A DNA stretch of 64,000 nucleotides from a virus: positions 1 through 64,000 of IMG/VR virus record IMGVR_UViG_3300022927_000008, one strand, 5' to 3'. The translations under genes and the position numbers were made by a program. Below, one piece after another: positions 1-64,000 of this stretch. The notes below the pieces were generated by a model. The model was not told the DNA's origin and ran no database searches. It saw only the letters and a list, made by a program, of their open reading frames with translations. Numbering within the stretch: position 1 is the first letter of the stretch; the number at the start of each line of letters is the position of its first letter.

Positions 1-304
1 TATTTTCATATATATTATTTCTAACTGCTCCCGTTACAGTCCCATCAGAATTATATTGAGGAAGATTAACATTACGGATTTTTCCATCTGTGGTATTAAC
101 ATAATTTCCGTAGTATAATTGACGTATAGACTTAAAAAATCTATATTGTTCGGTATCTACACCCGAATCTTCATCTGCTACGAATATGACTGGTTGCCCC
201 TTTGTAATGGTAGTAGGTACAGTTCCTGAGTATGAAAAAGTTTTATGAACTGTAAGAGGACTTACAATTATGTCTTTACCGGTTAATCCTTTTAAGTACC
301 CCAT
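1..304 (-). CDS. virion structural protein (partial, runs off left edge)
   Basis: ATG at 304 reads MGYLKGLTGKDIIVSPLTVHKTF; directly follows the stop of the upstream structural gene. Confidence 0.6.
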   Translation of the reverse strand, partial: MGYLKGLTGKDIIVSPLTVHKTFSYSGTVPTTITKGQPVIFVADEDSGVDTEQYRFFKSIRQLYYGNYVNTTDGKIRNVNLPQYNSDGTVTGAVRNNIYEN

Positions 305-307
305 TCA

Positions 308-1285
308 TTAGAAATCTAACTTAACTCTAACAAGAGCTTCTTTAGTAAAGTCTTTTTTAAGAGGTTTACTTAATTTAGCTACTGCTAGTAAATCATTAGT
401 ATCATTATAAAGACCTACTGTAGTTATAAAAGTTTGAGGGGCATTTATAAAATCACTATAATATACTTCACCTGTAGAGCCGGTTATAAATGAAGGGTTT
501 TCAGAATAATTAAATTCAGAATTTCTAGCTCTTATAAAAACGTAATCAGAAGTTACTTTTTCTTCACTATTTAATGTAAATTGAGCTTGAGCTACAATTT
601 TATCAAATAATTTTTGAGGATTTTCTCCATTAACATTTGTATTTTTATTAGTGCTTAAACTAATTTTAGTATCTAAAGCCTCCGCATCTAATAGTAAAGT
701 ACCAATATCGGGTAGGAATAAACCATAATAAACTGGATCTGTGTCATCTACTGTTCCTGCGGAACCCGATCTTAAATTAAATACTCTTCCTGCTTCATTA
801 AAACTAACTGTGTTAGTAGTAGCACTATCATCTGTGATAGCAAAGCCACTAGCTAATTTTAAGGTTAAAGATCCTGGGAGGATACCACCTTTATATCGAG
901 CTCTATTAACTGATATAGCATAAAAATGTTGAGTCGCTGGGGTAGTACTCCCATATGTAAAAGCGGTGGATTCATCACCTAAAATAATATTTTGGAATTG
1001 TCCATACACTACTGAGGAAGGTGATCTTCCGTCAATATTAGAATCAAATAACAAAGAACCTGACCCTGCTGCGTTTCCATAAGCTATTGCAAATTGTACT
1101 TCTGCATCTGTATTTGCAGATTCTGTTTGGTAAACATTTAAAAAATATTGCCCACTAGTAGCAGCTTCCTGTACTGAAGAGGTATAAAATTCTGTTAATG
1201 TAGGAACATTCCCAGTCCATGCTCCTGCTGTTACAGAATCGGCACTAATTAAAAAATCTTCAGGTTGTAATCTATTAAATGACAT
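308..1285 (-). CDS. tail/baseplate-associated structural protein
   Basis: Ser/Thr/Gly-rich; C-terminal GLYND..LLAVAKLSKPLKK..VRVKLDF as in tail-fibre-base/baseplate proteins; in baseplate operon. Confidence 0.6.
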   Translation of the reverse strand: MSFNRLQPEDFLISADSVTAGAWTGNVPTLTEFYTSSVQEAATSGQYFLNVYQTESANTDAEVQFAIAYGNAAGSGSLLFDSNIDGRSPSSVVYGQFQNIILGDESTAFTYGSTTPATQHFYAISVNRARYKGGILPGSLTLKLASGFAITDDSATTNTVSFNEAGRVFNLRSGSAGTVDDTDPVYYGLFLPDIGTLLLDAEALDTKISLSTNKNTNVNGENPQKLFDKIVAQAQFTLNSEEKVTSDYVFIRARNSEFNYSENPSFITGSTGEVYYSDFINAPQTFITTVGLYNDTNDLLAVAKLSKPLKKDFTKEALVRVKLDF

Positions 1286-1288
1286 CTA

Positions 1289-1945
1289 TTATGCGCTTGT
1301 TTTTGTGATTGTTACAGGTATTGTTACCCTAGCACCACTATCTCTTCCAACTATTAATATACTAGTTTGTAGTGAACTATTAGAACCAAATAATGTGTTA
1401 ACAGTAGTGGCTGTTAAGTTAATAGTAGATCCTATTACTGTTTTAGATACACTTGTACCATAAGTTTGAGTTGAATTGGTTCCTTCACTATTACCTTCTA
1501 CACCTACCCCATTGTATGTACTTAAAGTTCTAATATCCGCGATGGTAGCTGAGTATCCGCTACTTTCAAATACTTGATTATTTCCTAAGTAATTTAAGGT
1601 TTGGGGAGTAATTGCTAATGAAGATCCTTGTTTTAATACAATGGTAGAAAATCCTGCATCTAATACAGGCATTTTAGCTGTACCTCTAGGAAGGGTAACT
1701 AATTTATATCTTAAATTTTGAGTAGAGTCTGGGAAGGCTTCTAATAAAGGCATATTTTCAATAGCTTGCCCAAAAAAAGCACTTCCTGAGGGGTGAGATG
1801 GGTTATATAAGGTATAATCTACTTCATCATCTGCTAAAGCAAATTGAGTAATTTTAAAGGAACCGTCTCCCCTTGCTAAAAGTTCTCTACCTTTAGTTGT
1901 AAGTATAGCATCTACTGTTACTACTGCATTATTTAAGTATCCCAT
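1289..1945 (-). CDS. tail/baseplate-associated structural protein
   Basis: N-terminal DAILTTKGRELLA..KITQFALADDEVDY; upstream ATATTTAT motif. Confidence 0.6.
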   Translation of the reverse strand: MGYLNNAVVTVDAILTTKGRELLARGDGSFKITQFALADDEVDYTLYNPSHPSGSAFFGQAIENMPLLEAFPDSTQNLRYKLVTLPRGTAKMPVLDAGFSTIVLKQGSSLAITPQTLNYLGNNQVFESSGYSATIADIRTLSTYNGVGVEGNSEGTNSTQTYGTSVSKTVIGSTINLTATTVNTLFGSNSSLQTSILIVGRDSGARVTIPVTITKTSA

Positions 1946-1980
1946 AGTGTTTTAAAATATATTAATAAATATTGATAAAT

Positions 1981-3531
1981 TTATTTTTCTATAATATTTG
2001 CTTGTTTTAATTCGTAAATTAATCTATCTCCTCGTTCTTTTAAGGCTTCTGAGGGGTATTGGGGTAAAATAATTCCTGAGAATGGTTGGAATTCATTTAC
2101 CTCGTTGTTTTTTTCTACATTAGCTATTAAATATCCTCCATTTTTTACTATTCTATAGTGAGTAAAATGATCCACTACACTTTGACTTGTTATATAAGGG
2201 GATAAGGTAAGGTAATAACGTCCATCATCTCCAATAGCTGTTTCTATAATTTTATGGACTTTATTTTTATTATATTCAAATCTCATTTCATCCCCTACCT
2301 CAAAAGTAAAAGGAGTGGTAATAGGATTAAAAGTAGAATCAGTCTCTGTAGGATCCCAAGAAGCAGCATCAGGATGTAATCTAAAAGTAAATCCACCCTG
2401 TGCAAAAGTTGAAAGTTGGGCTGATGCTGTTAAAATAGAGAATCCACCTTGGTTGTTTAATACACTTCCTGTGTTTGAAGAGTAATAAGGTTCAAAATAT
2501 GGTGAAAAAGTAGCATTTATTCCTTCAATAAGTACATCTCCTGGAGCATATTCTTGTATTGATCTAAAATCTCCATATTTCACAAAAAATCCTACAGAAT
2601 AACCTTCAGATGGTGAATCTGAGGCTATTTGTACTTTTACCTCATCCCCACTTAAAAAATTATTAAAAGGAGTTTCTATAGGAATAGCTATCCAAGTAGT
2701 ATTATCTGAAGTGGTGGATGTAGTAACCTCTTTGTACACCTCATCATTTACTACAATTCTTATTCTAAATGTAACGGGTGTAACTATATTGACAGAGGTA
2801 GGATCTATTTGTATATAAACATTACTACGAAATTTTAATCTAGTTCCTGCAGTATATGTATCACTTACTAAGGTATAGGCTATATTATCATATTCAATCC
2901 AATCATATCCCCCACCATCAGACTGAGAAATTGGGATAGAAGGGTATGAGAAGGTTATATCTTGGAATGTAGAATTAAATTGACTCGTATTATCACTAAG
3001 AGATGCGGTAAATCTACTAGTAAGATTTTGGGCATCAGTAATAATATCTTGTCCTTGAGTATTTGAAAAACTAGCAGTACTAGCATAAGCTGAAGGCGAA
3101 GAACCTGTTTCAGTAGTAGAAATTAAAGTTAAAGTCCCTACATCATATATGGTTTGTTCTCCTGATAGGTTTTGATTTAATACTGTGGCATTATCTGCTC
3201 TAATGACAGCTGTTTTTCCTTTACCAAAATTTTGAGTAACGTTTAAAGCTGATACTGAATCAACAGATGGTTTTGAGGTCCCTAACTCAGAATCTACTAA
3301 ATATGTTATTCTAAATTGAGTTTTGTCTATAAGCTCAGGGCCTGCATCCCCTGCTTCGTCAAATACTGCAAAATATTCTTGGGTTTGCTCAATAACAGGT
3401 AATCCCCCTAATACTCCTCCTAAATCTAACCCTGTCTCAGCTTCTAATTGAGATTGGATATTACCTGGGTTAGGGGGAGGGGGGAAATAAGGAAATTGAC
3501 CTGAATCTGCTCCTGTTAACTTTTTAGCCAT
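1981..3531 (-). CDS. putative virion structural protein
   Basis: 516 aa, S/T-rich, inside baseplate operon. Confidence 0.5.
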   Translation of the reverse strand: MAKKLTGADSGQFPYFPPPPNPGNIQSQLEAETGLDLGGVLGGLPVIEQTQEYFAVFDEAGDAGPELIDKTQFRITYLVDSELGTSKPSVDSVSALNVTQNFGKGKTAVIRADNATVLNQNLSGEQTIYDVGTLTLISTTETGSSPSAYASTASFSNTQGQDIITDAQNLTSRFTASLSDNTSQFNSTFQDITFSYPSIPISQSDGGGYDWIEYDNIAYTLVSDTYTAGTRLKFRSNVYIQIDPTSVNIVTPVTFRIRIVVNDEVYKEVTTSTTSDNTTWIAIPIETPFNNFLSGDEVKVQIASDSPSEGYSVGFFVKYGDFRSIQEYAPGDVLIEGINATFSPYFEPYYSSNTGSVLNNQGGFSILTASAQLSTFAQGGFTFRLHPDAASWDPTETDSTFNPITTPFTFEVGDEMRFEYNKNKVHKIIETAIGDDGRYYLTLSPYITSQSVVDHFTHYRIVKNGGYLIANVEKNNEVNEFQPFSGIILPQYPSEALKERGDRLIYELKQANIIEK

Positions 3532-3534
3532 CTT

Positions 3535-6500
3535 TTATTCTTTAAAACCTTGAATGTTAAATCCAACAGAACTTACTTTAGTTCCCTTATACCTACCATT
3601 AGTCCATGAAGTAGAACTATAATTTGAGTCTTGTACTGGGGCTTTCACTGCGTTTCCTTCTATTATTTGATCCAAGTTAACAGGGGTTAATATTCCATTC
3701 CCTTGGGGACTTGATGAATAATCTATATCCATAAATACACTAGATTCTCTATTACGCGATACGTTATTTAAAATTGGTGAATCACTTAGTAAAGTAGTAT
3801 TAGTTACTAAATCTTCATTGTATATTACTTTAGAATTAAAGGTAACATCATTAAGAACTCCATTTATAAAATCACTTGGGAGATCTTGTAGTGGGTAGGG
3901 CTCAACGGTTATTGAATAAAAATTCCCCCCAGACCCAAAGTTATAGACAGCAGGACCTGTAGATATAAATGTGGCTGTTCCTGGATAATCTCCTAAAGTT
4001 TGTATTGTAATAGGGGTACCGTTAGTAATATTGTTATAATAATTTGATCTATCTTCAGTATTACTATCATATTTTCCAATTTTAAAACTATCTAAAGTAG
4101 AATTACCGTCTGTATAATATCTTATCTGTCCATTAGAGGTTATTTGTCCATATACATTTGCCTTAGTATTATCGTAAGGAGCTACAAAACTACCATTAGT
4201 TCCCTTTTCCCTTATATCTATAGTATTTAAATTACCATCAGTTACAGTAACCTTACTACCCCCTAATTCACCATTATAAAATTCTTCTTGTGTATCACGT
4301 GTTTCTTTTAAATTACCTACTTTGGTTATAAGAGTTTCTTGCCAACTTTGGGAAACAAATGAAGTAGGTACCATAGGACCTGGGGGGTAAGGTTTACTTC
4401 CTGTAATTAAATTACCTAAAGAATCAAATTGACTACCACTCCAATAATAATTTAAACCATTTACAGCATTAAATACCCCACCACCACCACCTTCAATTTG
4501 TCCTATTGTAGGTACAGTTGCTTCATAACTGTGAGAAGTTATACTAACTAAAGCTGGGTTGTGTTTGTTTCTTTCTAGTAAGTGTTGTTTAATAATAATC
4601 CCTGATGCTAAGCTGGATCTGGCAGGAGTAAAATCTTTAATCATTTTAAATAGAGAACTATCAAAATATTTTATTAATCTTACAAAATCTTTCCAATCAT
4701 AAGGAGCAGAGTATTTTTGGAAATAACTTTCTGCTTCTTTATTTAGTGCTAGATATGAAGTTTCACCTGCTACTTCAAATTTGCTAGGATCTCCTATATA
4801 CGAACCTAAATCAAAGTTATTATTATAAGTAGCAGCTATATCATCATTAATTTCATTTTGAGGAGAAAATCCTACTTCCATATAATGAACATCAGGAACT
4901 TCTTTTGTAGTATTTAGTGCTTTTTGTTGTATACTACTTATGTTACTTAGGGTAGTACCTGTAATAATGGGGTTATTTTCTTCAATTTTATAGGAAACTC
5001 TATTTTTAATACCTACAACAGGTTCTTTATAATAAACAAATTCATTATTTTCAATAAAAGTGGGTAGGTTTTGAGGGGGGTAATTATAAACCTGATCACC
5101 AGCACTGGCAAATGAAAGGTATTTAAAAGAACCCGCTCCTCCAGCAATCACTCCTTCGGGGTCTCCTGATCCCGTTGTAGATCGGGGATGAATAGATACA
5201 TATGAAGGATCTGTAGAATTAGCTGTGGTATTTAAATCTGATCCTAAGGGGGCCCTAAAAGCTAAATTATCTAATCCTGTATCTAAGGAAAAGGGATTCA
5301 TTATAAGATTATCTACCTCTTCCCCACTTAAGACATCTTTATAAAATCTTAATTCTTGGAATATAAATTTTCCATTATTAGTAGAGGCATTTCCATATAT
5401 TTCTGTAGTATCTCCTGAAATTACATTAGAACCCGCATTACTATTAATTTTATATACGCGTTTAAATCCATCATTACCATGATTTGTGCTGCTTCCCACC
5501 ACAGCTATATTTTTATTTAAAATTCCTATAGTCCACCACTCCCCATTAAAAAATGGAGCCTTTATTCCTGCTTGCCCATTACCTATATCAAGTGTTCCCC
5601 TATATGTAGTCCAACTTCCTGAAGGTATAGATCCATCATAACTCCCACTGTTCTCAGCATTACCTGTATATCTTAATGTGATATCATTACCAAAATTTGC
5701 AAGTATGTGGTCTGTATTATTGGGGGGCAGTGAACCTGAGATCCATTTTGTTCTAAAAAATACTCCATTAGGTACCCCACCTCCCCATTTAGGATGTAAT
5801 GTAAGCTTTGTTTGGAATCGACCCTTAGTCATCCCAAAATTAGAAACTTCTTCAAATGTTTTCCATCTAGTACTATCACTTTTATAACCTCCAAATTCGG
5901 ATACTCTTAAAATTGCCTCAGGTATACCAAAAGTATTAATTAAAGCTCTTAAACCTTCAACAGATCCTTTCTTTTTAAGTAAAAAAGGAAGATTATGGAA
6001 TATACGTTTATAAACCCCTTTTACAGCATCTTCTTTTGGTTCAGGATCTGCTATATCTATAGTAGTAGTATTTATTTCTCCACTTCCTGAAATGATACCT
6101 GTACCTCCTTCTGAGTTAACAGTTGTTAAAGCAGATGTTAAATCTAAGTCTGATATATTATTTTGATAAACATTTATACCCATAGAGGTAAGGGCATCTC
6201 TTACAGCATCTTTAGATATACCCCTATCTAATCTATTATCACCATCATATCTATTAGAAATATCTTTTATATAAACCCAAATGTTATCAAAATGTTGACC
6301 CACCATATCCATGAACAATAGATATGAAGCATTTCTCTCATCAGATTGAACATATTCAGGTAAACTACTAACTAATCTATCAACACTTTCATTATCATAA
6401 TTAGAGGCTGAAAGGATTTGAGTGTTTAGCCATGAAAGGGCATCTGCACTTCCTGTTCCTGCTAAAGTATAGGTTGGAGTTGAATTAGTTTTAGGATAGA

Positions 6501-7587
6501 TATTTGAAGAACCTGATGAGTAATATTGGTATCTTTCGTATCCATCAAAATTTTCTTTTATTTGGCGTATTTGTTGTTCTAATACGACTGTACTAGAGGA
6601 TATACTAGTGTTTGATAATGAATCTAAAATAGATATTTCATTTTCATACCCCTCAATTAATCCCACTTTGTAATAAAAATTCCTAACCCTTTCTTCTGCT
6701 GAGCTAAAATATACAAAATTGTTAAAGTCACTGTAGTCTATATTTACCTTTATACCTTTGTTATTTAATAAGGCTTGTATTTCATCATATGATGATGATA
6801 AACTAATATTTAAGATATCATTAGAAGATTTATAAATCGTGTCATTATTAGATTTATCTGCTACATTAATATTAAAATTAGGAGCTCCTATTTTTTTGGG
6901 TTGGGGTTTTGGAAAAACTTTAGGCTCAAACCTAATACTATATGAAACTTCATCTGCAGTTTGTAAAGATACTGTTAAAGAATCTTTTATTTCTATTTGC
7001 TCTGGAAGTGCTTCATATAGTTTTACTAAAATTGAATATTGTTGAGTATTAGTAGTGTCTAATAATATATTATTAGCTATTGAAATAATATTATTTCCTA
7101 AATCTAATCTAAAATCTTCAAAGTAAGGAGAATCATTTAAATCATTTAAAAAAACTAAAACCCCTTCTTGTAGTTCTTCATTAGTTAAATTATTGCTAAC
7201 TATTCTAACTTCTGTCCTATCTGAAGATATTTGAGTTATAAAAAATGGGGATTCTAAAGAAGAAGATATTTCATCTCGTAAGAAGTTATAATATACTGTA
7301 TAATTACCCTGATCATATCCTTCTCTTTTTAAATCTTCTTCAGGATCTACAGTTACCGTGGATACTGAATTGGTTACATTATTATAGTTTAGAATTACCC
7401 TATAATTGGTGTATTGTGGATTAAAGTGTCTTAATAAACCTTGCTCATCATATATGGACAATTCCACCCTATCAGTTTTTGGGTTAAATTGTGAAACTGA
7501 ATCAAAGGCAGGGATTAAGGAAAGGTCTTTGCTGGTGTAACTTTCTACTACATCTCCTGTTATTTTATTTAAAGTTACCTCAGCCAT
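3535..7587 (-). CDS. large baseplate wedge-like protein
   Basis: 1350 aa; LLKKKGSVEGLRALINTFG resembles the P2 gpI/T4 gp7-type wedge motif; downstream of gp6-like gene. Confidence 0.55.
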   Translation of the reverse strand: MAEVTLNKITGDVVESYTSKDLSLIPAFDSVSQFNPKTDRVELSIYDEQGLLRHFNPQYTNYRVILNYNNVTNSVSTVTVDPEEDLKREGYDQGNYTVYYNFLRDEISSSLESPFFITQISSDRTEVRIVSNNLTNEELQEGVLVFLNDLNDSPYFEDFRLDLGNNIISIANNILLDTTNTQQYSILVKLYEALPEQIEIKDSLTVSLQTADEVSYSIRFEPKVFPKPQPKKIGAPNFNINVADKSNNDTIYKSSNDILNISLSSSYDEIQALLNNKGIKVNIDYSDFNNFVYFSSAEERVRNFYYKVGLIEGYENEISILDSLSNTSISSSTVVLEQQIRQIKENFDGYERYQYYSSGSSNIYPKTNSTPTYTLAGTGSADALSWLNTQILSASNYDNESVDRLVSSLPEYVQSDERNASYLLFMDMVGQHFDNIWVYIKDISNRYDGDNRLDRGISKDAVRDALTSMGINVYQNNISDLDLTSALTTVNSEGGTGIISGSGEINTTTIDIADPEPKEDAVKGVYKRIFHNLPFLLKKKGSVEGLRALINTFGIPEAILRVSEFGGYKSDSTRWKTFEEVSNFGMTKGRFQTKLTLHPKWGGGVPNGVFFRTKWISGSLPPNNTDHILANFGNDITLRYTGNAENSGSYDGSIPSGSWTTYRGTLDIGNGQAGIKAPFFNGEWWTIGILNKNIAVVGSSTNHGNDGFKRVYKINSNAGSNVISGDTTEIYGNASTNNGKFIFQELRFYKDVLSGEEVDNLIMNPFSLDTGLDNLAFRAPLGSDLNTTANSTDPSYVSIHPRSTTGSGDPEGVIAGGAGSFKYLSFASAGDQVYNYPPQNLPTFIENNEFVYYKEPVVGIKNRVSYKIEENNPIITGTTLSNISSIQQKALNTTKEVPDVHYMEVGFSPQNEINDDIAATYNNNFDLGSYIGDPSKFEVAGETSYLALNKEAESYFQKYSAPYDWKDFVRLIKYFDSSLFKMIKDFTPARSSLASGIIIKQHLLERNKHNPALVSITSHSYEATVPTIGQIEGGGGGVFNAVNGLNYYWSGSQFDSLGNLITGSKPYPPGPMVPTSFVSQSWQETLITKVGNLKETRDTQEEFYNGELGGSKVTVTDGNLNTIDIREKGTNGSFVAPYDNTKANVYGQITSNGQIRYYTDGNSTLDSFKIGKYDSNTEDRSNYYNNITNGTPITIQTLGDYPGTATFISTGPAVYNFGSGGNFYSITVEPYPLQDLPSDFINGVLNDVTFNSKVIYNEDLVTNTTLLSDSPILNNVSRNRESSVFMDIDYSSSPQGNGILTPVNLDQIIEGNAVKAPVQDSNYSSTSWTNGRYKGTKVSSVGFNIQGFKE

Positions 7588-7948
7588 TAGTATTATTTTG
7601 TGTTGCCTCTAATTGTGCTATTTGAAGATCTGCTAATTCTTTTTGAGTTGCTAACAAATCAGTTCTTAAAGAAGATATTTCAGCATATAAAGCATCTAAT
7701 TCCTCATTAGTTTGCTCGTCTCCTACATACTCAGTACTTTTTTGAATTAAAACATTATGAGAATTTACACCTGTTTTGGGTATTTCAAAAAATAAATTAT
7801 CATATGCTACAAAAAATTCCTCAATAGTTAAAGTATTATCTTCTTCTACGGGTTGGGGTGGGAGTAATTCTTTAAAAGAAGTATCTATAGTTTTAGTATA
7901 CTTAGTTTTATCAAATACTGTTTTATTTAATTCTACCCTTGTACTCAT
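7580..7948 (-). CDS. hypothetical protein with C-terminal coiled coil
   Basis: ORF overlapping neighbours' start/stop; heptad-like C-terminus. Confidence 0.5.
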   Translation of the reverse strand: MSTRVELNKTVFDKTKYTKTIDTSFKELLPPQPVEEDNTLTIEEFFVAYDNLFFEIPKTGVNSHNVLIQKSTEYVGDEQTNEELDALYAEISSLRTDLLATQKELADLQIAQLEATQNNTNG

Positions 7949-9093
7949 CCATTTATAACTTTAAAATAATAATTATCATCTAAAATTAAAACTTGATTAT
8001 CTATAGGAACTTTTAACATTATTTGATAGTACCTCTCAGGTTCTAATCCATTCATATACACATCAAAATAACTACTAGTGGCATCAGCACTTACTCTAGT
8101 ATAAATATCATCGAAACCTACTACAAATTCATTAGTATCTAAATCTTTTATAGCATATGATGAAGATATTGGTAAGTAATGTTGAGTAGTATAAATAGAA
8201 GAAGTTTGGTAAGTTCTTGGGGGGAATTTAGGTCTACAATTTATTTTAAATCTGTGTATACTTTCCCTTCTAAATTCCCCAGGATTATTGTCTAGTGTTG
8301 CTACTAAATCGTGAGTATTAATTATAGGTATAGAGGAAGAAGCAGTAGCAAATAAATGATCTTTCCATTTAAATTCTAATTCTGGGGGGTATATAGTATT
8401 AGTATCAATAGAATAATACTTTATAGTAGCCTGTTTATAAAGTCCCCCTGCTTCATCAGTTTTACTTTGTTTTACAATAAATCCATTATTATCAAAACCA
8501 TTACTAGTTAAACCTTTAGATTGGCTATACCAAGTCTTAAAAATATCAGTAACATTAACATTTAAGTCTTTATTACTAGTATAATTATAAGTTTGGGTAG
8601 GAGTTATATTTAACCCTAAGGCCGATCCTGTATACCAAGTGCCTCCTCCTGCTACATTACCATATGATCCTGTTACATTAGGACCCCATCCTGAGGTTTC
8701 CCAAGCGTCTGATCCTGAATAAGACCTATAAACCCACCCACACCCATTGCTTACTTCAGGTGTATCATTATAATGGCCTGTCCCCATATTCCACTCTTTA
8801 GATACGGGAAATACTTCTACTGTGGTACTTGTGTTTAAATTTTCAACAACAGCTATATAACACTTTAGATTGACTTGTATATTTTCAAAAGAACTACCTG
8901 TACCATAAGAAGAACTAATAGTAGTATCTACTAAGGAGTTAATTTCATCCTGGGAAAATTGCACAAGGTATCTACTTAATTCGCCATTTACATCTGTACT
9001 AGTTTCTATAATAGAATCTAATCCTGTGTTTTTAACAGGATATTTAGAATATATAGTAGTGTCTTTAGTAGGGAATAATTTATATACAGCCAT
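7945..9093 (-). CDS. virion structural protein, DNRLRE-like beta-sandwich
   Basis: KDTTIYS..NTG..SRYLVQF..W.MGTG..NNGFIVK..PPELEFKW pattern; baseplate operon. Confidence 0.5.
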   Translation of the reverse strand: MAVYKLFPTKDTTIYSKYPVKNTGLDSIIETSTDVNGELSRYLVQFSQDEINSLVDTTISSSYGTGSSFENIQVNLKCYIAVVENLNTSTTVEVFPVSKEWNMGTGHYNDTPEVSNGCGWVYRSYSGSDAWETSGWGPNVTGSYGNVAGGGTWYTGSALGLNITPTQTYNYTSNKDLNVNVTDIFKTWYSQSKGLTSNGFDNNGFIVKQSKTDEAGGLYKQATIKYYSIDTNTIYPPELEFKWKDHLFATASSSIPIINTHDLVATLDNNPGEFRRESIHRFKINCRPKFPPRTYQTSSIYTTQHYLPISSSYAIKDLDTNEFVVGFDDIYTRVSADATSSYFDVYMNGLEPERYYQIMLKVPIDNQVLILDDNYYFKVING

Positions 9094-9094
9094 A

Positions 9095-10975
9095 TTAGAA
9101 TGTTGTTACTCTGCCTCTTATATCAGAATTAGGAAATTTAACTTCGAAAATAGAAGGATCTACTGAGGGATAAATAACATTATTTAATGTAGCTCCTGGT
9201 ATGTCATATCCATATTGGGAATAATTGCCCCCTGTTTTGTTTGATATATTAATATTACCAACTGTTTGTACTCCTTCTACCTGATCTAATAAAATAAATA
9301 ATTCTTTAAGAAGGATAGGTTGGTTTATTTGTATATTTTTTATATTAAAATAGGATTTTAGTTGTGTTATACATTTTGAAATTACCTCATTACTATTATA
9401 ATTAGGGTATGTAATAATATCAAAATCAACCCCTATATTAACAATATAAGCATCTGATAATTTTATAGAATCGTTAGCACTTCTATACTGAGACAAATAA
9501 GTAGTAAGATTTTGTTTTAAAGCATCAGTAGCAGTTGTTAACTGGCCTTCCCCATTATAAGCTGCTATATATAAATTTAAAGTTTTTATACTCTCCCCAG
9601 GAGATAAAGAACTAAGCTTTGTAGGTTCTATATAAGCTTTAGCAATAGTACCATATTCTGGGGGTAAGCTTAGTGCTCTTATTAAATAATCTTCTTGAGT
9701 TACTGTTCGTAGTTGCCCCCCAAAAGTACCTAATGAATTATTTCTTAGTTCTTCAATGTTATCTCCATCATCACCCCCACTTGCCCCTCCAGGGTTGGTT
9801 GCAAAGAATGAGTTAAATATGTCTTGTGCTAGGTTATTAGTATTATCTAAATCTGCTTGTTGAAATTGTATATCTCCCGTTACACTGTTTAATACATTAG
9901 ATTCTACATTAGAAGATACTCCCCCTCCTACTAAATATCTAACAGTTAGTGTAGTATTTTTTGGGGCTATACCGTAAGTTTTAGTATATAAAAAATTAGT
10001 AGGATTAAAAGCTGTTTGTAACTTGTCTTTACCATAGGGCAATCCTATACCTACATTTGTAGGATTAGGCACAAACACAGCATCCGAATCATTTTGGGTT
10101 CCTGCTCCAAATTGTATATCTAGTTGGGTTTTAGATTTAAAGCGAGTAACATACCTTCTAGGTACTTTTTTCAATTTGAGTAAATATGGTACTTCACTAT
10201 TATCAAGTGATAGATTTGGATTAGGCCCAAATTTATCTCCTTCATTTTGAACATTTTTTAACGTTTCAAATACTGTTTCTTGAGCTAAATAGGGTACTTC
10301 AGTCCACTTATTACCATCACTATCTGTAATGTCTAATACTCCTACGATATTGGCTCCGTTAATAGTTACTGTGGAAAATCTTTGAGCATCTCCTGTGAAA
10401 GAGAAAGTTGTAGTATTAATAGTAGCGGATATAGCTTTTCTAGATTTTTTTAACAAAAACCTTTCAGCGTTTGCACCATCAACCGTATACACAGTAATTT
10501 CTGTGGGATCCATTGAAGATGACACCGTAAAATCAATAGAATCTTGTACTAAAAATTTAGTACTATTCCCTAAAGTAGAAGAAACTACAGCATTTTCTTT
10601 TATTTTAAGAGCATACCTCCAATCTGGTTGGTAGGTACCATTTGTTAGTCTAGCAGGGATTTGTTGATAAAAATCAACATCTACTGTGGCTACACCTGTT
10701 GCTTTAGGTTTATAACCCATCATATATGCTAAATCATACAAGTTAGGTTCTTGACGGGCGTATTGTAAAAATGTTTCTTGAACTTGGTTATCAATATAAA
10801 AGGACAGTACATCTCCTACATAAGAAGCCATTTCAATAAACATTGATCCTGGAGAATTAGCACTAAAATCATTATAAGTGTTGGGAAAATAGGTTTTAGA
10901 AAATTCTATTAACCCCCTTCTAAGAGTATCAAAATCTCTGTTTATATATTTTATATCTTTATTTGTGTTAGCCAT
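9095..10975 (-). CDS. baseplate wedge subunit (T4 gp6 / Baseplate_J-like)
   Basis: RDFDTLR..LIEF..YNDFS..SPGSMFIEMASYVGDVLSFY; VRYLVGGG; RTVTQEDY. Confidence 0.85.
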   Translation of the reverse strand: MANTNKDIKYINRDFDTLRRGLIEFSKTYFPNTYNDFSANSPGSMFIEMASYVGDVLSFYIDNQVQETFLQYARQEPNLYDLAYMMGYKPKATGVATVDVDFYQQIPARLTNGTYQPDWRYALKIKENAVVSSTLGNSTKFLVQDSIDFTVSSSMDPTEITVYTVDGANAERFLLKKSRKAISATINTTTFSFTGDAQRFSTVTINGANIVGVLDITDSDGNKWTEVPYLAQETVFETLKNVQNEGDKFGPNPNLSLDNSEVPYLLKLKKVPRRYVTRFKSKTQLDIQFGAGTQNDSDAVFVPNPTNVGIGLPYGKDKLQTAFNPTNFLYTKTYGIAPKNTTLTVRYLVGGGVSSNVESNVLNSVTGDIQFQQADLDNTNNLAQDIFNSFFATNPGGASGGDDGDNIEELRNNSLGTFGGQLRTVTQEDYLIRALSLPPEYGTIAKAYIEPTKLSSLSPGESIKTLNLYIAAYNGEGQLTTATDALKQNLTTYLSQYRSANDSIKLSDAYIVNIGVDFDIITYPNYNSNEVISKCITQLKSYFNIKNIQINQPILLKELFILLDQVEGVQTVGNINISNKTGGNYSQYGYDIPGATLNNVIYPSVDPSIFEVKFPNSDIRGRVTTF

Positions 10976-11397
10976 TAAGCACTAAAATTTAGTTCAAGAG
11001 TATCATTTTCATTAAAAACCGCGTAAGACATAATAACTTTTAATGTTAACCCATCGGGGTCTCCAAATACTTCTAGTTTCTTCAAATCAACCTCAGGAAA
11101 GTGTGTAAATAAAGAAGCTTTTACAATCTGCTTAACAGTTTCGTAGGTGTTGTCTGTTAATTGATCAAATAAAATATTTTTTAAACCCCCACCATAGTCT
11201 GGGTTTAAAGGTCTTTCTCCAGGGCTAGTATAAAAAAATACTGCTAAGTTAGAATTTATTTGGTCTTTTGTAGTATAATTAACTTTAAAAGGAGTAGATG
11301 AACCTGATACAGCAAATGCTGAGAAAGGGTAAGCAACCCCAACAGCCTTCCTAGGTTGTTTATCTAAAGGGAATATGTTGGTTTGCTTTATAGCCAT
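10975..11397 (-). CDS. baseplate wedge / sheath initiator (T4 gp25-like)
   Basis: TSPGERPLNPDYGGGL..LFD motif of gp25/GPW family; adjacent to gp6-like gene. Confidence 0.85.
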   Translation of the reverse strand: MAIKQTNIFPLDKQPRKAVGVAYPFSAFAVSGSSTPFKVNYTTKDQINSNLAVFFYTSPGERPLNPDYGGGLKNILFDQLTDNTYETVKQIVKASLFTHFPEVDLKKLEVFGDPDGLTLKVIMSYAVFNENDTLELNFSA

Positions 11398-11726
11398 TAT
11401 TTACTATTCATTAACCCCATTATTTGATCCATGTTAACTTCTCCTGCAGGTAAGTCCCCCCCAGGTACCCCTCCTTGGGGATTAAAAGGTTTGGGTACAT
11501 TTTGAGAAGTAAATTGAGTTCGCATATCTCCTAATATATTTTGGTATGCTGCTCTTTTTTCCTTTGAGCTCATTGAAGGACCATCAACAACCTTTTGGGG
11601 TTGAATATTTTCTACAACTGTTTGTTTAGGGGATTTGACTGCCTCAAGTAAAATATCTTTTAATTCTTCTTGTATTGCTTCCTTAACTGCTTGTTTTATT
11701 AATGATTTTAACGCGTTTTGTTTCAT
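11397..11726 (-). CDS. hypothetical late protein
   Basis: ATATTTAT 5 nt upstream; N-terminus MKQNALKSLIKQAVKEAIQEE. Confidence 0.6.
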   Translation of the reverse strand: MKQNALKSLIKQAVKEAIQEELKDILLEAVKSPKQTVVENIQPQKVVDGPSMSSKEKRAAYQNILGDMRTQFTSQNVPKPFNPQGGVPGGDLPAGEVNMDQIMGLMNSK

Positions 11727-11743
11727 TATTTATAAATATTTAA

Positions 11744-12622
11744 TTAATCTGCCCTTAAATTATCTCTATCTATTACAAATTTTAATTCTTCTATTAATAC
11801 TGAAGGTTCTTGAGTGAAGGATAATTCTGAGCTTAAAAGAGCAATTCCACTTTTGTTTAAAGCATTAGCTCTTTTTCTGTTTATTCTTGAATTAAAGGGG
11901 ATTTCCTCAATTTCAAATGTAAATCCTCTATAAGTAGTTTCTAATAAGCTAGATTCATTTGCTTGTATAACCTCTTCTACAAATTCTACAACTTTAGGGT
12001 CTAAAGGTTCAATTTTATTTTTTAAAGAAGGCTCATCACTCCCCTCAATACACTCTAATAAAGAGAAGTCTAATTTTTCTAATTGACATATAAAATCTTT
12101 TAAAGCATTAGCAAATAATTGTATGGCTATATTGGCAGATATTAAACCATCTTGTATAGGAATTAATTTTGGGGCACCATTTCCCTTAAATTTACCTTTT
12201 TCCACTGCATTTTGGCCTGCTGATATCCCTGAGGATACTACACCTGGTATGGGGAGGGGAACAAACATACTACCGATAGCAACACTTGTTGCCACTGTAG
12301 ATGTTGCTTTAATAACTGCTAATACTACATTAACTAGAGTACTTGCCCCCGATATAGAACTCCCTATTCTATCCACAGTTGCATATACCCTTGATAATAA
12401 GGTTACAATATTGTTTCTAGTGTTTATAATTTTTTCTAATTGTTGGGGAGGAGGACATACTTCTAAATCACTTGTAAGGTTAGTAATTTTACTAGTATAC
12501 TTGTTTTTAATTTCTGCTATTTTTTGCATAATAAGAGTTACCAATCTCTGTATACTAGGGAGAGGAGGCAGCAAGGACAATATCTGCTGATTATCATTTG
12601 TAGGAGTACAAATACTAGCCAT
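11744..12622 (-). CDS. hypothetical helical protein, baseplate region
   Basis: 292 aa ORF coupled to the gp5-like gene; central hydrophobic segment. Confidence 0.5.
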   Translation of the reverse strand: MASICTPTNDNQQILSLLPPLPSIQRLVTLIMQKIAEIKNKYTSKITNLTSDLEVCPPPQQLEKIINTRNNIVTLLSRVYATVDRIGSSISGASTLVNVVLAVIKATSTVATSVAIGSMFVPLPIPGVVSSGISAGQNAVEKGKFKGNGAPKLIPIQDGLISANIAIQLFANALKDFICQLEKLDFSLLECIEGSDEPSLKNKIEPLDPKVVEFVEEVIQANESSLLETTYRGFTFEIEEIPFNSRINRKRANALNKSGIALLSSELSFTQEPSVLIEELKFVIDRDNLRAD

Positions 12623-13845
12623 TATGTTGTAAAATTATTTTTAGATTTAGCTCTGCTCTGCAAACTCGCTTTTACAGAATTCAAAGTAGGTACTACATTA
12701 GCTGAAGCTAAGGGGGTTGATGCTAGTTTAGCATTAGGGGGTTCTCCTCCATAAGCTGTAAAAAATTGAACTAAAGCATCTATCATAGATACTAACTGAG
12801 TTATAGTAATATCCCCCTTTAAAAGGGGCTCAGTAGCATCTTTATTTCCTAAATAAATTTTATTAGTAGCTATTATAAATTCTTTAGAATCAATATTAAT
12901 AGAAGAAGGAGAATTTAAACTAATAGAGTTATTAGAAGATAATAATATACTATCTGTTTTAGAATTTAAAACAATTCTCCCTGAATTGAAAAGGATTTGG
13001 TTTGCTGTATATTCGCTAACTTTAGTAGGAGCCTGTCTGTAACTATTATAAGTTTCACTTGAAGTTTCTAAAGGAATTTTTTGTCCTTGCGTAAAATAAG
13101 CTGAGGATTGATCTTTGTTAACATCTTCAGATATTGGAATCCAACTATCTTGAGTTAAATCTTGAGGTTGACCATTTCTAATTATAATAATAGGATCTCC
13201 ATTTTCACCTACTGATGACCATTTATTTGAGGAGTTTTTTAATGTACTTCCTAATCTAATAGAATTACCCCACCTTCCTTCTAGAATATGATCCCCGATA
13301 TAAAACTGTAAAGGGTAAGTATTAATTTTTTCATTAAATCCTTCTCCTAAGTCAATTTCCGTAGAATTATCATTAACCCTTCTTATATCTTGTGGTATAC
13401 CTTCCGAAGATTTTTCATAATCTTGTTGGGAATTACTATTAGGAGATTGAGTAGGGTCTGGGAGAGCATTATGATGTTGACTATTCCATAAATTTATAGG
13501 GGGAAAATAATAGGCTTCGGTTAAATTAGTATCCTCTTGACTATTGGGGGATGCTAAAAATACTATGGACACTAATTCATTAATTAATGGGAAAAATTTT
13601 TGATTAGGAAAAAGAGGAGAAGCTACATTTACCACCTCAGTAGCAAATGGAAATTTAACACTATCAAAAAAAATAGTACCTACACCATTCCACTCCCCAT
13701 AAGTTTTAAACTCAGGATGGTTACTATCTAGTATAATATCCTTCACCCTCACAGAAACTATATTAGTCCCTGTTTTAGGAGGAGTTAATGAGGAATTTTC
13801 GTTACCCCTAACAAGTGCTGATATGCCATATTGTTGTTGGGGCAT
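12622..13845 (-). CDS. baseplate hub/spike protein (gp5/gpV-like)
   Basis: N-terminal OB-fold-like PLINELV; GDHILEGRWGNSIRLG; beta-helix-like NSGRIVLNSK..ISLNS; IYLG..ATEPLLKGD. Confidence 0.65.
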   Translation of the reverse strand: MPQQQYGISALVRGNENSSLTPPKTGTNIVSVRVKDIILDSNHPEFKTYGEWNGVGTIFFDSVKFPFATEVVNVASPLFPNQKFFPLINELVSIVFLASPNSQEDTNLTEAYYFPPINLWNSQHHNALPDPTQSPNSNSQQDYEKSSEGIPQDIRRVNDNSTEIDLGEGFNEKINTYPLQFYIGDHILEGRWGNSIRLGSTLKNSSNKWSSVGENGDPIIIIRNGQPQDLTQDSWIPISEDVNKDQSSAYFTQGQKIPLETSSETYNSYRQAPTKVSEYTANQILFNSGRIVLNSKTDSILLSSNNSISLNSPSSINIDSKEFIIATNKIYLGNKDATEPLLKGDITITQLVSMIDALVQFFTAYGGEPPNAKLASTPLASANVVPTLNSVKASLQSRAKSKNNFTT

Positions 13846-14183
13846 TATTTTTTATCCTTGCCAAATTTCTTTATTTCACCTAATAACTGCTCTTTTTCAG
13901 CGTCTGTCATGCCAAAATTGTCATCATCAACATCATTTTGAACTGCTTTTTGGACAATATTTGCCATTTTTATAAGCTGCTCATCATTTTTAACAGATAT
14001 TTCGAGATATTCCTTAAGTAAAGGAACTACCAAGGTAGCATCCCCAATATCCTGAATAAGAGGTTTTAGCTCAGAAATAAGAGTAGAAATTTGTTCTTCT
14101 TTTTTCTTTTGATTATTGTAAATTTCTTCAAGAAGATCAGAAAATTTTTTACCTCCAAATATATCTTTATCTAATTGTCCCAT
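13845..14183 (-). CDS. hypothetical late protein
   Basis: helical ORF, doubled ATATTTAT upstream. Confidence 0.55.
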   Translation of the reverse strand: MGQLDKDIFGGKKFSDLLEEIYNNQKKKEEQISTLISELKPLIQDIGDATLVVPLLKEYLEISVKNDEQLIKMANIVQKAVQNDVDDDNFGMTDAEKEQLLGEIKKFGKDKK

Positions 14184-14200
14184 GACAATAAATATAAATA

Positions 14201-14917
14201 TTAATCAAAGTCTACATACCCATTTTCTAAATAGAAAATATAGTTGTCTTTAAATATATTACTTAGTTGGTCTGCAATACGAGTAATGTGAGGGGTTTTA
14301 ACCTCTACTATTTCCCTAACATAAAGGTAAATAGCTTTTTTATTAAAAATATTTAACCCTTCTCTTTTTCTAAAAACTTCTAATATAGCATCTGCTACTT
14401 TAGCGTCTTTTTCTTTAGGAAATAATTTATAAATATTTTTAGTACAATATTCAATATAGATATCTAAAAAATCAGAAAGATCATCTTTTTCTGTTGGGTT
14501 ATAATCTAAATCATATGAATATTTATCATTATGATAGAGTTCTTCAACAGGAGCTTTATCTACTCGTTTTTTATAGTTTTTAGTATTTTCTATAATTAAA
14601 TATCGCTTAGCAATAGTCCCAAAGTATGAGAATGCTTTAGCCCCACGTTCTGGGTTGAATAGATGAATTTTACTAAGGAGAAATGTAATTACTTCATGTT
14701 GTAAATGTTCTATCTCATTTACTTCTGTGTAGTAAAATTTAAAGGTATGAATTATATTCTCGGTTAGCTTAAAAAAAGCGTAGTGGATCTCATCTCGATA
14801 GATCCTACTACGCTCTTCCGGGTCAATTGTATTGTTATACTTTACTATAGCATCTTCGGTTGCTTGGGTAAAATATTGATTTTTTGTTTTCTTTTTTCTT
14901 TTTCTTACTTCACTCAT
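14201..14917 (-). CDS. late-transcription sigma factor (T4 gp55-like)
   Basis: NQYFT..FNPERGAKAFSYFGTIAKRYLI resembles the gp55 region-2 segment (F.YFT.I). Confidence 0.7.
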   Translation of the reverse strand: MSEVRKRKKKTKNQYFTQATEDAIVKYNNTIDPEERSRIYRDEIHYAFFKLTENIIHTFKFYYTEVNEIEHLQHEVITFLLSKIHLFNPERGAKAFSYFGTIAKRYLIIENTKNYKKRVDKAPVEELYHNDKYSYDLDYNPTEKDDLSDFLDIYIEYCTKNIYKLFPKEKDAKVADAILEVFRKREGLNIFNKKAIYLYVREIVEVKTPHITRIADQLSNIFKDNYIFYLENGYVDFD

Positions 14918-15195
14918 AATTTATCCATCCTAAATTGGGATAGAATTCTCTGAAGTTCTTTAATTTGTTCATACATGAAGCCAATCTCGTCATCGCTTTT
15001 AAAGATGCCACGTTCATCTATTTTTTTGAGCTTTTCATCAGAGATTTCTATTATTCGACTTAATTGATCCAAGTAAGTTATATACCCTGCTAGTATATCT
15101 TCTTGTTTTTCATTTTTACGTAAGAGGTTAAAGGTTGTGAATCCTAAGATCACAACCAAAACCCCTAATATACTGATGACGATAGTTTCTATCAT
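14914..15195 (-). CDS. membrane-anchored coiled-coil protein
   Basis: N-terminal transmembrane helix. Confidence 0.55.
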   Translation of the reverse strand: MIETIVISILGVLVVILGFTTFNLLRKNEKQEDILAGYITYLDQLSRIIEISDEKLKKIDERGIFKSDDEIGFMYEQIKELQRILSQFRMDKL

Positions 15196-15962
15196 AATTT
15201 ATCAAAGATATTTTTTAAATTCTCATTTTTAAGCTGAGAAAGTGCTTTATCTTTTGTTGATTTTTTGACTTCTTTCTGTAATGTAAAATTACTTTCCTGG
15301 GTAGGCACGGGATTTTTAAACTTAGGTAACCACTCACGTTCAAATTCAATACGGGCAGCCATCAGATCTGCTTGGTGTAGAATAAATGGGAGAGAAGTAC
15401 GTGGCTTTTGTTCTGGTTGGAATGAGAATAGGTATTTTTTGTTGCCCTCATCATACAAACCATCATGTGTTTGAATAGCAACCATTTCATTAAAGCTATA
15501 TCGAATCCCATGGGATTGGAGTAAAAACAAACCACGATCTGGGACTGAAGCAAATGGGACGGCTTTATTAAACATATAATCTTCCCCTAATTTTTCTCGT
15601 CTCCACTTATCAGTCTGGGGGATGTATGATTCGTTCTCTTCATCTCCCATTTTCCCCAAATCATGATTAATAGCGGAAAATACAAGTTCTTCCTCGGTAA
15701 AAGTAGACATGTCTGCCCCTTCATCAGCCCATAATCCCTGTTGTTTAATAGCACAACGAACAACTCGATTTACGTGTTCAACATAACCACCTGGGAAGGC
15801 ATTGTGGTATTCTTTTTTATGAGCAGCAGGCATCATCATAATGCGGTCCTCATATTTCTCGTAAAACTCAAGAAGTTTTTCTCTGCGAGGTGATGAAATA
15901 TAAGTTTCAATATTCTCGCAGAATTCATCCCAATTGGATTGGATCTGTTCAGCTGTAAGCAT
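15192..15962 (-). CDS. HD-domain phosphohydrolase (YhaM-like)
   Basis: PAA..YHNAFPGGYVEH, HDLGK, THDG, LHQAD motifs. Confidence 0.85.
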   Translation of the reverse strand: MLTAEQIQSNWDEFCENIETYISSPRREKLLEFYEKYEDRIMMMPAAHKKEYHNAFPGGYVEHVNRVVRCAIKQQGLWADEGADMSTFTEEELVFSAINHDLGKMGDEENESYIPQTDKWRREKLGEDYMFNKAVPFASVPDRGLFLLQSHGIRYSFNEMVAIQTHDGLYDEGNKKYLFSFQPEQKPRTSLPFILHQADLMAARIEFEREWLPKFKNPVPTQESNFTLQKEVKKSTKDKALSQLKNENLKNIFDKL

Positions 15963-15964
15963 AA

Positions 15965-16165
15965 TTAAACTTTGTTATATTCGTTAGGGGTACGAGGTTC
16001 ACGATCTACTATGGACTTGATATCTTCAAGTAAATCATGGCATTCTTCTATAGACTTAAGCATCTCAGCTATATCTCCTTGCCCTCTATTAACCCAAAAT
16101 TTTAATTGTTTTAAGCGTGATTGTCCCGCTTCTAATTTATTTTGAATGTGATCTCTAAAATACAT
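15965..16165 (-). CDS. hypothetical protein
   Basis: 66 aa ORF in operon. Confidence 0.5.
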   Translation of the reverse strand: MYFRDHIQNKLEAGQSRLKQLKFWVNRGQGDIAEMLKSIEECHDLLEDIKSIVDREPRTPNEYNKV

Positions 16166-16190
16166 TTTTTTTTTGATTTAAAACTGGAAG

Positions 16191-16640
16191 TTACGATGAG
16201 GATTTTACGAAATCAAGTTGCTTTTTAAGGAAAGCACACTTTTCATATTCTTCTTCATTTTCATAAAACTTAATTGACATTTTGTATGCTTTAGTTAATT
16301 TTTTATAATCCTCTTCTCTTAATATCTTTTGATGATAATCATCCTCTACATCAATTTTTTCAACAAACCCATATGCCCTAGCATATAACATCCTTTCCCC
16401 AGCATATTCAATTTCTTGTATTGAAATGGAAGGATCGGCGGCACCAAAAAAATCAATTAATTGTTTGTTATAGAAAAGATAATTATTAATAATTTTCCAA
16501 AACATCCTAATAAAGTATTTAGGATGATTTTCATCTATTTTAGGAAGTGCACGAGGATTATAATAATTGTAACTCCTCTCATTCCAACCCCAACTGTTAG
16601 AAGATGAATCAAATGAACCAAATATCTTATCTATATCCAA
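16191..16640 (-). CDS. UvrB/UvrC (UVR)-motif protein
   Basis: C-terminal FYENEEEYEKCAFLKKQL; TTG start after ATATTTAT. Confidence 0.6.
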   Translation of the reverse strand: MDIDKIFGSFDSSSNSWGWNERSYNYYNPRALPKIDENHPKYFIRMFWKIINNYLFYNKQLIDFFGAADPSISIQEIEYAGERMLYARAYGFVEKIDVEDDYHQKILREEDYKKLTKAYKMSIKFYENEEEYEKCAFLKKQLDFVKSSS

Positions 16641-16668
16641 AATATTTTGTTTATAAATATGTTATAGT

Positions 16669-17118
16669 TTATTTACAATGATAATCTGCCGCTCTCGTGG
16701 CGATTTGTTTGTTAGGTTTAATATTAACTTTATAACCATGTGATGATGCCCATCCCCTAGCAGCTGAAACTAATCTGTTACTCATGTAATATTCATCCTC
16801 ATTGTAATCCATATCAATTTCAAATCTAAGGCCTGGGAATTCTTTAGATAATGGTTGTACTACTTGCATAGTACGTTCTGTTTCTAACCACAAACGGGAC
16901 CAATCATCTTTAATAGGAGGAAATACTTCTTTCCAATAAATGTAATGAACTCCTCTAAATGGGTAACGATAAGCTATTGCTGTAACGTATATAATTTCTG
17001 ATCCTACTCTTTGGGAATCACTTCCAATATGAATTTCAACGTGAGGTTCGTTTTTTACTATATTCCTTGTATGGATAATGGGACTAACTTTTTTCCCATT
17101 TACTGTTCTAAAATTCAT
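16669..17118 (-). CDS. RNase H-like YkuK (DUF458) family protein
   Basis: [30 protein letters not shown] motifs. Confidence 0.8.
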
Positions 17119-17119
17119 G

Positions 17120-17204
17120 CGGTGAGAGAGGGATTCGAACCCCCGTTACGTTTCCGTAAACTTGTTTTCAAGACAAGCGCAATCGACCACTCTGCCATCT
17201 CACC
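17120..17204 (-). tRNA. tRNA-Ser(UGA)
   Basis: cloverleaf; anticodon arm CTTGT-CTTGAAA-ACAAG; long variable arm; GGTTCGAATCC; CCA not encoded. Confidence 0.95.
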
Positions 17205-17216
17205 GAATTGCTACCC

Positions 17217-17435
17217 TTAACGGGCAGCAATTTCGGATTTAATTTGCTCCAAATCTCGAGCGAGATCACTATAGAGACTCCCAAAGTCACGTTCAAGATC
17301 CCTATCTACTTCGTCAAATGAGTCATCGACATCATCAATCGCTTCTTCAAGATCGCGAACACGATTGTAGAGGTTAAACATAACAGCGAACGTAGCAGCA
17401 AAAGCAGCTGCAATAAAATAAGGAATAAATTCCAT
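17217..17435 (-). CDS. small membrane-anchored acidic coiled-coil protein
   Basis: N-terminal TM helix. Confidence 0.55.
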
Positions 17436-17461
17436 AATAAAAAAATTAAAAGGTTAAAAAA

Positions 17462-17626
17462 TTAAAGGATATCCCATTCATAAGCCGCTTGTGTGTAAGC
17501 GGATCCCATACCAAGATGGGGATTGTCTTTAATAAAGGCCATTGCGGTAGACCTAACTTCGGACCTCAAACCGTAAATTTCGGCTTGCTCAAGAATCATT
17601 TCAACAGTCATGCTTCTTTCTATCAT
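17462..17626 (-). CDS. small hypothetical protein (54 aa, not in ORF track)
   Basis: MIERSMTVEMILEQAEIYGLRSEV..AYEWDIL; promoter-like TTTG..TGTATATTTA just upstream. Confidence 0.55.
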   Translation of the reverse strand: MIERSMTVEMILEQAEIYGLRSEVRSTAMAFIKDNPHLGMGSAYTQAAYEWDIL

Positions 17627-17664
17627 TTTCTAAATATACAAAAATTTTTTTAAATTCAAAATTT

Positions 17665-17699
17665 TGTGATCCGGGGGAGGCAATTCCTCCCCCTTCACA
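17665..17699. terminator. GC-rich hairpin downstream of DUF932 gene
   Basis: GGGGGAGG-CAATT-CCTCCCCC (17673-17693) extended by TGTGA/TCACA; no clear U-tract. Confidence 0.45.
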
Positions 17700-17712
17700 C
17701 AAACAACATGGC

Positions 17713-18546
17713 TTACGCTGCAAACTCCTTTGCAACGTCGTAAAGTTCTTGGTTAACCTTCAAGTCCTGCTTGAAGTTCTTGATTCGGCGAGCTTTGCGG
17801 AGCTTAACACCACTCACATACTCAAAGTCACCTTCAATAACCTTTTCTTGAACGACATTAAACACGTTCCAAAGGTCATCACCCGCATCCTCTTTACGGA
17901 CTGGGGCCAAGATCGCATCAAGATCAATCTTGTAAACATCTTCGATTTTTTGTCCTTCTTGGACTTTAAATCGAGTCGCAAGCGCCTTACGAGCAAGATC
18001 GTACTTTTGCTCATTAGTAAGTTTGGTTTGCTTGAACTTATTCATGCTCTCAACAGTCAAGGGCAACTGCTCAACCATTTCGGTCATGGTTTCACGGAGG
18101 GTTTCAAAATCATAACCCATGTGGCGAATTTTCATTCGACCAAACTCTTGGTCGGCAATAACCAAACCATTAGAGCAAACCAAGCGATACATACCTGCTT
18201 GGAAGGTAAACGAATTTTTACCATCGTGAGAATTCGTAAGGATGATTTGGGGATAAACCGTATCACCATCATTACCTTCAACAACAATATCTGTGTTGCG
18301 GAAAGTAATCATATGCTTTTGAGTACCCTTGGTATGGGACTTACGAGCATTAACTTGTTGGGCACTAACAACACCCCATCCAAGTTTTTCCATATCTTCA
18401 ATCACTCGGAAAGTGGGGATGTGAGTGTAATGTGCTGAAACCTCCTTGCTGGGTTTCTCGGTAAATGCTGTAGGGCAATTTTTGCGAATTTGCTCTTGGC
18501 TCAAGAACTCCATGTTCTCTTCGTAGGTGGTCATCAAATCTTCCAT
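17713..18546 (-). CDS. DUF932/DUF945 family protein
   Basis: YTHIPT..; IILTNSHDG.NSF.FQAGMYRLVCSNGL..IRH; D...DLWNVFNVVQE. Confidence 0.85.
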   Translation of the reverse strand: MEDLMTTYEENMEFLSQEQIRKNCPTAFTEKPSKEVSAHYTHIPTFRVIEDMEKLGWGVVSAQQVNARKSHTKGTQKHMITFRNTDIVVEGNDGDTVYPQIILTNSHDGKNSFTFQAGMYRLVCSNGLVIADQEFGRMKIRHMGYDFETLRETMTEMVEQLPLTVESMNKFKQTKLTNEQKYDLARKALATRFKVQEGQKIEDVYKIDLDAILAPVRKEDAGDDLWNVFNVVQEKVIEGDFEYVSGVKLRKARRIKNFKQDLKVNQELYDVAKEFAA

Positions 18547-18590
18547 GTTTAAAAAATTAATTTGTTTTTTCGCGTTTTTCTCGATGCCCG

Positions 18591-18655
18591 GAAGATACGA
18601 AAGGGATCCGGCGCCGCCAAATTTTATTGCAAAGGAAAGATGACTTTTATATGAC
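18591..18655 (-). promoter_or_regulatory. early promoter cassette (GTCAT boxes shifted by 11 bp)
   Basis: sense GTCAT-N6-GTCAT..TTTGG..TCGTATCTTC. Confidence 0.7.
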
Positions 18656-18660
18656 GTACG

Positions 18661-18668
18661 ATATTTAT
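18661..18668 (+). promoter_or_regulatory. putative late promoter ATATTTAT
   Basis: motif 4 nt before the ATG of the only convincing plus-strand gene; fixes motif orientation. Confidence 0.65.
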
Positions 18669-18672
18669 TGGT

Positions 18673-19341
18673 ATGAATTTAGAACAATTATTGTTAGAGG
18701 CATTACTAGAAGCTGAAGACTCTCAAAGTTATAAAGCTGCTCTTAAAAACACAGGAAAAGACATTAAGGATGGGGCAAAGGAACTTATAAATGTTGCTAA
18801 TGATGCAGGTGCCGCTGCTTTACAAAAATTAAAAGATAGTGAAGCACTTAAAAAAGCTAAAGAAGAATTATCCGATCCTAAAAATAGAAAAGCAGTCGCT
18901 ACTAAAGGAAAAAAAGCTATAGGAACAGTACTCAAAGTTCTAAATTCAACTATGGATACTGAAAAAAAGAGAGACTTCCTTAGAAAATATTTAGTTAGCA
19001 ATACTTTTATTGGGTTAGGTTTAGCCGCTGAGCTATGGGATATAGTTAGAAGAGAAGTTAGAAGGGCTACGGATGTTAGCAAAGATATACCTTTTGTTGG
19101 GAATGTAAATACTGGGGGAGGGATTAATTTACCTGATCCTGAATGGTTAAACATAGCGGGGGAAGCTGTTTGGTATTTAATAGCTATTAGAGTTATAATG
19201 GTACTCTACGCAGGTAAAGATGCATACTTTTCTAAGAAAGATGTTGAAGAAGGTGAAATTAATGAGAACCAAGATCTTATCACCCCTGAGATGGAAGCTG
19301 CGATTTTAAAAGGGTTAGATAAGTTGATTACGAAATCGTAA
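18673..19341 (+). CDS. late membrane-type protein with LxE-rich N-terminus (putative head-packaged)
   Basis: MNLEQLLLEALLEAE; two hydrophobic segments; internal VEEGEINE. Confidence 0.7.
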   Translation: MNLEQLLLEALLEAEDSQSYKAALKNTGKDIKDGAKELINVANDAGAAALQKLKDSEALKKAKEELSDPKNRKAVATKGKKAIGTVLKVLNSTMDTEKKRDFLRKYLVSNTFIGLGLAAELWDIVRREVRRATDVSKDIPFVGNVNTGGGINLPDPEWLNIAGEAVWYLIAIRVIMVLYAGKDAYFSKKDVEEGEINENQDLITPEMEAAILKGLDKLITKS

Positions 19342-19702
19342 GATCTACCCCATAAAAAGTTTCTATAGATCCACTTATAACCTTTACATTAGGAGCAGAA
19401 AATAAAACTAAATCTTTATTTATTGTAGATGTTGGGGTAAAAGTAAATGTAGCTGTGGAATTTGGGTTAACTATAAAACCTGCATTTGAAACTCCCCTTA
19501 CCACAGTACAATTAGATAAACTACCTAGTGAAGCAGAATTAAAAATATCTTTATGAACGTAAGTTTCACCATTAAAATATCTAGCCCCTTCCATAGCAAA
19601 ATAAGCTGTTGTAGTAGCATTATTTACTAAAGTAAAAGTAGCAGCAGATGAAAAATCACTAGAGTGAGTAGTATAGCTTCGTAGTTCTTCTCTTGTAGGC
19701 AT
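19328..19702 (-). CDS. small beta-rich late (structural) protein
   Basis: S/T-rich; ATATTTAT at 19707-19714. Confidence 0.6.
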   Translation of the reverse strand: MPTREELRSYTTHSSDFSSAATFTLVNNATTTAYFAMEGARYFNGETYVHKDIFNSASLGSLSNCTVVRGVSNAGFIVNPNSTATFTFTPTSTINKDLVLFSAPNVKVISGSIETFYGVDLTIS

Positions 19703-19713
19703 ACTAATAAATA

Positions 19714-20382
19714 TTAATTATCTACATCTATTACTCCCCCTCCTCTCCATTTTCCTCGTTTAATGGATACACCCCCCTCACCATACATTTTAGTTACAGA
19801 CCAATCACCAGGTAAAGTTTTTACTTGTTTTTGTATGTAAGCTAAGTAAAATCTACCACGTCGGTTATCCATTCCCTTTTCTTCACCTTCACCAGCTTTT
19901 GGTACTATATCAAGTTGCTTAACAGGAATAGGGGTTTTATCTGCTTGTTCAATAAAATCACGAACACATTGTACTACAGTAGCTAATACTCTATATTGTT
20001 CTTGGAAATTGGTTTCTTCTTCTTGTCCAAACTCTACATCAAATGATACATTATAAGAACTATCAAATGTTACTTCTTTTGGACCAGCATTTTTTTCTCC
20101 TCCAAGTGCCCTTCTTAGACCTCGACTGTAGTACTCATCACTAACTTTAACCCACCCCATAAAGTTTACTTTATATTTATAGCCCTTATCATTTTCAAAA
20201 TTATAAAAAAACGATAAATCGGCTGTCCACGGTTTATTATCATCACCAGGGTGTTTTTTACCAATGTTAGCTAAACGGCTAAGCTCGATAGTAACGGTAG
20301 GTTTAGAACTTAGAGGGAACGGTTTGGCAGTTCCCTCACCAACCTCACTTAGTATCTCCGTATATACCTCGTATAGCTTCAA
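19714..20382 (-). CDS. putative head-internal protein
   Basis: N-terminus MKLYEVYTEILSE resembles capsid-targeting peptides. Confidence 0.55.
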   Translation of the reverse strand: MKLYEVYTEILSEVGEGTAKPFPLSSKPTVTIELSRLANIGKKHPGDDNKPWTADLSFFYNFENDKGYKYKVNFMGWVKVSDEYYSRGLRRALGGEKNAGPKEVTFDSSYNVSFDVEFGQEEETNFQEQYRVLATVVQCVRDFIEQADKTPIPVKQLDIVPKAGEGEEKGMDNRRGRFYLAYIQKQVKTLPGDWSVTKMYGEGGVSIKRGKWRGGGVIDVDN

Positions 20383-20747
20383 TCTCTAGTAGTTCTAGTA
20401 TTGTTATTTTGCGGCTTTGGAGATCTTTCGCGGTATTGGCCTAACTGCTCGGGACGTGGGGTATTAGACAATGTAGGACCGTTATTTACGGGAGGAGCCG
20501 TCCAATTTTCAACAGGAACATAATAAACTGTTTGTGTGTTAGGGTACCAAATATTAGGAGTATAATTCCTATTAACGTGTTTTTTATACCCACGATACCA
20601 ATACCCTTCAGCAGGATTAGGACAATTTTCAAATGGGTAAAACTCGTCACACTGGCGGTTTTCTTCCCCTTCACAACATTCAATTTCCTTTTGGACAGAA
20701 CACCCCATAAGGAGGAGGGCTGGGATTATTAGGGTGAGTTTTTTCAT
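20379..20747 (-). CDS. lipoprotein
   Basis: MKKLTLIIPALLLMG-C lipobox. Confidence 0.7.
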   Translation of the reverse strand: MKKLTLIIPALLLMGCSVQKEIECCEGEENRQCDEFYPFENCPNPAEGYWYRGYKKHVNRNYTPNIWYPNTQTVYYVPVENWTAPPVNNGPTLSNTPRPEQLGQYRERSPKPQNNNTRTTRD

Positions 20748-20832
20748 TTTTAGAATCCGGTTTGACCCCCACTATGGACTAATGCTTCCATCATATGATC
20801 TCCTAGTGTTTTTAGGTAGTTACAAATTTGTT

Positions 20833-22482
20833 TCATTTGGTGGCTAAAATATCTGCAACTTTTTGCTTCATACTACTAACAGCAGTAGACCATGACTCTT
20901 CCTGATTATCTACGTTTTGAGGTTGACGACCTATACTAGAAGAATTTAACCATCTACGAATAGCAATGATACGTTCGGCTTCAATATCCTCGTTTTTATT
21001 TTTTTCTGCATTTTGGATGTACTCGGATTTAGCCTTTTTATACCAAGCATCGTGTGTCCATCTTAATACTTCAACTTGGCCTCCTAATCGTCCTTCGGTA
21101 TTGCCTGTAGTATAATAGAGGTTTACATTGACTCCAATGGTTTCGGGTAAACTAATAAAATATTCGGCTTGTTTTACCGCTTCATTAAAAGTCATATCTT
21201 CTTCAATTTCATAACGAGAATCATGTACAAACTTACCACCTTGCTTATCCGTACTCATAGTACGTACTTTAAAGACAAAAACGTGAGGATATTTAGTATA
21301 TGTATCAAGCCCTTGGGTAAAAGTTTGGATTGGTCCTTCTTCTAAATTTTTTTTAACCAAGTCATCCGCAGCATACATTCCTTTACCACCGGGGCCACCT
21401 TTAACAGGGAATACTACTTCTTTACCACCCGCATCTAATCTATTAGATTTCATAAATTTACCGGGGCCCGTAATAGTCATAGGGAGTTTTTCACCCCCTT
21501 TAGCATTTTTAAAGTAAACAGTATCACCCTCTTTAAACTTGAGTTGATCATCGGCATATTTTTGCTTTTCATCAAGTGGCCCCTCTTTTAAATCATACTC
21601 ATTAGCAGCAGCAGAAATTGCATTATAAGCATCAAGAACGTTAGTGCTAGGATTAATATTAACCCCAAACTTATTTGCTTGACTTAAAAGATCCTTATAT
21701 TTCTCATACTTGCCAGGATATTCGGTAAAAAATTGGATAGCATTCCAATCTCCTTTAATACCAGTAGCTTTAGCATAGCCTAAAGAACCTAATGTGCTAG
21801 TATCAAGTTTAAGGGGAATAATAGCTTGGAACATATTTTTAATACCACGCAATGGGTTTCTCTCAGCGTTTGATTCTCCCAAGAAGGCTCCTAAAACGAC
21901 ATCATTCTCATGTAGATCCGTATATCCTTCCACCTCACTCTCTAACCTACTACGTACCTCCCTTATCTTACCAAAGAGAGCATCTTGTTCGTCTCTCCAA
22001 TCCTGTTCGTATTCAATCTCGTCGGCATAATCAAGTTCCTTATCGGTTGGATCGTAGTACCCTTCCTCAAAATTACGATCGGAGCTACCACCGGGTTCAC
22101 TAGCTTTAAAGCCGGCATCCTTGATTTTAGCCATGTGCATGTCCATGTATTCTTTGGCTTTTTTACGCACGCCTAATTTGTCGGCAATGTTGAGGATTTC
22201 GGTGTATAACCGTGTTACATCGTCATTATATTCATCAACTGTGATTCCCATAGAACCCAGTGCTTTGCGCTCTAAATTGAAGAAATTACGGTGTTTTATA
22301 GCGAAGTTCAATACGGTAGGGGCGGTTCTGCTGAATCCCTGGTGGACAATAGCTTGGTTTTGGACCAATTTATGAGCGCTGGGACATATATCGGAGAAGT
22401 TAAATGTTTCACCCATGATGGTGAAATCGGGCATAGTAGTATTCTCGGATAAAAATTTTCTAAAGTTATTTAACTCTTTCAT
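20833..22482 (-). CDS. MKEL-leader protein 6, modular (putative head-internal polyprotein)
   Basis: MKELNNFRKFLSE; internal NFEE/DLKE/PLDE/NLEE junctions; SH3/KOW-like FKEGDTVYFK segment. Confidence 0.7.
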   Translation of the reverse strand: MKELNNFRKFLSENTTMPDFTIMGETFNFSDICPSAHKLVQNQAIVHQGFSRTAPTVLNFAIKHRNFFNLERKALGSMGITVDEYNDDVTRLYTEILNIADKLGVRKKAKEYMDMHMAKIKDAGFKASEPGGSSDRNFEEGYYDPTDKELDYADEIEYEQDWRDEQDALFGKIREVRSRLESEVEGYTDLHENDVVLGAFLGESNAERNPLRGIKNMFQAIIPLKLDTSTLGSLGYAKATGIKGDWNAIQFFTEYPGKYEKYKDLLSQANKFGVNINPSTNVLDAYNAISAAANEYDLKEGPLDEKQKYADDQLKFKEGDTVYFKNAKGGEKLPMTITGPGKFMKSNRLDAGGKEVVFPVKGGPGGKGMYAADDLVKKNLEEGPIQTFTQGLDTYTKYPHVFVFKVRTMSTDKQGGKFVHDSRYEIEEDMTFNEAVKQAEYFISLPETIGVNVNLYYTTGNTEGRLGGQVEVLRWTHDAWYKKAKSEYIQNAEKNKNEDIEAERIIAIRRWLNSSSIGRQPQNVDNQEESWSTAVSSMKQKVADILATK

Positions 22483-22498
22483 GTTGTTTTATATGTTC

Positions 22499-22999
22499 TT
22501 ATTTTATATATGTAAATAAATTCCCATTTTTAATTTCATAAGTATAGGTTTTATTATTTTCTTCATATGAAACTAAACCACCCATTTCTTCAACGGCTTT
22601 TTTTATAACTTCTTCTACAATACGGGCGTTACCTGCAGCTATTAAACCTACTGTAATAGGGTCATTAGGGGTTTTCCCTCTTTGTTTCCTTTTAGTGTCT
22701 TTTTTTAAAGCTACCTCCCAATCATCTAATACCATTTTTGTTACATTAAAGGGAGTGGGGGTGACCATCCATATATTATGTTTTATAGTATCTGTAAGTT
22801 CACGCCATGTTTCTTTATTAGCACCTGCCCCATTCATTGAGTGGCTTAGGTTTTTTGCTATAGATAGGAGTTCTTGTTTTTTAGAGTTTTTTTTAAAAGG
22901 CCCAAAAAATTCTTGAATTGATTCCCTAGCAACTGATCTATTCCTAGTAAACGCTGGGGATTCATTAAGGAACTTTCTAAATGCTTTTAGTTCTTTCAT
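22499..22999 (-). CDS. MKEL-leader protein 5
   Basis: MKELKAFRKFLNE. Confidence 0.75.
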   Translation of the reverse strand: MKELKAFRKFLNESPAFTRNRSVARESIQEFFGPFKKNSKKQELLSIAKNLSHSMNGAGANKETWRELTDTIKHNIWMVTPTPFNVTKMVLDDWEVALKKDTKRKQRGKTPNDPITVGLIAAGNARIVEEVIKKAVEEMGGLVSYEENNKTYTYEIKNGNLFTYIK

Positions 23000-23023
23000 G
23001 TTGTTTTATTTTTCAAGCTTTAT

Positions 23024-23383
23024 TTAACCCCCACTATACCATTTGTCCCTTTTCCACAAAATGTCTTTATACTGAACCAATGGATGATTATAATATTCGT
23101 TAGTTATTCGTTCAAACTCCTTCTTAGCTTCATCACTGTTATGATATCCGACTGTATTGACGAGTAATTCATATTTTTCTTCGGGTGTATTTGGGGATAG
23201 TTTCTCAATTTTGTCCTTATATTTTACCATAATCTCCTCTTTATTCCCTCTATCTAATAGATACCTATGTGACTTCCAAGCATCTAAATCTGCGATAATC
23301 TCTATATCTTTTTCGTTGGTTGCTATTTCTTCGTTGATTTGTTCTTCTGCGAGAAACCGTTTAAATGTATTTAATTCTTTCAT
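23024..23383 (-). CDS. MKEL-leader protein 4
   Basis: MKELNTFKRFLAEEQINEE. Confidence 0.75.
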   Translation of the reverse strand: MKELNTFKRFLAEEQINEEIATNEKDIEIIADLDAWKSHRYLLDRGNKEEIMVKYKDKIEKLSPNTPEEKYELLVNTVGYHNSDEAKKEFERITNEYYNHPLVQYKDILWKRDKWYSGG

Positions 23384-23389
23384 GGTGTT

Positions 23390-23689
23390 TTATGCGTAGT
23401 TGTCTATTCCAAAATCGGCAATGTTGCCTTTAAATAATTCTTGTTCTTCGGGGTCTAACTTTTCAAATGGAACGCTTAACTCCATTGAGTTGTAGTACTC
23501 ATATGAGTCTACATATTTGTCTTTCATATACTGGTCGGCCATTGTTTCTGCCTCCTCATTGCTGTCTGCTGCAACGTAAAGAGTTGCCTCTAATCCCTCC
23601 CTTTCGTCTTGGTATTTGACGCTATAAATGGTTTGGTCCGGAGCAATGTTTTCGGCTAGAAACTTTCTAAAGGCGTTTAATTCTTTCAT
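23390..23689 (-). CDS. MKEL-leader protein 3 (very acidic)
   Basis: MKELNAFRKFLAE. Confidence 0.75.
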   Translation of the reverse strand: MKELNAFRKFLAENIAPDQTIYSVKYQDEREGLEATLYVAADSNEEAETMADQYMKDKYVDSYEYYNSMELSVPFEKLDPEEQELFKGNIADFGIDNYA

Positions 23690-23696
23690 TTTATTA

Positions 23697-24131
23697 TTAT
23701 TTGTATACTTCTACCCCACCTTGAGGGCCTGCTACTAATTTACCATCAACAAACAAAGCCATTCCGTGGTTGGAATCACCATCTGGTTCTGAATCGTTAG
23801 CGGCTGCTTTCAATCCCTCAAAATCTCCAAATGCACCTTCGTTAAAGAAATCTTCTTCTAATTCCTTCACTAATTCTTCCTCACTGTTAGCGGTATAAAC
23901 TTCTAAATCTGAATTGTGCCAAAGTATAGCGTGGTACTTACCTGAAGGGATATCAACTTCATTGTCTAAATCTTCTTCACCGTATGTTATATCCTCAATT
24001 TTAGAAGGTGAAAATACGTATAGGGTTTTGTATCTGTCATCCTCATTAAACTTACCTGCTTTCATTCCTGCAAGGTTTTCGTTGATTTGTCCTTCTGCGA
24101 GGAATTTTCTGAATGTGTGTAATTCTTTCAT
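23697..24131 (-). CDS. MKEL-leader protein 2 (very acidic)
   Basis: MKELHTFRKFLAEGQINE. Confidence 0.75.
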   Translation of the reverse strand: MKELHTFRKFLAEGQINENLAGMKAGKFNEDDRYKTLYVFSPSKIEDITYGEEDLDNEVDIPSGKYHAILWHNSDLEVYTANSEEELVKELEEDFFNEGAFGDFEGLKAAANDSEPDGDSNHGMALFVDGKLVAGPQGGVEVYK

Positions 24132-24135
24132 TTTA

Positions 24136-24723
24136 TTAATAACTTTGGGGATAGTTACCGCTAGTAATCCAAAGTTGGACTACTGTTTCTCCATATTTGT
24201 CTATAAGATCATTAAGGTATTTAACGGCTTCCTCATCGTTATTTAAATCGTAAAGAGGGTTGCCTGGGTTCTCAATGTCTAATTCTTGCTCGTTTACCTC
24301 TTCACCTTCGTTGGTTGGTACTTCAAATGTTTCTCTGGTTTGGGTAAACAAATCATCTCCTTTAACGTAGTAGTTATATGATTGCCCCATTTCCCCGTAA
24401 GAAACTGGTCCTGTTTTCTTAACGGCGTTTTTAATGAGGATTATAGCATCAAGGTCCAATTGTGCTTCTTCTATTTCTTCCTCATCATCTGTACTGTTTC
24501 TAACGGCGTTGAGCTCCTCAACGGCCTCTTGAGTTTGGTTAACTGCGGGGGATGTTCCTTCTTCTGGGAAGAAAGCACCATCCTCCATCATGTCCATTGC
24601 TTTTTGCTGTACTGGGCCTTCACCCATAGCTTCAACGGTATCGAAGAGCTTATCGAGTGACTCTTGACCAAATTCTCCTCTATCTTCTGCGAGGAATTGT
24701 CTAAATCTTTGTAATTCTTTCAT
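24136..24723 (-). CDS. MKEL-leader protein 1 (very acidic)
   Basis: MKELQRFRQFLAE; internal EIEE, TNE, VNE. Confidence 0.75.
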   Translation of the reverse strand: MKELQRFRQFLAEDRGEFGQESLDKLFDTVEAMGEGPVQQKAMDMMEDGAFFPEEGTSPAVNQTQEAVEELNAVRNSTDDEEEIEEAQLDLDAIILIKNAVKKTGPVSYGEMGQSYNYYVKGDDLFTQTRETFEVPTNEGEEVNEQELDIENPGNPLYDLNNDEEAVKYLNDLIDKYGETVVQLWITSGNYPQSY

Positions 24724-24860
24724 TTTTTACAAATTCTGTTTGATGTGTAATTTTCTAATACGTTTGGAAGCCAAGCGTGAATTAAAAGTGCTACACCACA
24801 TGTTGTTGCGCACCACCAATGCTGAAAATAATTCATTTTAGCTTCTTGCAAATGCTTCAT
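24720..24860 (-). CDS. small DUF6356-like protein (46 aa, not in ORF track)
   Basis: MKHLQEAKMNYFQHW..ALLIHAWLPNVLENYTS; stop overlaps next ATG (ATGA). Confidence 0.55.
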   Translation of the reverse strand: MKHLQEAKMNYFQHWWCATTCGVALLIHAWLPNVLENYTSNRICKK

Positions 24861-24864
24861 GATG

Positions 24865-24897
24865 ATAAATATAATAAAGGGAGTGAAGGTATCCAAA
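24865..24897 (-). promoter_or_regulatory. promoter of MKEL operon (TTTGG plus ATATTTAT)
   Basis: sense TTTGG..TTATATTTAT-CATC-ATG, same spacing as the early promoters. Confidence 0.65.
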
Positions 24898-24904
24898 GGA
24901 AATG

Positions 24905-25155
24905 GTGCGGGTCATGATGGGGTCATGGTGGAGAGGTATGAGATATTTGTATATACTTTTGCCCTGGGCCTATAGCTATTTACGCTCTAAAAATCACCCT
25001 ACACTACTATACCGGTATATGGCCCGTCGATGGACATCAGCGCCGGTGGGGTACATGGCCGGTACGTACGGCGTACGCCCGCCCGGGTAGGGCACCCGGC
25101 CATAGCCGGGCACCCACCCATTGATAACCCTCACCACAAAGGTCATCACCCAAAC
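24905..25155. other. GC-rich palindromic non-coding island A
   Basis: six CCGG in about 100 bp; TATACCGGTATA, GGCGTACGCC, CCCGGC-CATA-GCCGGG; ACCC-rich tail. Confidence 0.6.
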
Positions 25156-25159
25156 TTTT

Positions 25160-25900
25160 TTATCCATTCATTGGAGCTTCATAGAGGTAATTCACACGGT
25201 TGTGGAGGTTGAGGTTAAAGAACAACTTGTTCATGTTACCACCACGACGGTTCTTGCTAAAGTACAAATACCGACCACCGGTTTCGCTATCATGCTTCAA
25301 GTGACCCATGGCAGTGGCCATGTGCTTGATCCGGTTTGAACCAGCAAACGAACCACTCTTAGTGACCTGATTGATCATCATGAAACACGTATTCACCTTA
25401 CCCTTATTACGACCAAGGTTATGCTCCTCAAGCAGGTTGAGGATCTTCGTTGTCGCACCCTTAAACGTGCCACCGAACTTATCCTGAACCGCAACTGCAA
25501 CCTCCTGAAGGCTGTCAATCAACACACAATCATAACCGTCTTCGAGGACCGTCTCGAGCACCTGCATCGGACACTCATCAGCGTAATCACCCATAAACAG
25601 GATCGGCAAATCACCGAACTTGGGGAAACGCTTCACGTAACCGACCATGTCGATTGCGTTCATCTCACCTGAAATGAACAGACACTTCTTGCCTGCCTTA
25701 TTCAGATCACCGAGCACATCAAGCAACACGGTGGTTTTTCCAACACCGGGATCACCGGTAATAACAACATTAGTTCCAGGCATGAGACCATTGTCTCCGC
25801 TGAAAAACTCATCGACCTTCCGACCCGTCTTCAACGGATTGAACAGGTTAGCCTCGAAATTCAGGCTATTCATCTTGGTGGTGGTGACTTTAATTGCCAT
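25160..25900 (-). CDS. RadA/Sms-like RecA-superfamily ATPase (core only)
   Basis: Walker A GDPGVGKTT, FISGEM, Walker B LIDSLQ, QVTKSGSFAG..IKH, KNRRG (cf. RadA KNRFG). Confidence 0.8.
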   Translation of the reverse strand: MAIKVTTTKMNSLNFEANLFNPLKTGRKVDEFFSGDNGLMPGTNVVITGDPGVGKTTVLLDVLGDLNKAGKKCLFISGEMNAIDMVGYVKRFPKFGDLPILFMGDYADECPMQVLETVLEDGYDCVLIDSLQEVAVAVQDKFGGTFKGATTKILNLLEEHNLGRNKGKVNTCFMMINQVTKSGSFAGSNRIKHMATAMGHLKHDSETGGRYLYFSKNRRGGNMNKLFFNLNLHNRVNYLYEAPMNG

Positions 25901-25960
25901 TTTGGGTTTGGGTTTTTGGGTTTTTTTACTTTTCTCGTTTCGGCCGTAACCTTACTCCAT

Positions 25961-26014
25961 GAATATACGAACGGTTATCCGCAAATCCACATCCTCGCAT
26001 GACCTCAAGATGAC
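25961..26014 (-). promoter_or_regulatory. early promoter cassette
   Basis: GTCAT-N6-GTCAT, TGTGG, TCGTATATTC. Confidence 0.8.
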
Positions 26015-26265
26015 GCCATCTCGAAGGTCTCGTACTTGTCGATCTTTCCATCCAGCTGGAAATCCAGTGCATTAAGCATAACTGCGTTTTCCCTCATGAT
26101 GCACTGCTCAACTTCCCACTTCAGCATTACAGCATCAAGTTGGGTAAAACGACCATGATCACGCTTATGGGTTTCAATCCACATTTCAAATGCTTTAAAA
26201 TCACCTTTGTGGTAATTGAATGCTGCTTCCTTAATCGTGATGGGGGATTGAACGTTGTTTTCCAT
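26005..26265 (-). CDS. early hypothetical protein
   Basis: ATG right after conserved leader GTTACAGCGACATG. Confidence 0.7.
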   Translation of the reverse strand: MENNVQSPITIKEAAFNYHKGDFKAFEMWIETHKRDHGRFTQLDAVMLKWEVEQCIMRENAVMLNALDFQLDGKIDKYETFEMASS

Positions 26266-26286
26266 GTCGCTGTAACTTTACCCCAT

Positions 26287-26340
26287 GAATATACGAAATG
26301 GGGTCCGGACCCCCAAATTTTCGTATGACTTTGAAATGAC
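26287..26340 (-). promoter_or_regulatory. early promoter cassette with palindromic spacer
   Basis: GGGGTCCGGACCCC (26300-26313) between TTTGG and TCGTATATTC; GTCAT boxes. Confidence 0.85.
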
Positions 26341-26460
26341 GAAAAAAAGATATATCCTTCGATTTATTTAGGTTGGGGCCCCGGGGGAGGGGGTTTTACA
26401 TCAAAACACTCCGTGTTAGATAACACTCCCCCGGTCTGTCACATACCACACATAACCCTT
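26341..26460. other. GC-rich branched inverted-repeat island B
   Basis: CCGGGGGAG (26381-26389)/CTCCCCCGG (26426-26434) enclosing GTTTT/AAAAC and GTGTTA/TAACAC hairpins. Confidence 0.6.
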
Positions 26461-26462
26461 AT

Positions 26463-26720
26463 TCACCCAACATCCTCACTCACCCTTGTGTCACCCTTTA
26501 CCCTTGACATGTCACCCTTGAAATATTCCTCCAAGAACTCCATAGGATACAGATGAACGTTCCCATGATACGCAGGATTGGAGATAAACCGTTGTTTAAA
26601 TTCAATTTTTTTCTCCACGGCGGCTTTACTTACCTCCGCTCCCAATTGTTGTCCAGCTGCTCTACCGAGGTAATCATACAGCGACATGTAGATAGTATCT
26701 TGTTCCATTGTTATATTCAT
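26463..26720 (-). CDS. hypothetical protein
   Basis: MSLYDYLGRAAG..LYP.EFLEEYF; C-terminus encoded by ACCCTT repeats. Confidence 0.65.
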   Translation of the reverse strand: MNITMEQDTIYMSLYDYLGRAAGQQLGAEVSKAAVEKKIEFKQRFISNPAYHGNVHLYPMEFLEEYFKGDMSRVKGDTRVSEDVG

Positions 26721-26795
26721 TTTTGATTTGATTTTAAATTATATTGCTCCATGGTAATATCCAGTATTCCCATATTATAGATTTTATTGATCTAT

Positions 26796-27071
26796 TCATT
26801 TGATTTTATCCGTCCATTCATTATCTGGATCACCCATCTCATTCATATCACCCATCCACTCATCCAGCCGCTGTTGGAATTTACGGTTCCATTTCAGTTC
26901 GAGGAGGATTTCCAGCTGTTGGCTACAGTTTTCATTCACTTCCTCCAAGCGTCTAATATTAGCAGCGTTTCGCTCCCTAGTATCCTTAACACGTTGGATT
27001 TGCTTTTCCAACTCAACGATCTGTTCCTCAAGACCCATCGCCTTGACTTCTTCAATATTAAATTTATTCAT
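26796..27071 (-). CDS. hypothetical coiled-coil protein
   Basis: coupled to upstream ORF. Confidence 0.6.
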   Translation of the reverse strand: MNKFNIEEVKAMGLEEQIVELEKQIQRVKDTRERNAANIRRLEEVNENCSQQLEILLELKWNRKFQQRLDEWMGDMNEMGDPDNEWTDKIK

Positions 27072-27265
27072 ATTGGCAAATTTTGGCTTTCAGCATAACT
27101 CACAATATCACCATCCCAACCCTCAGCAACTTCAGTAAATAGTTGAATCATTTTCTGTCGGTACATTTCATCAATTTCATTACTAGCACCAACGTGAATG
27201 TTCTCCAAACAATCAATGAGATCTTTATAGGTGTTCTCAAACCTGCAATAGCTCATATTAGGCAT
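27068..27265 (-). CDS. small phage protein (MSYCRFENT type)
   Basis: MPNMSYCRFENTYKDLIDC; start moved to ATG 27265. Confidence 0.65.
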   Translation of the reverse strand: MPNMSYCRFENTYKDLIDCLENIHVGASNEIDEMYRQKMIQLFTEVAEGWDGDIVSYAESQNLPI

Positions 27266-27434
27266 TTTCAACAATATTTTCAAGTGTATCGTGTACTCCC
27301 TTCAGTGCACCAAGTGCTTGTCCAAACAAACTATGGAGCAGGAAGTCATCTTCTCTATTATCGTAAGCACTATCCAATTCGGCAACTACCTGCTCGATGT
27401 ACTTAATCTGGTTTTCAATTCTATTTCTATCCAT
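27258..27434 (-). CDS. small hypothetical protein (58 aa, not in ORF track)
   Basis: MDRNRIENQIKYIEQVVAELD..; overlaps next start. Confidence 0.5.
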   Translation of the reverse strand: MDRNRIENQIKYIEQVVAELDSAYDNREDDFLLHSLFGQALGALKGVHDTLENIVENA

Positions 27435-27646
27435 TTTTTACTTGTTTTTTAAATTAACGTACAATCAGATGATACAATATAATAAAAATCATTTTAATAA
27501 GGGTTTTCAATTCCTAAAATTTTACCAAACAACCACATCCATGCCTTAACAATCAGCTTAAATGTAAACGCAAGTAGTTTAAAACCAAAATAAACACTTG
27601 CAAGCATTACTATCAAAACGTGCCAAATCATTCTCTCTCTATTTTC

Positions 27647-28213
27647 TTATTTACACTCAACAACCCAATTCACTCGGCGGTACAACCCCCAATACTTTTC
27701 CTGAGTATTTCCATATAACACACCATCAACAACTGCAACTGCGTGCCTTTCTACAATCACAAAAAACCGTCCTTTAGGATGTGTTTCCATAAATGACTTC
27801 AACGTGTAACCAACTTTCTTGTTCTTGTAACGTGGGTTAGTGATCGTTTTGAATCCTCTAGGTCCCATAATCCACTTCTTATCAGGATGACATCCATAAG
27901 CACTCAGCTTATAACCATTTTTCACCTTACCCAACACATTCACAATATTAATAGCAGTGTAAGTACCGCGCTTAAATTTTCGATTCATATGCTTCTTCAC
28001 CCACCCATGAGCAACATCATAACTAACATCTAGTACAGCCATAAACGCTCTAACTACGCAATCATTGTCCTCTCTTGTGGCCAAGTTGCTTTGACTCACT
28101 GCAATCTTATGGGAGTCTTGGAACTTATTATCCAAAATCATCTCCCGCTCTGCCCACCTAGCTCTCAGGCCCTTACCAACCAACGTTTGGGTTTTGTGTG
28201 TGACTTTCTCCAT
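27647..28213 (-). CDS. putative cysteine-peptidase-like early protein
   Basis: NDCVVRA and HAVAVVDG give a Cys/His pair. Confidence 0.45.
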   Translation of the reverse strand: MEKVTHKTQTLVGKGLRARWAEREMILDNKFQDSHKIAVSQSNLATREDNDCVVRAFMAVLDVSYDVAHGWVKKHMNRKFKRGTYTAINIVNVLGKVKNGYKLSAYGCHPDKKWIMGPRGFKTITNPRYKNKKVGYTLKSFMETHPKGRFFVIVERHAVAVVDGVLYGNTQEKYWGLYRRVNWVVECK

Positions 28214-28224
28214 GATTACTCTAA

Positions 28225-28482
28225 TTAAAGATTAACCGTTGCCATATACTCATTGAGCTTTTCCTTCAAAATGTCGGCAAACTCCAAAACATGCTCACTC
28301 TCACACCCAAAAGTATCTACTTCAAACTTCCGAGTCACTTGGAACATCGTAGTGCTGAAACCGTTGTTCTTAGGATGAACATACCAATAACCGTGTCCCT
28401 CATCATGAGCAATGAATCCTTTGCTGTCAATAAACTCGTGGAACATCCGAGTCACTTCTTGTTTTTTCTGCGTTTTTGTCAT
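28225..28482 (-). CDS. early hypothetical protein
   Basis: directly after promoter leader. Confidence 0.7.
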   Translation of the reverse strand: MTKTQKKQEVTRMFHEFIDSKGFIAHDEGHGYWYVHPKNNGFSTTMFQVTRKFEVDTFGCESEHVLEFADILKEKLNEYMATVNL

Positions 28483-28503
28483 GTCGCTGTAACTTTACTC
28501 CGT

Positions 28504-28557
28504 GAATATACGAAAGGATTCTGGATCCCACAAATTTTTAGATGACGTCAATATTAC
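28504..28557 (-). promoter_or_regulatory. early promoter cassette
   Basis: GTAAT-N6-GTCAT..TTTGTGG..TCGTATATTC. Confidence 0.8.
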
Positions 28558-29063
28558 TCACCGAGCCGTTCCTGGAATTCCCTCTCAATTTGATCTATGA
28601 GGTCTTGGGATTGTTGAACCTCATCATTAACACCTCCAGTACCAAACTCAACCATCGAGGCAATATTCAAACCAAGCTGAAAAACCACATCCTCTCCACC
28701 ACTCAATCCAGCCACATACCTCGAGACCCGAAACGAAGCGCTTCCATATTCCTCCTGAGAGGCATACTTCGTAAAACCAACCAACTCCTCACTTCCAAAG
28801 TAAGACATCCGAACGTAGAGCCGGTTGCTATTCTCATCAATGAAAGTAACACCTCCTCTCCCCTCAATCATCTCCCCCTCATATCCAGGCAGGATTGAAA
28901 TGCTGTTTGCATTGAAGAGACCGATATTACAGGTGTCAGTGTTCAACTCTTCAATGATGCAATCCGCAGTACAGGGGATGTCGTTCTCAACCAGGAACTG
29001 ATCCAGGATCTGTTGGCCTGCTTCAGTGGTCAGGACTTGGGGGGTGTTGTTGTTGTTTTGCAT
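28554..29063 (-). CDS. early acidic hypothetical protein
   Basis: directly after promoter leader. Confidence 0.7.
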   Translation of the reverse strand: MQNNNNTPQVLTTEAGQQILDQFLVENDIPCTADCIIEELNTDTCNIGLFNANSISILPGYEGEMIEGRGGVTFIDENSNRLYVRMSYFGSEELVGFTKYASQEEYGSASFRVSRYVAGLSGGEDVVFQLGLNIASMVEFGTGGVNDEVQQSQDLIDQIEREFQERLGE

Positions 29064-29084
29064 GTCGCTGTAACTTTACTCCAT

Positions 29085-29138
29085 GAATATACGAACCAGG
29101 ATCAGACCTTCCAATCCTTCAAATGACTTTAAGATTAC
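29085..29138 (-). promoter_or_regulatory. early promoter cassette
   Basis: GTAAT-N6-GTCAT..TTGG..TCGTATATTC. Confidence 0.8.
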
Positions 29139-29461
29139 GCCACCGGGTAGGTATCTGGGTGGCACATTCCAAACTCGAGGATTTCCTCATCACTCGCGTT
29201 GCAATAAGCAACTCGATTCTCACTGAATCCCATCATGAACATCTCAAACGCATTCTGCTCGTTCATGCGGAACAACTCCTCAACACGAGTTGTCTTGCTA
29301 CGACTCACAACACCACCAAATGCACTAGGCAACACGTAATCACCACTCAGGTAATAACGACCGTTCTCACTATCCCGGAACACCTCAATGTTAGTAACAT
29401 TGATACCGAGGTTATCACATGCCTCTTGGGTCTTATTGATCAGGTTCTGAAACTTACTCAT
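29135..29461 (-). CDS. early hypothetical protein
   Basis: downstream of cassette at 29514. Confidence 0.7.
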   Translation of the reverse strand: MSKFQNLINKTQEACDNLGINVTNIEVFRDSENGRYYLSGDYVLPSAFGGVVSRSKTTRVEELFRMNEQNAFEMFMMGFSENRVAYCNASDEEILEFGMCHPDTYPVA

Positions 29462-29513
29462 GTTGTTTGGGTTTTGTTTTTTTGTTCTCGCTGCTGCTGC
29501 AACCTTACTCCAT

Positions 29514-29567
29514 GAATATACGAAGGGTTCTCTGCAATCCCAAAATTTAAGATGACGTCAACATGAC
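29514..29567 (-). promoter_or_regulatory. early promoter cassette
   Basis: GTCAT-N6-GTCAT..TTTGG..TCGTATATTC. Confidence 0.8.
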
Positions 29568-29867
29568 GCGAGATCTTAGAGTAAGTGCTGCAAGTATTAC
29601 ACCTGCAAATATTAGTATATGAATGTCTCCATCAATGGGTATTGATGAATCATAACAAGGATCACTAGGATTAAAACACCAATCAGGTGGGTTATTAGTT
29701 TGGCAAGCAGCACATCCTAAATTAGGGTCCATAGCTTGTACTGAATACCCCTCCCTATCAATATAGTACTCATCTAACTGGGTGTTGAAGGTATTTCCAT
29801 CAACTCCTTTATACATTATTGAGTTTTCCTGTAGGAACTTATCAAGAGGACCTTGTTGGTTATCCAT
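29547..29867 (-). CDS. protein with PID-CTERM-like sorting tail
   Basis: ..SIPIDGDIHILIFAGVILAALTLRSR: PIDG + TM helix + basic residues; start moved to MDNQQ. Confidence 0.6.
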   Translation of the reverse strand: MDNQQGPLDKFLQENSIMYKGVDGNTFNTQLDEYYIDREGYSVQAMDPNLGCAACQTNNPPDWCFNPSDPCYDSSIPIDGDIHILIFAGVILAALTLRSRVMLTSS

Positions 29868-29980
29868 ATTAAAACAATTTACATATATAATCAACTAAAC
29901 AATACAGGGCAAATCCACCTGCTGCAACCACACCCACAAAATAAAGGGCGTTTACAATAAAATAAATATTCTCGTGCATA

Positions 29981-30397
29981 TTACTTGTTTTTAAGTGCTT
30001 CCCGTTCCAATACTTCACTGAGCTCTTCCCAGTCGTTTTCAAAATCCATCATTGGGTGATTAGCTAAACACTCAAGTGTAGCACCCTCACTATGAGCGCA
30101 TACTCTATATAACCAATCCTCACCCAACTCACCAAAATTTGATGGTGTTTCTAGGTAAACCATACCTGGAGCATCACCTTTAAGGTGCACAATAAGTTGT
30201 GTTGCAAAGTCCTCAATACCATTAAACTGGGTACCCAACTCTGCTCCTGCTTTTAGTCCATTAACAAACTTACCACCTTCAAGGAACTCCTTAATGATTA
30301 CTCCCAAACAATCTGGGTTACCATCATAGTGGTGGTAAATACATGCTACTGGTTCGTCCATCATATTAGTGATGGCTATGCTTGCTCGTGTTGCCAT
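29981..30397 (-). CDS. phage hypothetical protein
   Basis: MATRASI..IYHHYDG.P..LG..E.WLY pattern seen in phage early genes. Confidence 0.7.
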   Translation of the reverse strand: MATRASIAITNMMDEPVACIYHHYDGNPDCLGVIIKEFLEGGKFVNGLKAGAELGTQFNGIEDFATQLIVHLKGDAPGMVYLETPSNFGELGEDWLYRVCAHSEGATLECLANHPMMDFENDWEELSEVLEREALKNK

Positions 30398-30418
30398 AAT
30401 TATTAAAACTTATTTAGA

Positions 30419-30658
30419 TTACTGATTTTTAAACTTGCGGGCGGCATCCATCATCCGCTTGTACTCCTCATAACTCTCATCTCCATAAAGCAACTCATGA
30501 GTCCTCCGATCATAGTACTCAGGGTCGAAAAACTTAACAATTGCCCTATCAAGGTCATAATAAGTAACTACAAGAAAAATACCCATAAAAAACGAGGCAA
30601 TTGTACTTGCAATACAAACAATGGCAAACAACCCTGCGAATACATCAAAAATAGTCAT
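30419..30658 (-). CDS. small membrane protein
   Basis: MTIFDVFAGLFAIV..; the longer ORF-track start lies inside the promoter. Confidence 0.6.
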   Translation of the reverse strand: MTIFDVFAGLFAIVCIASTIASFFMGIFLVVTYYDLDRAIVKFFDPEYYDRRTHELLYGDESYEEYKRMMDAARKFKNQ

Positions 30659-30683
30659 GTGTTTCTTTTTTGCTTTACCCCAT

Positions 30684-30737
30684 GAATATACGAAAGGGGA
30701 TCCGAAGATCCTCATTTTCGTATGACTTTAATATGAC
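30684..30737 (-). promoter_or_regulatory. early promoter cassette with spacer hairpin
   Basis: sense GAGGATC-TTCG-GATCCCC; GTCAT boxes. Confidence 0.85.
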
Positions 30738-30934
30738 TCAAAGCCAGTTTATTTTATTTTTAGGAATTAGCTTATTACCTACTCTAGCGTAATTTTCTAA
30801 TTGTTTTGTTTCTAAAGTTAATTGCTCACCCTCTGGTGTTTCTACTAACACGCCTGTACCTTCTTCTCCTAATAATTTTAGCTCCCAGGTTGGATTTACG
30901 TACATGATAATTTGGTTTTACTGTAGTCATTCCT

Positions 30935-31285
30935 TTATTTCCATAGTATTTGAATTAATACAATTGCAATAGCTAAAATTAAAGTAATACCTGTTTTAAG
31001 TGTTATACCTTGGTTTAAATGTAACCAGGTAAGAAAAGCAAACGCTATCATACCCATTGCGAATCCTATTAGTCGTTGGGGCCACATTTCCCCGTCGAAT
31101 GCCTCCACCAAATACTGTGTGGCATAAATATAGACAAAAGATATAGGAACGCCCATTAAAGACATAACTAAGGGACGTTCCTTAATCCAATCACTAATAA
31201 ATTGTCCGTTTATCTGGTACCAAACTAATGTTTGACCTAATAGGAACAATAAAGTTCCTTGTATTAATTTAGAAATATTGTGCAT
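30935..31285 (-). CDS. four-TM membrane protein (DMT/SMR-like)
   Basis: four hydrophobic helices in 116 aa. Confidence 0.55.
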   Translation of the reverse strand: MHNISKLIQGTLLFLLGQTLVWYQINGQFISDWIKERPLVMSLMGVPISFVYIYATQYLVEAFDGEMWPQRLIGFAMGMIAFAFLTWLHLNQGITLKTGITLILAIAIVLIQILWK

Positions 31286-31357
31286 AGTATTGTTATTAGT
31301 ACTCCTATAAGTCCTAAACCCACAAACTTAGCACTATCTGTGTATCTCCTACCCATT

Positions 31358-31618
31358 TTATATCAATTTAAGTTGTTTAGCTCTACCATACCCAACCATT
31401 TTCCCGTTTGCTGGGTTGAGGAACTTACGTTGTGTGAGTGGTAGGTCCTCATCTTTAATTTCTATCTCTACTTCCTCTACCTCTACTTTATAAAGCCCAC
31501 CAACATACTTATCAAAATCAAAGTACCAAGTGGAAATATTCCCCTCACTATCCGTGAATTCTTGTGTATACTTAGTACGAGCTTTAGGCTCTTCAAGTGA
31601 TGGACGTCCTCTACTCAT
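31358..31618 (-). CDS. hypothetical protein
   Basis: N-terminal RGRP motif. Confidence 0.55.
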   Translation of the reverse strand: MSRGRPSLEEPKARTKYTQEFTDSEGNISTWYFDFDKYVGGLYKVEVEEVEIEIKDEDLPLTQRKFLNPANGKMVGYGRAKQLKLI

Positions 31619-31893
31619 TTTGAAATATCGTTTTTAACCATGAAAAAAGCCATTACAGGAAATGCTATACACACATAGAGACCCACGGTTATAGCAAATA
31701 TAATAACGTTTACAGGCATGAATTTAATCACAAGAGTCGAAACTCCTACACCAAGAACGAATTTAACAAACATTCCTAGTTGAATTACGCTAACTGAGGT
31801 AGGCCCAGGCATTTGTTTAGAATACCAAATAAACCCCACATTAACAAGTGTGAGGAGGGCACAAAGTGCCACTCCTACTCCAAATCCACCCAT
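31615..31893 (-). CDS. small polytopic membrane protein (weakly AtpI-like)
   Basis: three TM helices. Confidence 0.45.
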   Translation of the reverse strand: MGGFGVGVALCALLTLVNVGFIWYSKQMPGPTSVSVIQLGMFVKFVLGVGVSTLVIKFMPVNVIIFAITVGLYVCIAFPVMAFFMVKNDISK

Positions 31894-32115
31894 TACTTTT
31901 CAACAATAAAAAGTTCAAAAAATACAGCAACAGCCATAATTCCTGCAATAATAATATATCCCATTATCCTTCGTAATTTTCAGCGAAATCTCTTCCTTTT
32001 TTAGTTAGACGGTAAGTTAATTCCCCATCTTCATTAATCCCAGCTATCTCAACAAATCCTTTTTCCAATAACCCATATAGGGCGTCATTTAGTTCATTAA
32101 TATCTTTAAACATAA

Positions 32116-32322
32116 TTAAAATATATGGTGTGATCCTTCATCAAAAATATAGTTTGCTACTTTTTCTAATTTCCCTGGTACCGATATATGGTTACCATCC
32201 GCCATGTAAATGTCTGTTATATCTTCATTTACGGGGCATTGTCGGATTGAGACAATTTTTTTAGCAGCTATATAGCCAGGGACCTGGTGGACCCCTCTCC
32301 CCATTTTCTCAAAATAAACCAT
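32116..32322 (-). CDS. FlbD/SwrD-like small protein
   Basis: IVSI....TDIYMADG..ISV...EKV pattern. Confidence 0.4.
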   Translation of the reverse strand: MVYFEKMGRGVHQVPGYIAAKKIVSIRQCPVNEDITDIYMADGNHISVPGKLEKVANYIFDEGSHHIF

Positions 32323-32525
32323 TAATCAACGATTTTAATGTACTCACTAATACCCTCAGTCAGTGGGTAAAGATTACCTTTGGTGGGGTGAACCACCATT
32401 TCGGTCTTGTCGAACTGCTTAACCAGTCCACGCTTGTTAAACACAACGCTCAGAGCGTTAACGGGCACGTAACAGCGGCCGTAGGCCCTAAACGTTTCTG
32501 CTTTCTTGATCGTAACTTTCATCAT
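32322..32525 (-). CDS. early hypothetical protein (near-leaderless)
   Basis: ATG 5 nt after TCGTATATTC; the ORF-track start lies in the promoter. Confidence 0.6.
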   Translation of the reverse strand: MMKVTIKKAETFRAYGRCYVPVNALSVVFNKRGLVKQFDKTEMVVHPTKGNLYPLTEGISEYIKIVD

Positions 32526-32530
32526 GCCAT

Positions 32531-32584
32531 GAATATACGAAAGGGGAGCCGGAGCTCCCCATTTTCGCATGACGTCAATATGAC
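32531..32584 (-). promoter_or_regulatory. early promoter cassette with spacer hairpin
   Basis: GGGGAGC-CGGA-GCTCCCC (32543-32560); GTCAT boxes. Confidence 0.85.
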
Positions 32585-32597
32585 GCGAGAACCCCCC

Positions 32598-34169
32598 TTA
32601 TTTTCTTTTAACTAAGCCCTTAACTGTATCTTTAAGCATTGTAGCCATTTCAGAGCTCATAGAAACTAACATTTCAGATAGTTCTTCACTGTTTTCTCTT
32701 ATAAATTTATTTAATTCAATTATACTACCTATCTTACCAGCAGCAATTGCCCCTTGTACTATAGGTTCCATTTTCATTATTAGTTCCTTTTTAGCAGGGA
32801 ACTTAGTAACCATTTTATCAAATATTTTCTTAACTAAAGGACCTAAAATAATAGGACCCAATACCCTTCTAAGCAAATACTGGGTTGCAAGTTTGATACC
32901 AGTACCCGCTCCCATAGGGGACTCATTCATTTGCTCCTTAGCAAGGGTAGTAAGAATATTTATCTCCTCATCAGTTAAAATTTTAGCTAACTCGGCCTCA
33001 ATGGCTTTTAAGAGAGGATCACTACTTACCCCTACTTTCTCATCTAGGCTTTTTTTTTGCCTAAGTAATATAATAGCATCACTAAGAGTATCTATTTCAT
33101 CATCACTAAGTGTTGCTTCGAGATCATTTTGCATAGTATCTAACTTATTGGCTATTTCCATAGCTCTATCCAAAGCCATTTCATTTATTGCTTCATCAAT
33201 TGTTTGATCATTCACTTCTTCTAACATATCCCCATACCCCATTATTTGCATAGCTGGTACAAAAGCATCATCAAATGCTACTTTATCATCCTCTTCCATA
33301 GCGTCTGTCATTTGTAGGAAAAGAGGCTTAAGTTGCTTCTTCTTACCAGGATGTCTTGCTAACCTAGGAGCAATAAACTGGAACCTTGACTCGAGATCGT
33401 TACCAAAATCTTGGGGGTCCCCACCAAAATCCTCTTCACCACCATCATCCCTAAACTCTCTCATCATATCTCTACCTACTACTTCAGGATCATCAGCTAC
33501 GTTTTGGAACATACTTCTTCTCTCTGTTCTATCTCTATCATCTAAGTAAGCATCAATCGCCCCTGCTAATTGGGGGTGTGATTTAGCAAATACATCTTTA
33601 TAAGCATCTACTACTCTTGATTGAGCGTATGGAATATCATCTGTATCCCTAGTGGCTTCTTCAAAATCCTCTTTAAACGAGTCCATAATGGCTTTAAGGT
33701 CCCAACCTGGTTTGTCAAACTTATCCTCCTCTAGGTTATCAAAGTAATCTGCAGCGGCATCTAGATCATCTGGGGCAATCTCGTCTGCTTCAGGGTTTAT
33801 TTTTGTTCCCCCTTTCTTGAGAATACCTACAGCGTTAGAAATATCAGCACCTTCAATTGGGTTACTAGCTCCTTGACCAAATTTTTGGTGTAGATAATGG
33901 GTTTCCATTCCCTTTTTTTCTAAAGTACTGACAGCCGCATCGATAATATTTTTACCAATTTGTTGAAATTCCTGAGTACTCTCAAAAGCATCTAGGTCCT
34001 CACTCTCACCACCAGCTTCAACTGCCCTTTGGTAGTCAACATCTCTGATAATATTCATTTTCATAGCATCGTGAAAGAAGGGGATAATCTCTCCTACTCC
34101 GTCTACTTCTTCATTAACTGAGGCTTCTTCAATTATGTATTGCCTCCATTTATTCCAGCTAAAGCTCAT
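32598..34169 (-). CDS. acidic modular late protein (putative head-internal polyprotein)
   Basis: ATATTTAT at 34183-34190; MSFSWNKWRQYIIEE; repeated (L/I/V/M)xE junctions. Confidence 0.65.
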   Translation of the reverse strand: MSFSWNKWRQYIIEEASVNEEVDGVGEIIPFFHDAMKMNIIRDVDYQRAVEAGGESEDLDAFESTQEFQQIGKNIIDAAVSTLEKKGMETHYLHQKFGQGASNPIEGADISNAVGILKKGGTKINPEADEIAPDDLDAAADYFDNLEEDKFDKPGWDLKAIMDSFKEDFEEATRDTDDIPYAQSRVVDAYKDVFAKSHPQLAGAIDAYLDDRDRTERRSMFQNVADDPEVVGRDMMREFRDDGGEEDFGGDPQDFGNDLESRFQFIAPRLARHPGKKKQLKPLFLQMTDAMEEDDKVAFDDAFVPAMQIMGYGDMLEEVNDQTIDEAINEMALDRAMEIANKLDTMQNDLEATLSDDEIDTLSDAIILLRQKKSLDEKVGVSSDPLLKAIEAELAKILTDEEINILTTLAKEQMNESPMGAGTGIKLATQYLLRRVLGPIILGPLVKKIFDKMVTKFPAKKELIMKMEPIVQGAIAAGKIGSIIELNKFIRENSEELSEMLVSMSSEMATMLKDTVKGLVKRK

Positions 34170-34192
34170 GTTATTTTTGTTTATAAATATTG

Positions 34193-34759
34193 TTAAATAT
34201 TTCCGATCATTGTTTTTAACACCTCTTTCCCCCCAATCTTACGTGAGTACCACCCGTTGCCAGGTTTTTTATTTTGGGGGTGGGCTCCATACCAAGTAAT
34301 ATCTTTATTACCTAATATTGCCCTTACTTTCTCCTCATCATCAATTACAGGTACCCCACCTCTCTCGTGAAATACTCTATAAGCATCACCACTTACCTCA
34401 ACATAGTTACCAGGGGATTTTAACTCACTAGTTTTTCTAGTTAAAACGTGCTTAATATGAGGTTTCTTACCATCGTGACCCATTCCAGTGTGCTTAACAC
34501 CAAAAGATGTATTCTTACCAAAGTAAGTAACATCTAACTCAGGATCATCATCGATATCAGCGGCTCTCCAAAAACTTATATCAGGAGCCATAATATCATT
34601 AGGGGAATTAATCTTTAAATGTCCCCCAATTGGAGCATAAGCAGTTTGTACTAAATCAAATAGCTCTCCTTTTGCCTGTTCAAGCTCCTCCCCACTTAAA
34701 GGAACATACTCTCCTTTAGGGTAGTCTCTCTCCAGGAGTAAATCTATTAGCTTAATCAT
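34193..34759 (-). CDS. late protein with MIKLIDLLLE leader
   Basis: ATATTTAT at 34764-34771 supports start at 34759. Confidence 0.65.
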   Translation of the reverse strand: MIKLIDLLLERDYPKGEYVPLSGEELEQAKGELFDLVQTAYAPIGGHLKINSPNDIMAPDISFWRAADIDDDPELDVTYFGKNTSFGVKHTGMGHDGKKPHIKHVLTRKTSELKSPGNYVEVSGDAYRVFHERGGVPVIDDEEKVRAILGNKDITWYGAHPQNKKPGNGWYSRKIGGKEVLKTMIGNI

Positions 34760-34770
34760 GCTAATAAATA

Positions 34771-35253
34771 TCAATCCTCCACGAAACGTTCCATAATATC
34801 AACAAAAACATCAAGTGGGGTTCTGTGTCCCATTTTCTCAACAGGAATCACACTCAAACCATCATAAAAACCATCAGAAGCAACCATGTTATACGTTTCT
34901 GTAGGGTTGATAACATCATCCTCCAACCCAAGCACTACATGGCCACTAACACTAAATTCACCATTCGTAACACCATAAGGTTCAAAACTACGAGAATGAA
35001 TAGCTGGGTTAAACAACATAACTTCAGTATCCTCAAAATGAGTTGCCAACTGGTGGGCAAAATATCCACCCATACTAGAGCCAATAATCAAATCAAACTC
35101 CTCAGCAGCACACAAGTCAATCATTTCCTCAAACAACTCATTGTTATCATAATCCATAGCAGGAGCATAACACATAAAACGATCGTTGAGGTACTTAACC
35201 TTAGAACCTCCGGGCTTGCTTTCCAAGCCATGCAAATATAATACTCTTTTCAT
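34771..35253 (-). CDS. YqiA/YcfP-like alpha/beta hydrolase
   Basis: LYLHGLES, GSSMGG nucleophile elbow, LFNPA, DDVI, GH. Confidence 0.85.
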   Translation of the reverse strand: MKRVLYLHGLESKPGGSKVKYLNDRFMCYAPAMDYDNNELFEEMIDLCAAEEFDLIIGSSMGGYFAHQLATHFEDTEVMLFNPAIHSRSFEPYGVTNGEFSVSGHVVLGLEDDVINPTETYNMVASDGFYDGLSVIPVEKMGHRTPLDVFVDIMERFVED

Positions 35254-35456
35254 TAGTTCAAAACACTTAAAATTTCCTCCTTTGATTGTACGAATGCCTC
35301 AGTAGGCATCAAACCAATCAACTCATCACCCTCGATCAATCCGTAGATTTCACGTTCACTCTCACTCATTTCACTTAACTCACGTAACTCACGGAGCATT
35401 TCCACAGTTTGGTCAATATCAACCTCACAAATCAAATTAAACATTAACTTATCCAT
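35253..35456 (-). CDS. hypothetical protein
   Basis: coupled ORF. Confidence 0.55.
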   Translation of the reverse strand: MDKLMFNLICEVDIDQTVEMLRELRELSEMSESEREIYGLIEGDELIGLMPTEAFVQSKEEILSVLN

Positions 35457-35836
35457 TAGAACGGCAGGTTTTCGGTTTCAACTTCAGTTTCTTTTTCCTT
35501 CATGTTCTCAGGTACCCACTCATCCACATAGGTAACCTTTACACACTTGAGATCCTCAAAATAGAGCGTTTTGGTAATCTTGGTCCCAAAGAAATACGTT
35601 GTGGCAACCATTCCCTTACCATTCCTCATCAACTCAACATTTGCAACATACTGGTTCCAATCACTCAGAATGCAATTTCCATACTTGCGAGTGTTCAAAA
35701 TCAACGTGAACTTCTCACCATCCAAACCTCCACCACGTGGACGTTCAAACTGGATATGTGCTTCCTGGGGGTTACCTGCTTCCAACCGCTGGGTAAGTTG
35801 CTCTTGGGCGTTTTTAACTGCTTGAATCATGTTCAT
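35456..35836 (-). CDS. early hypothetical protein
   Basis: start moved to MNMIQ, downstream of the promoter. Confidence 0.65.
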   Translation of the reverse strand: MNMIQAVKNAQEQLTQRLEAGNPQEAHIQFERPRGGGLDGEKFTLILNTRKYGNCILSDWNQYVANVELMRNGKGMVATTYFFGTKITKTLYFEDLKCVKVTYVDEWVPENMKEKETEVETENLPF

Positions 35837-35868
35837 TTGTTTTTTCTTTCGCTTTAACCTTACCCCAT

Positions 35869-35922
35869 GAATATACGAAAGGGGATCCGAGGATCCCCAT
35901 TTTCGCATGACGTTAATATGAC
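35869..35922 (-). promoter_or_regulatory. early promoter cassette with spacer hairpin
   Basis: GGGGATC-CGAG-GATCCCC (35881-35898); GTCAT boxes. Confidence 0.85.
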
Positions 35923-35938
35923 TAAGACTTTTATATTA

Positions 35939-36190
35939 CTATGGTAAAGGAGGGGGATTTTCTATCCCAAACTCTTCCTCCCCTACATAAACTTTACCAA
36001 GGGATTCTACTTTTACCCGTAGTTCTTCTTCTGTATCAAAGAACTCAAATTGGGGTTGACCGGTATGTACCTCACTCCCAGCTGTATAGGGACCATAATG
36101 TACGTGTTGGGGGGTATTAGTATTGGGGTCGGTTTCTCCATTCCCCCATGCTATAAAAAATCCGTCTGTTTCTCTTGTATGATGTGACAT
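35939..36190 (-). CDS. small partner protein C (MSHH/HYG/GQP family)
   Basis: paralog of 37922-38215 and 40744-41031. Confidence 0.8.
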   Translation of the reverse strand: MSHHTRETDGFFIAWGNGETDPNTNTPQHVHYGPYTAGSEVHTGQPQFEFFDTEEELRVKVESLGKVYVGEEEFGIENPPPLP

Positions 36191-36213
36191 TTTAATATTA
36201 TTTTATTGTTTTT

Positions 36214-37908
36214 TTATACTATTGTTATACCTGAGATAGTCCAACCTTTAGCTGTGAGTACTTGGATTGCTAAATCCATATCACTACCCACAGAATATGT
36301 TCTGGAGGTTGCAAAACTTGAAGCATTAACATTGTCAGCTGTGTTGGGGTTATCTGCCCAACCTTTTAAAGTTAACTCTAAATTAGCATCACTCATTCCA
36401 GTAGCATTACGGAACATTTGACTGGCATTTTCCAGATTAGGTAAATTCCAATTGGCTAAAGAAACATCTATAATTGGGTGATAATTGAAAGCTTTATAGA
36501 GGATCCTAACATTTGTTGTATCCCAATTAACTATACCTGCTGCTCTAGTAGCATATTCACTAGGGTTAGTAAAAAAGTCTGAACCATCATCTTCAAAATT
36601 ACCAAAAACATTATAATAAAAGAACATCTGGGACATACTATATACATTACTAGTATCCCAATTTTCTATTCCTGCGGGTAAATGATCAGCCTGTAAGAAA
36701 CAATTCTGCAGATCATTTACACTAGGCCCACACCAGTCCGAAGCATCAATATTATTTTGGTTATAAAAGTCCTCTAAACCCCAGGCAAAATTAAGTACAT
36801 TTCGCAAACCAGTGATTTGGCTTTTATCTGTATTTTTTAAATAATCTACCCAACTTTTATTAAGGCGAGCTGATGGTTTTCCTGTTACACTTCCTTGCTG
36901 AACTGCTGGTAATATATTCGCTATCGTTGATGGTTCATCCCACCCATCTAAGCTAACAACAGGTCCTAAAGGATATACCGGGGGTACGTAATAACGTGCC
37001 CCAGTACTCGCATTTAATATTTGACTTTTCGAACGGCGGAAGATATTTTGAATATGGCTGTCTTGGGTAAAAGGAATTGGGCTTAGAATGTTTAACATTT
37101 CTTTTGTCCCTTTTATAGTTATTGTATATTCCCCTAAAGGCACCCCACTATAATCATGGAATATCCAAAGGGGGAGGGAGTCTGAACCAAAAAGATAATA
37201 ATAAAATGAATCTGGGTCATCTTGGAGAGAATAATATGTTGGAGAACTATTAAATCTTCTAAAATTATAAGTACCCATATTTATTTTCTCAACTGGGCCA
37301 CCATCACCCCAATCTATAGTAATTTCTTGGTCAGCTAGAGGACCCCCAAGATAATCATCTAGCGCCTGTCTTGTTTCAGGTAGGATTGCGGGAGAAACCG
37401 TAACCTTCCACGAGGTTCCTGTTGATGCAGACCAACCATTTTCTGGGGTTCTTGGGATAGCCACCCCCCCTCTTACGGGAATAGCCCACCAATCCTGTGT
37501 TTCGGACCCTGATGAAAGAAAGCTTGTGACAATCTGACCGCTATTATAATCATAATTAGGGTTAGCTTCATTATTATTATAATGGTCTAGAGCCTCTTGG
37601 GTAGCAAAATAACCAGTTCTTATTGCAAGGGAATAAGTTACGAGTTCGCCGGAGGAGCCCCCACCTCTTGCTCCACTAGGGCCTATACTCTTTTTAGGAC
37701 CTCCACCTCCACCTGCTGAGGCAGCAGATGCTACACTAGGAGATATAGTATTTACAGTATTTAGGGTATTTAAATTGCTATAATAGTTTTCAAAAAGCAA
37801 CTGCTCCTGCATGTATCTTTTCCTGGCTTCCATAATAGGGAGACCCTTTATATCTTTTCTTTTTAAGAACTGAGGCCAGGGCTCAGGTTGGTATATTGGT
37901 TTCCACAT
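36214..37908 (-). CDS. fibre-like protein C: shared anchor + PKD-like + DUF285/BspA-like repeats
   Basis: MWKP.. N-module, IDWGDG, WDTSNVYSMSQMF repeats. Confidence 0.75.
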   Translation of the reverse strand: MWKPIYQPEPWPQFLKRKDIKGLPIMEARKRYMQEQLLFENYYSNLNTLNTVNTISPSVASAASAGGGGGPKKSIGPSGARGGGSSGELVTYSLAIRTGYFATQEALDHYNNNEANPNYDYNSGQIVTSFLSSGSETQDWWAIPVRGGVAIPRTPENGWSASTGTSWKVTVSPAILPETRQALDDYLGGPLADQEITIDWGDGGPVEKINMGTYNFRRFNSSPTYYSLQDDPDSFYYYLFGSDSLPLWIFHDYSGVPLGEYTITIKGTKEMLNILSPIPFTQDSHIQNIFRRSKSQILNASTGARYYVPPVYPLGPVVSLDGWDEPSTIANILPAVQQGSVTGKPSARLNKSWVDYLKNTDKSQITGLRNVLNFAWGLEDFYNQNNIDASDWCGPSVNDLQNCFLQADHLPAGIENWDTSNVYSMSQMFFYYNVFGNFEDDGSDFFTNPSEYATRAAGIVNWDTTNVRILYKAFNYHPIIDVSLANWNLPNLENASQMFRNATGMSDANLELTLKGWADNPNTADNVNASSFATSRTYSVGSDMDLAIQVLTAKGWTISGITIV

Positions 37909-37921
37909 AATTTTGTATTTT

Positions 37922-38215
37922 TTAGATTAGGATATCATTTATAGTCCATGTTACCCCCTTGGGATCTACCCATTCTGCGGTTTCATCCTCCATAAACATA
38001 TCTATTACAGGGGAGAGAACTCTAGGATCCTTCCACTCTTTTCCTAATTCTTCTACTCGGTTTTTTAATTCTTCTGGTGTAGTAAATGTTTCTAAGTTTG
38101 GTTGGCCTGTAATAAACTTATGATCTAAATCAGAATACCCATAGTGTACAATACCTGCATTGTTATATGCTACATAATATACGTCTTCGTTTTTTTCTAT
38201 ATGATGATGTGACAT
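37922..38215 (-). CDS. small partner protein B
   Basis: MSHHHIEK..HYGYS..GQP.LE.F.T.EELKNRVEELG. Confidence 0.8.
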   Translation of the reverse strand: MSHHHIEKNEDVYYVAYNNAGIVHYGYSDLDHKFITGQPNLETFTTPEELKNRVEELGKEWKDPRVLSPVIDMFMEDETAEWVDPKGVTWTINDILI

Positions 38216-38234
38216 TTTATTTTATTTTATTTTA

Positions 38235-40730
38235 TTAAACATAAGCTTCTAAATAGAATTCACTCATGCCTGAGTGGTTTTCACAATAGGTGTATAGTTT
38301 GGGTTTGTACTCTACCTCAAATCCATTCAAGTTAGATACTATAACATCTGTATATGAACCTGAAGTACCTGGGGTACCTACAGTTGTAACGTCTGTGGTG
38401 TACTCAACTCCACCTCCATGGGTACCATCTAGTGTTTCTGAGAATTTTAGTGGGTGACCCGTATTACTAGCATCACTCTGATCAAACCTGTATGTTAGGG
38501 TAGGAGTATATAGAGGATCGTAATTATCATAAGGTTGAATTTCTGATATGGGGAGGAAAACACTCGATGACATTACAAATTGACTTCCACTTACAGTTAC
38601 TTGTATGGGTACTTGTGTTATTCTATTAGCAGCTATAGAACCAGTTTCTAATATATCTATGTTTCCAGGCATTGACCATCCTCTACTTAATAAAGTTTCA
38701 TACGCCTGGTGGTTTGAGCTTCCACTAATAAGGGTTACACCTGTGCTATTAGAATAATTGGCAAACCATTTACGGAAATCTGCAAGATTTATGAAGTCAG
38801 TATCGTTCCAATATATGGGAGTGTCATAAGGAACAGTATTTCCATTCCCATTATTTCTTTTATCTAGGGATAATGAGGGAGTAGCACCCAAACTTATTTT
38901 ATAACCACTACTTGCATCTGACATATTCACATTAGATGCTGAACCTGAGGCCCACGCTTTAAGAGTTTCAAAGAAATCAGTATGGGACATAGCTACATGG
39001 TTAAATATGCTCTGCATATTTACTCCATCCTTTAAATTCCAGTTGGTAAGTCTTTCCTTAAAACCTGACCCACCAAACATATAACCCATACTGCTTATAT
39101 TACTTACATCCCAGTTATTAAACTGTGTATTATGTTGAAAAGCACTATTATTAAAAAACATAAGAGTTGTAGTGGTTACACTACTCAGATCCCAATTACT
39201 TAAGTCTGAGGAAAGAAAATGTCCAGTATTCTGGAATGCATATATTGTGGTCATAAACATTTGATACATAGTGGTTACATTACTTACGTCCCACTTACCT
39301 ATATCACCAGGATCACCTATCATACCTCCACTATAATTACCAAACATAGTAGACATATTGGTTACATTACTTGTATCCCAGTTGCCCAAATCATTTTGCT
39401 TGATATCTTTCCCCAACAAAAAACTCCCTCTAAACATCTCACTCATATTTGTTATATGACTTGTGTCCCAAGTACTCATATTAAGAGGGGTTAAATCTAT
39501 TAACTGTGCATCTCTAAATAAGCTACGAAATGATGTAAACTTGGAAATGTCTAAATAATGGAGTCTCCTTATTTTTCCATTATAAAAACTCCAAATGTTA
39601 CCACCCGCTAAAGGATTTCCATATATTTTAACAGATTGTGTTACAGGTGTCCAGTTATACCAATCATTAAAACGTGTTCCCCATGGAAATAATCCATTAC
39701 TTGAAGTAATAGGAGTTTCTTGGGCGTATCTATAATAAGTATTTCTAGAATACTCAGGACGAGGATAATAAGTATCAGGCTCAGGAATAAAAGGAACCCA
39801 ACTTTCAGGTACTAAATGTTCTATATCATATGCGTGATTCCATACTTTATCATTAACATAGGCAGAACCAGATTCTACACTCCATCTTGATGAGCTATCA
39901 GTACTTGAGTAAGGTATAGAATAACGAGTAGTAGTATAAAAGTGACCGTTATTTACTTGTGGGTAACCCTGGGGGCCTGAGTAATTGTTTATGTTTCCAT
40001 CTCCCCAATCAACTCTTATAGGTTCTTCTAAATCCCAAGTAATAGGTAATTTAAGCTCTCGAAGTTTTGAAGAATAAGCTTCGGTAGCATAATCATCATA
40101 TCCTGAACGTATAGAACCGCTTACTACACTAAGATAATTATCATCTGTGTTAAATACAAAGTTTTTTAATTTTTGAGTTTGAAGGTCAAAATCATCCCCA
40201 TAAGGTAATCCATTTACCCATGTATCAGGTTGGGGTAGGGGGGTTTGATCAAAATTATTTTGATAGTAAGCGCTAGTCCATGCGTTTGTTGACCATGCTG
40301 GGTCATCACTAAATGTCCATTTATTTATTGTGAATGGTTGGGGTAATTCACTTTCAAGACCTGGGGTATAATTAGAGGGGGGGTTACTGTAGCTAAGCCC
40401 TAGTGCACGATCCCAATACATTTCTGTTGGGTGGATATCCATTTCAAGGAATAGAGATAAGGCTCCTCCACCTCTTGCTCCACTAGGGCCTATACTCCTT
40501 TTAGGACCCCCACCTCCACCTCCACCTCCACCTGCTGCAGCAGCAGCAGATGCTACACTAGGAGATACAGTATTTATAGTATTTAGGGTTTGTAGATTAC
40601 TATAGTAATTCTCAAAAAGCAACTGCTCCTGCATGTACCTTTTCCTGGCTTCCATAATAGGGAGACCCTTTATATCTTTTCTTTGGAGAAATACTAGCCA
40701 TTCTCCTGGGGGTTGGATTGGTTTCCACAT
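38235..40730 (-). CDS. fibre-like protein B: anchor + PKD-like + DUF285 repeats + C-terminal cupredoxin-like domain
   Basis: VDWGDG; WDTSNVTNMSTMF repeats; GHP..YCENHSGM. Confidence 0.75.
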   Translation of the reverse strand: MWKPIQPPGEWLVFLQRKDIKGLPIMEARKRYMQEQLLFENYYSNLQTLNTINTVSPSVASAAAAAGGGGGGGGGPKRSIGPSGARGGGALSLFLEMDIHPTEMYWDRALGLSYSNPPSNYTPGLESELPQPFTINKWTFSDDPAWSTNAWTSAYYQNNFDQTPLPQPDTWVNGLPYGDDFDLQTQKLKNFVFNTDDNYLSVVSGSIRSGYDDYATEAYSSKLRELKLPITWDLEEPIRVDWGDGNINNYSGPQGYPQVNNGHFYTTTRYSIPYSSTDSSSRWSVESGSAYVNDKVWNHAYDIEHLVPESWVPFIPEPDTYYPRPEYSRNTYYRYAQETPITSSNGLFPWGTRFNDWYNWTPVTQSVKIYGNPLAGGNIWSFYNGKIRRLHYLDISKFTSFRSLFRDAQLIDLTPLNMSTWDTSHITNMSEMFRGSFLLGKDIKQNDLGNWDTSNVTNMSTMFGNYSGGMIGDPGDIGKWDVSNVTTMYQMFMTTIYAFQNTGHFLSSDLSNWDLSSVTTTTLMFFNNSAFQHNTQFNNWDVSNISSMGYMFGGSGFKERLTNWNLKDGVNMQSIFNHVAMSHTDFFETLKAWASGSASNVNMSDASSGYKISLGATPSLSLDKRNNGNGNTVPYDTPIYWNDTDFINLADFRKWFANYSNSTGVTLISGSSNHQAYETLLSRGWSMPGNIDILETGSIAANRITQVPIQVTVSGSQFVMSSSVFLPISEIQPYDNYDPLYTPTLTYRFDQSDASNTGHPLKFSETLDGTHGGGVEYTTDVTTVGTPGTSGSYTDVIVSNLNGFEVEYKPKLYTYCENHSGMSEFYLEAYV

Positions 40731-40743
40731 AATTTTGTATTTT

Positions 40744-41031
40744 TTAGATTAGGATATCATTTATACTAATAGTTCTATTTCCATCAGACCATGTCCCTAA
40801 TTCTTGTAATTCTTCTATTTCCAACATAGGAGGAAGGAGAGGATCTTTCCAAACTTGACCTAGCTCTTCTACTCGATTTTTTAATTCTTCTTTAGTAGAA
40901 AATCTTTCCATATAAGGTTGGCCTGAATCAATACTATCCCCAATTTCTGAATATCCATAGTGGAATATGTTAGAATTATTGTGAGTTAAATAATAGGTAT
41001 CTTCGTTTTTTTCTATATGATGATGTGACAT
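40744..41031 (-). CDS. small partner protein A
   Basis: MSHHHIEK..HYGYS..GQP.ME.F.T.EELKNRVEELG. Confidence 0.8.
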   Translation of the reverse strand: MSHHHIEKNEDTYYLTHNNSNIFHYGYSEIGDSIDSGQPYMERFSTKEELKNRVEELGQVWKDPLLPPMLEIEELQELGTWSDGNRTISINDILI

Positions 41032-41045
41032 TTTATTTTATTTTA

Positions 41046-43556
41046 TTAAATATAAGCTTCTAAATAGAATTCACTCATGCCTGAGTGGTTTTCACAATAA
41101 GCATACAACTTAGGCTTATGTTCCACCTCAAATCCATTCAAGTTAGATACTATAACATCTGTATATGAACCTGAAGTACCTGGGGTACCTACAGTTGTAA
41201 CGTCTGTGGTGTACTCAACTCCACCTCCATGAGTACCATCTAGTGTTTCTGAAAGTTTTAAGGGATGACCAGTATTACTTGGGTCACTTTGATCAAATCT
41301 ATATGTTAGAGTAGGAGTATATAGAGGATCATATAAGTCATAAGGTTGAATTTCACTTATAGGTGTCCAATAAGAAGAAGACATAATATACTGGCTTCCA
41401 CTTACTAATACTTTTATGGGTAGTTGGGTTAACCGGTTTGAGGCAATAGAACCTGTATCTAATATATCGTGGTTTCCCATAATCCATCCTTTATCTAGCA
41501 AAGTTTCATATGCTTGGTGATTTATACTTCCACTAATGAGAGTTATACCCGTACCACGGACATTATTACCGAACCAAGCTTGGAAATCTTTATAATTTAT
41601 AGCCTCTGTATCTTGGGGAAAGTGTTGAGTACCTTGAGAAAGGATTGCTGGGTACGATGAAGGGATCCCATCAGGTGCTCCCAATCCTTCTGAAATTTCC
41701 GCTGAAGTTCTCTTAGTGTAAGTACGTGTATATAACTTACCAATATTGGTGGGGTAATAAGAGCTATGAGTATCTACATCAACCGCAGAACTACTAGCCC
41801 ATGCCCTAAGTGTAGCCCAATAATTAGTATGAGATATAGAAGAATCACCACACCACCTTTCCCAATTTGTTCCTGAACCCGGAACCCAATTAGTTAAAGC
41901 TTGGTTAAATGAAGTGCCCACAAATACGTAATAACCTGTTGAACCACTTATGTTCCAATTATTAAAGTTTGTGTTGTGTTGAAAAGCCCCATTATAATAA
42001 AACATCATAGATATGTTTTGGGCATTACCCATATTCCAATTGCTTAAATCCGCGTTATGATTAGTGTTAAACCAACGGGCACCGCCATTGACCAGGAACA
42101 TACCGCTAAAATTGGTACCACTACTAACATCCCACCCTCCTATTTCAGGTTGGGAGGTATCAGGTTCAGTGCTTTGCGCTCGAAACATACTATCAAAATT
42201 GGTTACATTTGAAGTATCCCAATTAGACAAATTATTTTCCTTAATGCCTTTACCTAATGTAAATCTAGAGTTATAGAACATTCGATACATACTTGTTATG
42301 TTGCTAGTATCCCAAGCAGCTATATTAAGGGGAGTTATATCAACTCCTAACGTATACCAAAACAACGAGCTGAATGAAGTGCGGTTTGATATATCAAGAT
42401 AATTTATTCTTCTCAACCCACCATAAGCTGGGTTATATGAATTAGGGTTACTTGCAGGATTAGGATCTCCATACACTTTAATATTAGTATTAGTATTGGT
42501 CCAATCCCACCAGTTATTCCAAGGACTCCCCCAAGGGAAATTACCATTACTTGAGGTAATTGCGGGTTCCATAGCGAACCTTGAATATCTATTATCTGAA
42601 GAATAAGACCTAGGTGTATATACAGGGTCAGGGATATGGGGGATCCACTCTTCGGGCACCAAGTGCTCTAAATCGTACCAATGATCCAGAGGGGTTTGAT
42701 TGTAAACGTTACTAGAGGCCGCTTCAGCAGTCCATACACTGGAGGTATCTGATACTTGTTCAATTTGCCAAGGTCCCAACTCCCTTGTATATGTACCTGC
42801 AGGATAGTCATTTACATTCCCATCCCCCCAATCAATCCTTATAGGATTTTCTAAAGTACTAGGCATTCCTGCATAGTATTTTCTTACAGAATCCACTGAG
42901 TTGTTCCTAAAGCTATCCATGTAAGAGGGGACACCATCATACATATACTCTGTGTAGTATTTACCTGGCCCACCACTAGCATCTTTATACATGGTAGTGA
43001 GTAAATCAAGAGATCCCGAACTCCAGTTGGGCATACCATTAGATCCCCATAAATCTATAGTTGGGAACCTACTAGAGCTATAAGAAGGAACAGCAGTCAT
43101 GGTACTCTCATTCCAACCAGGATTCCACATATAATCGTGGTTAGTGCCTACCTCCGCATAAGGATACTTCCATTCATAAATACTTTGTGAGGGGTATATT
43201 TCCATATACAATGTAGGATCCCTCATATCTATAAGCTTGGTGAGGACGGAAGAGGCTCCTAGATCATATACCCCATCAAAAAATAGAGGTAAGGGTCCTC
43301 CACCTCTTGCTCCACTAGGGCCTATACTCTTTTTAGGACCTCCACCTCCACCTCCACCTGCTGCAGCAGCAGCAGATGCTACACTAGGAGATACAGTATT
43401 TATAGTATTTAGGGTTTGTAGATTGCTATAATAGTTTTCAAATAGGAGTTGCTCCTCCATATATTTTTTTCTGGCTTCCATGATGGGAAGTCCTTTTATA
43501 TCTTTTCTTTTTAAGAACTGAGGCCAGGGCTCAGGTTGGTATATTGGTTTCCACAT
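41046..43556 (-). CDS. fibre-like protein A: anchor + PKD-like + DUF285 repeats + C-terminal cupredoxin-like domain
   Basis: IDWGDG; WDTSNVTNFDSMF repeats; GHP..YCENHSGM. Confidence 0.75.
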   Translation of the reverse strand: MWKPIYQPEPWPQFLKRKDIKGLPIMEARKKYMEEQLLFENYYSNLQTLNTINTVSPSVASAAAAAGGGGGGGPKKSIGPSGARGGGPLPLFFDGVYDLGASSVLTKLIDMRDPTLYMEIYPSQSIYEWKYPYAEVGTNHDYMWNPGWNESTMTAVPSYSSSRFPTIDLWGSNGMPNWSSGSLDLLTTMYKDASGGPGKYYTEYMYDGVPSYMDSFRNNSVDSVRKYYAGMPSTLENPIRIDWGDGNVNDYPAGTYTRELGPWQIEQVSDTSSVWTAEAASSNVYNQTPLDHWYDLEHLVPEEWIPHIPDPVYTPRSYSSDNRYSRFAMEPAITSSNGNFPWGSPWNNWWDWTNTNTNIKVYGDPNPASNPNSYNPAYGGLRRINYLDISNRTSFSSLFWYTLGVDITPLNIAAWDTSNITSMYRMFYNSRFTLGKGIKENNLSNWDTSNVTNFDSMFRAQSTEPDTSQPEIGGWDVSSGTNFSGMFLVNGGARWFNTNHNADLSNWNMGNAQNISMMFYYNGAFQHNTNFNNWNISGSTGYYVFVGTSFNQALTNWVPGSGTNWERWCGDSSISHTNYWATLRAWASSSAVDVDTHSSYYPTNIGKLYTRTYTKRTSAEISEGLGAPDGIPSSYPAILSQGTQHFPQDTEAINYKDFQAWFGNNVRGTGITLISGSINHQAYETLLDKGWIMGNHDILDTGSIASNRLTQLPIKVLVSGSQYIMSSSYWTPISEIQPYDLYDPLYTPTLTYRFDQSDPSNTGHPLKLSETLDGTHGGGVEYTTDVTTVGTPGTSGSYTDVIVSNLNGFEVEHKPKLYAYCENHSGMSEFYLEAYI

Positions 43557-43581
43557 TTATTTATTTTTTTAATTTTTTTAA

Positions 43582-44715
43582 TTAAGGTATTGGAACTACA
43601 TTAAGAAGTTTTCCTATGCTAACAACTTCACCCGAAACCCATTCCCCTGTTCCTGGGTCTATTCCTTTCCATACATCATCATAAGTAGAAGGTCCTACAA
43701 CACCGCTAAAGGAGTTCAAATCAAATAATAACCAACCACCACTGCCAGGATCCCAAGCCATTAAAAAGTTATTACCACCAGCTTGATCTCTATACTCCAA
43801 TACATCAACGAGGCTAGGGTTACTACTTAACGTGAAGACGTCGGCGGAGGTGACTTGCCAATTGGCTGTCTCAAAATTAGGACTCAAACTAGAACCCGGA
43901 GCTAAAACTACTTGGAGAGTTCTCAAATCAAGATCTCCCCTTATAACCTTTGCCCAATCTACACCAAAAAATTCACTAGATGGGGTTAGATTTTTAGTTG
44001 TTATAAATATATGTGCACTCTGCCAAGTTTCAGTCCCAACCTGATCTAATTGTGAAGACCCTATCATTTCGTTTGGATTGAAGAAGTTGTCACCATCAAC
44101 GTAGACATAAGGACGATAATAACTAGTACCTGTGAAGGGTCTAAAATCTTCATAATCCCAATCTTTATAATCTAAATCAGTGGGGAGTATATACCAATAA
44201 CCATTAAAATCAGGTCCACCTATCCAATCACCAGCTCCATCTCTTCTACCCAACTTAAATACAGTCGTTCCATCTACATCATCAGAAAATAATGGGAATC
44301 CAATCTGAGGTGTATACCCAGGATACTCAGGTGCATTAAAGAATGTAGTAGTTTCATTTAATACCCCTGCTTTAATATCCGTAAGAAGGGGATCACCTAA
44401 TCTATCAGTTGTAGATGTAAAGTTAACCCAATAGTAAGTCTTGCTACCACCCTCAACAAATTGATATTTACCCCCAGGTCCAGGTCCAGGTCCAGGTCCG
44501 GGTCCAGGTCCAGGGGTTGAGGAAGGAAGGGGACCCCCTCCTCCCGCACTGGGGGATGAAACATTTAAGGTTTGTAAAGTACTTACGTAATTCTCAAATA
44601 ATAATTGTTCTTCAAGATACCTTTTACGTACTTCCATTATAGGTACTCCTATATTCTCTTTCCTCTTTACATACTGAGGCCAAGGCTCAGGAGGATTTGT
44701 TGGCATATTCCACAT
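43582..44715 (-). CDS. fibre-like protein with same N-terminal anchor, (PG)n linker and unrelated body
   Basis: PPEPWPQYVKRK..PIMEVRKRYLEEQLLFENY; PGPGPGPGPGPGPG. Confidence 0.75.
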   Translation of the reverse strand: MWNMPTNPPEPWPQYVKRKENIGVPIMEVRKRYLEEQLLFENYVSTLQTLNVSSPSAGGGGPLPSSTPGPGPGPGPGPGPGGKYQFVEGGSKTYYWVNFTSTTDRLGDPLLTDIKAGVLNETTTFFNAPEYPGYTPQIGFPLFSDDVDGTTVFKLGRRDGAGDWIGGPDFNGYWYILPTDLDYKDWDYEDFRPFTGTSYYRPYVYVDGDNFFNPNEMIGSSQLDQVGTETWQSAHIFITTKNLTPSSEFFGVDWAKVIRGDLDLRTLQVVLAPGSSLSPNFETANWQVTSADVFTLSSNPSLVDVLEYRDQAGGNNFLMAWDPGSGGWLLFDLNSFSGVVGPSTYDDVWKGIDPGTGEWVSGEVVSIGKLLNVVPIP

Positions 44716-44726
44716 TTGTTTATTTT

Positions 44727-45002
44727 TTAATTATTTTCTTTCCAAAACCCCACTATAGCGTCTAAAAGATTCTCAATCCCCTGGTCATTTAAGGTGGGGG
44801 AAGATACTTTAAGCCCTTCTCTAACAATAGGTATTAACCTTTTATCATTCCAAAGTCCATTATCATTAACTATAGTAGTAGCCTGCTCCTGCGTAACTTC
44901 ACTATGATTGGCCACTATGTAAGTTGCCATCTCATCTTTATTATGGGTTTTTACTTGGGGATTTTCACTAGAAACCACCAAGTATTTTGTTAATTCACTC
45001 AT
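44727..45002 (-). CDS. late hypothetical protein heading the fibre-like operon
   Basis: ATATTTAT at 45021-45028. Confidence 0.65.
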   Translation of the reverse strand: MSELTKYLVVSSENPQVKTHNKDEMATYIVANHSEVTQEQATTIVNDNGLWNDKRLIPIVREGLKVSSPTLNDQGIENLLDAIVGFWKENN

Positions 45003-45020
45003 TTTTACTTTTATTTATTT

Positions 45021-45028
45021 ATAAATAT
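45021..45028 (-). promoter_or_regulatory. putative late promoter ATATTTAT
   Basis: directly after terminator, before operon. Confidence 0.65.
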
Positions 45029-45033
45029 ATACT

Positions 45034-45060
45034 AAAAAAGGAGACCCGTCAAGGTCTCCT
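45034..45060 (-). terminator. intrinsic terminator
   Basis: AGGAGACC-N6-GGTCTCCT hairpin followed by T-run on minus strand. Confidence 0.8.
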
Positions 45061-45087
45061 AGTTATATTTTATTAAACTTAACCAAG

Positions 45088-45264
45088 TTATTTACTAAAT
45101 AACTCTTTAATAAAGTGGTATACTACAAATATCCCTATAATGGGCCAAAATACCCACAATACCAAACGTTCCCAGAAGTTAAAGCTTAGATCCATAAGTT
45201 TACCAAAGTGTTCCATTAGGAATCCAAAGCAAACACCAAGTAAGATATATTCTAGTATGCCCAT
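45088..45264 (-). CDS. small membrane protein (58 aa, not in ORF track)
   Basis: MGILEYILLGVCFG..LWVFWPII, two hydrophobic helices. Confidence 0.55.
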   Translation of the reverse strand: MGILEYILLGVCFGFLMEHFGKLMDLSFNFWERLVLWVFWPIIGIFVVYHFIKELFSK

Positions 45265-45313
45265 TGTATATATGGATTAGGGGAGGGGGGTGGGTAATTA
45301 AAAGCTTGCTTAA

Positions 45314-45490
45314 TTAATACTCGTAGGAATCATCTCCATATTCATCCCAATTGTCGTTAAGTTCCCTTTCGGAAATAATATCAACAAAATCTTCAAACTC
45401 ATCTCCATACGAGTCATCGATCATTTCGGGGTTAATACCTTCTTTTTTAATTTGCTCACGAAGAGCGTCATTTTTAGGATCAAAGTGCAT
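45314..45490 (-). CDS. small acidic protein
   Basis: MHFDPK..; D/E-rich. Confidence 0.5.
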   Translation of the reverse strand: MHFDPKNDALREQIKKEGINPEMIDDSYGDEFEDFVDIISERELNDNWDEYGDDSYEY

Positions 45491-45812
45491 TTCCTCTTCT
45501 TTTTTTAAATTCACGTGGGTCAATATCATCAACAAAGGCTAATTTTCCAACTTCTACATTTGACGAATTTATGACTTTATTCGTTCCATACATATAAACA
45601 GGTCCATCGTAATCTTTGTATGTGCTTGTAACATTTTCATTATCCTTAATATCACCTTCCAAATGTAGGATTCTACGCTTGCCTACAAAACTTCTAAACT
45701 CATTTGGTGTAACTCGGTGCCACCTATCTAAACCAGGTGAAAACACCTCACAACACAGGTGTTCAGGGAATGGAAACTTAAGTTTTACAGTGTTACCTTT
45801 TTTTTCAGACAT
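45480..45812 (-). CDS. hypothetical protein
   Basis: W.RVTPNEFRSF.G.RRI..YDGPVY. Confidence 0.65.
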   Translation of the reverse strand: MSEKKGNTVKLKFPFPEHLCCEVFSPGLDRWHRVTPNEFRSFVGKRRILHLEGDIKDNENVTSTYKDYDGPVYMYGTNKVINSSNVEVGKLAFVDDIDPREFKKRRGNAL

Positions 45813-46336
45813 TCAATTGTTTCTTTTGCGGATGTGTGTAATATACCAATTCCTCCTTTAGATTCCCACTGCTCAATGTTATCTTTTCGATCATCAATCA
45901 AAATGTGAGAAGGAGCAGCATACTTTTGCTTGTTATGGGAATAAGCCAAATTCAACTTAACTCCTAACTTGTGGTTTCTAACCCACAACCGCTTACCTAA
46001 CCGTGAGTGTTCTGCTCTTGAAGGGGAGGAAAGCAACTCAACGTAGAAGTTTTCAGTAATAAATTTAAATAGTTCCTTACCATCTTCCATCCAATCCATT
46101 CCTACCCAAAAACCTACTCCTCTACCATCAATAAGTTCCCAAAACTCATCTTTACCGTTTTTTTCAGTAAACTTTTTGGGACCCCAAGGGTGAATTTCGC
46201 TAAACTGCTTATCAAAGTCAGTAAGCACTCCATCCATATCACAATAGATCTTGGGCCGAAACTCTTTCGATACCGTAAGTGCTTCCTCTTCGGATAGCTC
46301 CAAACTGTTCATTGTTGTAAATTGGTTTTGCTTCAT
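45785..46336 (-). CDS. HAD-family 5'(3')-deoxyribonucleotidase
   Basis: IYCDMDGVLTDF, LSSP, GK..W, LIDDR..NIEQW..KGG.GILH; start uncertain. Confidence 0.85.
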   Translation of the reverse strand: MKQNQFTTMNSLELSEEEALTVSKEFRPKIYCDMDGVLTDFDKQFSEIHPWGPKKFTEKNGKDEFWELIDGRGVGFWVGMDWMEDGKELFKFITENFYVELLSSPSRAEHSRLGKRLWVRNHKLGVKLNLAYSHNKQKYAAPSHILIDDRKDNIEQWESKGGIGILHTSAKETIECLKKKVTL

Positions 46337-46481
46337 TTATATCTTCACTAAAATATGGATACCCTCTCCTCAATCCGGCAAACACCCTTGCATACTCATC
46401 TATTACATAAAATGGGCGTTTGCGTTCTTCTGCTATTTTAAGGTCGATCTCGTTCTCCTGGCGCCTCAGGTCGATGTACAT
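46239..46481 (-). CDS. hypothetical protein overlapping HAD gene
   Basis: ORF fills the gap; overlaps both neighbours. Confidence 0.45.
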   Translation of the reverse strand: MYIDLRRQENEIDLKIAEERKRPFYVIDEYARVFAGLRRGYPYFSEDINEAKPIYNNEQFGAIRRGSTYGIERVSAQDLL

Positions 46482-46638
46482 AATTCTGGGATTTACGTTG
46501 GATTTCTTCTGCTATAAACCTTATATGCTGGAGGTGGGTAAATACTTCCTCAGTAACTTCAGAGAAGTGTTTGCGGTCAATTTCATTGAGTTGGTTAAGG
46601 ATGTATTGTGCTTCCTTATAGATCTTATTCCTCTCCAT
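46438..46638 (-). CDS. hypothetical protein
   Basis: coupled ORF. Confidence 0.5.
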   Translation of the reverse strand: MERNKIYKEAQYILNQLNEIDRKHFSEVTEEVFTHLQHIRFIAEEIQRKSQNYVHRPEAPGERDRP

Positions 46639-46855
46639 CGAGCATCAGATTATTGTTTTCTAAAAAATACCAGAAACGTTCGAGCCATAGGGCAATTCGT
46701 ACGTCATCAATGGTGTCGTCAAATTTAGCACCTTCAGCACGGGCATCTGCTACTTTCATGATACCGAAGTCAGCTAGATCACGTGCTTTGTCTTCATCAC
46801 CACGTGCTAGTGCTTCACGTGCGTTTGCGTAACAATCAGAGACTGTCATTTTCAT
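46625..46855 (-). CDS. hypothetical protein
   Basis: start moved to MKMTVSDC. Confidence 0.55.
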   Translation of the reverse strand: MKMTVSDCYANAREALARGDEDKARDLADFGIMKVADARAEGAKFDDTIDDVRIALWLERFWYFLENNNLMLDGEE

Positions 46856-46970
46856 TTTTATGTTTTGTTTTACGGGTATATTTACTTTTGTCAGTATGTA
46901 CCTTATTAGAGGGTTGGCGGAAATATTTACCCTCAGGTACACTAGCGTTTATGTTTTTCCGCTTTTTCAT
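46836..46970 (-). CDS. 44-aa basic protein with ArfA-like C-terminal motif (not in ORF track)
   Basis: MKKRKNINASVPEGKYFRQPSNKVHTDKSKYTRKTKHKNENDSL; ATG 7 nt after -7 element. Confidence 0.6.
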   Translation of the reverse strand: MKKRKNINASVPEGKYFRQPSNKVHTDKSKYTRKTKHKNENDSL

Positions 46971-46977
46971 GCACCAT

Positions 46978-47031
46978 AAAGATACGAAAGTTCCCGGCAA
47001 AAACCACATTTTCATATGACGGGATTATGAA
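46978..47031 (-). promoter_or_regulatory. early promoter cassette
   Basis: TTCAT-N6-GTCAT..TGTGG..TCGTATCTTT. Confidence 0.75.
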
Positions 47032-48164
47032 AATTGATGATTAAAAACAAGATTTCGATTTCCTCCCCATTCATGCCACCAATGAAGGTATCCTATTGTG
47101 GAACATAATTTATCTTTTAATTTATCTACCCCACAGCAAATAGTTACTTTTTTATTATTTTTTAAGTAAAATTCTATATTTTGTTTGGTGTATTCAAGAT
47201 CTTCTTGTGTATTTACTTTAAAAAAAGCATAATCTGCATCTTCCCTAAACTTGAAATACTCTATACCATAATCAAAAAACAGCTCCCTAATTCTATTTCT
47301 AGAACGGGGATTTAATTGAGAATTGTGGATATCAAATTTAAAATTTTGGGGATAATTATAATGATCAGATAATAACATACCCACCCACACATCATAACAT
47401 TCATCATAGTAATGTTCAATAGAATCTAATTCTTCTAAGTTTATTTTAGAATTACGTTTTTCTATAAACCTACTATTTTCTTCAACCATAATTTGTAGTT
47501 CTTCACTAGGTCTTACTTTATGGGATACTGATGTGTTAGATTCTTGGGAGTAAGTATGTAATACTCTAGGGAGGAATAAGAGTTTTCCTTTAGTTTCCGT
47601 AATATACCCCTTAACAAGATCTTCTGCAAAACTATGTTTAAATTCTCCTTCTTTAGCAAATTCTTCTGTGGAACGGGTTTTTATTCTATAAGCTCTAGCA
47701 TCTCCTAAACTTCTCCACATTTTTTTTCCTTCCTCTAGGTTATAGACCCCCTTATAATGGTTATCTCTATACCACTCAATTTTCCCTTTAATATGATTCT
47801 TTTTCATTATAGAAGAACAAGATATCATTTCTACTTTGGGGAATTTATCAAAATTATACTTATAAACTTCTAATAATTTAGGATGGGGGAAATCATCAAC
47901 ATCCTGTACTAGCATAATGTCTCCTGTAGAAATCTCGACAGGGGGGTTAAAGTAAAATTCTCTTTTCCATCTAGGTTTAATGTATTTTATCTGAGGGTGG
48001 AGTGAGGTGAAATCTATTAGGGTTTTTTCTATAGAGGAATCTTCACTAAAATCATCTGATATGATCCATTCCCAATTAGTGTAGGTTTGGTTTTTTATAC
48101 CTTCCCAAACTTGATTTAAGTATTCTATATTATTATAGAACCCACTATATATAGTAAATTTCAT
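47025..48164 (-). CDS. glycosyltransferase family 2
   Basis: QTYTNWEWIISDDFS, DVDD, ED motifs. Confidence 0.85.
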   Translation of the reverse strand: MKFTIYSGFYNNIEYLNQVWEGIKNQTYTNWEWIISDDFSEDSSIEKTLIDFTSLHPQIKYIKPRWKREFYFNPPVEISTGDIMLVQDVDDFPHPKLLEVYKYNFDKFPKVEMISCSSIMKKNHIKGKIEWYRDNHYKGVYNLEEGKKMWRSLGDARAYRIKTRSTEEFAKEGEFKHSFAEDLVKGYITETKGKLLFLPRVLHTYSQESNTSVSHKVRPSEELQIMVEENSRFIEKRNSKINLEELDSIEHYYDECYDVWVGMLLSDHYNYPQNFKFDIHNSQLNPRSRNRIRELFFDYGIEYFKFREDADYAFFKVNTQEDLEYTKQNIEFYLKNNKKVTICCGVDKLKDKLCSTIGYLHWWHEWGGNRNLVFNHQFS

Positions 48165-49102
48165 TATTTTTTAACAATACAGTTAGTTCTCCTAAATTCA
48201 ATATTATTAGTAAATACTAAATCTTCTTTATAATAATAATTCCCTTCTTTATTACTATTTAAAATAAAAATATAAGATACAGGGGTGGGTTTAAGAGGGT
48301 GTATACTTCCATCTTCATGTTCCAAACTACATGGATCTGGGAAAGTTCCCTCTTTAGGCCAAATCAAATATGAGTTTTTTTCAGAATAAAAATATATGTT
48401 TACTAAAGATTGCCCTAAAGTATATTTTCCATTAAAACTTTTATATACTCCTGAAAAGGGGATATCTTGTGTGTGTGGGAATTTTTGGTTTGAGTACTTC
48501 TCAATTGCCCATTTAAAAAAAGATTCACAGAACCAACCCTCTTTAAGGTTAGGATCATTGACTGTTCCCTCTTTATACAAATTAAGCACAGGCTCTATAG
48601 AATTTACATATGTGTTACAGGGAAGAGCAAATATATTAGTTGCAAAATTATAATCCTCCCCTTCTCCCCAAGGAAAAAATAAAGGATCTCCTTTTTCCCC
48701 TCTGTTAATAAATTTATAAAAGTTTTCTTCACTTAATTCTATATCATAGTTTAGATGATAAACATAATCATATCCTAAACTTTGACACAACTTAATTGCT
48801 TTAAGTATTTGGTGAAGATGAGCATAGCCATAATCCCATTCTACAAATTCCGCATAAAGATTTTCTCCCCACTCTATTTTAGGATCTACAAGCTCCCAAA
48901 ATACAGCATACCTATTAGGTCTAGGATTTTCTTTAATATTTAAAGTATAATCTACCTTTTGTTGTATTTCTATAGGAATGGGGAAGTTACCCGCAAATAT
49001 TACGGGTAACTTTTTATCTTGTAAAAAATCTACAAGTTTGTGAGCAATTTTTATTTTCTCACTATTGTTTATATGGGAAGTAACTAATATACAAGGACTC
49101 AT
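48164..49102 (-). CDS. putative glycan-modifying protein
   Basis: GY AH..Q..A....GYDYVYHLNYD, GT-A-like; next to GT2. Confidence 0.4.
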   Translation of the reverse strand: MSPCILVTSHINNSEKIKIAHKLVDFLQDKKLPVIFAGNFPIPIEIQQKVDYTLNIKENPRPNRYAVFWELVDPKIEWGENLYAEFVEWDYGYAHLHQILKAIKLCQSLGYDYVYHLNYDIELSEENFYKFINRGEKGDPLFFPWGEGEDYNFATNIFALPCNTYVNSIEPVLNLYKEGTVNDPNLKEGWFCESFFKWAIEKYSNQKFPHTQDIPFSGVYKSFNGKYTLGQSLVNIYFYSEKNSYLIWPKEGTFPDPCSLEHEDGSIHPLKPTPVSYIFILNSNKEGNYYYKEDLVFTNNIEFRRTNCIVKK

Positions 49103-49311
49103 GTCAATGTCATAACCTCAGAATGGTGATAGAATTTACCTCTTTTAAAATCGGCTTTTTTAATCCTACGACCTTTACCAGACTCTGCTTTTTGTACAAA
49201 GTAGTAAGGACCTTCCCTATCATCGTAGGCTACTTGGTTAATTTCAGCAGTAACAATATAATCATTACCCTTACGTGAGTCTGGGACTCGGACTTGTTCG
49301 AACATTTTCAT
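49099..49311 (-). CDS. hypothetical protein
   Basis: coupled ORF after tRNA-Leu. Confidence 0.55.
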   Translation of the reverse strand: MKMFEQVRVPDSRKGNDYIVTAEINQVAYDDREGPYYFVQKAESGKGRRIKKADFKRGKFYHHSEVMTLT

Positions 49312-49330
49312 TTTATAACTTATTTAGTTG

Positions 49331-49410
49331 TACCTAAGGTGGGACTCGAACCCACACGCCGAAGCACTAGTTCCTAAGACTAGCGTGTATACCAATTCCA
49401 CCACTTAGGC
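49331..49410 (-). tRNA. tRNA-Leu(UAG)
   Basis: anticodon arm CTAGT-CTTAGGA-ACTAG; variable arm; GGTTCGAGTCC. Confidence 0.95.
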
Positions 49411-49419
49411 AAATAACCC

Positions 49420-49644
49420 TTAGTGGGTCATTTTAGCTGTAGGCTCAACAGCTGCAAGGCTATCAAGCAATTCACCTACAGTCTCGATTGAGTCTGTATT
49501 AAAAGGCATTTCTACACCTGTAGTGTCCCACTGTAGGCTGTCAGTTGCACAGCTATCAGCCATAGGGGTTACACAGTTTTCGTCTTCGGTTCCTCCACAA
49601 GAGGCAAGAGCAACAATTGCTCCAATAAAAAATAGTTGTTTCAT
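49420..49644 (-). CDS. lipoprotein
   Basis: MKQLFFIGAIVALAS-C-GGTEDEN lipobox, acidic after Cys. Confidence 0.75.
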   Translation of the reverse strand: MKQLFFIGAIVALASCGGTEDENCVTPMADSCATDSLQWDTTGVEMPFNTDSIETVGELLDSLAAVEPTAKMTH

Positions 49645-49847
49645 CGTTTTGTATTTTGGTTTGTTAAAATGTACCATGGTGGTACGTCTGATTTCTTTTT
49701 TGGTAGTTTTCTAAATGTTTGTACTTCGGGGTAATTATACCCTTCATGTAGTAATCTAACTGTTTTATCTTTGGTATTAATGTTAAGAACCTCTCCTTGG
49801 ACCTCCTCGCCAAATAGAAAAAAATTTATAATATCTCCTACTTTCAT
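49641..49847 (-). CDS. small SH3/KOW-like protein
   Basis: MKVGDII.F..FGEEVQGEV..I..K.KTVRL. Confidence 0.5.
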   Translation of the reverse strand: MKVGDIINFFLFGEEVQGEVLNINTKDKTVRLLHEGYNYPEVQTFRKLPKKKSDVPPWYILTNQNTKR

Positions 49848-50062
49848 TACCAATCCCTTTGACATTGCTTACGGGGGACCCTAGCATATCTAGTACGAAT
49901 TCCATTGTTGTAGGAATTACCTCTTCCACTATACCTCATATGAGAAAATTTTCCATCATTAGTAAAAACAGCAGATTGGGTTCTGCTATTATAATAATAA
50001 GGAGAACAACTTGACAATCCAAGGGCAATAAACAACCCCAATAAGTAACTTAAATGTTTCAT
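49847..50062 (-). CDS. lipoprotein
   Basis: ..LGLSS-C lipobox; ATATTTAT at 50068-50075. Confidence 0.7.
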   Translation of the reverse strand: MKHLSYLLGLFIALGLSSCSPYYYNSRTQSAVFTNDGKFSHMRYSGRGNSYNNGIRTRYARVPRKQCQRDW

Positions 50063-50078
50063 TTGTAATAAATATTTG

Positions 50079-50148
50079 AGGTTAGGGGTGGAATTGCACC
50101 ACCGTAATAGGATTTGCGATCCTATACCTTCTAATCGGACACCTAACC
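50079..50148 (-). tRNA. tRNA-Cys(GCA), non-canonical
   Basis: acceptor GGTTAGG/CCTAACC + U73; anticodon loop TCGCAAA; T-loop TGCAATT. Confidence 0.8.
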
Positions 50149-50149
50149 A

Positions 50150-50395
50150 TATTGCCCCAGCCAGCGCTGAGGACTTGTCCGTCTGGTATCTCGTCGGACC
50201 ACTGAGATTCTATATTCTGGGTTATAGAAAACCTAGTCTCCCATATTAGACCAAGGGTTATTATGGGGTGATGTCTGTTCCCCTCTCTGACCCCAAGTAT
50301 CAGGCCAACTGGGAATCGAACCCAGAGACATCGACTACTAGAATACTGCCATATCCGTTCGCACTTTTACCCCTCTCCCCCTGGCAGGGGGGAAA
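50150..50395 (-). ncRNA. unidentified ~245-nt structured RNA with a T-arm-like hairpin
   Basis: fills Thr-Cys spacer; GATGTCT/AGACATC stem enclosing CTGGG-TTCGATT-CCCAG; further hairpins. Confidence 0.6.
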
Positions 50396-50396
50396 T

Positions 50397-50471
50397 TGGA
50401 GCCACTAGTCGGAATTGAACCAACGACCGATGCTTTACAAGAGCATTGCTCTACCGCTGAGCTATAGTGGC
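50397..50471 (-). tRNA. tRNA-Thr(UGU)
   Basis: ATGCT-CTTGTAA-AGCAT; CCA encoded. Confidence 0.95.
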
Positions 50472-50491
50472 TACATTCGCCTCACACGCTG

Positions 50492-50565
50492 TGATCCCGC
50501 TGGGACTCGAACCCAGGACCCTCTCATTAAAAGTGAGATGCTCTAACCAACTGAGCTACGGGATC
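50492..50565 (-). tRNA. tRNA-Lys(UUU)
   Basis: TCTCA-CTTTTAA-TGAGA. Confidence 0.95.
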
Positions 50566-50568
50566 AAT

Positions 50569-50913
50569 AAATGAAGGAATGGGTAAAGAGTTATTCAGGC
50601 TCTTAAGCGCGACAAGCAGGCGGTTGTATTGGTAAATCATAATGGCACAAGAGGAGTGTTAAACCCGCATCCCATTAATCATTTCACTTCATGGCTGCTA
50701 ACCCCAATTGAAGTTCACAATATCGCTTAGTAGAATTTAGTTCCACTATCACACAACCACACCCTAATAGGCCCACACCGGGCTTTCACCCCCTACAGCG
50801 CTTGCTGTAAGTCGAGCTACCTATTAACATGTGTACTTTATTCCCCTAATCATAGGAACACATTCAGTCATACCCCCCCGTGCGTGATCAGCGCGGTAGG
50901 GTTTCCTTCATTT
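50569..50913 (-). ncRNA. unidentified 345-nt multi-helix structured RNA
   Basis: closed by perfect 11-bp AAATGAAGGAA/TTCCTTCATTT; many internal helices, GAAA tetraloop; fills Ile-Lys spacer. Confidence 0.7.
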
Positions 50914-50914
50914 G

Positions 50915-50988
50915 TAGGAACGGCAGGAATCGAACCTGCGACCTTCAAGATATAAGCTTGATGCTCTAACCAATTGAGCTACGTTCCC
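50915..50988 (-). tRNA. tRNA-Ile(UAU)
   Basis: TCAAG-CTTATAT-CTTGA; A73. Confidence 0.92.
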
Positions 50989-51062
50989 ATATTGGTGCGT
51001 CATTTTATTACGCAGTGACGTCATCAGCGAATGCTATTTATTTCAATAAGTAAAGAACCTAG

Positions 51063-51136
51063 TACTCCCTACAGGATTTGAACCTGTGACCCACAGCTTA
51101 GAAGGCTGTTGCTCTATCCAGCTGAGCTAAGGGAGC
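51063..51136 (-). tRNA. tRNA-Arg(UCU)
   Basis: ACAGC-CTTCTAA-GCTGT. Confidence 0.95.
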
Positions 51137-51144
51137 ATATTTTG

Positions 51145-51229
51145 TAGCGCTGGGGGGACTCGAACCCCCACGGACCTACGGTCCAACAGATTTTAAGTCT
51201 GTCGTGTCTACCACTTCCACCACAGCGCC
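51145..51229 (-). tRNA. tRNA-Leu(UAA)
   Basis: ACAGA-CTTAAAA-TCTGT; long variable arm. Confidence 0.95.
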
Positions 51230-51240
51230 ATATTTTTATT

Positions 51241-51330
51241 TTATTTTTTAATGTACTTAAAGTAAGTGTAAGTATTAAAAATAACCAATAAACTCAAAAA
51301 ACTCCAACAATAAATTTGAAAATCTGTCAT
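51241..51330 (-). CDS. 29-aa single-TM microprotein (copy 1)
   Basis: MTDFQIYCWSFLSLLVIFNTYTYFKYIKK; own promoter; paralog at 51609. Confidence 0.65.
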   Translation of the reverse strand: MTDFQIYCWSFLSLLVIFNTYTYFKYIKK

Positions 51331-51354
51331 TTCTCTGCCTTAACTTTACCCCAT

Positions 51355-51385
51355 GAATATACGAACGGGATCTTACAACCCCAAA
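51355..51385 (-). promoter_or_regulatory. early promoter without GTCAT boxes, upstream of tRNA cluster
   Basis: TTTGG-N16-TCGTATATTC. Confidence 0.8.
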
Positions 51386-51403
51386 TCCCTCGCGGGAAAT
51401 TTT

Positions 51404-51601
51404 TTATTCTTCAAGATAAAGAATAATAATAAGGGTAATGATAACTAATCCAAACAAAAGCATATAATAATTAGCAGGCTCTGGGTCTCCGCTAATGATG
51501 ATGTGCGTGTTTGCAATAAAGTTTAAAATAAAGAGTATTAATTGCAAAAGCAAAAATGCTGCCCCAAGAAAATTCAGGATATAGAAGACAAATGCATTCA
51601 T
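51404..51601 (-). CDS. small two-TM membrane protein
   Basis: start moved to MNAFVFY. Confidence 0.55.
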   Translation of the reverse strand: MNAFVFYILNFLGAAFLLLQLILFILNFIANTHIIISGDPEPANYYMLLFGLVIITLIIILYLEE

Positions 51602-51608
51602 TTTTATT

Positions 51609-51704
51609 TTATTTTTTAATGTACTTAAAGTAATTGTAAATATTGATAGGAATACAAACCCCAAACACAACTCCATAAATAATAATCCAAACCTGATCTG
51701 TCAT
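51609..51704 (-). CDS. 31-aa single-TM microprotein (copy 2)
   Basis: MTDQVWIIIYGVVFGVCIPINIYNYFKYIKK. Confidence 0.65.
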   Translation of the reverse strand: MTDQVWIIIYGVVFGVCIPINIYNYFKYIKK

Positions 51705-51728
51705 TTCTCTGCCTTAACTTTACCCCAT

Positions 51729-51782
51729 GAATATACGAACCGGATTTTCGGATCCCACATTTTGGGATGACTTTAAGATGAC
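51729..51782 (-). promoter_or_regulatory. early promoter cassette
   Basis: GTCAT-N6-GTCAT..TGTGG..TCGTATATTC. Confidence 0.85.
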
Positions 51783-51783
51783 C

Positions 51784-52119
51784 TTATTTTATTTTTCTGT
51801 AATAATAACGCTTAAGATTTAAAATCTCTGCTTTAAGATTTTCATCTACTACTTGCACTTGTTGCTTATAACTTTTAAAATCATTAATTGACTTAATATA
51901 ACGAGCATATCTGTAGACATAAACTTTATGAACGTCATCAACGAAGTCTTCTCGAACTTCATACATCATATCATTAAGTAGAGTAAACGAGAAGTATGTC
52001 TTATGATTAGGATTCCAAACTATGAACGGCTTAGCTTCATCAAATTGCTCAACGTCGTAAGCGTAATAGCTAGTACTCATTCTGTACTCATCGAACTTTG
52101 AAACGTAATTAGTACTCAT
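51784..52119 (-). CDS. early hypothetical protein
   Basis: between two cassettes. Confidence 0.65.
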   Translation of the reverse strand: MSTNYVSKFDEYRMSTSYYAYDVEQFDEAKPFIVWNPNHKTYFSFTLLNDMMYEVREDFVDDVHKVYVYRYARYIKSINDFKSYKQQVQVVDENLKAEILNLKRYYYRKIK

Positions 52120-52141
52120 GTTGCTTTTTTTTCTTCGCGTT

Positions 52142-52195
52142 AAATATACGATGAAAGATCAGCAATTCCACATTTTAGGATGACTTTAAGATGAC
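52142..52195 (-). promoter_or_regulatory. early promoter cassette
   Basis: GTCAT-N6-GTCAT..TGTGG..TCGTATATTT. Confidence 0.8.
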
Positions 52196-52500
52196 CTTCT
52201 TCTTCCTTTTTTAGGCTCAATACCCAACTGCCTTTCCAATTCACGCAACTCACGGTTCCGCTTGACTTTTTCCTTACCAACAGCAACCTGCTGTTTGCTA
52301 GGGACTCGGTCCTCCATCTCACCACGGAACTCCCTCATGAACTCCTCGCAGTCACGGCGGTCCATTTTTCCGCCATAACGTACTGCCTCTTTATAATGCC
52401 TAGCAACAGCTTCAGCATTTCCAGTAATCATAGCATAGGCTAGTTCAGCCATCCTACCATGGTAGTTCCGCTTACGGCGGCGATTGTTGTGATTACGCAT
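52186..52500 (-). CDS. Arg-rich hypothetical protein
   Basis: coupled to SWIM gene. Confidence 0.6.
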   Translation of the reverse strand: MRNHNNRRRKRNYHGRMAELAYAMITGNAEAVARHYKEAVRYGGKMDRRDCEEFMREFRGEMEDRVPSKQQVAVGKEKVKRNRELRELERQLGIEPKKGRRRSS

Positions 52501-52921
52501 TTTTTAGTTCTTTAATATGTTTACACTCTCTAGTTTTCGATCTCCAAACACCTGGGCAGTTACAACTAAATGTAATTTTTCCAGTGGGTAAAGTCACCTT
52601 ACGTGCCTCATAGGTAATATCAGGATTACTCTTAGAAGTAAACTCCATAACTACCATATTTGGCTCTTTTGGCTTAACCTCAGGACGTTCCCATTTAATG
52701 TCACTCAATTTGGTTTCAGGATGTACCTCTGTCCAAGTAGGCATAATGTATTTTTTACCATCCATCACTATAAGTGAAGGGGGCATCCAATCGTGTTCAT
52801 GCTCATATGTCAAGCGTTGCACATTCACAAACTTGTGTCCTTTAGGTTTATACTTAAATTGTGAAGAATCTTGTACTACCTCTCGGTATTTACCGTCTTC
52901 CCAAATTTGAAAAATCGCCAT
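52493..52921 (-). CDS. SWIM zinc-finger protein
   Basis: SCNCPG..ECKHI. Confidence 0.75.
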   Translation of the reverse strand: MAIFQIWEDGKYREVVQDSSQFKYKPKGHKFVNVQRLTYEHEHDWMPPSLIVMDGKKYIMPTWTEVHPETKLSDIKWERPEVKPKEPNMVVMEFTSKSNPDITYEARKVTLPTGKITFSCNCPGVWRSKTRECKHIKELKNA

Positions 52922-53157
52922 TGCTTAAACTTATTCCATAAATATAAGAATAAATTTTTAGGCTTCCCCGGTTTTGCTATGACGATTTTATGACTGACTT
53001 CTTTATCTTCCTTTTCTAATTGGTCTTCTAAAGTAACCATCATACACATTCCATTAAGCATCATGGGGTAATAAGCCGCTACAAAGGCTAAATCTTCATC
53101 AGACATAGCCTCCATAGCCTGCTTAGCTGTCACTATTTGGGGGTCAACGTTTACCAC
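52876..53157 (-). CDS. hypothetical protein
   Basis: likely GTG start; 3' part runs through the promoter. Confidence 0.4.
   Translation of the reverse strand: MVNVDPQIVTAKQAMEAMSDEDLAFVAAYYPMMLNGMCMMVTLEDQLEKEDKEVSHKIVIAKPGKPKNLFLYLWNKFKQWRFFKFGKTVNTER
52940..52994 (-). promoter_or_regulatory. degenerate early promoter cassette
   Basis: GTCAT-N6-GTCAT..TCTTATATTTAT. Confidence 0.6.
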
Positions 53158-53323
53158 GCTTACCACTGTAGTAATCTTCCAAGTCCTCTTCTTCTGGTGG
53201 GAGGTAACCTGGTTTTTTGGGTTTTTTCTTCTTGCGCTCCTTATAAGCAGGAGACTCATGTTCCATAAAACGATCCCATTTTTGGAACGCATCTAACCTT
53301 TGGTGTGGGCTATTTTTGCTCAT
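53144..53323 (-). CDS. 59-aa charged protein (not in ORF track)
   Basis: MSKNSPHQRLDAFQKW..; ATGA coupling. Confidence 0.5.
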   Translation of the reverse strand: MSKNSPHQRLDAFQKWDRFMEHESPAYKERKKKKPKKPGYLPPEEEDLEDYYSGKRGKR

Positions 53324-53460
53324 CGTCCTTGACCTCTATAGGCTTTTTTATAGTTTTTAGAATTTTTATTTTTGCTGGTTTTTGTTTTAGCGTGAACACC
53401 AGGGCGGCTCACTTTGTTGGTGCTGGGGGCATTTTCCAATGCGCTGATTTTCCTAGCCAT
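53320..53460 (-). CDS. 46-aa basic protein ending YRGQGR (not in ORF track)
   Basis: ..RPGVHAKTKTSKNKNSKNYKKAYRGQGR. Confidence 0.65.
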   Translation of the reverse strand: MARKISALENAPSTNKVSRPGVHAKTKTSKNKNSKNYKKAYRGQGR

Positions 53461-53764
53461 TTTTTGATTTTAAATAGTTTATTGCTTCAGTTATTTTAAT
53501 ACAATCTTCGTATTCTTCTTCACGCTCATAATGAGCTAAGTTTGTTCCTAAGATATCAATAAATTCATCTGTTTCCATTGATAATGTATAAATAGCTCCT
53601 TCTTCCTCCACTTCTACTTCAAACACAGGAATTTGTTTTTTCTTAGTATCCAAATTATTTAGTATCTTTTCTACAATTCCTTTAGCAAGCATAAAATCTT
53701 TAGTTTTAGCCATATTAAGGAATTCTTCATACGTTCCTACCTTTATGTGTTTCACGTACGGCAT
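53453..53764 (-). CDS. UVR-motif protein
   Basis: HYEREEEYEDCIKITEAI; start moved to MPYVK. Confidence 0.65.
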   Translation of the reverse strand: MPYVKHIKVGTYEEFLNMAKTKDFMLAKGIVEKILNNLDTKKKQIPVFEVEVEEEGAIYTLSMETDEFIDILGTNLAHYEREEEYEDCIKITEAINYLKSKNG

Positions 53765-53765
53765 A

Positions 53766-53921
53766 TCAAAATAGATCAAGGTAATCTCCTTTTATTTGTT
53801 TTGACTTGAATTTAAGCATCTTTTCGTCATTCTCCAAACTTTTTGTCGCAAGCTTTTCAAGATGTTTACGTTTTTGTCCATCGTAATCGTCTACTAATTT
53901 TTGATGCTTACGCTTTTTCAT
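53766..53921 (-). CDS. 51-aa basic protein (not in ORF track)
   Basis: MKKRKHQKLVDDYD..YLDLF fills the gap. Confidence 0.55.
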   Translation of the reverse strand: MKKRKHQKLVDDYDGQKRKHLEKLATKSLENDEKMLKFKSKQIKGDYLDLF

Positions 53922-54615
53922 ACTTAAAGTATTTTATAGTAAAGTTACTAAGTGGTATTTCTGAATAGGGCATATCCTGTGTAACATGGTTATTTATTAC
54001 AACATTCATTTTAGTATTATTTACCTGTTTCATTACAACTGGATCACTTATTACACGGACTAATCTGTCATTGTAATAAAACTTTAATGAGTCTAAGCTC
54101 CAATTTAATTTGTACTTTAAGAAGTGTTTTGTGGGATCTTTAAAGCCCATAAAATGACTTTTAGGTCCCCACATTTTATTTTTACCCTCTTCAGAGTAGT
54201 GTACATTTGTATCTATATGCCTACAAGCCCAAGGTTTGTTCCAATTAAACCTATGATAATTTGGTTTTTTATGAGAATAACCTTCAAATATATCAATTTC
54301 AGGGGGCCAACTGTCCCAACTCCACATCCAAAAAGCAGGCCATAAGTTCTTACCATATGGTAATTTAGCTTTTATTTCAAATATGCCAGGACCAAATTCA
54401 GTAGCACATGATACCAAACCTACACCTACTTTAGGTCTAATTCCTAATTCTTTAAACTCCTTAGGGTTGTATTGGGTTTTTAAAGTTAAATAGTTTTTTA
54501 ATGTAATTTGAACTGCACTAGGATCATACCAACAATAGGGTTTATCCTTGTGTACCTGTCCCCACCTTTCTTGGGTTAACCATTTATATCCTGACCATTC
54601 TATTACTTTGCTCAT
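53908..54615 (-). CDS. glycoside hydrolase family 16
   Basis: WPAFWM..WPPEIDIFEG (ExDxxE); Y.L.W....L.FY.N. Confidence 0.9.
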   Translation of the reverse strand: MSKVIEWSGYKWLTQERWGQVHKDKPYCWYDPSAVQITLKNYLTLKTQYNPKEFKELGIRPKVGVGLVSCATEFGPGIFEIKAKLPYGKNLWPAFWMWSWDSWPPEIDIFEGYSHKKPNYHRFNWNKPWACRHIDTNVHYSEEGKNKMWGPKSHFMGFKDPTKHFLKYKLNWSLDSLKFYYNDRLVRVISDPVVMKQVNNTKMNVVINNHVTQDMPYSEIPLSNFTIKYFKYEKA

Positions 54616-55238
54616 ATCCTTGATATCAAATCTAATTCATCTTTATCTTCTAAACCTAGTTCTTTTAGGCGTTGAAGGTGATAATCATCAATTTCCCAAT
54701 CTACTTGACCTTCATTAACTGGTTTATATTCCTCCATTGTTTGGATTTGTTTGTCACTAAATATGTCCCCAACTGTTAAAAAGTAACAATTATAACAAAG
54801 GAGTTCTACGTTATCTAATTTATAATTTTTTTTATTATTGTCTTTAAAGTTCATTATTAACGGAACTTTGTAATCTAACACCCTGCGTTCATTAAATGAA
54901 CAATTTGAACAACAATCCTCTAAATAACCCTCCCCTATCATTCTCTCACGAATTTTAGCAGCTGAAAAGTGGGAACTATCAACTCTACCTTCTATAATGT
55001 CTAACACAGCAGGTTGTTTTACACTACCATTTAAAAACTTGGGTATACCTTTACCTGCTTGGTTTTTATGTTGTTCAAATAGGTCTGGGTAACCTTCTTC
55101 AGTGGCTTCATAATTTTTGGCCCATTTTTTGTAGTGAATGTAGGAAACACCTAAGTAACGAGCGGCTGCACGGTTAGACATAGTCTTATTCATAGCTGCT
55201 TGTATCTGTTGTTTACTTAGGGGTTTTGCCTTGGGCAT
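54612..55238 (-). CDS. HTH + degenerate HNH/Zn-binding protein
   Basis: SNRAAARYLGVSY; CSNC..N..LDNVELLCYNC. Confidence 0.65.
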   Translation of the reverse strand: MPKAKPLSKQQIQAAMNKTMSNRAAARYLGVSYIHYKKWAKNYEATEEGYPDLFEQHKNQAGKGIPKFLNGSVKQPAVLDIIEGRVDSSHFSAAKIRERMIGEGYLEDCCSNCSFNERRVLDYKVPLIMNFKDNNKKNYKLDNVELLCYNCYFLTVGDIFSDKQIQTMEEYKPVNEGQVDWEIDDYHLQRLKELGLEDKDELDLISRI

Positions 55239-55641
55239 TTTTATCTATTTTTATTTTTAGATCTACTAAGTATTCCCACAATTCTTCTTTAGTATTAAAC
55301 ATATATTCAACACCTTCATCATCTAAAAAGGGTACTACTCGTTTATTATCGTCAAATCTTGTGTATACATAAAATAGTATAGCTTCTGCAGCAACAGGTT
55401 CAAAGCAGAAATGGACTAGACTTTCTATAACTTGAAAGTAAATATCATCAATTGTTGATATATCTATTTTAAATTCATCGTACAATTTATGTTGACGCTG
55501 CCAAGCTTCCTCAAATAAACCTATTATACGAATAAACTCATTTTTTATTTTAGCTTCAGTGTCTGCCTTATCACTAGTAAGGTGAACAGTGGTTCCTAAA
55601 ATAGATTCAAGTATTTCCTTTATTTCTTTTTTCTGCCCCAT
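55213..55641 (-). CDS. hypothetical protein
   Basis: coupled ORF. Confidence 0.6.
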   Translation of the reverse strand: MGQKKEIKEILESILGTTVHLTSDKADTEAKIKNEFIRIIGLFEEAWQRQHKLYDEFKIDISTIDDIYFQVIESLVHFCFEPVAAEAILFYVYTRFDDNKRVVPFLDDEGVEYMFNTKEELWEYLVDLKIKIDKNAQGKTPK

Positions 55642-55954
55642 TAACCTTTTGTTTTAACTTAACCAATTTAGCACACTTATCATAATCTTCTTGTTTCTCG
55701 TAAAACTTAATAACTCCTTCAATAGCAGCTTTAAAATTACGTCTGTATATTATTACTGAACATTCTAAATTAGGTATGTGGATTATTTTAGCTTGAGTAA
55801 AGTTAGTCTCTAATGCTTCTTCTATCCCACTTACAACTTCATCAAATAATAGCTTGTGGAAATCCTCAGATTCAGTTAGTATATCTAAATCTTCTTTATC
55901 ATCATAAAGTATTTCCACAGCAAGGATTTCACGTTTTTTATTTTCCTTATCCAT
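55607..55954 (-). CDS. UVR-motif protein
   Basis: FYEKQEDYDKCAKLVKLK; ATATTTAT at 55959-55966. Confidence 0.65.
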   Translation of the reverse strand: MDKENKKREILAVEILYDDKEDLDILTESEDFHKLLFDEVVSGIEEALETNFTQAKIIHIPNLECSVIIYRRNFKAAIEGVIKFYEKQEDYDKCAKLVKLKQKVNGAEKRNKGNT

Positions 55955-55966
55955 GGTTATAAATAT

Positions 55967-56743
55967 TTAGAAATCTAACATTTTAGAGTTATTGTCTGGG
56001 TTGTGTTTAGCCCATTGCCCCCATTTGTACTTAAAATATTCGTGGCAAAGTTGTTCTTTTTGCTGTTTGTTAATTTTTTCTTCATAAGTAGCTTCTGTGC
56101 CATATGAAACAAAGTGATAAAAATGGCACTCGTAAGTTCTTAACATTCTTAATCCTGCTATCTCACATTTAAGAAAAAAGTCCCAATCAACAACCCAAGC
56201 ACCAGGATAAGATTCATCCCATCCCCCTATTTTCATATAATCCCATTTATTCATAAAAATAGGTAAGGTACACCCAGTTTCTTCAACTTTACTTTCTTCT
56301 ATAATACTTTCTTCATACTCCCAAAATGCCTTTAAATCAAACTTTTTAGGATCCCTACCTAAATTTTTAATATGCATCTGTTTGAACATGCTAGGAATAG
56401 GTTCAATTTGATTGGGAGTAACTACAGATCCAGGAGAATAACTTGCTATTAATGCTATATCCCATTGGTCTGGGAATACATTGTCATCGTTGACTATAAG
56501 GATTTTGTTTGATGTAGCATTAAAAACTCCTAAGTTAGTAGCCCTGCTAAGACCCACATTTTCTTCTAAGTTAAGGATTTCAATGTGTTTTTTATACTTT
56601 TCAAGGATCTCTTTATTTAGATCATAAAAACCATCTACTACTACTATTATTTGATTCTTTTCAGTTTGACCTTCAATAGCAGATTTTAAACACAGATCTA
56701 AAACTTCAGGTTCTTTATAAGTAGGAATAATTACAGAAATCAT
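55967..56743 (-). CDS. glycosyltransferase family 2
   Basis: ISVIIPTY, VVVDG, N.GLSRATNLG, VNDD, IGGWDE..DWDF. Confidence 0.9.
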   Translation of the reverse strand: MISVIIPTYKEPEVLDLCLKSAIEGQTEKNQIIVVVDGFYDLNKEILEKYKKHIEILNLEENVGLSRATNLGVFNATSNKILIVNDDNVFPDQWDIALIASYSPGSVVTPNQIEPIPSMFKQMHIKNLGRDPKKFDLKAFWEYEESIIEESKVEETGCTLPIFMNKWDYMKIGGWDESYPGAWVVDWDFFLKCEIAGLRMLRTYECHFYHFVSYGTEATYEEKINKQQKEQLCHEYFKYKWGQWAKHNPDNNSKMLDF

Positions 56744-56760
56744 ATTTTAAAATTATTTTA

Positions 56761-57501
56761 TTAAGAAGTAATTTTTATGCTATATAGTTCACCTTCAAAT
56801 AAAGTTGTAGTAAGGTAACCTAATAACCTTTCGAACCCATGGGCTAAACTACCATAGCGGTCATATCCCTCTTCAAATTTAGGAAGGAGAGAAGGAATAT
56901 CTATTAAATTATAAAGATTTTTCATATAGAGATCATTTACTAAAAACATAGTCCCAGCAAAAAAAGGAGGGGCAAGTCTTTTATCTTTAAATACTAAAGT
57001 AGAGTCTGTGTTGAGGAGTTTTAATGCTTTTTTTATAAAGGGAAGAGCATCTAGATAATTTACGTTATCTAAAGTTTCACTAAATAACCAAGGAGCAGAA
57101 CCTACCATACAGGGGACCGTATTAGATGAAAGCTCAGAAAGAGCAGTAACATATTGCATATTACTATGTAAAAAGCTATCTACTAATTGAGTTCTCCACA
57201 TTTCTCCTAACTTAGGGGTATGAATAGACTTTTTTCCATGGATCTTTATATAATATTTATAAGGAATTGACTTAATTTGATCACAAACATGTAAGAAAGG
57301 AGCTACATCTAACCCTTTATTTTCTACTAAAAATACTTCTTTACTATACTTACTAATATCTTTTATATAGGGGGTATTTAAATTGTTTACACTAACATAC
57401 AAATCAGTTTTAGGATTATTTTGCAAAATAGATTTTAACCTAACTCTAAACCAAGGCCACAAATCTTGATAGTGTAAATGTAAAATAATAGCTACTTTCA
57501 T
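56761..57501 (-). CDS. RgpF-like rhamnan synthesis glycosyltransferase
   Basis: HLHYQDLW, NKGLDVAPF, KIHGKKS, F.AGTMF, LAHGFERL. Confidence 0.8.
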   Translation of the reverse strand: MKVAIILHLHYQDLWPWFRVRLKSILQNNPKTDLYVSVNNLNTPYIKDISKYSKEVFLVENKGLDVAPFLHVCDQIKSIPYKYYIKIHGKKSIHTPKLGEMWRTQLVDSFLHSNMQYVTALSELSSNTVPCMVGSAPWLFSETLDNVNYLDALPFIKKALKLLNTDSTLVFKDKRLAPPFFAGTMFLVNDLYMKNLYNLIDIPSLLPKFEEGYDRYGSLAHGFERLLGYLTTTLFEGELYSIKITS

Positions 57502-58118
57502 CCTATTTGTGCATATCTATTATTTTGAAAAACTTGTCGTTCTATTTCTTTATTATGAATAATACTAAAATGTTCTTCCATAGGTAAAGTAACATAAGTT
57601 TCATAACCTTTAACCATCCCATGTACTTGATGTCCTTCCCACTGAATTTTGGAGGAATTTTTATATATTCTTTTTTGAGGGTCAGGCCAGTTTACCCATC
57701 CTTCAGGTGATACCTGCCATCCCCATTGTTTAGTGTGTTGGGGGGTAAGACCTTCTACTATGTTTTTTCTGGGGGTAATTAATAAATCAACAGGGTTCTC
57801 TTTAAGGATATTTTTTAGGTTAATTAGAAGAATCTCACTAGGAATCTCATCAGCATCTAATTGAAATATGTAGTCCCCAGTACATTTAGTTTGGAGGTAA
57901 TTTTTATTTTCTAAAAAGTTTTGTTTAAAATCAAAAGGATAGTAATCAATGTCATCTTCATACTTTTCAAGAACTTCTATAGTCTCATTAGTAATCCGAT
58001 TCTTATCATATACTATTACAATTTCATCTTCATTGTCAATTTTTTCTATTAAATAAGAAATTAAATTATCTATTTCTTTATCTTCATTACATACTGTAAG
58101 GCCGTAACTTATTTTCAT
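57498..58118 (-). CDS. glycosyltransferase family 2
   Basis: TVCNE, GDYIFQLDADE, PDPQKRIY..VH. Confidence 0.85.
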   Translation of the reverse strand: MKISYGLTVCNEDKEIDNLISYLIEKIDNEDEIVIVYDKNRITNETIEVLEKYEDDIDYYPFDFKQNFLENKNYLQTKCTGDYIFQLDADEIPSEILLINLKNILKENPVDLLITPRKNIVEGLTPQHTKQWGWQVSPEGWVNWPDPQKRIYKNSSKIQWEGHQVHGMVKGYETYVTLPMEEHFSIIHNKEIERQVFQNNRYAQIG

Positions 58119-58546
58119 TTTTTTTCTTCTTTAAACATACCAATATAATCAAGAGCTTCCATATAATCGTGTTCGGCAAAGTGTTTTAGATTTTGCATAT
58201 CCATTTTATAAGTTTTTTCACTTTGATCTTCAGAAAGAGCTTTTACAGCAGCCCATCTCCATTCTTTAACATTTTTACCATCAGCATACACCATTCCTTT
58301 TTCAGGATTATTAGTAGCAGAAGGCATCCAATTTAAACCTTTATCATCTACATAAATAAGATCCTTATACAACTCGGGAAGTATTTCTATTTGCTCACTA
58401 AGAAATGAACTGCCAGATTGCATTAAAGTATTAGTTGTAAATCCACACCCATAACATAAACTTATAACGTAATCCGCCCCCATTTCTTGTTCGTAACAAG
58501 CATCGCTTCCACAACGAGGACATATTGTTAATTTATCTTTCAACAT
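58115..58546 (-). CDS. Zn-ribbon protein
   Basis: CPRC..CYGCG. Confidence 0.65.
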   Translation of the reverse strand: MLKDKLTICPRCGSDACYEQEMGADYVISLCYGCGFTTNTLMQSGSSFLSEQIEILPELYKDLIYVDDKGLNWMPSATNNPEKGMVYADGKNVKEWRWAAVKALSEDQSEKTYKMDMQNLKHFAEHDYMEALDYIGMFKEEKK

Positions 58547-59813
58547 TTTCTAATTTTTTAAGTTTAGGTAATTTCAAACTAATTTCATTAGGGACATCAG
58601 GTAAGTGTTCTTCCATTATTACCTCTAAAGCTTGTTTCATATTTCCATAACTAAAATGGTTTTTACTTTTATGGTATTGGAGTAATGCCTGTTTTTTATA
58701 TTTAGGATAGTTATCAAAAACATCTTTTAAATAGGAAACTGCCTGAGAGGGTTCTACTGAGAACCAACTTCCTTCTTTAAGGAGAATGTTTTTTACTAAT
58801 GCACTATCATGTACTTTAGTAAGCTTTCCTTCTAACAAAGTAGTAAATTTACTATCTAAAAAATCAATATGGCCACTCCAATTAGTAGTAATAATAGGTT
58901 TTTTAGTTAAACTAAATTCTAATAAGGGTCTACCAAATCCTTCCCCTTTAGTTAAAGATATCATAGCTTTAACTTTTTTATGATTGTAAAGATTATTCAT
59001 CTCTTCATCAGTAAGTTCACCATGAAGTAAATAAATATTAGGTAAAGTGTCTGCTTCTATTGTTTTTTTAATTTCATCTATTTTATCTAAGATCATTTCT
59101 CTATCCATATAAGATGCACCCGCCCCACTAGTTTTTAAAATTAATGCAGGTGTTTTTTTCTGGTTTTTGAATGTTTCGTAGAAGAGTTTTATCATTAGGC
59201 CTACATTTTTCCTATCTTCTCCTACAACTCCTTGCATCCAATGTCCTACAAATAAGTAAGCAAATTGATCTTTTATATCTTTTAAATCAAATTTATTAGT
59301 TTCTTTTGAAGGAAAATATTTAGTTAAATCCGCTCCTTCAAATAATACTTCTATAGGTTTTTCTATATATATTTCAACAGGAGTATCTCCTTCTTTATGT
59401 TCAAATCTAAGGTTTTCAAATGTATTTTTGGAATGATTTGAAGATACTAAATTTAAATCCATTCTATTTAATCCCTGGATCCATGAGGGATCACATACGG
59501 TGGTTTCTATGCCGGCAGTAATTCCAATATTATATTCCCCTACAGGTTGGAATTCATTAGGTACACTAATTTGAGCCCACACTTGGGGTTTCGCAGGAAG
59601 TTGATTACCTGGAGGAAGAAGGTGGGGTTGTATAAATCCCCATTCCTCTAAATTATTTTCTATAAACCCCCAAGGGCAACTCCCCCATCTTTGGGGTAGA
59701 ACTTTTACATTATATTTGTCAAGCTCAATAATAGCTCTAACTAAATCTCGAGAACGTGCTCCATAACCTGAGTAAGTGTCTATGGGGCAACTTATTATAA
59801 ATAAAGGTTTCAT
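58533..59813 (-). CDS. glycosyltransferase (GT-B, GT4-like)
   Basis: SGYG, RKN, GEGFGRPLLE (EX7E). Confidence 0.85.
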   Translation of the reverse strand: MKPLFIISCPIDTYSGYGARSRDLVRAIIELDKYNVKVLPQRWGSCPWGFIENNLEEWGFIQPHLLPPGNQLPAKPQVWAQISVPNEFQPVGEYNIGITAGIETTVCDPSWIQGLNRMDLNLVSSNHSKNTFENLRFEHKEGDTPVEIYIEKPIEVLFEGADLTKYFPSKETNKFDLKDIKDQFAYLFVGHWMQGVVGEDRKNVGLMIKLFYETFKNQKKTPALILKTSGAGASYMDREMILDKIDEIKKTIEADTLPNIYLLHGELTDEEMNNLYNHKKVKAMISLTKGEGFGRPLLEFSLTKKPIITTNWSGHIDFLDSKFTTLLEGKLTKVHDSALVKNILLKEGSWFSVEPSQAVSYLKDVFDNYPKYKKQALLQYHKSKNHFSYGNMKQALEVIMEEHLPDVPNEISLKLPKLKKLENVER

Positions 59814-61264
59814 TAATATTCTAATTTATGGGGTGTTACTTTTGGTTTTCTAGTGTCTATTTTGATTAGTTCATACCTTTCTCGGGGCTTCCAATTTTTA
59901 AATAATGTATCTATATTATCTATAATACGGTAGGACATTTTTTCTGCAGTGAATCCTGCTTCATCACTTAGAGCCCACTTTCTTCCTATTTCTCCTTTAA
60001 TTTTTCTTTCTTTAGCCCCCATTTCCCATACCTCAAATAATCTATTAGCGGCATCACTAGAATCACATCTATCATCAAAAATATAAGGGGTAGGAGGGGA
60101 ACCTTGGATTGAAATACTTGAAGGGAAAATAGGAAAGGCCCATTCTCCATGTTGGGTATATGTTTTTCTATGGTTTGAAGGTATTTTCTCATTAGGGGTA
60201 AACCATTTTCCTTTATTATCTATAAATCTCATTTGGTCTTGCATTCCCCCGGTAACATTAGCTACTATAGGGTTACCTACAAGTAAAGCTTCGGTTAAAC
60301 TTAACCCCCACCCTTCATTAGATGTAAGTTGGATCTGAACATCAGAGCAATTATATAGAAAATTCATATGCTCAGTATCCAATTTATCCTCTACAAATAA
60401 AATGTTATACTTTTTATCATCCCCACACAAAGTTTCAATAACAGCAGGTAAATTGGTACCATTAGGATCTATCCTTTGGGTTTTTAATATTAGAAGACAT
60501 TTCTCAGCTTGCTTGGGAGTAAGTTTATCAACGAATTGTTTATAGGCCCAAATAGTATCTGGTATCTGTTTACGCCTAATGTTTCTAGAGTTGTAAAGGG
60601 TAACAAAATCATATTCTTTGCCTTTAAAAAGCTCAGTTTTAAACTCTTCAAGCTGAGTGGCTTTTTCGTGTGATTTGTCGATAGGGAAAAATATTTTATG
60701 ATTTAGCCCATGGGGAACATAAGAAATAATTTTATTTTTAGCTTTATCTCCTAATACTAATTTATTTATATTAACAGTCTGTTTTGAAATGCCCATTAAC
60801 AAATCACATGATTCATAATATTCTTTATTATACATTGGGGCTGGGAAGTCGTCCCAAATATTTAAATAAATAATAGGAATATTTTGCCTAATTTCGTTTT
60901 CCATTTGAAACAACCAAGTCCAATATCTGGGGTCAGTAAATATAAAAATGGCATCAGGCTGCTCTCTTTTTATAAAGAACCTCACTGCATCGGGGTTCCC
61001 ATACCCATTACTAGGGTATATAGTTACTGAGGTGTCTTCTAATCCTGTTATTTTATTGGTTTCAGGGCTTAAATCTATAATTTTTCCTTCTTCAGGGTGT
61101 TGTATTGCTGCTCCTATATTTACCCAATTATAGTGATGGCAGGTATGGAGCACCATTTCTTTGGCTATAGTCCCTATTCCCGAATGAGTCCTAATATCAT
61201 CACACATTAGGAGTATCTTTTTACGTTCCTCTTTGGGAACATATCCTTTCATTTTCGTAACCAT
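59813..61264 (-). CDS. glycosyltransferase (GT-B, GT4-like)
   Basis: HSGIG, RNIRRK, NEGWGLSLTEA. Confidence 0.85.
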   Translation of the reverse strand: MVTKMKGYVPKEERKKILLMCDDIRTHSGIGTIAKEMVLHTCHHYNWVNIGAAIQHPEEGKIIDLSPETNKITGLEDTSVTIYPSNGYGNPDAVRFFIKREQPDAIFIFTDPRYWTWLFQMENEIRQNIPIIYLNIWDDFPAPMYNKEYYESCDLLMGISKQTVNINKLVLGDKAKNKIISYVPHGLNHKIFFPIDKSHEKATQLEEFKTELFKGKEYDFVTLYNSRNIRRKQIPDTIWAYKQFVDKLTPKQAEKCLLILKTQRIDPNGTNLPAVIETLCGDDKKYNILFVEDKLDTEHMNFLYNCSDVQIQLTSNEGWGLSLTEALLVGNPIVANVTGGMQDQMRFIDNKGKWFTPNEKIPSNHRKTYTQHGEWAFPIFPSSISIQGSPPTPYIFDDRCDSSDAANRLFEVWEMGAKERKIKGEIGRKWALSDEAGFTAEKMSYRIIDNIDTLFKNWKPRERYELIKIDTRKPKVTPHKLEY

Positions 61265-61276
61265 TTTGTTTTTTTA

Positions 61277-61459
61277 TTATAAATCTAAACTATTGTGATT
61301 GTGGATTTGACGTTTAAAGTCTTCATCAGTAAGATACAAATGAACACAACGGTCAGCAAGTTTTTGAAAAGAAAACTTATGTCTAACACATGCTACTTTA
61401 AATTCTTCAAATAAATCACTTTGAATTTTTACGCTTGTTAATGTTAAATCTTTTTTCAT
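61277..61459 (-). CDS. ribbon-helix-helix-like small protein
   Basis: LTSVKI..DLFEEFK..C..FSFQKL; ATATTTAT at 61477-61484. Confidence 0.55.
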   Translation of the reverse strand: MKKDLTLTSVKIQSDLFEEFKVACVRHKFSFQKLADRCVHLYLTDEDFKRQIHNHNSLDL

Positions 61460-61492
61460 AGCTAATATATTTTGATATAAATATTCGCGAAA

Positions 61493-62233
61493 TTAAAAAG
61501 ATGTGTTTCGGGTATAACCCTCCTCAAAATGATCAACAGTTAACTTATTGATAAATACAGGTTTTAAATCATGTTGTTTCATCCAAGGGTTAACTCTATT
61601 ATAAAAATTTATATCTCCAGGTTCACGTCTTCCATAAAAATATAAAGGGTCTCTTCTTCTTAAAGGTATAATTCTATAGTTAATACAAGTACTAGAATTA
61701 ATTATATTAATAGGAGTTGGGGGGAGATTAGTATAAAGTTCTGGGGGGTTTTGGCGGGGTAAAACACCATTTAGGTATTTGGATTTAGTATAAAGAAATG
61801 GAGATTGAGTAGTTTCTATTGCTGTAGCTAAGGTTTCTAAATGATCAGGAAAATAAATATCATCGTGGTCTAATTTACAGATATAATCATAACCTTCGTT
61901 TATAGCATATTCTATCCCTATGTTGGTACCGTGGGCACCCCCACTATGCCATAAATCCTCTCCTCCTTTAGGATACCTTTTCCTTTCTACAGCCACTGGA
62001 AGGTTAATGGGTAGGGTTTTATTTGGGGGGCAAAGTTTAATTATTTGTTCAAATTCTGCTTTGTCTTTGTAATTATCTCCTATTAAGTATATTTTCCAAT
62101 TTTTATATGTTTGGTTAAAAACACTTTGTAAGGTATTTTTTATATAACTAAATGTTTTACCATCAGGTCTATAATAAGTAGTTACAACTATTGCTAATTT
62201 AGGGTTACTATATTTTTTATTTATAAGTTCCAT
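61493..62233 (-). CDS. glycosyltransferase family 2
   Basis: SVFNQTYKNW, N.GI, LDHDD..PDHLE. Confidence 0.85.
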   Translation of the reverse strand: MELINKKYSNPKLAIVVTTYYRPDGKTFSYIKNTLQSVFNQTYKNWKIYLIGDNYKDKAEFEQIIKLCPPNKTLPINLPVAVERKRYPKGGEDLWHSGGAHGTNIGIEYAINEGYDYICKLDHDDIYFPDHLETLATAIETTQSPFLYTKSKYLNGVLPRQNPPELYTNLPPTPINIINSSTCINYRIIPLRRRDPLYFYGRREPGDINFYNRVNPWMKQHDLKPVFINKLTVDHFEEGYTRNTSF

Positions 62234-63042
62234 AGTGGAATTCCTTTAAGGTTGGGTTCAATGTTTTTTTTCTTTTTAGCAGGAATTCCTATATAAACTC
62301 CACTATCTTTTATGTTTTTAATTACTACACTTCCTGCTCCTAATATTATATTATCTGATTGGAGTTCTATTCTAGGGTTTATGATGGTGGCACAACCTAA
62401 GAAACAATTATTAGATATCTTAACAGAACCCCCTATAGTAACATTATTAGCAAAATGTACATTTTCTCCAATTTTAGTTCCATGACCTATACAGCAACCA
62501 GGAGCTAAGTTAACATTGTCTTTTAAGGTTGTGTATTCATTTGCTGATCCTCTTACTATTGAAGTATTACTACCAATAATACAGTTGTTTCCTATTTTAA
62601 CTCCACCTAATTGTCTTAAAAAAACTTTAGTAGCCCCATCCCACACCCACATCATACCTTCGGTTCCAATACTGCAATTAGCATCTATCCTTGTTCCATT
62701 TCCTACTTCAGTTTTAGAATAAACTACAGAATTAGGGCCAATAATTACATTATCACCAATTACAACACCATCACCAATTACAGCTGTAGGGTCTATAGAA
62801 CAATTATCACCCTTAATATATGATTTTTTATCAAAAGTGTATGGGTATTTTACTTGATGGGATAACCTATAAAATTCTAGTTGGGGATTTTTTACAATAA
62901 CTTGTACTACATTATTTAATCCTTCAAATTTTTGTTTGCAAAATAATTTACAATTTTTTAAATGTTTTACATGTTCAGGATTATCACCTACATAATAAGT
63001 AATCATTCCTTCTTTAGTATTAGGTAAAATTGATAATATCAT
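62221..63042 (-). CDS. LpxD-like hexapeptide-repeat acyltransferase
   Basis: left-handed beta-helix repeats; IGTEG..QLGGVKIG..IGHG. Confidence 0.85.
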   Translation of the reverse strand: MILSILPNTKEGMITYYVGDNPEHVKHLKNCKLFCKQKFEGLNNVVQVIVKNPQLEFYRLSHQVKYPYTFDKKSYIKGDNCSIDPTAVIGDGVVIGDNVIIGPNSVVYSKTEVGNGTRIDANCSIGTEGMMWVWDGATKVFLRQLGGVKIGNNCIIGSNTSIVRGSANEYTTLKDNVNLAPGCCIGHGTKIGENVHFANNVTIGGSVKISNNCFLGCATIINPRIELQSDNIILGAGSVVIKNIKDSGVYIGIPAKKKKNIEPNLKGIPLWNL

Positions 63043-63524
63043 TTATTGTCCTTATATTTTTTAGCGGGAATCCCATACCAAATTTCATCTGCAGGAATAT
63101 CATTTCTTACTTGGGAATTAGCACCTATAATTGAATTATTTCCAACTGATGTATCAGGCATTAAGGTTACATTTGCACCAATTAGCACAAAATTACCTAT
63201 ACCTTTTACAATTTTTGTTGAATTTTCTTCAAGGTTTGGAGTGTCGGTTAATACAAACCCATATTTAATTACACAATTTTTCCCAATAGTAGCGTTTGCT
63301 GAGATTGTGCATCTGCTTCCCATAGAGGTTCTATCACCCACTACGACGTTATTTCTAATTTCACAATAAGCAGTAAATGAACAATTCTTACCAATCTTCG
63401 CACCAGTCCTCACAATGCAAAACGGACCAATTTTAGTGTTATCACCAATTTCTACACCATCTTCTATTAGTGCTAGGGGATGAATTTCTACATTTTTACC
63501 TATTTTTGATTTGTTTGATATCAT
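63039..63524 (-). CDS. hexapeptide-repeat sugar acyltransferase
   Basis: IG repeats; IGANSQV..DIP..WYGIPA. Confidence 0.85.
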   Translation of the reverse strand: MISNKSKIGKNVEIHPLALIEDGVEIGDNTKIGPFCIVRTGAKIGKNCSFTAYCEIRNNVVVGDRTSMGSRCTISANATIGKNCVIKYGFVLTDTPNLEENSTKIVKGIGNFVLIGANVTLMPDTSVGNNSIIGANSQVRNDIPADEIWYGIPAKKYKDNK

Positions 63525-64000
63525 TTCTTATATATTTCAAATTTACTTAAATCGGGATAAGGTAGTTCCAAATCTTCATTGTGTTTCTTACCACCACCCA
63601 TTTCATAGAATTGTCCCATAAGTAACAACCCCCTAGCTGCAAGTTCCGGCATCATGTAAAAGTTCCAACCTAACATATCAAAGTTATCTTCGTGATATGA
63701 ACATTCTCTTCTTCCACTATATCTAGCTCTTTTAAACCATAAATAAGCCTCATGTGAGTCAGTTAATATAGCACCACCTTTAGATAGCTTAAAATGTTTA
63801 TAAGGTCCAGTGAATGAAATACACATATGTGTGTTAGGTAAATACATGTCTGCTGTAAATCTTAGAGCAGAATCCCATACGTTAGAGCCCTCTAATTGGT
63901 ATGCTCCTTTTATGGTCTTTCCTTTTACAGGTTTAAATTTAACTTTCCCCCCAGCATGAATAATTTCACAAGGGACTGATGGGTAGGTTCTAGAAGGAAT
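63521..64000 (-). CDS. DegT/DnrJ/EryC1/StrS sugar aminotransferase (partial, starts beyond window)
   Basis: DSA, SF..K..GGAILTD, GWNFYM..AARGL. Confidence 0.85.
   Translation of the reverse strand: MPSRTYPSVPCEIIHAGGKVKFKPVKGKTIKGAYQLEGSNVWDSALRFTADMYLPNTHMCISFTGPYKHFKLSKGGAILTDSHEAYLWFKRARYSGRRECSYHEDNFDMLGWNFYMMPELAARGLLLMGQFYEMGGGKKHNEDLELPYPDLSKFEIYKK

Follow-up and report, generated by a model that had tools for sequence, protein, structure and literature searches.

The locus raises the question of why six consecutive genes of a phage, whose products have little else in common, begin with one and the same short peptide. They lie on the minus strand between positions 24723 and 20833 of the window, i.e., the 64,000 nucleotides analysed here, which form the first part of a 109.8-kb contig (IMG/VR record IMGVR_UViG_3300022927_000008) that is 74% complete and comes from a T4-related, marine, uncultured phage. 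The genes are tightly packed, spaced 4-24 nt apart, and the list of open reading frames returned exactly the limits and N-termini on which the preliminary description had based its claim of a shared N-terminal address peptide. All six begin with the 13-residue pattern MKEL..F[RK].FL.E, which we call the leader, and residues M1, K2, E3, L4, F7, F10, L11, and E13 are invariant in their alignment. The array and its surroundings are made up of the following features:

24865..24872, minus strand: upstream motif ATATTTAT at the head of the operon, 4 nt before the DUF6356 ORF; a candidate late promoter element of this phage group.
24720..24860, minus strand: small ORF of 46 aa with a DUF6356 match (PF19883, E 6.7e-06), the first gene of the operon; conserved in the close relative L017.
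24136..24723, minus strand: leader gene 1, 195 aa, with leader MKELQRFRQFLAE encoded at 24723-24685; pI of the mature part 4.05.
23697..24131, minus strand: leader gene 2, 144 aa, with leader MKELHTFRKFLAE followed by GQINE, a second I-x-E site; mature pI 4.16.
23390..23689, minus strand: leader gene 3, 99 aa, with leader MKELNAFRKFLAE; mature pI 4.05.
23024..23383, minus strand: leader gene 4, 119 aa, with leader MKELNTFKRFLAE followed by EQINE; absent from the close relative L017.
22499..22999, minus strand: leader gene 5, 166 aa, with leader MKELKAFRKFLNE; the mature part is basic, pI 9.6.
20833..22482, minus strand: leader gene 6, 549 aa, multidomain, with leader MKELNNFRKFLSE.
19714..20382, minus strand: possible seventh cargo gene, 222 aa, TTG start, with a different leader type; it begins MKLYEVYTEILSE followed by VGEG.

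A regular-expression scan of the whole contig in six frames found these six leader genes and no others, so chance is not the explanation for their common start. Beyond the leader, the alignment agreed with the earlier view that the proteins largely diverge, the exceptions being a 33-aa module that gene 1 has in common with gene 5, and the G/E-Q-I-N-E stretch found directly after the leaders of genes 2 and 4. A second I-x-E at residues 16-18 is present in many leader proteins, where G.I.E extends the leader to 18 residues. Following the leader across genomes had been suggested from the outset as a check, and a profile search gave a clear answer: it retrieved 228 protein clusters (50% identity) among 1.84 billion representatives, and the leader stands at residue 1 in 148 of the 149 proteins among the profile matches listed. 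Looking at single genes, the leader is kept in 17 of the 18 aligned sequences from the 21 homologues of gene 3 (E <= 1e-25), and 27 of the 38 homologues of gene 6, which are mosaic in domain content, carry the pattern at the annotated first residue. Gene 1 had no usable match in the protein atlas, and a phage collection, searched at both the DNA and the protein level, contained no cultured relative of either the array or the leader.

The end of the leader bears on its identity. The invariant L11-x-E13 corresponds to the L/I-x-E motif of the gp21 prohead protease (described in PMC9026906). The capsid targeting sequence (CTS) of T4 is MKTYQEFIAE, with residues 4 and 7 serving in targeting and residues 8 and 10 in processing (work of 1994, as cited in PMC3012670 and PMC9026906), and residues 4-13 of the leader align without gaps to the T-even CTS, MKTY[QK]EF[IL][AT]E. 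When the leader was compared with 50,697 phage records, the only match was to the N-terminal MKTYKEFLAESQLNEN of a protein that is annotated in the T4-like phage UP19 as an internal virion protein and whose gene adjoins the endolysin gene. The match was obtained with the first 23 aa of gene 2, and FLAE.Q.NEN is common to both proteins. In the ungapped register of this pairwise match, which is weak (E = 8), leader residues F7, F10, L11, and E13 fall on T4 residues Y4, F7, I8, and E10. At such an E-value the similarity would carry weight only through the place where it lands, which we find persuasive.

The phage itself belongs to a suitable lineage. Its split DNA polymerase is gp43-like, with 29-35% identity to the polymerases of cyanophages and T4-like phages, and its host is probably a member of the Bacteroidota. 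The contig is syntenic with a relative, G001 (97% complete), at ~50-80% amino-acid identity; the capsid protein of G001 matches T4 gp23 (E 1e-31), and a gp22-like scaffold and a Peptidase_S77 protease are encoded there as well. Protease, scaffold, and capsid genes were not found in the 74%-complete contig studied here, and the segment absent from it corresponds to the head module of G001; the link to the head machinery therefore rests on the relatives. A Peptidase_S77 of the gp21 type is encoded in six of the nine leader-bearing contigs, the other three being 26-47% complete. Head genes of the relatives use the motif as well, which speaks for the link: the protease begins MSQLLIE, and the gene upstream of it contains the leader-like ..NFKNYLAE and ..KFENFLAEG. 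Our guess that leader genes adjoin the protease gene in some relatives proved wrong when checked. Contigs related to MSFLDE proteins belong to a different phage type.

We consider it likely, with a probability of roughly 70%, that the leader is a capsid-targeting propeptide of the T4 type and the locus one of variable internal proteins. Since the tag is close to the head-loading tag of T4, the six genes probably encode head-packaged, and possibly injected, proteins. The leader would form an amphipathic helix by which the newly synthesized protein is probably attached to the scaffolding core during prohead assembly; the gp21-type prohead protease would then probably cut after the glutamate of L-x-E, and after the second I-x-E where one is present, leaving the mature cargo inside the head beside the DNA. 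We infer from this that the proteins would be packaged into the head, cut by the protease, and injected together with the DNA, and that they might act early in the host, for instance in anti-defence. The six genes would thus constitute a variable internal-protein locus, organized as a single operon that starts at the phage-specific ATATTTAT motif, and the conserved leader-coding DNA may double as a joint at which cargo cassettes are swapped between related phages. The preliminary description had already seen in the array a plug-in capsid-loading leader on variable cargo, and the T4-type replication and head genes of the group, the gp21-type protease of the relatives, the CTS register, the N-terminal position across the 228 clusters, the codon usage, and the exchange of cassettes all speak for that part of it. 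We do not, however, take the system to be "equivalent" but separate, as the leader has the look of a direct T-even CTS variant, and the six genes are probably a new example of a known loading system, not a new kind.

Three other explanations were weighed against this one. The conserved start could matter chiefly as nucleic acid, whether as a site of translation or regulation or as a joint at which ORFan cassettes recombine, with the peptide having no targeting role. Cassette breakpoints do coincide with the leader: in the comparison with L017 (~95% identical), blocks of identity stop inside or just after the leaders, and the cargo of gene 2 is replaced by another, with the break just after the leader. 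Short conserved cassettes are moreover known to mediate shuffling in the hyperplastic regions of T4-type phages (PMC2839356). Nevertheless, the invariant residues are specified by several synonymous codons (six for L11; two or three each for F7, F10, and L4), which points to selection on the leader peptide, and the DNA upstream of the leader genes is not conserved. As the peptide also ends in L-x-E, matches the T-even CTS, and is N-terminal in nearly all the profile matches listed, we find this explanation very improbable. The leader could alternatively be a docking helix for another destination or partner, such as the phage GroEL, the tail or baseplate, the membrane, or a host target, and not be cut by the head protease. 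The phage does encode a GroEL-like chaperonin, and the operon opens with a small membrane-type ORF, that of DUF6356, and is followed by a lipoprotein gene. But the leader has no signal-peptide character, it fits the CTS at the functional positions, and it ends in L-x-E, which often occurs twice and is the hallmark of gp21-type processing, all of which makes a different destination quite unlikely.

A third explanation accepts entry into the prohead but not delivery. The leader proteins would be accessory parts of the core or scaffold, or else acidic filling material by which head assembly or the packing of the DNA is adjusted; they would be degraded, or kept with no role in the next host. This is consistent with the strong acidity of the cargo of the leader proteins, whose median pI is 4.3 against 5.5 for the proteome, and with the fact that acidic scaffold fragments and head-size core proteins of T4 are gp21 substrates as well (PMC9026906). 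The similar motifs in genes beside the protease of the relatives fit it too. On the other hand, the gene content of the leader locus differs even between 95%-identical relatives, as is usual for adaptive accessory genes but not for components of assembly, and several cargos are predicted to be compact folded domains or large multidomain proteins. We therefore regard a role confined to the prohead as unlikely.

Returning to the cargo of the proposed capsid-targeting leader, the claim that several of the proteins are very acidic was borne out by the mature parts of the six, in which very acidic values (pI 4.05-4.16) are accompanied by two mildly acidic ones (5.1 and 5.3) and a basic one (9.6). 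A set of 54 leader proteins fell into 27 unrelated groups. None of the six array genes had a Pfam or PHROG match, and a scan of 52 leader-protein relatives gave no Pfam match and a single marginal PHROG match (E 0.009); in these scans of the six and their 52 relatives, the mature parts showed no sequence relation to IPI, IPII, or IPIII. Structure prediction of the cargo, also among the checks first suggested, was less rewarding, as the two models obtained led to no informative fold match. In the AF2 model of gene 3 (pLDDT 85), the leader is predicted to be a detached helix at residues 2-13, joined by a linker to a compact beta-beta-alpha-beta-beta domain, an arrangement that speaks for the targeting reading; for this model the best hit of the fold search had a Z of 6.3 and was uninformative. 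Resemblance to the small phage inhibitors T7 Gp2, AcrIE2, or phi29 p56 was considered and rejected, the scores (Z 3-4.7) being too weak. For gene 6, whose AF2 model had a pLDDT of 69, Foldseek returned nothing significant from the PDB, with small beta-barrel look-alikes only, and no ADP-ribosyltransferase or other enzyme fold was detected in it; we give no credence to the best row in BFVD (E 9.7e-4, probability 0.16, TM below 0.1).

With respect to expression, the stop codon of the DUF6356 ORF overlaps the start codon of gene 1 (ATGA), and ATATTTAT stands at the head of the operon. The motif is strand-biased in the contig, with 33 copies on the coding strand vs 8 on the other, and ~18 copies precede a start codon by 4-25 nt, many of them in blocks of structural genes. 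The strand bias, the position before starts, and the same pattern in G001 indicate that phages of this group do have it as a genuine upstream motif. The late-type motif proposed earlier for the operon is thus present and enriched before structural genes, but it is not the T4 late consensus, TATAAATA, which we discarded as the promoter of the array because it neither precedes the array nor is enriched (21 occurrences vs 13.6 expected). In G001, the two leader genes come after a gene with an early-type promoter and themselves lack an exact ATATTTAT, so late expression is not general. The GC-rich spacer upstream of the array (24900-25160) had no credible Rfam match, and its predicted fold is not significant (z -1.67).

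The closest known system is the CTS system of T4, with which the array shares a short tag at residue 1 of unrelated proteins, aromatic targeting positions, an L/I-x-E end, non-conserved ORFan cargo with turnover between close relatives, and, in the relatives, genes for a gp21-type protease, a gp22-type scaffold, and a gp23-type capsid. It differs in that the tag is three residues longer at its N-terminal side (MKE + 10) and is often followed by a second I-x-E five residues on, and in that six genes form one tandem array in an uncultured lineage whose host is probably a member of the Bacteroidota. The cargo is mostly acidic whereas the T4 internal proteins are small and highly basic, which counts against the targeting reading; the two groups have the tag in common, but not the cargo. 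Gene 6 (549 aa; homologues of 695-734 aa) recalls T4 Alt and other large gp21-processed head proteins in being large and multidomain and in having the same leader as its smaller neighbors; Alt is a large enzyme loaded by a cleaved N-terminal propeptide, whereas no ADP-ribosyltransferase or other enzyme fold was detected for gene 6. In the Dar proteins, too, an N-terminal signal is sufficient for loading into the head, and their cargo counters host restriction after injection, but they have no common consensus, lack a leader of the L-x-E type, and belong to another system of head assembly. The ejection proteins of phiKZ-like phages and of the jumbo phage SPN3US are similar in that gp21-related proteases cut many head-internal proteins after glutamate at a short motif, with redundant propeptide sites; their motifs are of the S/A-x-E type, with no single common N-terminal tag, and these are not T4-core phages (PMC9026906).

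Should the tag function as it does in T4, sequence alone would suffice to list the head-packaged, probably injected proteins of an entire uncultured marine lineage, and the capsid-targeting principle would reach well beyond the phages of enterobacteria. The 228 clusters are a focused place to seek new anti-defence proteins against the immune systems of Bacteroidota, and the array offers a concrete example in which one short coding segment may be both a protein address and a recombination joint. One could go further and take the leader as the searchable address of an "injectome", in which uncultured marine T4-related Bacteroidota phages would have several hundred ORFan proteins, most of them acidic; these would act as first-response factors of counter-defence, such as DNA mimics or enzyme inhibitors, and be swapped between phages by recombination at the leader DNA; we put this forward tentatively, with the odds against it.

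Finally, the 222-aa ORF at 19714..20382 may be a further cargo gene, although the evidence for it is weaker than for the six. Its homologues start with MKL..(I/L)L.E followed by (V/I)GEGT.KP(F/Y).

Six consecutive ORFs of 195, 144, 99, 119, 166 and 549 aa (genes 1 to 6, in transcription order) run along the minus strand from 24723 to 20833 with intergenic gaps of only 4-24 nt, and each starts with the 13-residue leader MKEL..F[RK].FL.E, just as the preliminary description had quoted it. In a protein alignment, M1, K2, E3, L4, F7, F10, L11 and E13 are the same throughout, with hardly any other residue common to the six; a 33-residue module recurs in genes 1 and 5, and a Q-I-N-E stretch stands right behind the leader in both genes 2 and 4. 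Scanned in all six frames, the complete 109,773-bp contig has the motif at these six starts only. Scans against Pfam and PHROG returned no match for any of the six proteins. That several are very acidic was borne out by the computed pI of the mature parts (the proteins beyond the leader), which is 4.05-4.16 for the most acidic, 5.1 and 5.3 for two others and basic for one. For gene 3, AF2 (pLDDT 85) modelled residues 2-13 as a helix of low confidence, set apart by a linker from the compact domain behind it.

We consider it probable, at roughly 0.7, that these genes constitute a variable internal-protein locus bearing a T4-type capsid-targeting propeptide. The T4 capsid targeting sequence (CTS) is MKTYQEFIAE, in which residues 4 and 7 serve targeting and residues 8 and 10 processing, and the prohead protease gp21 cleaves after L/I-x-E. 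The first 23 residues of gene 2, queried by tblastn against 50,697 phage records, produced only one match; though weak (E = 8), it falls exactly on the N-terminus of a protein annotated as an internal virion protein in the T4-like Escherichia phage UP19 (MKTYKEFLAESQLNEN, against ..LHTFRKFLAEGQINEN in gene 2). The gene for this protein adjoins the endolysin gene. In the ungapped register of this E = 8 match, CTS residues 1-10 correspond to leader residues 4-13, and the functionally defined T4 residues Y4, F7, I8 and E10 coincide with the invariant F7, F10, L11 and E13. Like many marine leaders, the UP19 protein has another L-x-E five residues further along. In T-even phages it is an established principle that internal proteins, diverse and fast-changing, bear a conserved CTS (PMC3012670, PMC9026906). 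The marine proteins have a conserved N-terminal tag on diverse cargo, and our reading would carry that principle over to a marine lineage that is distant and uncultured. The marine tag is slightly longer, often with two predicted cut sites, and its cargo is mostly acidic and large in repertoire, unlike the basic internal proteins of T4.

The leader is not confined to this phage. A degenerate DNA pattern that accepted any codon matched 30 IMG/VR loci, which together with the window yield 54 distinct leader proteins in 27 unrelated cargo groups, several of them in tandem sets of two to five; among 52 leader proteins scanned there was no Pfam match and only one marginal PHROG match. A search of 1.84 billion representative proteins with a profile built on the first 30 residues retrieved 228 matches at E <= 0.001, with the leader at residue 1 in 148 of the 149 matches listed. 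The commonest form is MKELYRFRQFLTEGVIKEN, with a second I-x-E five residues past the first. The cargo retrieved is short, with a median of 165 aa, and acidic: its median pI is 4.3, while the proteome of the window's phage has 5.5. It falls into about 97 groups at 60% mutual coverage, many with modules in common. In L031 (a related locus, 724-2076) and in proteins P0063, P0064 and P0065, two leader-cargo units lie in frame within a single ORF, with another full leader at residue 88-204; cleavage at the internal L-x-E sites, if it occurs, would split such products into two cargo proteins.

This IMG/VR viral contig has an estimated completeness of 74%. Among its gene products are a GroEL-like protein, ribonucleotide reductase, a baseplate wedge protein and a gp43-type DNA polymerase in split form, 29-35% identical to cyanophage and T4-like polymerases; the phage collection searched holds no close cultured relative. 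Neither Peptidase_S77, the gp21-type family, nor gp23 was matched in this 74%-complete sequence. It is syntenic with G001, a relative of 158 kb and 97% completeness, at about 50-80% amino-acid identity, and the G001 head module sits in a portion without counterpart in our contig. That module comprises a capsid protein matching T4 gp23 (E 1e-31), a gp22-like acidic scaffold bearing 16 L/I-x-E sites and a Peptidase_S77 protease of 200 aa with the N-terminus MSQLLIE. Of nine leader-bearing contigs tested, six have Peptidase_S77 and the other three are just 26-47% complete. Directly upstream of the protease, in the position held by core genes 67 and 68 in T4, the relatives have a gene whose product bears, close to the N-terminus, F..(F/Y)LAE motifs resembling the leader (..NFKNYLAE, ..KFENFLAEG); it may correspond to the prohead core proteins gp67 and gp68:

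L035, 2019-2870, protease-upstream gene
L066, 2008-3318, protease-upstream gene
G001, 154394-155497, protease-upstream gene

The earlier proposal of a T4-like targeting leader on variable cargo is thus favoured by the register match, the L-x-E end, the N-terminal placement and the relatives' protease, but the contig itself supplies neither protease nor gp23. On our reading, the leader protein would dock on the scaffolding core, a gp21-type protease would cut after E13, and also after E18 where present, and the mature cargo would then be kept in the head.

In L017, a close relative with flanks about 95% identical to the window, genes 1, 3, 5 and 6 are kept, gene 4 is absent, another cargo follows the gene 2 leader and there is an additional 84-aa gene with an MEEL leader; every blastn identity block stops within or just past a leader, and cargo replacement thus uses the leader-coding DNA as its joint. 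Six synonymous codons are used for L11, three for L4 and two each for F7 and F10, and a comparison of the DNA upstream of leader starts found no conservation, so it is the peptide that is under selection.

Three other explanations have some support and fit the data less well: the leader could be purely a DNA element or a tag for another destination, or the proteins could have a structural role only. The acidity of the cargo is compatible with inhibitor or DNA-mimic functions, but also with a role inside the head. That a capsid-targeted cargo might be injected and counter host defences, as first suggested, is an analogy drawn solely from T4 IPI and IPIII.

Other N-termini of this kind were observed. 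A 222-aa family downstream of the array (window 19714-20382, minus strand; P0212-P0226) starts with MKLYEVYTEIL(N/S)E, MNLSDIISE or MKLTDILNE, followed in each by a conserved (V/I)GEGT(A/S)KP(F/Y), and may represent another type of leader, with a cut-site context of its own. In a different marine phage type (L046-L063, e.g. L046 8001-9731; P0034-P0038), with a giant primase-polymerase-like gene and terminase and portal nearby, proteins start with MSFLDE, MKLKDILNE or MNKLTE, each of which closes with L-x-E. Those with MSFLDE have in common with the gene 6 family a short segment that covers 13% of gene 6 at about 90% identity, suggesting that phage lineages with different leaders exchange modules.

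The operon was also said to have a late-type motif, ATATTTAT. It lies ahead of a 46-aa DUF6356 ORF that overlaps, with its stop codon, the start of gene 1, and the upstream elements are distributed as follows:

24872-24865, minus (coding) strand, ATATTTAT, 4 nt ahead of the DUF6356 ORF
11739, 14201, 16660, 19714, 34190, 45028, 55966 and 61484, minus strand, examples of the form (A/T)ATATTTATA upstream of start codons, as throughout G001
about 25960, 26290, 28500, 29085, 29515, 46980 and 51730, minus strand, TT(T/C)CGTATATTCATGG

In our contig ATATTTAT occurs 33 times on the coding strand and 8 on the other, and some 18 copies precede start codons by 4-25 nt, many in structural gene blocks; in G001 it also precedes many large structural-region genes. 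For the form (A/T)ATATTTATA, the spacing to start codons is 4-35 nt, and the strand bias is strong in G001 too (39 against 17). The late-type assignment is supported by this bias and placement, even though its sequence differs from the T4 late consensus, and (A/T)ATATTTATA is a candidate for the late promoter in this group of phages, where untranslated leaders would then be very short. The two leader genes of G001 come after a gene with an early-type promoter, TTCGTATAT, and have no exact ATATTTAT, so late expression of leader genes may not be general. The element TT(T/C)CGTATATTCATGG, with GTCAT boxes before it, stands ahead of many small variable-region genes and is probably an early promoter type.

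Between a RecA-like ATPase gene and the leader operon lies a GC-rich stretch of ~260 nt (24900-25160, minus strand; background GC 33-38%), kept in L017 (6131-6441), for which there was no credible Rfam match and no significant fold energy (z -1.67). The variable region is flanked by a DUF932 protein and a 246-aa RecA/KaiC-like P-loop ATPase (17713-18546 and 25160-25900). Both are conserved in G001 at changed relative positions, and the 17-52 kb stretch has therefore been rearranged between the relatives.

Follow-up and report, generated by a model that had tools for sequence, protein, structure and literature searches.

No part of a phage genome is less predictable than host recognition, especially in uncultured aquatic phages. 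Multi-tailspike phages include CBA120 and K1-5. In phage T5, residues 1-40 of pb1 clamp under the collar (PMC12750041). The DUF285/PARCEL/BspA-type LRR proteins (PF03382), found in Mollicutes, Bacteroidota, algae and giant viruses (PMC2996958), have spread horizontally and also occur among known surface proteins, and the giant virus AaV packages DUF285 proteins, AaV_052 and AaV_382, in its particles (PMC7507832). In the literature, we found no paper describing a cassette of DUF285 plus a small partner, as is present at the locus studied here.

The window, i.e. the whole stretch of DNA analyzed, covers positions 1-64,000 of an uncultured aquatic phage record of 109.8 kb. The array consists of eight open reading frames (ORFs), all on the minus strand and at the same coordinates as in the initial annotation, with intergenic gaps of 13-25 nt and gaps of 14-23 nt between each large gene and its small partner:

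45039..45060, minus strand: GC-rich hairpin and T run (9-bp stem, 5 GC pairs), just upstream of the first gene
44727..45002, minus strand: first gene of the unit, 91 aa, no Pfam or PHROG match
43582..44715, minus strand: gene A, 377 aa; N-module, Gly/Pro linker and a 280-aa body unrelated to the others; without a partner gene
41046..43556, minus strand: gene B, 836 aa; N-module, linker, WGDG/PKD-like segment, DUF285 repeats, cap and a C-terminal domain of ~140 aa
43395-43556, minus strand: N-module of gene B
41049-41474, minus strand: C-terminal ~140-aa domain of gene B
40744..41031, minus strand: gene b, small partner, 95 aa (family profile E 8e-27)
38235..40730, minus strand: gene C, 831 aa, same architecture as gene B (Pfam DUF285 E 1.7e-31)
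37922..38215, minus strand: gene c, small partner, 97 aa (family profile E 1e-26)
36214..37908, minus strand: gene D, 564 aa; N-module, linker, WGDG/PKD-like segment, DUF285 repeats and cap, lacking the extra C-terminal domain
35939..36190, minus strand: gene d, small partner, 83 aa (family profile E 2e-23), lacking the C-terminal extension of b and c
35881..35898, minus strand: GC-rich hairpin (7-bp stem, 5 GC pairs), just downstream of d

The hairpins at 45039..45060 and 35881..35898 likely form the upstream and downstream boundaries of the transcription unit, respectively. A sigma-70 promoter scan of the locus performed no better than shuffles. Neither tblastn with A or b against 50,697 phage records nor megablast with the whole region gave a match.

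The large proteins of the array are acidic and paralogous. Their first 54-55 residues, termed the N-module, have identities of 82-91% among B, C and D and of 62-70% between these and A, and are followed by a Gly/Ala/Pro linker. A profile of the N-module has exactly four sites in the 109.8-kb record, those of A to D (E 1e-36 to 2e-40), which together with ORF coordinates and alignments confirmed the four-gene array predicted previously. No relative of the N-module is present in Pfam, PHROGs or the INPHARED phages, and a scan of 185,579 prokaryote genomes gave no confirmed one. In relatives, the module precedes other bodies or occurs as stand-alone genes of 84-105 aa, in agreement with the earlier proposal of swappable bodies on a common N-terminus. 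A first impression that the neighbors of the stand-alone genes are tail fibers was dropped, as these neighbors have no fiber annotation in Pfam, PHROGs or INPHARED; the N-module neighbors in other phages are genes of no assigned or even replication function, and are not clearly structural.

The body of the fourth protein, A, is indeed unrelated to the others and comes with no partner: A has no match in Pfam or PHROGs, no informative relative of its body turned up in the ESM Atlas, and its 57% identical homolog in the relative L023 likewise lacks a partner gene. For the 91-aa gene at the head of the unit, L023 has an 81% identical homolog in the equivalent place. Distant membership of the 91-aa gene in the small partner family was considered, and was ruled out by the lack of a match to the partner profile.

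B, C and D match Pfam DUF285 with 70.9 bits (E 1e-19), 108.9 bits (E 1.7e-31) and 56.7 bits (E 2.5e-15), respectively, all above the curated cut-off of 25 bits, and the same places were recovered in a search of the whole record. Nine copies of a 52-nt DNA unit (repeat family D2) lie inside the three genes at a spacing of 81-99 nt, in keeping with the tandem repeats of about 26-33 residues that are expected of DUF285. Upstream of the repeats, the three proteins carry the motif DWGDG, also in the wider form WGDG...H.Y...G.Y.I.I. The assignment of this segment as PKD-like is based on the motif and on relatives, in which the equivalent segment matches PKD above the cut-off (L011, 26.9 and 30.9 bits) or weakly (L026, 16.9 bits), but not by a profile match in the window, as B, C and D have none to Pfam PKD (PF00801 / PF18911) at E <= 0.1. 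On this sequence evidence, “PKD-like” in B, C and D denotes a resemblance, not family membership. The DUF285 part closes with a conserved C-terminal cap (...NWTIxDGG or KGWTIxG), and gene D ends here with ...KGWTISGITIV. B and C have in common a further C-terminal domain of ~140 residues, overlooked in the initial annotation, which resembles tail fibers: residues 695-830 of B match phrog_693 and phrog_30742, and the B/C domain matches PHROG tail-fiber families at E 6e-12. No solved relative was found for this domain by sequence or profile, nor for the DUF285 segment by sequence, and Pfam revealed no Peptidase_S74 or Peptidase_G2 in the window proteins.

Sequence conservation is unevenly distributed along B and C, with identities of 84% in the N-module, 40% in the middle, 47% in DUF285 and 87% in the C-terminal domain. 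At the DNA level, repeats of 83-91% identity lie at the cassette borders. Repeat family D1 (37700..37922, 40522-40744 and 43348-43570; 83-86% identical) spans the coding region of the N-module together with the junction upstream of it, and the 300-nt family D3 (38219-38518 and 41030-41329; 91% identical) runs from the end of B/C into the start of b/c. These border repeats, together with the conserved ends and variable middle of B and C, count for recombination, by which the variable middle could be exchanged between flanks of high DNA identity at the N-module and the B/C 3′ end. Among relatives, the cassette is gained, lost and replaced.

Each of B, C and D is followed by a small protein of 83-97 aa, as first described, and the three are paralogous to one another (b/c 57%, b/d 44% and c/d 46% identical). 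At 50% identity the family forms 623 clusters, and the analysis recovered it exclusively from viral or metagenomic DNA; b, c and d have no match in Pfam or PHROGs, there is no named cluster among the 60 examined, and scanning 185,579 prokaryote genomes for the family motif gave no confirmed relative. The AlphaFold2 (AF2) model of b has a β-β-β-α core at a pLDDT of about 80, plus a C-terminal extension, and the conserved core spans ~55 residues. Foldseek of the partner model against the PDB gave no match at E <= 0.001, and a wider fold search with this model (VIA) reached a best Z of 3.4. A second partner model (P0150) had fold matches solely via its unrelated ferredoxin-like N-terminus.

Does the small gene track with DUF285 in other genomes, as had been proposed? 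The linkage was found in both directions. At 70% identity, 42 small-family genes form 16 lineages, and 13 of these have a gene supported as DUF285, by Pfam or by a jackhmmer profile built here, directly beside the small gene, which usually overlaps its stop by 1-4 nt. Conversely, of 78 viral ORFs (48 clusters at 70%) chosen solely by the profile of the DUF285 C-terminal cap, 48 ORFs, representing 26 clusters, have a small-family gene immediately downstream, which starts no more than a few nt from the stop; in 26 of these 48 pairs the two genes overlap by 1 or 4 nt. Moreover, N-module proteins with other bodies have no partner; this holds for A and its L023 homolog, and for the 500-aa product of an N-module gene without DUF285 that occupies the position of D in L025. 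A dedicated partner for each fiber was another part of the original proposal; it stands for B/b, C/c and D/d in the window, but is not general, as L001 has a single small gene to three DUF285 genes, the small gene lies upstream in L002, L026 and L029, and no small gene is detectable at about 40-45% of the cap-type DUF285 genes. The partner is also absent at four DUF285 loci of cultured phages, and these partnerless cases together indicate that it is not needed for the DUF285 fold as such. Exceptions to the linkage are a small gene behind a GDSL esterase in L033, which suggests a wider client range for the family, and one in L012 behind a gene with no Pfam match and a putative signal peptide.

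The C-terminal end of DUF285 is where the small protein would bind. In the P0150 lineage (275 aa; 4 clusters at 90% and >50 sequences from JGI, Tara, ENA and Logan, none in IMG/VR), the small domain is fused in frame 10 residues past the DUF285 cap ...GGWTIVDG, and this natural fusion supports a physical link between small domain and cap. It is the one fused lineage found in an exhaustive profile search, and a word-index search for longer fused forms of the family retrieved none. P0150 displays no sign of a cleavage module, its score against Peptidase_G2 being 17.1 bits, below the cut-off of 25. In its AF2 model, the small domain has a pLDDT of 85-95; the DUF285 part is poorly modeled (pLDDT 30-60), with a pTM of 0.34. 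In the relative L023, c has a 95% identical ortholog behind a C homolog. In L024, the partner is only 55% identical to b and the upstream protein is 85% identical to B, which argues against tight co-evolution of the partner with the C-terminal domain.

Cassette and partner follow quite different proteins: the N-module in the window, L001, L002 and L023; T4 gp15 in L011, with terminase downstream; and a 1103-aa collagen-like tail fiber (phrog_24456, E 9e-82) in L018, directly after it; in L016 they lie near a T7-type internal virion protein. The DUF285 genes of cultured phages adjoin baseplate or tail-collar genes. These contexts, the tail-fiber PHROG matches of the B/C domain and the packaging in AaV all count for a virion location, and we infer that the array proteins are displayed on the virion, with the N-module as their docking module.

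Altogether, the array probably encodes adhesins that are displayed on the virion through a docking module common to all four, and a stoichiometric partner would bind the C-terminal end of DUF285. According to this model, 45002-35939 would be a single operon of an immuto-like myovirus, encoding four paralogous proteins that each consist of an N-terminal docking module of ~55 residues, a flexible Gly/Ala/Pro linker and a differing outward part. B, C and D would carry a mobile adhesin cassette composed of the PKD-like domain, the DUF285 (LRR-like) repeats and the conserved C-terminal cap, and the four proteins may act as alternative or additional host- or surface-binding fibers that compete for, or share, one kind of virion site. 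The cassette would be co-expressed, usually by translational coupling, with the β-β-β-α protein of ~55 residues, which may either remain at the DUF285 end as a tip or cap subunit, or aid folding and assembly there. The small partner is thus probably a new helper or tip piece for the host-binding fibers of phages.

As for its exact role, the small protein is possibly, though we hold this tentatively, the separately encoded terminal domain of a split adhesin, which docks on the cap, is retained in the virion and either makes up part of the receptor-binding tip or controls it. It is somewhat doubtful that it is instead a transient assembly chaperone of the lambda Tfa, T4 gp57A or T4 gp38 type, absent from the finished particle. 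A small, acidic protein, encoded right after a fiber gene and translationally coupled to it, is in the classic place of a fiber chaperone, and the many cap-type DUF285 genes without the small gene would fit a dispensable helper. Nevertheless, it has no similarity to known chaperone families in Pfam or PHROGs, its best fold matches reach only Z 3.4 (Z 2.4 for the Mu fiber chaperone), the domain stays covalently fused in one lineage, where no cleavage module was seen, and the DUF285 proteins of the 185,579 prokaryote genomes seem to manage without a homolog.

Two further explanations assign the small protein or the whole array to other tasks. Least probable of all is that the small protein is an adaptor that connects a fiber to the next N-module, building a branched multi-fiber complex as in CBA120 or G7C. 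Although nearly every small gene in N-module phages precedes another N-module gene, and in L002, L026, L028 and L029 does so without a preceding DUF285 gene, the phages that harbor most of the family's lineages lack the N-module (L011, L015-L019, L031-L047 and most of L053-L130), unrelated genes come after d and after the first L002 partner, and the natural fusion couples the domain to the DUF285 cap rather than to an N-module. It is also very unlikely that the large proteins are non-virion effectors of the LRR type, intracellular or released, with the N-module as a signal for targeting or packaging and the small protein as an inhibitor or immunity-like mask of the binding surface. LRR-like domains are general protein-binding modules, which would suit such effectors, as would the position of the array outside a recognizable structural module: it lies ~25 kb from the sole recognizable baseplate genes in the window (9095-11397), flanked by nucleotide-metabolism genes and genes with no assigned function. 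The N-module genes of L009 and L010, behind primase and exonuclease genes, and the hydrophobic, signal-like N-terminus of the family member P0105 point the same way. By contrast, in other phages the same cassette is fused to the tail terminator gp15 or found inside tail-fiber gene clusters, the C-terminal domain of B and C matches tail-fiber PHROGs, and the window proteins are predicted to have no signal peptide, as already noted in the initial annotation, and no membrane segment.

The display of adhesins with a bound partner, which we favor, would have consequences for the reading of phage genomes. The N-terminal module provides a recognizable marker for sets of exchangeable distal proteins, and the PKD-like/DUF285/cap cassette appears portable across very different virion anchors. 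The small family, with hundreds of clusters that have no Pfam, PHROG or source-given name, flags this cassette, at whose C-terminal end the small protein probably acts. Were the partner a tip or cap subunit, two genes would set fiber specificity, and both host-range prediction and engineering would need to treat them as a pair. DUF285/PARCEL, long a domain of unknown function, gains a testable setting of binding partner, virion display and adsorption. Should the small protein be the terminal domain of a split adhesin, anchor, solenoid and tip would be shuffled as three independent parts, and the 623-cluster family would represent widespread undescribed host-range determinants of phages, on the new N-module as well as on the T4 tail terminator gp15.

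Compared to the anchored tail fibers and tailspikes of T5 (pb1), CBA120 and K1-5, the array similarly has paralogs in one operon, with a common short N-module and linker, distal differences and a DNA identity at the borders that favors cassette exchange. However, its N-module has no annotated relative and also exists alone, its attachment to the virion is putative, and the array lies away from the baseplate genes. With the pairs of fiber and chaperone or tip protein, namely lambda Stf/Tfa, Mu S/U and T4 gp37/gp38, it has in common a small gene directly downstream, often coupled and co-duplicated, but there is no sequence relation, the fold match is poor (Z 2.4 to 5YVQ chain B of Mu), the conserved core of the small protein spans only ~55 residues, and the client here is a predicted LRR-like solenoid with its own cap rather than a trimeric β-helical fiber tip. 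The known DUF285 proteins have the same repeat family, whereas the phage-specific N-module, PKD-like domain, conserved cap and small partner gene are features of the present array. In addition, the partner is similar to the MbtH-like proteins, which are partners of NRPS adenylation domains, in being a ~60-residue three-strand-plus-helix protein encoded beside a large client and fused to it once. Four of its ten best fold matches are MbtH-like (4GR5, 6N8E, 5JA1_B and 9UP2_B), at a non-significant Z of 2.8-3.4 over 45-54 residues with 4-12% identity and a Foldseek probability of 0.16; the likeness is one of size and topology only and is no evidence of kinship.

We take the source phage to be a putative uncultured immuto-like myovirus, since its baseplate wedge protein (9095-10975) shares 46% identity with the counterpart in the Baltic myovirus vB_FspM_immuto, a Flavobacterium phage. 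The full record spans 109,773 bp (CheckV completeness estimate 74%), the window being its first 64 kb, with a G+C content of ~29-44%. Eight consecutive minus-strand genes, including four large genes (A-D) and the small partner genes b, c and d that follow B, C and D, are separated by intergenic gaps of 13-25 nt; these small gaps and the GC-rich hairpins flanking both ends fit a single transcription unit. The next gene's start codon is no more than ~10 nt away from the hairpin at 35881-35898.

Features of the array and its surroundings in the window
45060-45039: GC-rich hairpin just outside the 91-aa-gene end of the unit
45002-35939, minus strand: the unit, in the order 91-aa gene, A (377 aa), B (836), b (95), C (831), c (97), D (564), d (83)
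41049-41474 (B) and 38238-38660 (C): C-terminal domain matching PHROG tail-fibre families, E 6e-12 to 7e-12
36188-36190, 38213-38215 and 41029-41031, minus strand: starts of d, c and b, with His-rich N-termini
35898-35881: GC-rich hairpin just outside the d end of the unit
32598-35908: conserved five-gene block (150 aa, 67 aa, 160-aa UPF0227 hydrolase-like, 188 aa, large acidic protein)

The initial annotation had described a common N-terminal module of ~55 aa followed by a linker in A-D, and both are borne out, as are its other details on the eight genes. This N-module is 82-91% identical among B, C and D and 62-70% between A and these three, its profile matches exactly four places in the whole record (E 1e-36 to 2e-40), and a Gly/Ala/Pro linker directly follows it. 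The assignment of DUF285 repeats (PF03382) to three of the four bodies agrees with Pfam scores above cut-off in B, C and D, and the unrelated body of A, which lacks a partner, has no match in Pfam or PHROGs and drew no informative hit from the ESM Atlas. The PKD-like segment proposed for B, C and D stands as a WGDG-type segment, the Pfam scan having listed no PKD match in the window proteins. Two features had been missed: a ~140-residue C-terminal domain common to B and C, and the mosaic relationship of these two proteins, which are 84% identical in the N-module, 40% in the middle, 47% in DUF285 and 87% in the C-terminal domain, with DNA repeats of 83-91% identity at both borders. The C-terminal domain has a His...Cys-x2-His-x2-Met pattern, of which a 44% identical homolog in the viral locus L001 keeps the Cys alone, with Phe, Gln and Leu at the other three positions. 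Sequence and profile searches found no cupredoxin or other solved relative of this domain.

The small proteins b, c and d are paralogs, as had been noted, with pairwise identities of 44-57%; the 91-aa first gene is not one of them and was rejected as a family member. A profile of the three and their relatives found 60 clusters at 90% identity among 5.8 billion proteins, none with a Pfam domain or informative name. When 1.84 billion representatives were searched exhaustively by profile, 623 clusters had E <= 1e-3 and 129 had E <= 1e-10, with lengths of 55-130 aa in almost every case; the nearest Atlas clusters are viral. The family had no tblastn match in 50,697 phage records, and its motif was not found in a scan of 185,579 prokaryote genomes. 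The conserved core of ~55 residues ([YFW][YFW][LI]AHN-x5-HYG-x9-TGQPxLExF-x3-E-x3-R-x2-ELG) is modelled by AF2 as three strands and a helix, with a pLDDT of ~80 alone and 85-95 within a natural fusion. Structural comparison revealed no convincing fold match among solved structures (best Z 3.4); MbtH-like domains make up four of the top ten, the likeness being in size and topology only. Partners in N-module phages start with MSHH, MSHN or MSHT and carry further His nearby; those of other phage groups lack the His-rich start, which is therefore clade-specific and outside the conserved core. In the 130-aa metagenome protein P0105, the small domain lies behind a hydrophobic, signal-peptide-like N-terminus.

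Co-occurrence of the small family with DUF285 elsewhere, proposed initially as a check, was found both ways. Viral and metagenome scans for the small gene gave 42 genes, representing 16 lineages at 70% identity, 13 of which directly adjoin a gene with DUF285 support (a Pfam match or our own jackhmmer profile), normally upstream of the small gene. The exceptions are L029 (a tandem second small gene), L033 and L012, where the neighbour has no Pfam match and an N-terminus that reads as a putative signal peptide. In L033 (1-910), the partner follows a GDSL/SGNH esterase domain instead of a DUF285 gene, so the client range of the partner may exceed DUF285. Conversely, a profile of the conserved DUF285 C-terminal cap (STANYDALLIGWA ... 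NNWTIxDGG), blind to the small gene, fetched 78 viral loci; a small-family gene lies immediately downstream of 48 of the 78 cap-bearing ORFs (26 of 48 clusters at 70% identity), and in 26 of those 48 ORFs its start overlaps the cap-ORF stop by 1 or 4 nt. The partner is absent from about 40-45% of cap-type genes. No small-family gene occurs within 4 kb of four cultured-phage DUF285 loci (Synechococcus ACG-2014f, Kosakonia Kc263, Vibrio sm033 and Shewanella SXP01); the Synechococcus protein, the sole one of the four whose C-terminus was read, has no cap. Being linked in both directions yet absent at these loci, the partner marks, as judged from gene linkage, one large group among the DUF285 proteins of phages and not DUF285 as such.

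A natural fusion provides the best evidence that the partner would act at the C-terminal end of DUF285. In a 275-aa lineage (metagenome protein P0150; four 90%-identity clusters, with >50 sequences drawn from JGI, Tara, ENA and Logan), the DUF285 end (...GGWTIVDG) is followed after 10 residues by the small domain. The two-gene form has ~10-12 residues ahead of the partner's first strand, and both arrangements therefore set the small domain beside the cap. The AF2 model of the fusion has a pTM of 0.34, with the DUF285 part poorly modelled. The N-terminal domain of P0150, ahead of its short DUF285 segment, is ferredoxin-like (VIA Z 8-9.5).

Gene content of the array differs among close relatives. 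L023 lacks B and b; it has the 91-aa gene, homologs of A and C, an ortholog of c at 95% identity and one more N-module gene. L025 carries at the position of D a 500-aa N-module gene without DUF285 and with no small gene after it, so the earlier suggestion that the partner tracks with the DUF285 body holds within this clade. In L001, L002 and L029, the arrays lie on the opposite side of the five-gene block and the small gene is sometimes upstream of its DUF285 gene; L001 has three DUF285 genes and one small gene. These differences make the array a hot spot at which cassettes are gained, lost and replaced. N-module arrays flank the block on one or both sides in L001, L002, L025, L029 and L009, which gives two hot spots of insertion, one at each end of a block that itself stays constant.

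The cassette (PKD-like segment, DUF285 repeats and cap) is found in several settings. A WGDG...H.Y...G.Y.I.I segment precedes the repeats in nearly all partnered proteins, that of L011 scoring above the Pfam PKD cut-off. Cassette and partner follow the N-module in the window, L001, L002 and L023, and follow T4 gp15, the tail sheath stabiliser, on the 177.5-kb T4-like contig of L011:
L011 4860-8240: gp15-PKD-DUF285 protein, 1040 aa (gp15 Pfam E 4e-40), then the small partner, a 199-aa gene and the large terminase, which is thus two genes downstream of the cassette and its partner

The gp15 fusion recurs in L013, L014, L035 and L036; as gp15 is extended by PKD and DUF285, the neck of a T4-like phage would carry a projecting adhesin cassette. 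Cassette and partner also lie directly after a 1103-aa collagen-like tail fibre (phrog_24456, E 9e-82) in L018, and near a T7-type internal virion protein in L016. A 1427-aa N-module protein (L001 8001-12284, equal to L093) has four cap-like segments along one ORF and no small gene after it; it apparently consists of several tandem DUF285 units, each with its own cap. In cultured phages, DUF285 genes adjoin baseplate or tail-collar genes, and the giant virus AaV packages two DUF285 proteins (PMC7507832). By analogy with these settings, neighbours and packaging, we read the window proteins as putative virion-displayed adhesins.

Among the fetched loci, 25 ORFs carry the N-module. Some join it to a DUF285 body and some to another body (A-type; 500 aa in L025; 306 aa in L009 and L010), and it is also found in stand-alone genes of 84-105 aa (module, Gly-rich linker and short tail). 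No relatives were found in Pfam, PHROGs, INPHARED or prokaryote genomes. Since its neighbours in other phages are unannotated or even replication genes, the proposed anchor role rests on analogy with fibre paralogs, such as T5 pb1, whose residues 1-40 exemplify a shared N-terminal anchor (PMC12750041).

In the reading that we favour, with some reserve, the N-module would dock all four proteins on a single type of site on the virion, the PKD-like/DUF285 middle would be the variable binding part, and the small protein would bind the cap end of the DUF285 domain. Physical binding by the small protein is, taken by itself, quite probable. The small protein may be retained as a tip or cap subunit, which we propose tentatively; a role as a transient chaperone seems only slightly less likely. 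Against the simple picture of docking, variable middle and capped end, we count the genes of cap type that lack a partner, the L024 locus, where the partner is 55% identical to b compared to 85% between the upstream protein and B, and the distance of the array, ~25 kb, from the window baseplate genes.

No publication on a partner protein for the DUF285 or BspA-like proteins of phages came up in the literature search; earlier work presents PARCEL/DUF285 as a repeat of unknown function that has spread horizontally (PMC2996958). The novelty of the array lies in the N-module and partner, two protein families described in no library or paper searched. In its overall organization, the array resembles a known type of system, the array of fibre paralogs with cognate small genes.

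Follow-up and report, generated by a model that had tools for sequence, protein, structure and literature searches.

The role of the non-tRNA RNAs encoded in phage tRNA clusters, such as species 1 and 2 of T4 and those of T5, is an old question, to which the family described here offers a tractable entry. In T4, rnaC (species 1, 139 nt) and rnaD (species 2, 119 nt) are stable RNAs matured from the tRNA precursor transcript. Both abut tRNA-Arg and, according to the annotation, rnaD ends 1 nt away from it. In T5, RNAI, RNAIII, RNAIV, RNA1, RNA2, RNA2H, RNA3 and RNAX carry the annotation 'stable RNA with unknown functions' and lie interspersed among the tRNA genes. RNAIII abuts tRNA-His and RNAX (719 nt) abuts tRNA-Arg with zero gap, a flush arrangement indicating that their ends are set by tRNA processing. 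The same principle operates in the tRNA punctuation of mitochondria and in the E. coli RNAs 3'ETS-leuZ and rtT, where tRNA-flanked RNAs are freed by RNase P together with RNase Z/E. Some of the RNAs liberated in this way from cellular tRNA operons then act in trans, and the t-elements are also named among the RNAs derived from the spacers of tRNA operons. At larger sizes, few bacterial or phage RNAs of more than 300 nt have, to our knowledge, complex folds backed by covariation, and RNase P RNA, tmRNA, OLE, GOLLD and ROOL have each been revealed as machines or as surprising assemblies. GOLLD (RF01998) and ROOL (RF03087) are known from phages and prophages, where they are 'often near tRNA islands'; the marine GOLLD env-38 lies downstream of a tRNA-Met (PMC12286853).

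The locus considered here lies in a stretch of 64 kb (the window), which is the first part of an IMG/VR virus record of 109,773 nt. The spacer between the tRNA-Ile(UAU) and tRNA-Lys(UUU) genes of this phage very probably encodes a real, selected and structured RNA of an undescribed family, with a length of ~340-352 nt. Like rnaC and rnaD of T4, the element is non-coding, lies inside a phage tRNA cluster and is read from the same strand as the tRNAs, which it directly abuts. It differs from these two RNAs in that they are a third of its size, are placed at the end of the cluster and give only hairpin matches of at most 9 bits with R1, the covariance model of the new family. The stable RNAs of T5 are also unlike the element, being mostly 73-172 nt long and in some cases tRNA-like, and R1 finds no similarity to them. 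The bacterial RNAs derived from tRNA spacers are likewise different, with ~50-170 nt and weak structure. GOLLD and ROOL share with the element a large size, a multi-domain organization and the support of covariation, but they measure ~580 and >800 nt against 345 nt and are widespread, whereas the element is restricted to one phage clade. By kind, the element would be a stable phage RNA of a tRNA cluster with ends set by tRNA processing, of the sort known from T4 and T5 and, more loosely, from GOLLD and ROOL; by family, it is none of these. Its RNA is larger and more elaborately folded than those of T4 and most of those of T5, and smaller than ROOL and GOLLD. Among large RNAs with complex folds, the family is a compact case (~345 nt): its domains are clearly mapped, and tRNA punctuation offers a natural way to produce it.

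The phage and the tRNA spacer

The record (CheckV completeness, 74%) has a G+C content of ~35% and carries genes for GroEL, a family-B DNA polymerase (PolB), a ribonucleotide reductase, a DnaB-type helicase and tail fibres. Nearly all the genes of the phage are on the minus strand. No polymerase of a GenBank phage is more than 35% identical to that of this phage, which accordingly belongs to an uncultured lineage. The tRNA array occupies 49.3-51.2 kb on the minus strand and comprises, in order, Leu(taa), Arg(tct), Ile(tat), Lys(ttt), Thr(tgt), one tRNA detected only by Rfam and Leu(tag). Every tRNA of the array lacks an encoded CCA, a feature that calls for 3' cleavage of the RNase Z/BN type. 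In precursors of CCA-less tRNAs, RNase Z/BN cuts past the discriminator; RNase BN was originally defined on the CCA-less tRNAs of T4. The two tRNAs that bracket the element, tRNA-Ile(UAU) at 50914..50988 (minus strand, anticodon tat) and tRNA-Lys(UUU) at 50491..50565 (minus strand, anticodon ttt), were both called by ARAGORN and Rfam and are both complete, with Rfam scores of 75.8 and 75.6 bits, respectively.

The whole element corresponds to the 348 nt between them, at 50566..50913 on the minus strand, and its positions are given below as e = 50914 - window coordinate. A single nucleotide (C50914) separates the discriminator of tRNA-Ile (A50915) from the first base of the terminal helix, and three nucleotides (AUU) separate this helix from position +1 of tRNA-Lys. 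The interval 50569-50913, in which the first-pass annotation of the window had placed a structured RNA on the basis of this one sequence, equals the part of the spacer closed by the terminal helix. The same annotation listed no open reading frame in the interval, and this is borne out by the family: open frames do not exceed 60 codons, none of them is conserved, and the variable sites display no 3-nt periodicity (35/30/34). Promoter-like or terminator-like sites were not found inside the element on the minus strand.

The strand of the RNA can be read from its base pairs. In most or all family members, 13 or more pairs are G.U; since these constant pairs would become A.C in the plus-strand sequence, the RNA corresponds to the minus strand, in agreement with what had been argued from the G-U pairs of the single sequence. 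This sense matches that of the tRNAs, and the asymmetry of the G.U pairs also argues for a constraint at the RNA level and against one at the DNA level. Folding of the window sequence alone gave z-scores of -1.75 for the minus strand and -3.45 for the plus strand; single-sequence folding is not decisive, and it is the homologous copies that supply the proof. Regarding possible partners, no RNA-related Pfam domain was found in the ORFs neighbouring the element, a CCA-adding enzyme and an Rnl2-type RNA ligase were not found in the 110-kb record (74% complete), and no partner protein for the RNA was identified.

Homologues, locus layout and proposed production

A total of 47 copies of the element, 38 of them distinct, were collected from marine and coastal viral and metagenome contigs, with BLAST identities to the window copy of 83-98%. 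The covariance model R1 (349 positions, 93 pairs), built from 29 distinct full-length copies, recovers all 47 at 170-435 bits. Exact-word scans added three IMG/VR contigs to the window record and to that of the relative G005 (below), and also 43 metagenome contigs; a 44th metagenome contig (L140) proved to be a chance match within a coding region. In the family alignment 245 of the 358 columns are invariant, including P2, the core of P10 and several junction strands (helices as defined below), a figure to be read bearing in mind that the homologues were found by exact words taken from the element, which inflates conservation near those words. The family amounts to 5 of the 2.9 million contigs of IMG/VR and to 43 metagenome contigs, all of them at least 83% identical to the window, and the runs that hold the stretch or part of it carry salt marsh, seawater, marine, coral and freshwater labels and come from 17 studies. 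No blastn match to the element was obtained among GenBank phages, where megablast of the 6-kb neighbourhood returned only tRNAs. When the neighbouring 312-aa protein was employed as bait, two distant contigs were retrieved, both without tRNAs and without the element. The exact pattern GGGGGTGAAAGCCCGGTGTGGGCC gave zero matches and two further patterns from the 5' core gave only known members. The junction pattern TATGACTGAATG-N15-40-AAAGTACAC hit 12 viral contigs and one archaeal MAG, all of which are chance matches inside the gene for a 197-aa protein of an unrelated phage group, with neither an R1 match nor tRNAs. The family is confined to one narrow uncultured marine phage clade.

Comparison with relatives of the phage indicates both how well the element is kept and how easily it can be missing. 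In G005, a relative whose polymerase is 93% identical, the element is present at 94-96% identity, with coding DNA on either side that is only 72-76% identical. This is the sole occurrence of the element, by BLAST and R1, in 50 whole records of PolB relatives. The element is absent from both records among these 50 that are 96-100% complete, and most of the records are fragments, in which absence is weak evidence. In G015, whose DNA polymerase is 86% identical, the Leu-Arg-Ile-Lys synteny is kept with an Ile-Lys spacer of 168 nt that is unrelated to the element and folds poorly. The lack of the element in the same synteny implies that the RNA is dispensable for the phage group. 

Over the loci that include both flanks, the element has a mean pairwise identity of 0.886, compared with 0.809 on the tRNA-Lys side and 0.875 on the tRNA-Ile side, and the neighbouring genes are 70-77% identical or unalignable. 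A rival reading is that the element is a non-functional spacer or relic, for example of a decayed mobile element or decayed tRNAs, that owes its similarity between contigs to a recent spread of the tRNA block by recombination. The high-identity tRNA block of G005 does have sharp edges, the short spacers within it are also 90-92% identical and the family is narrow, and part of the conservation and of the apparently independent changes could come from recent recombination of the tRNA block. A relic is nonetheless scarcely credible: the identity of the element equals or exceeds that of the flanking tRNAs even though the coding flanks stand at 70-77%, 12 pairs carry compensatory double changes, broken cells are almost absent, and the indels preserve the helices.

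The arrangement of the locus is the same throughout the family. Every locus consists of a tRNA-Ile(UAU) or a CAU tRNA, followed by the element and then by tRNA-Lys(UUU), with tRNA-Ile(UAU) as the upstream neighbour in most loci and a CAU tRNA in three. In all loci long enough to include tRNA-Lys, the 3' end of the element lies 0-9 nt from position +1 of this tRNA. On the upstream side, the gap between the tRNA and the 5' end is usually 0-7 nt; in four loci it is 88-96 nt, and the 5' end cannot be produced there by tRNA 3' processing alone. The proposal that the RNA is sized for release by tRNA processing is consequently consistent with the family-wide layout on the 3' side and in most loci on the 5' side, and does not extend to the upstream side of these four loci.

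The reading that we favour, with a good measure of confidence, is that the element belongs to a hitherto undescribed family of stable phage RNAs, which RNase Z/BN and RNase P would release from the tRNA operon. The RNA would be included in the polycistronic transcript of the tRNA operon of the phage and would be excised from it by the tRNA-maturation enzymes of the host. A cut of the RNase Z/BN type past the discriminator of the CCA-less upstream tRNA would generate its 5' end, and cleavage by RNase P at position +1 of tRNA-Lys(UUU) its 3' end. Together, the two cuts would release an RNA of ~347-349 nt with its ends clamped by P1, a terminal helix that would shield both of them from exonucleases. 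Taken separately, excision by tRNA-processing enzymes is probable. After its release, the RNA would act in trans during infection by binding a protein or its own copies. We lean, by a small measure, towards such action in trans, and the large invariant blocks argue for sequence-specific recognition. On the expression side, six of the runs that hold the stretch are recorded as RNA. In X1 and X4, among the four RNA-run Logan contig sets, identical contigs span the whole 8 kb at a depth equal to that of the element (~16-17 and ~8-9); in these contigs neither an excess of the element nor any transcript end is apparent, and DNA carry-over is a possible source of them.

The same position next to tRNA-Lys could be explained if the element were a cis-acting leader of this tRNA, that is, a 5' extension that governs the mode, timing or extent of tRNA-Lys(UUU) maturation and is then discarded; it might, for example, expose or hide the site cut by RNase P, or shield the precursor. 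The element is in fact bound more strictly to tRNA-Lys (0-9 nt) than to its upstream neighbour (0-96 nt, and either Ile(UAU) or CAU), and phage tRNA-Lys is a known counter-defence asset (PMC11464382). However, an RNA of ~345 nt that has eleven helices and large unpaired blocks without variation goes far beyond the needs of any known tRNA leader, the closing helix joins the element's own ends without the involvement of the tRNA, and G015 has the same tRNA-Lys behind its unrelated 168-nt spacer. A leader function is for us an unlikely explanation of the locus.

Fold of the RNA

The fold was derived as the RNAalifold consensus plus the P9 hairpin and was tested on the model-based alignment. In this model of 93 pairs and 11 helices, 98.1% of 3158 cells form standard pairs, as against 42-51% in controls in which every 3' partner was slid by 1-3 columns. 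Changes on both sides are observed at 12 pairs (84 cells), and none of 500 shuffles reached the observed count of double-change cells or the covariation score. Covariation, which had been named at the outset as the check on the helices drawn from the single sequence, is thus found in the family. Parsimony on the tree reveals repeated independent compensatory events in P1 (6/340), P3 (57/72), P8 (165/302) and P12 (312/326 and 313/325), and matched insertions add one base pair to P6 in L105 and L108. In the architecture given by the model, a terminal helix of 8-11 bp closes a multi-branch junction. Two hairpins branch from this junction on the 5' side; they are followed by a three-way domain, whose GNRA hairpin is optional, and by another long-range helix. 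The latter surrounds three more domains, and a last hairpin lies 3' of it.

In the terminal helix P1, the 5' strand at 50903..50910 (e4-11, minus strand) pairs with the 3' strand at 50572..50579 (e335-342, minus strand), with 99.6% of cells paired and with A6-U340 replaced by G-C in 10 distinct sequences through at least 2 independent events. The perfect closing helix of 11 bp described in the first-pass annotation exists in the window (e1-11/e335-345), but only its inner 8 bp are conserved, the outer 3 bp being lost wherever A3 is C. P2 (50872..50902 on the minus strand, e12-23/e31-42) is a hairpin predicted by RNAalifold that is almost invariant: its variation is limited to C/U changes facing G, covariation is absent, and its 7-nt loop UGAUCAC, which contains the palindrome UGAUCA, does not vary. 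The next hairpin, P3 (50839..50860 on the minus strand, e54-60/e69-75), exhibits a change of U57-A72 to C-G in 9 distinct sequences as a result of several independent events.

Six of the double-change pairs fall in the P4-P7 domain (50758..50833 on the minus strand, e81-156), which is made up of P4 (e81-85/152-156), P5 (e87-95/142-150), the hairpin P6 (e103-110/115-122) and the GNRA hairpin P7 (e123-126/131-134). The hairpin originally read as GGGT-GAAA-GCCC persists in the family in the more general form GGGT-GNRA-GCCC. This optional P7 is intact in 23 distinct covering sequences and has been cleanly deleted, as a whole hairpin, in the other 11, and the copies that retain it have GAAA, GAGA, GUAA or GGAA as its loop.

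The long-range helix P8 is formed by a 5' strand at 50748..50754 (e160-166, minus strand) and a 3' strand at 50607..50613 (e301-307, minus strand) and encloses the 3' half of the RNA. It is paired in 100% of cells, and A165-U302 becomes G-C in 9 distinct sequences by 2 independent events with zero broken cells. In this place the first-pass annotation had drawn the helix GTGGTTGTG/TACAACCGC (154-162/286-294), which has to be abandoned: 17 of 32 sequences have U.U at 158/290, and the helix overlaps the covarying P8, which replaces it. P8 contains P9 (167-185), the P10 domain (194-235), the P11 domain (237-274) and the unpaired positions 275-300. P9 (50729..50747 on the minus strand, e167-173/e179-185, loop CUAAA) keeps its 6-7 bp by means of paired register-shifting indels, and these shifts explain why a count of pairing in fixed columns reaches only 80%. 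The P10 domain (50680..50720 on the minus strand, e194-197/232-235, 200-205/223-228 and 208-210/220-222) has an invariant core and displays one-sided changes that retain pairing (U-G to U-A and G-U to G-C); its inner stems are invariant, an invariance biased by the fact that the 20-mer employed in the metagenome search falls here. In the P11 domain (50640..50677 on the minus strand, e237-250/e261-274), U240-A271 changes to C-G and G243/U264 to U/A. The junction segment UUACCAAUA...CGCCUGCUU (50614..50639 on the minus strand, e275-300) is conserved and predicted to be single-stranded, and e286-294 within it is the 3' arm of the abandoned helix. Beyond P8 lies the hairpin P12 (50586..50604 on the minus strand, e310-314/e324-328) with the 9-nt loop CCUGAAUAA, where two adjacent pairs covary, from G-C to A-U and from A-U to G-C, with 2-4 independent events each.

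Most of the remaining helices recognized in the single sequence find a counterpart in the evolution of the family. Compensatory or one-sided consistent changes back TAATAGGT/GCCTATTA, CTTACAGC/GCTGTAGG, TAATGG/CCATTA and AAGAG/CTCTT, and the hairpin TAGTGGAA/TTCTACTA is retained despite register-shifting indels. ACTTCA/TGAAGT and GGGTA/TACCC are invariant across the family, and the latter competes with the lower stem of P2. A candidate tertiary pair, G188-C258, was discarded: it becomes U-A in one clade only and for this reason does not constitute independent evidence.

Identity and possible roles

The element was left unmatched by Rfam 15 both at gathering thresholds, where only tRNAs were reported, and when the stretch of 361 nt was searched by itself with lax filters up to E<=10. 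The early suggestion that the RNA might belong to a new class is strengthened by this comparison, which had been named as the one to make. No description of the RNA was found in the literature, the supplement of the IMG/VR RNA catalogue aside, and that catalogue comprises 10,006 candidate RNAs with motifs of 30-151 nt only (PMC10690425). With respect to individual classes, the absence of tmRNA and RNase P signatures noted at first sight was confirmed by ARAGORN, by Rfam at E<=10 and by topology. For tmRNA (RF00023), neither ARAGORN nor Rfam gave a match and a conserved ORF is lacking; for RNase P RNA (RF00010, RF00011, RF00373 and relatives), no match was obtained at E<=10 and the topology differs. 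Short resemblances to RNase P RNA at AAAGUAC and ACAACCGCCUGCUU vanish in the family alignment and in Rfam. The models of GOLLD, ROOL, OLE and raiA gave no cmscan match at gathering thresholds or at E<=10, group I and group II introns had no Rfam match, with both flanking tRNAs complete, and no tRNA-like domain was detected in the element by ARAGORN or Rfam. YrlA (RF02553) produced weak matches (E 0.14-0.59) on the flanking tRNAs only and none on the element.

A diverged member of a described class, for instance a subdomain of GOLLD or ROOL or a Y-RNA-like RNA, might escape the Rfam models, and GOLLD, ROOL and Y RNAs are also found near phage tRNAs. Against this, cmscan returned nothing for the element at E<=10, a TROVE/Ro60 gene was not found in the 110-kb record (74% complete), and R1 has no match in T5 (1-50000) or in the tRNA region of T4 beyond trivial hairpins of at most 9.4 bits. 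The T5 stretch searched takes in the gap at 43142-43504, whose sequence folds in another, A+U-rich layout with a closing stem of ~20 bp. We hold such a hidden kinship to be highly improbable.

The fold also invites the idea of a ribozyme unrelated to RNase P, in which an invariant core would catalyse self-cleavage or ligation, or the processing or modification of tRNAs. An invariant core with a covarying periphery, nested long-range helices and an optional GNRA hairpin are typical of large ribozymes, and both the size of the RNA and its tRNA context recall RNase P RNA. Nevertheless, no match was obtained at E<=10 to the models of RNase P (A, B and archaeal), group I, group II or other ribozymes. 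The RNA has a five-way junction closed by P1 and lacks an arrangement of the P2/P4 type, and the segment resembling the 3' strand of RNase P P4 (ACA-containing) varies freely (ACAAC, AUAUC, UAUUAUU). Catalysis of this sort appears very unlikely.

The preferred reading, a stable RNA punched out of the tRNA operon, bears on phage biology within definite limits, as the family is found only in a single clade of uncultured marine phages, the RNA is missing from a close relative and there is no pointer to a specific function. Its fixed link to tRNA-Lys(UUU) is notable because phages and their hosts are now known to contend over this tRNA: defence systems of the host cleave tRNA-Lys, and variants of tRNA-Lys carried by phages neutralise these systems (PMC11464382). 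The constant partnership with tRNA-Lys(UUU) is suggestive of a link with defence. A bolder version of the preferred reading, which we judge rather unlikely, is that the family belongs to an undescribed class of large phage RNA machines, punched from tRNA operons and acting in trans. Such a machine could be a new ribozyme, or an assembly made of RNA only or of RNA and protein. Its task may be tied to tRNA-Lys(UUU), for example as a decoy or inhibitor of host nucleases that target tRNA-Lys, such as those of the PrrC type or AriB of PARIS. By analogy with ROOL, GOLLD and OLE, the invariant palindromic UGAUCA loop could mediate the formation of kissing-loop oligomers; this loop is the one hint of oligomers that the element contains.

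Conservation and turnover of the inter-tRNA spacers

The 73-nt spacer separating tRNA-Arg from tRNA-Ile (window 50989-51061, minus strand), which contains the palindrome TGACGTCA together with a short hairpin, is 92% identical to its counterpart in G005, a relative that also carries the structured RNA element. This value lies far above the identity of the coding flanks. Comparison of the window with G005 delimits a block of high identity that comprises tRNA-Arg, tRNA-Ile, the element and tRNA-Lys, and the edges of this block are sharp. Such edges suggest either that the spacers are under constraint or that the whole block has been recombined recently. In G015, a relative devoid of the element, the Arg-Ile gap spans 249 nt (L101:3352-3600) and harbors a small ORF of about 53 codons (ATGAATCC...TAA), and the Ile-Lys gap is occupied by 168 nt of unrelated sequence with a folding z-score of +0.17. 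Variation is also found upstream of the element within its own family. In three members (contigs L126, L111 and L127), tRNA-Ile(UAU) is replaced by a tRNA with a CAU anticodon, called as Met but possibly Ile2, and 88 additional nt precede the element. Another copy, in contig L138, retains tRNA-Ile and yet displays 96 additional nt upstream of the element. The inter-tRNA spacers of this phage group are hot spots of insert swapping.

Other non-coding stretches and a possibly atypical tRNA

A second non-coding stretch extends from tRNA-Thr to the following tRNA (window 50149-50396, minus strand). Its 3' part (approximately 50147-50259) matches G005 at 86% identity and its 5' part is missing from that genome; the stretch probably represents a further conserved inter-tRNA RNA. 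At window 50079-50148 (minus strand), a tRNA is called by Rfam with 48.4 bits, unlike ARAGORN, which reports none there; an atypical tRNA, or a degenerate one, may occupy this place in the array. In phage T5, an ORF-free gap downstream of T5.085 (43142-43504, minus strand) has a folding z-score of -4.9 and is predicted to be closed by a stem of about 20 bp; according to R1, the covariance model of the element, this gap is unrelated to it.

DNA polymerase and chaperonin genes of the full record

On the minus strand of the full 109,773-nt record (G000), the family-B DNA polymerase ORF lies at 72651-74336 (L008:8651-10336, L008 being the part beyond 64 kb). The ORF encodes only 561 aa, compared with about 900 aa in T4 gp43. 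Its match to the phage polymerase profiles covers their first part, and the polymerase may be split over adjacent ORFs. The same strand encodes a full-length GroEL-type chaperonin of 541 aa at 67852-69477 (L008:3852-5477; phrog_5725, E 6e-162).
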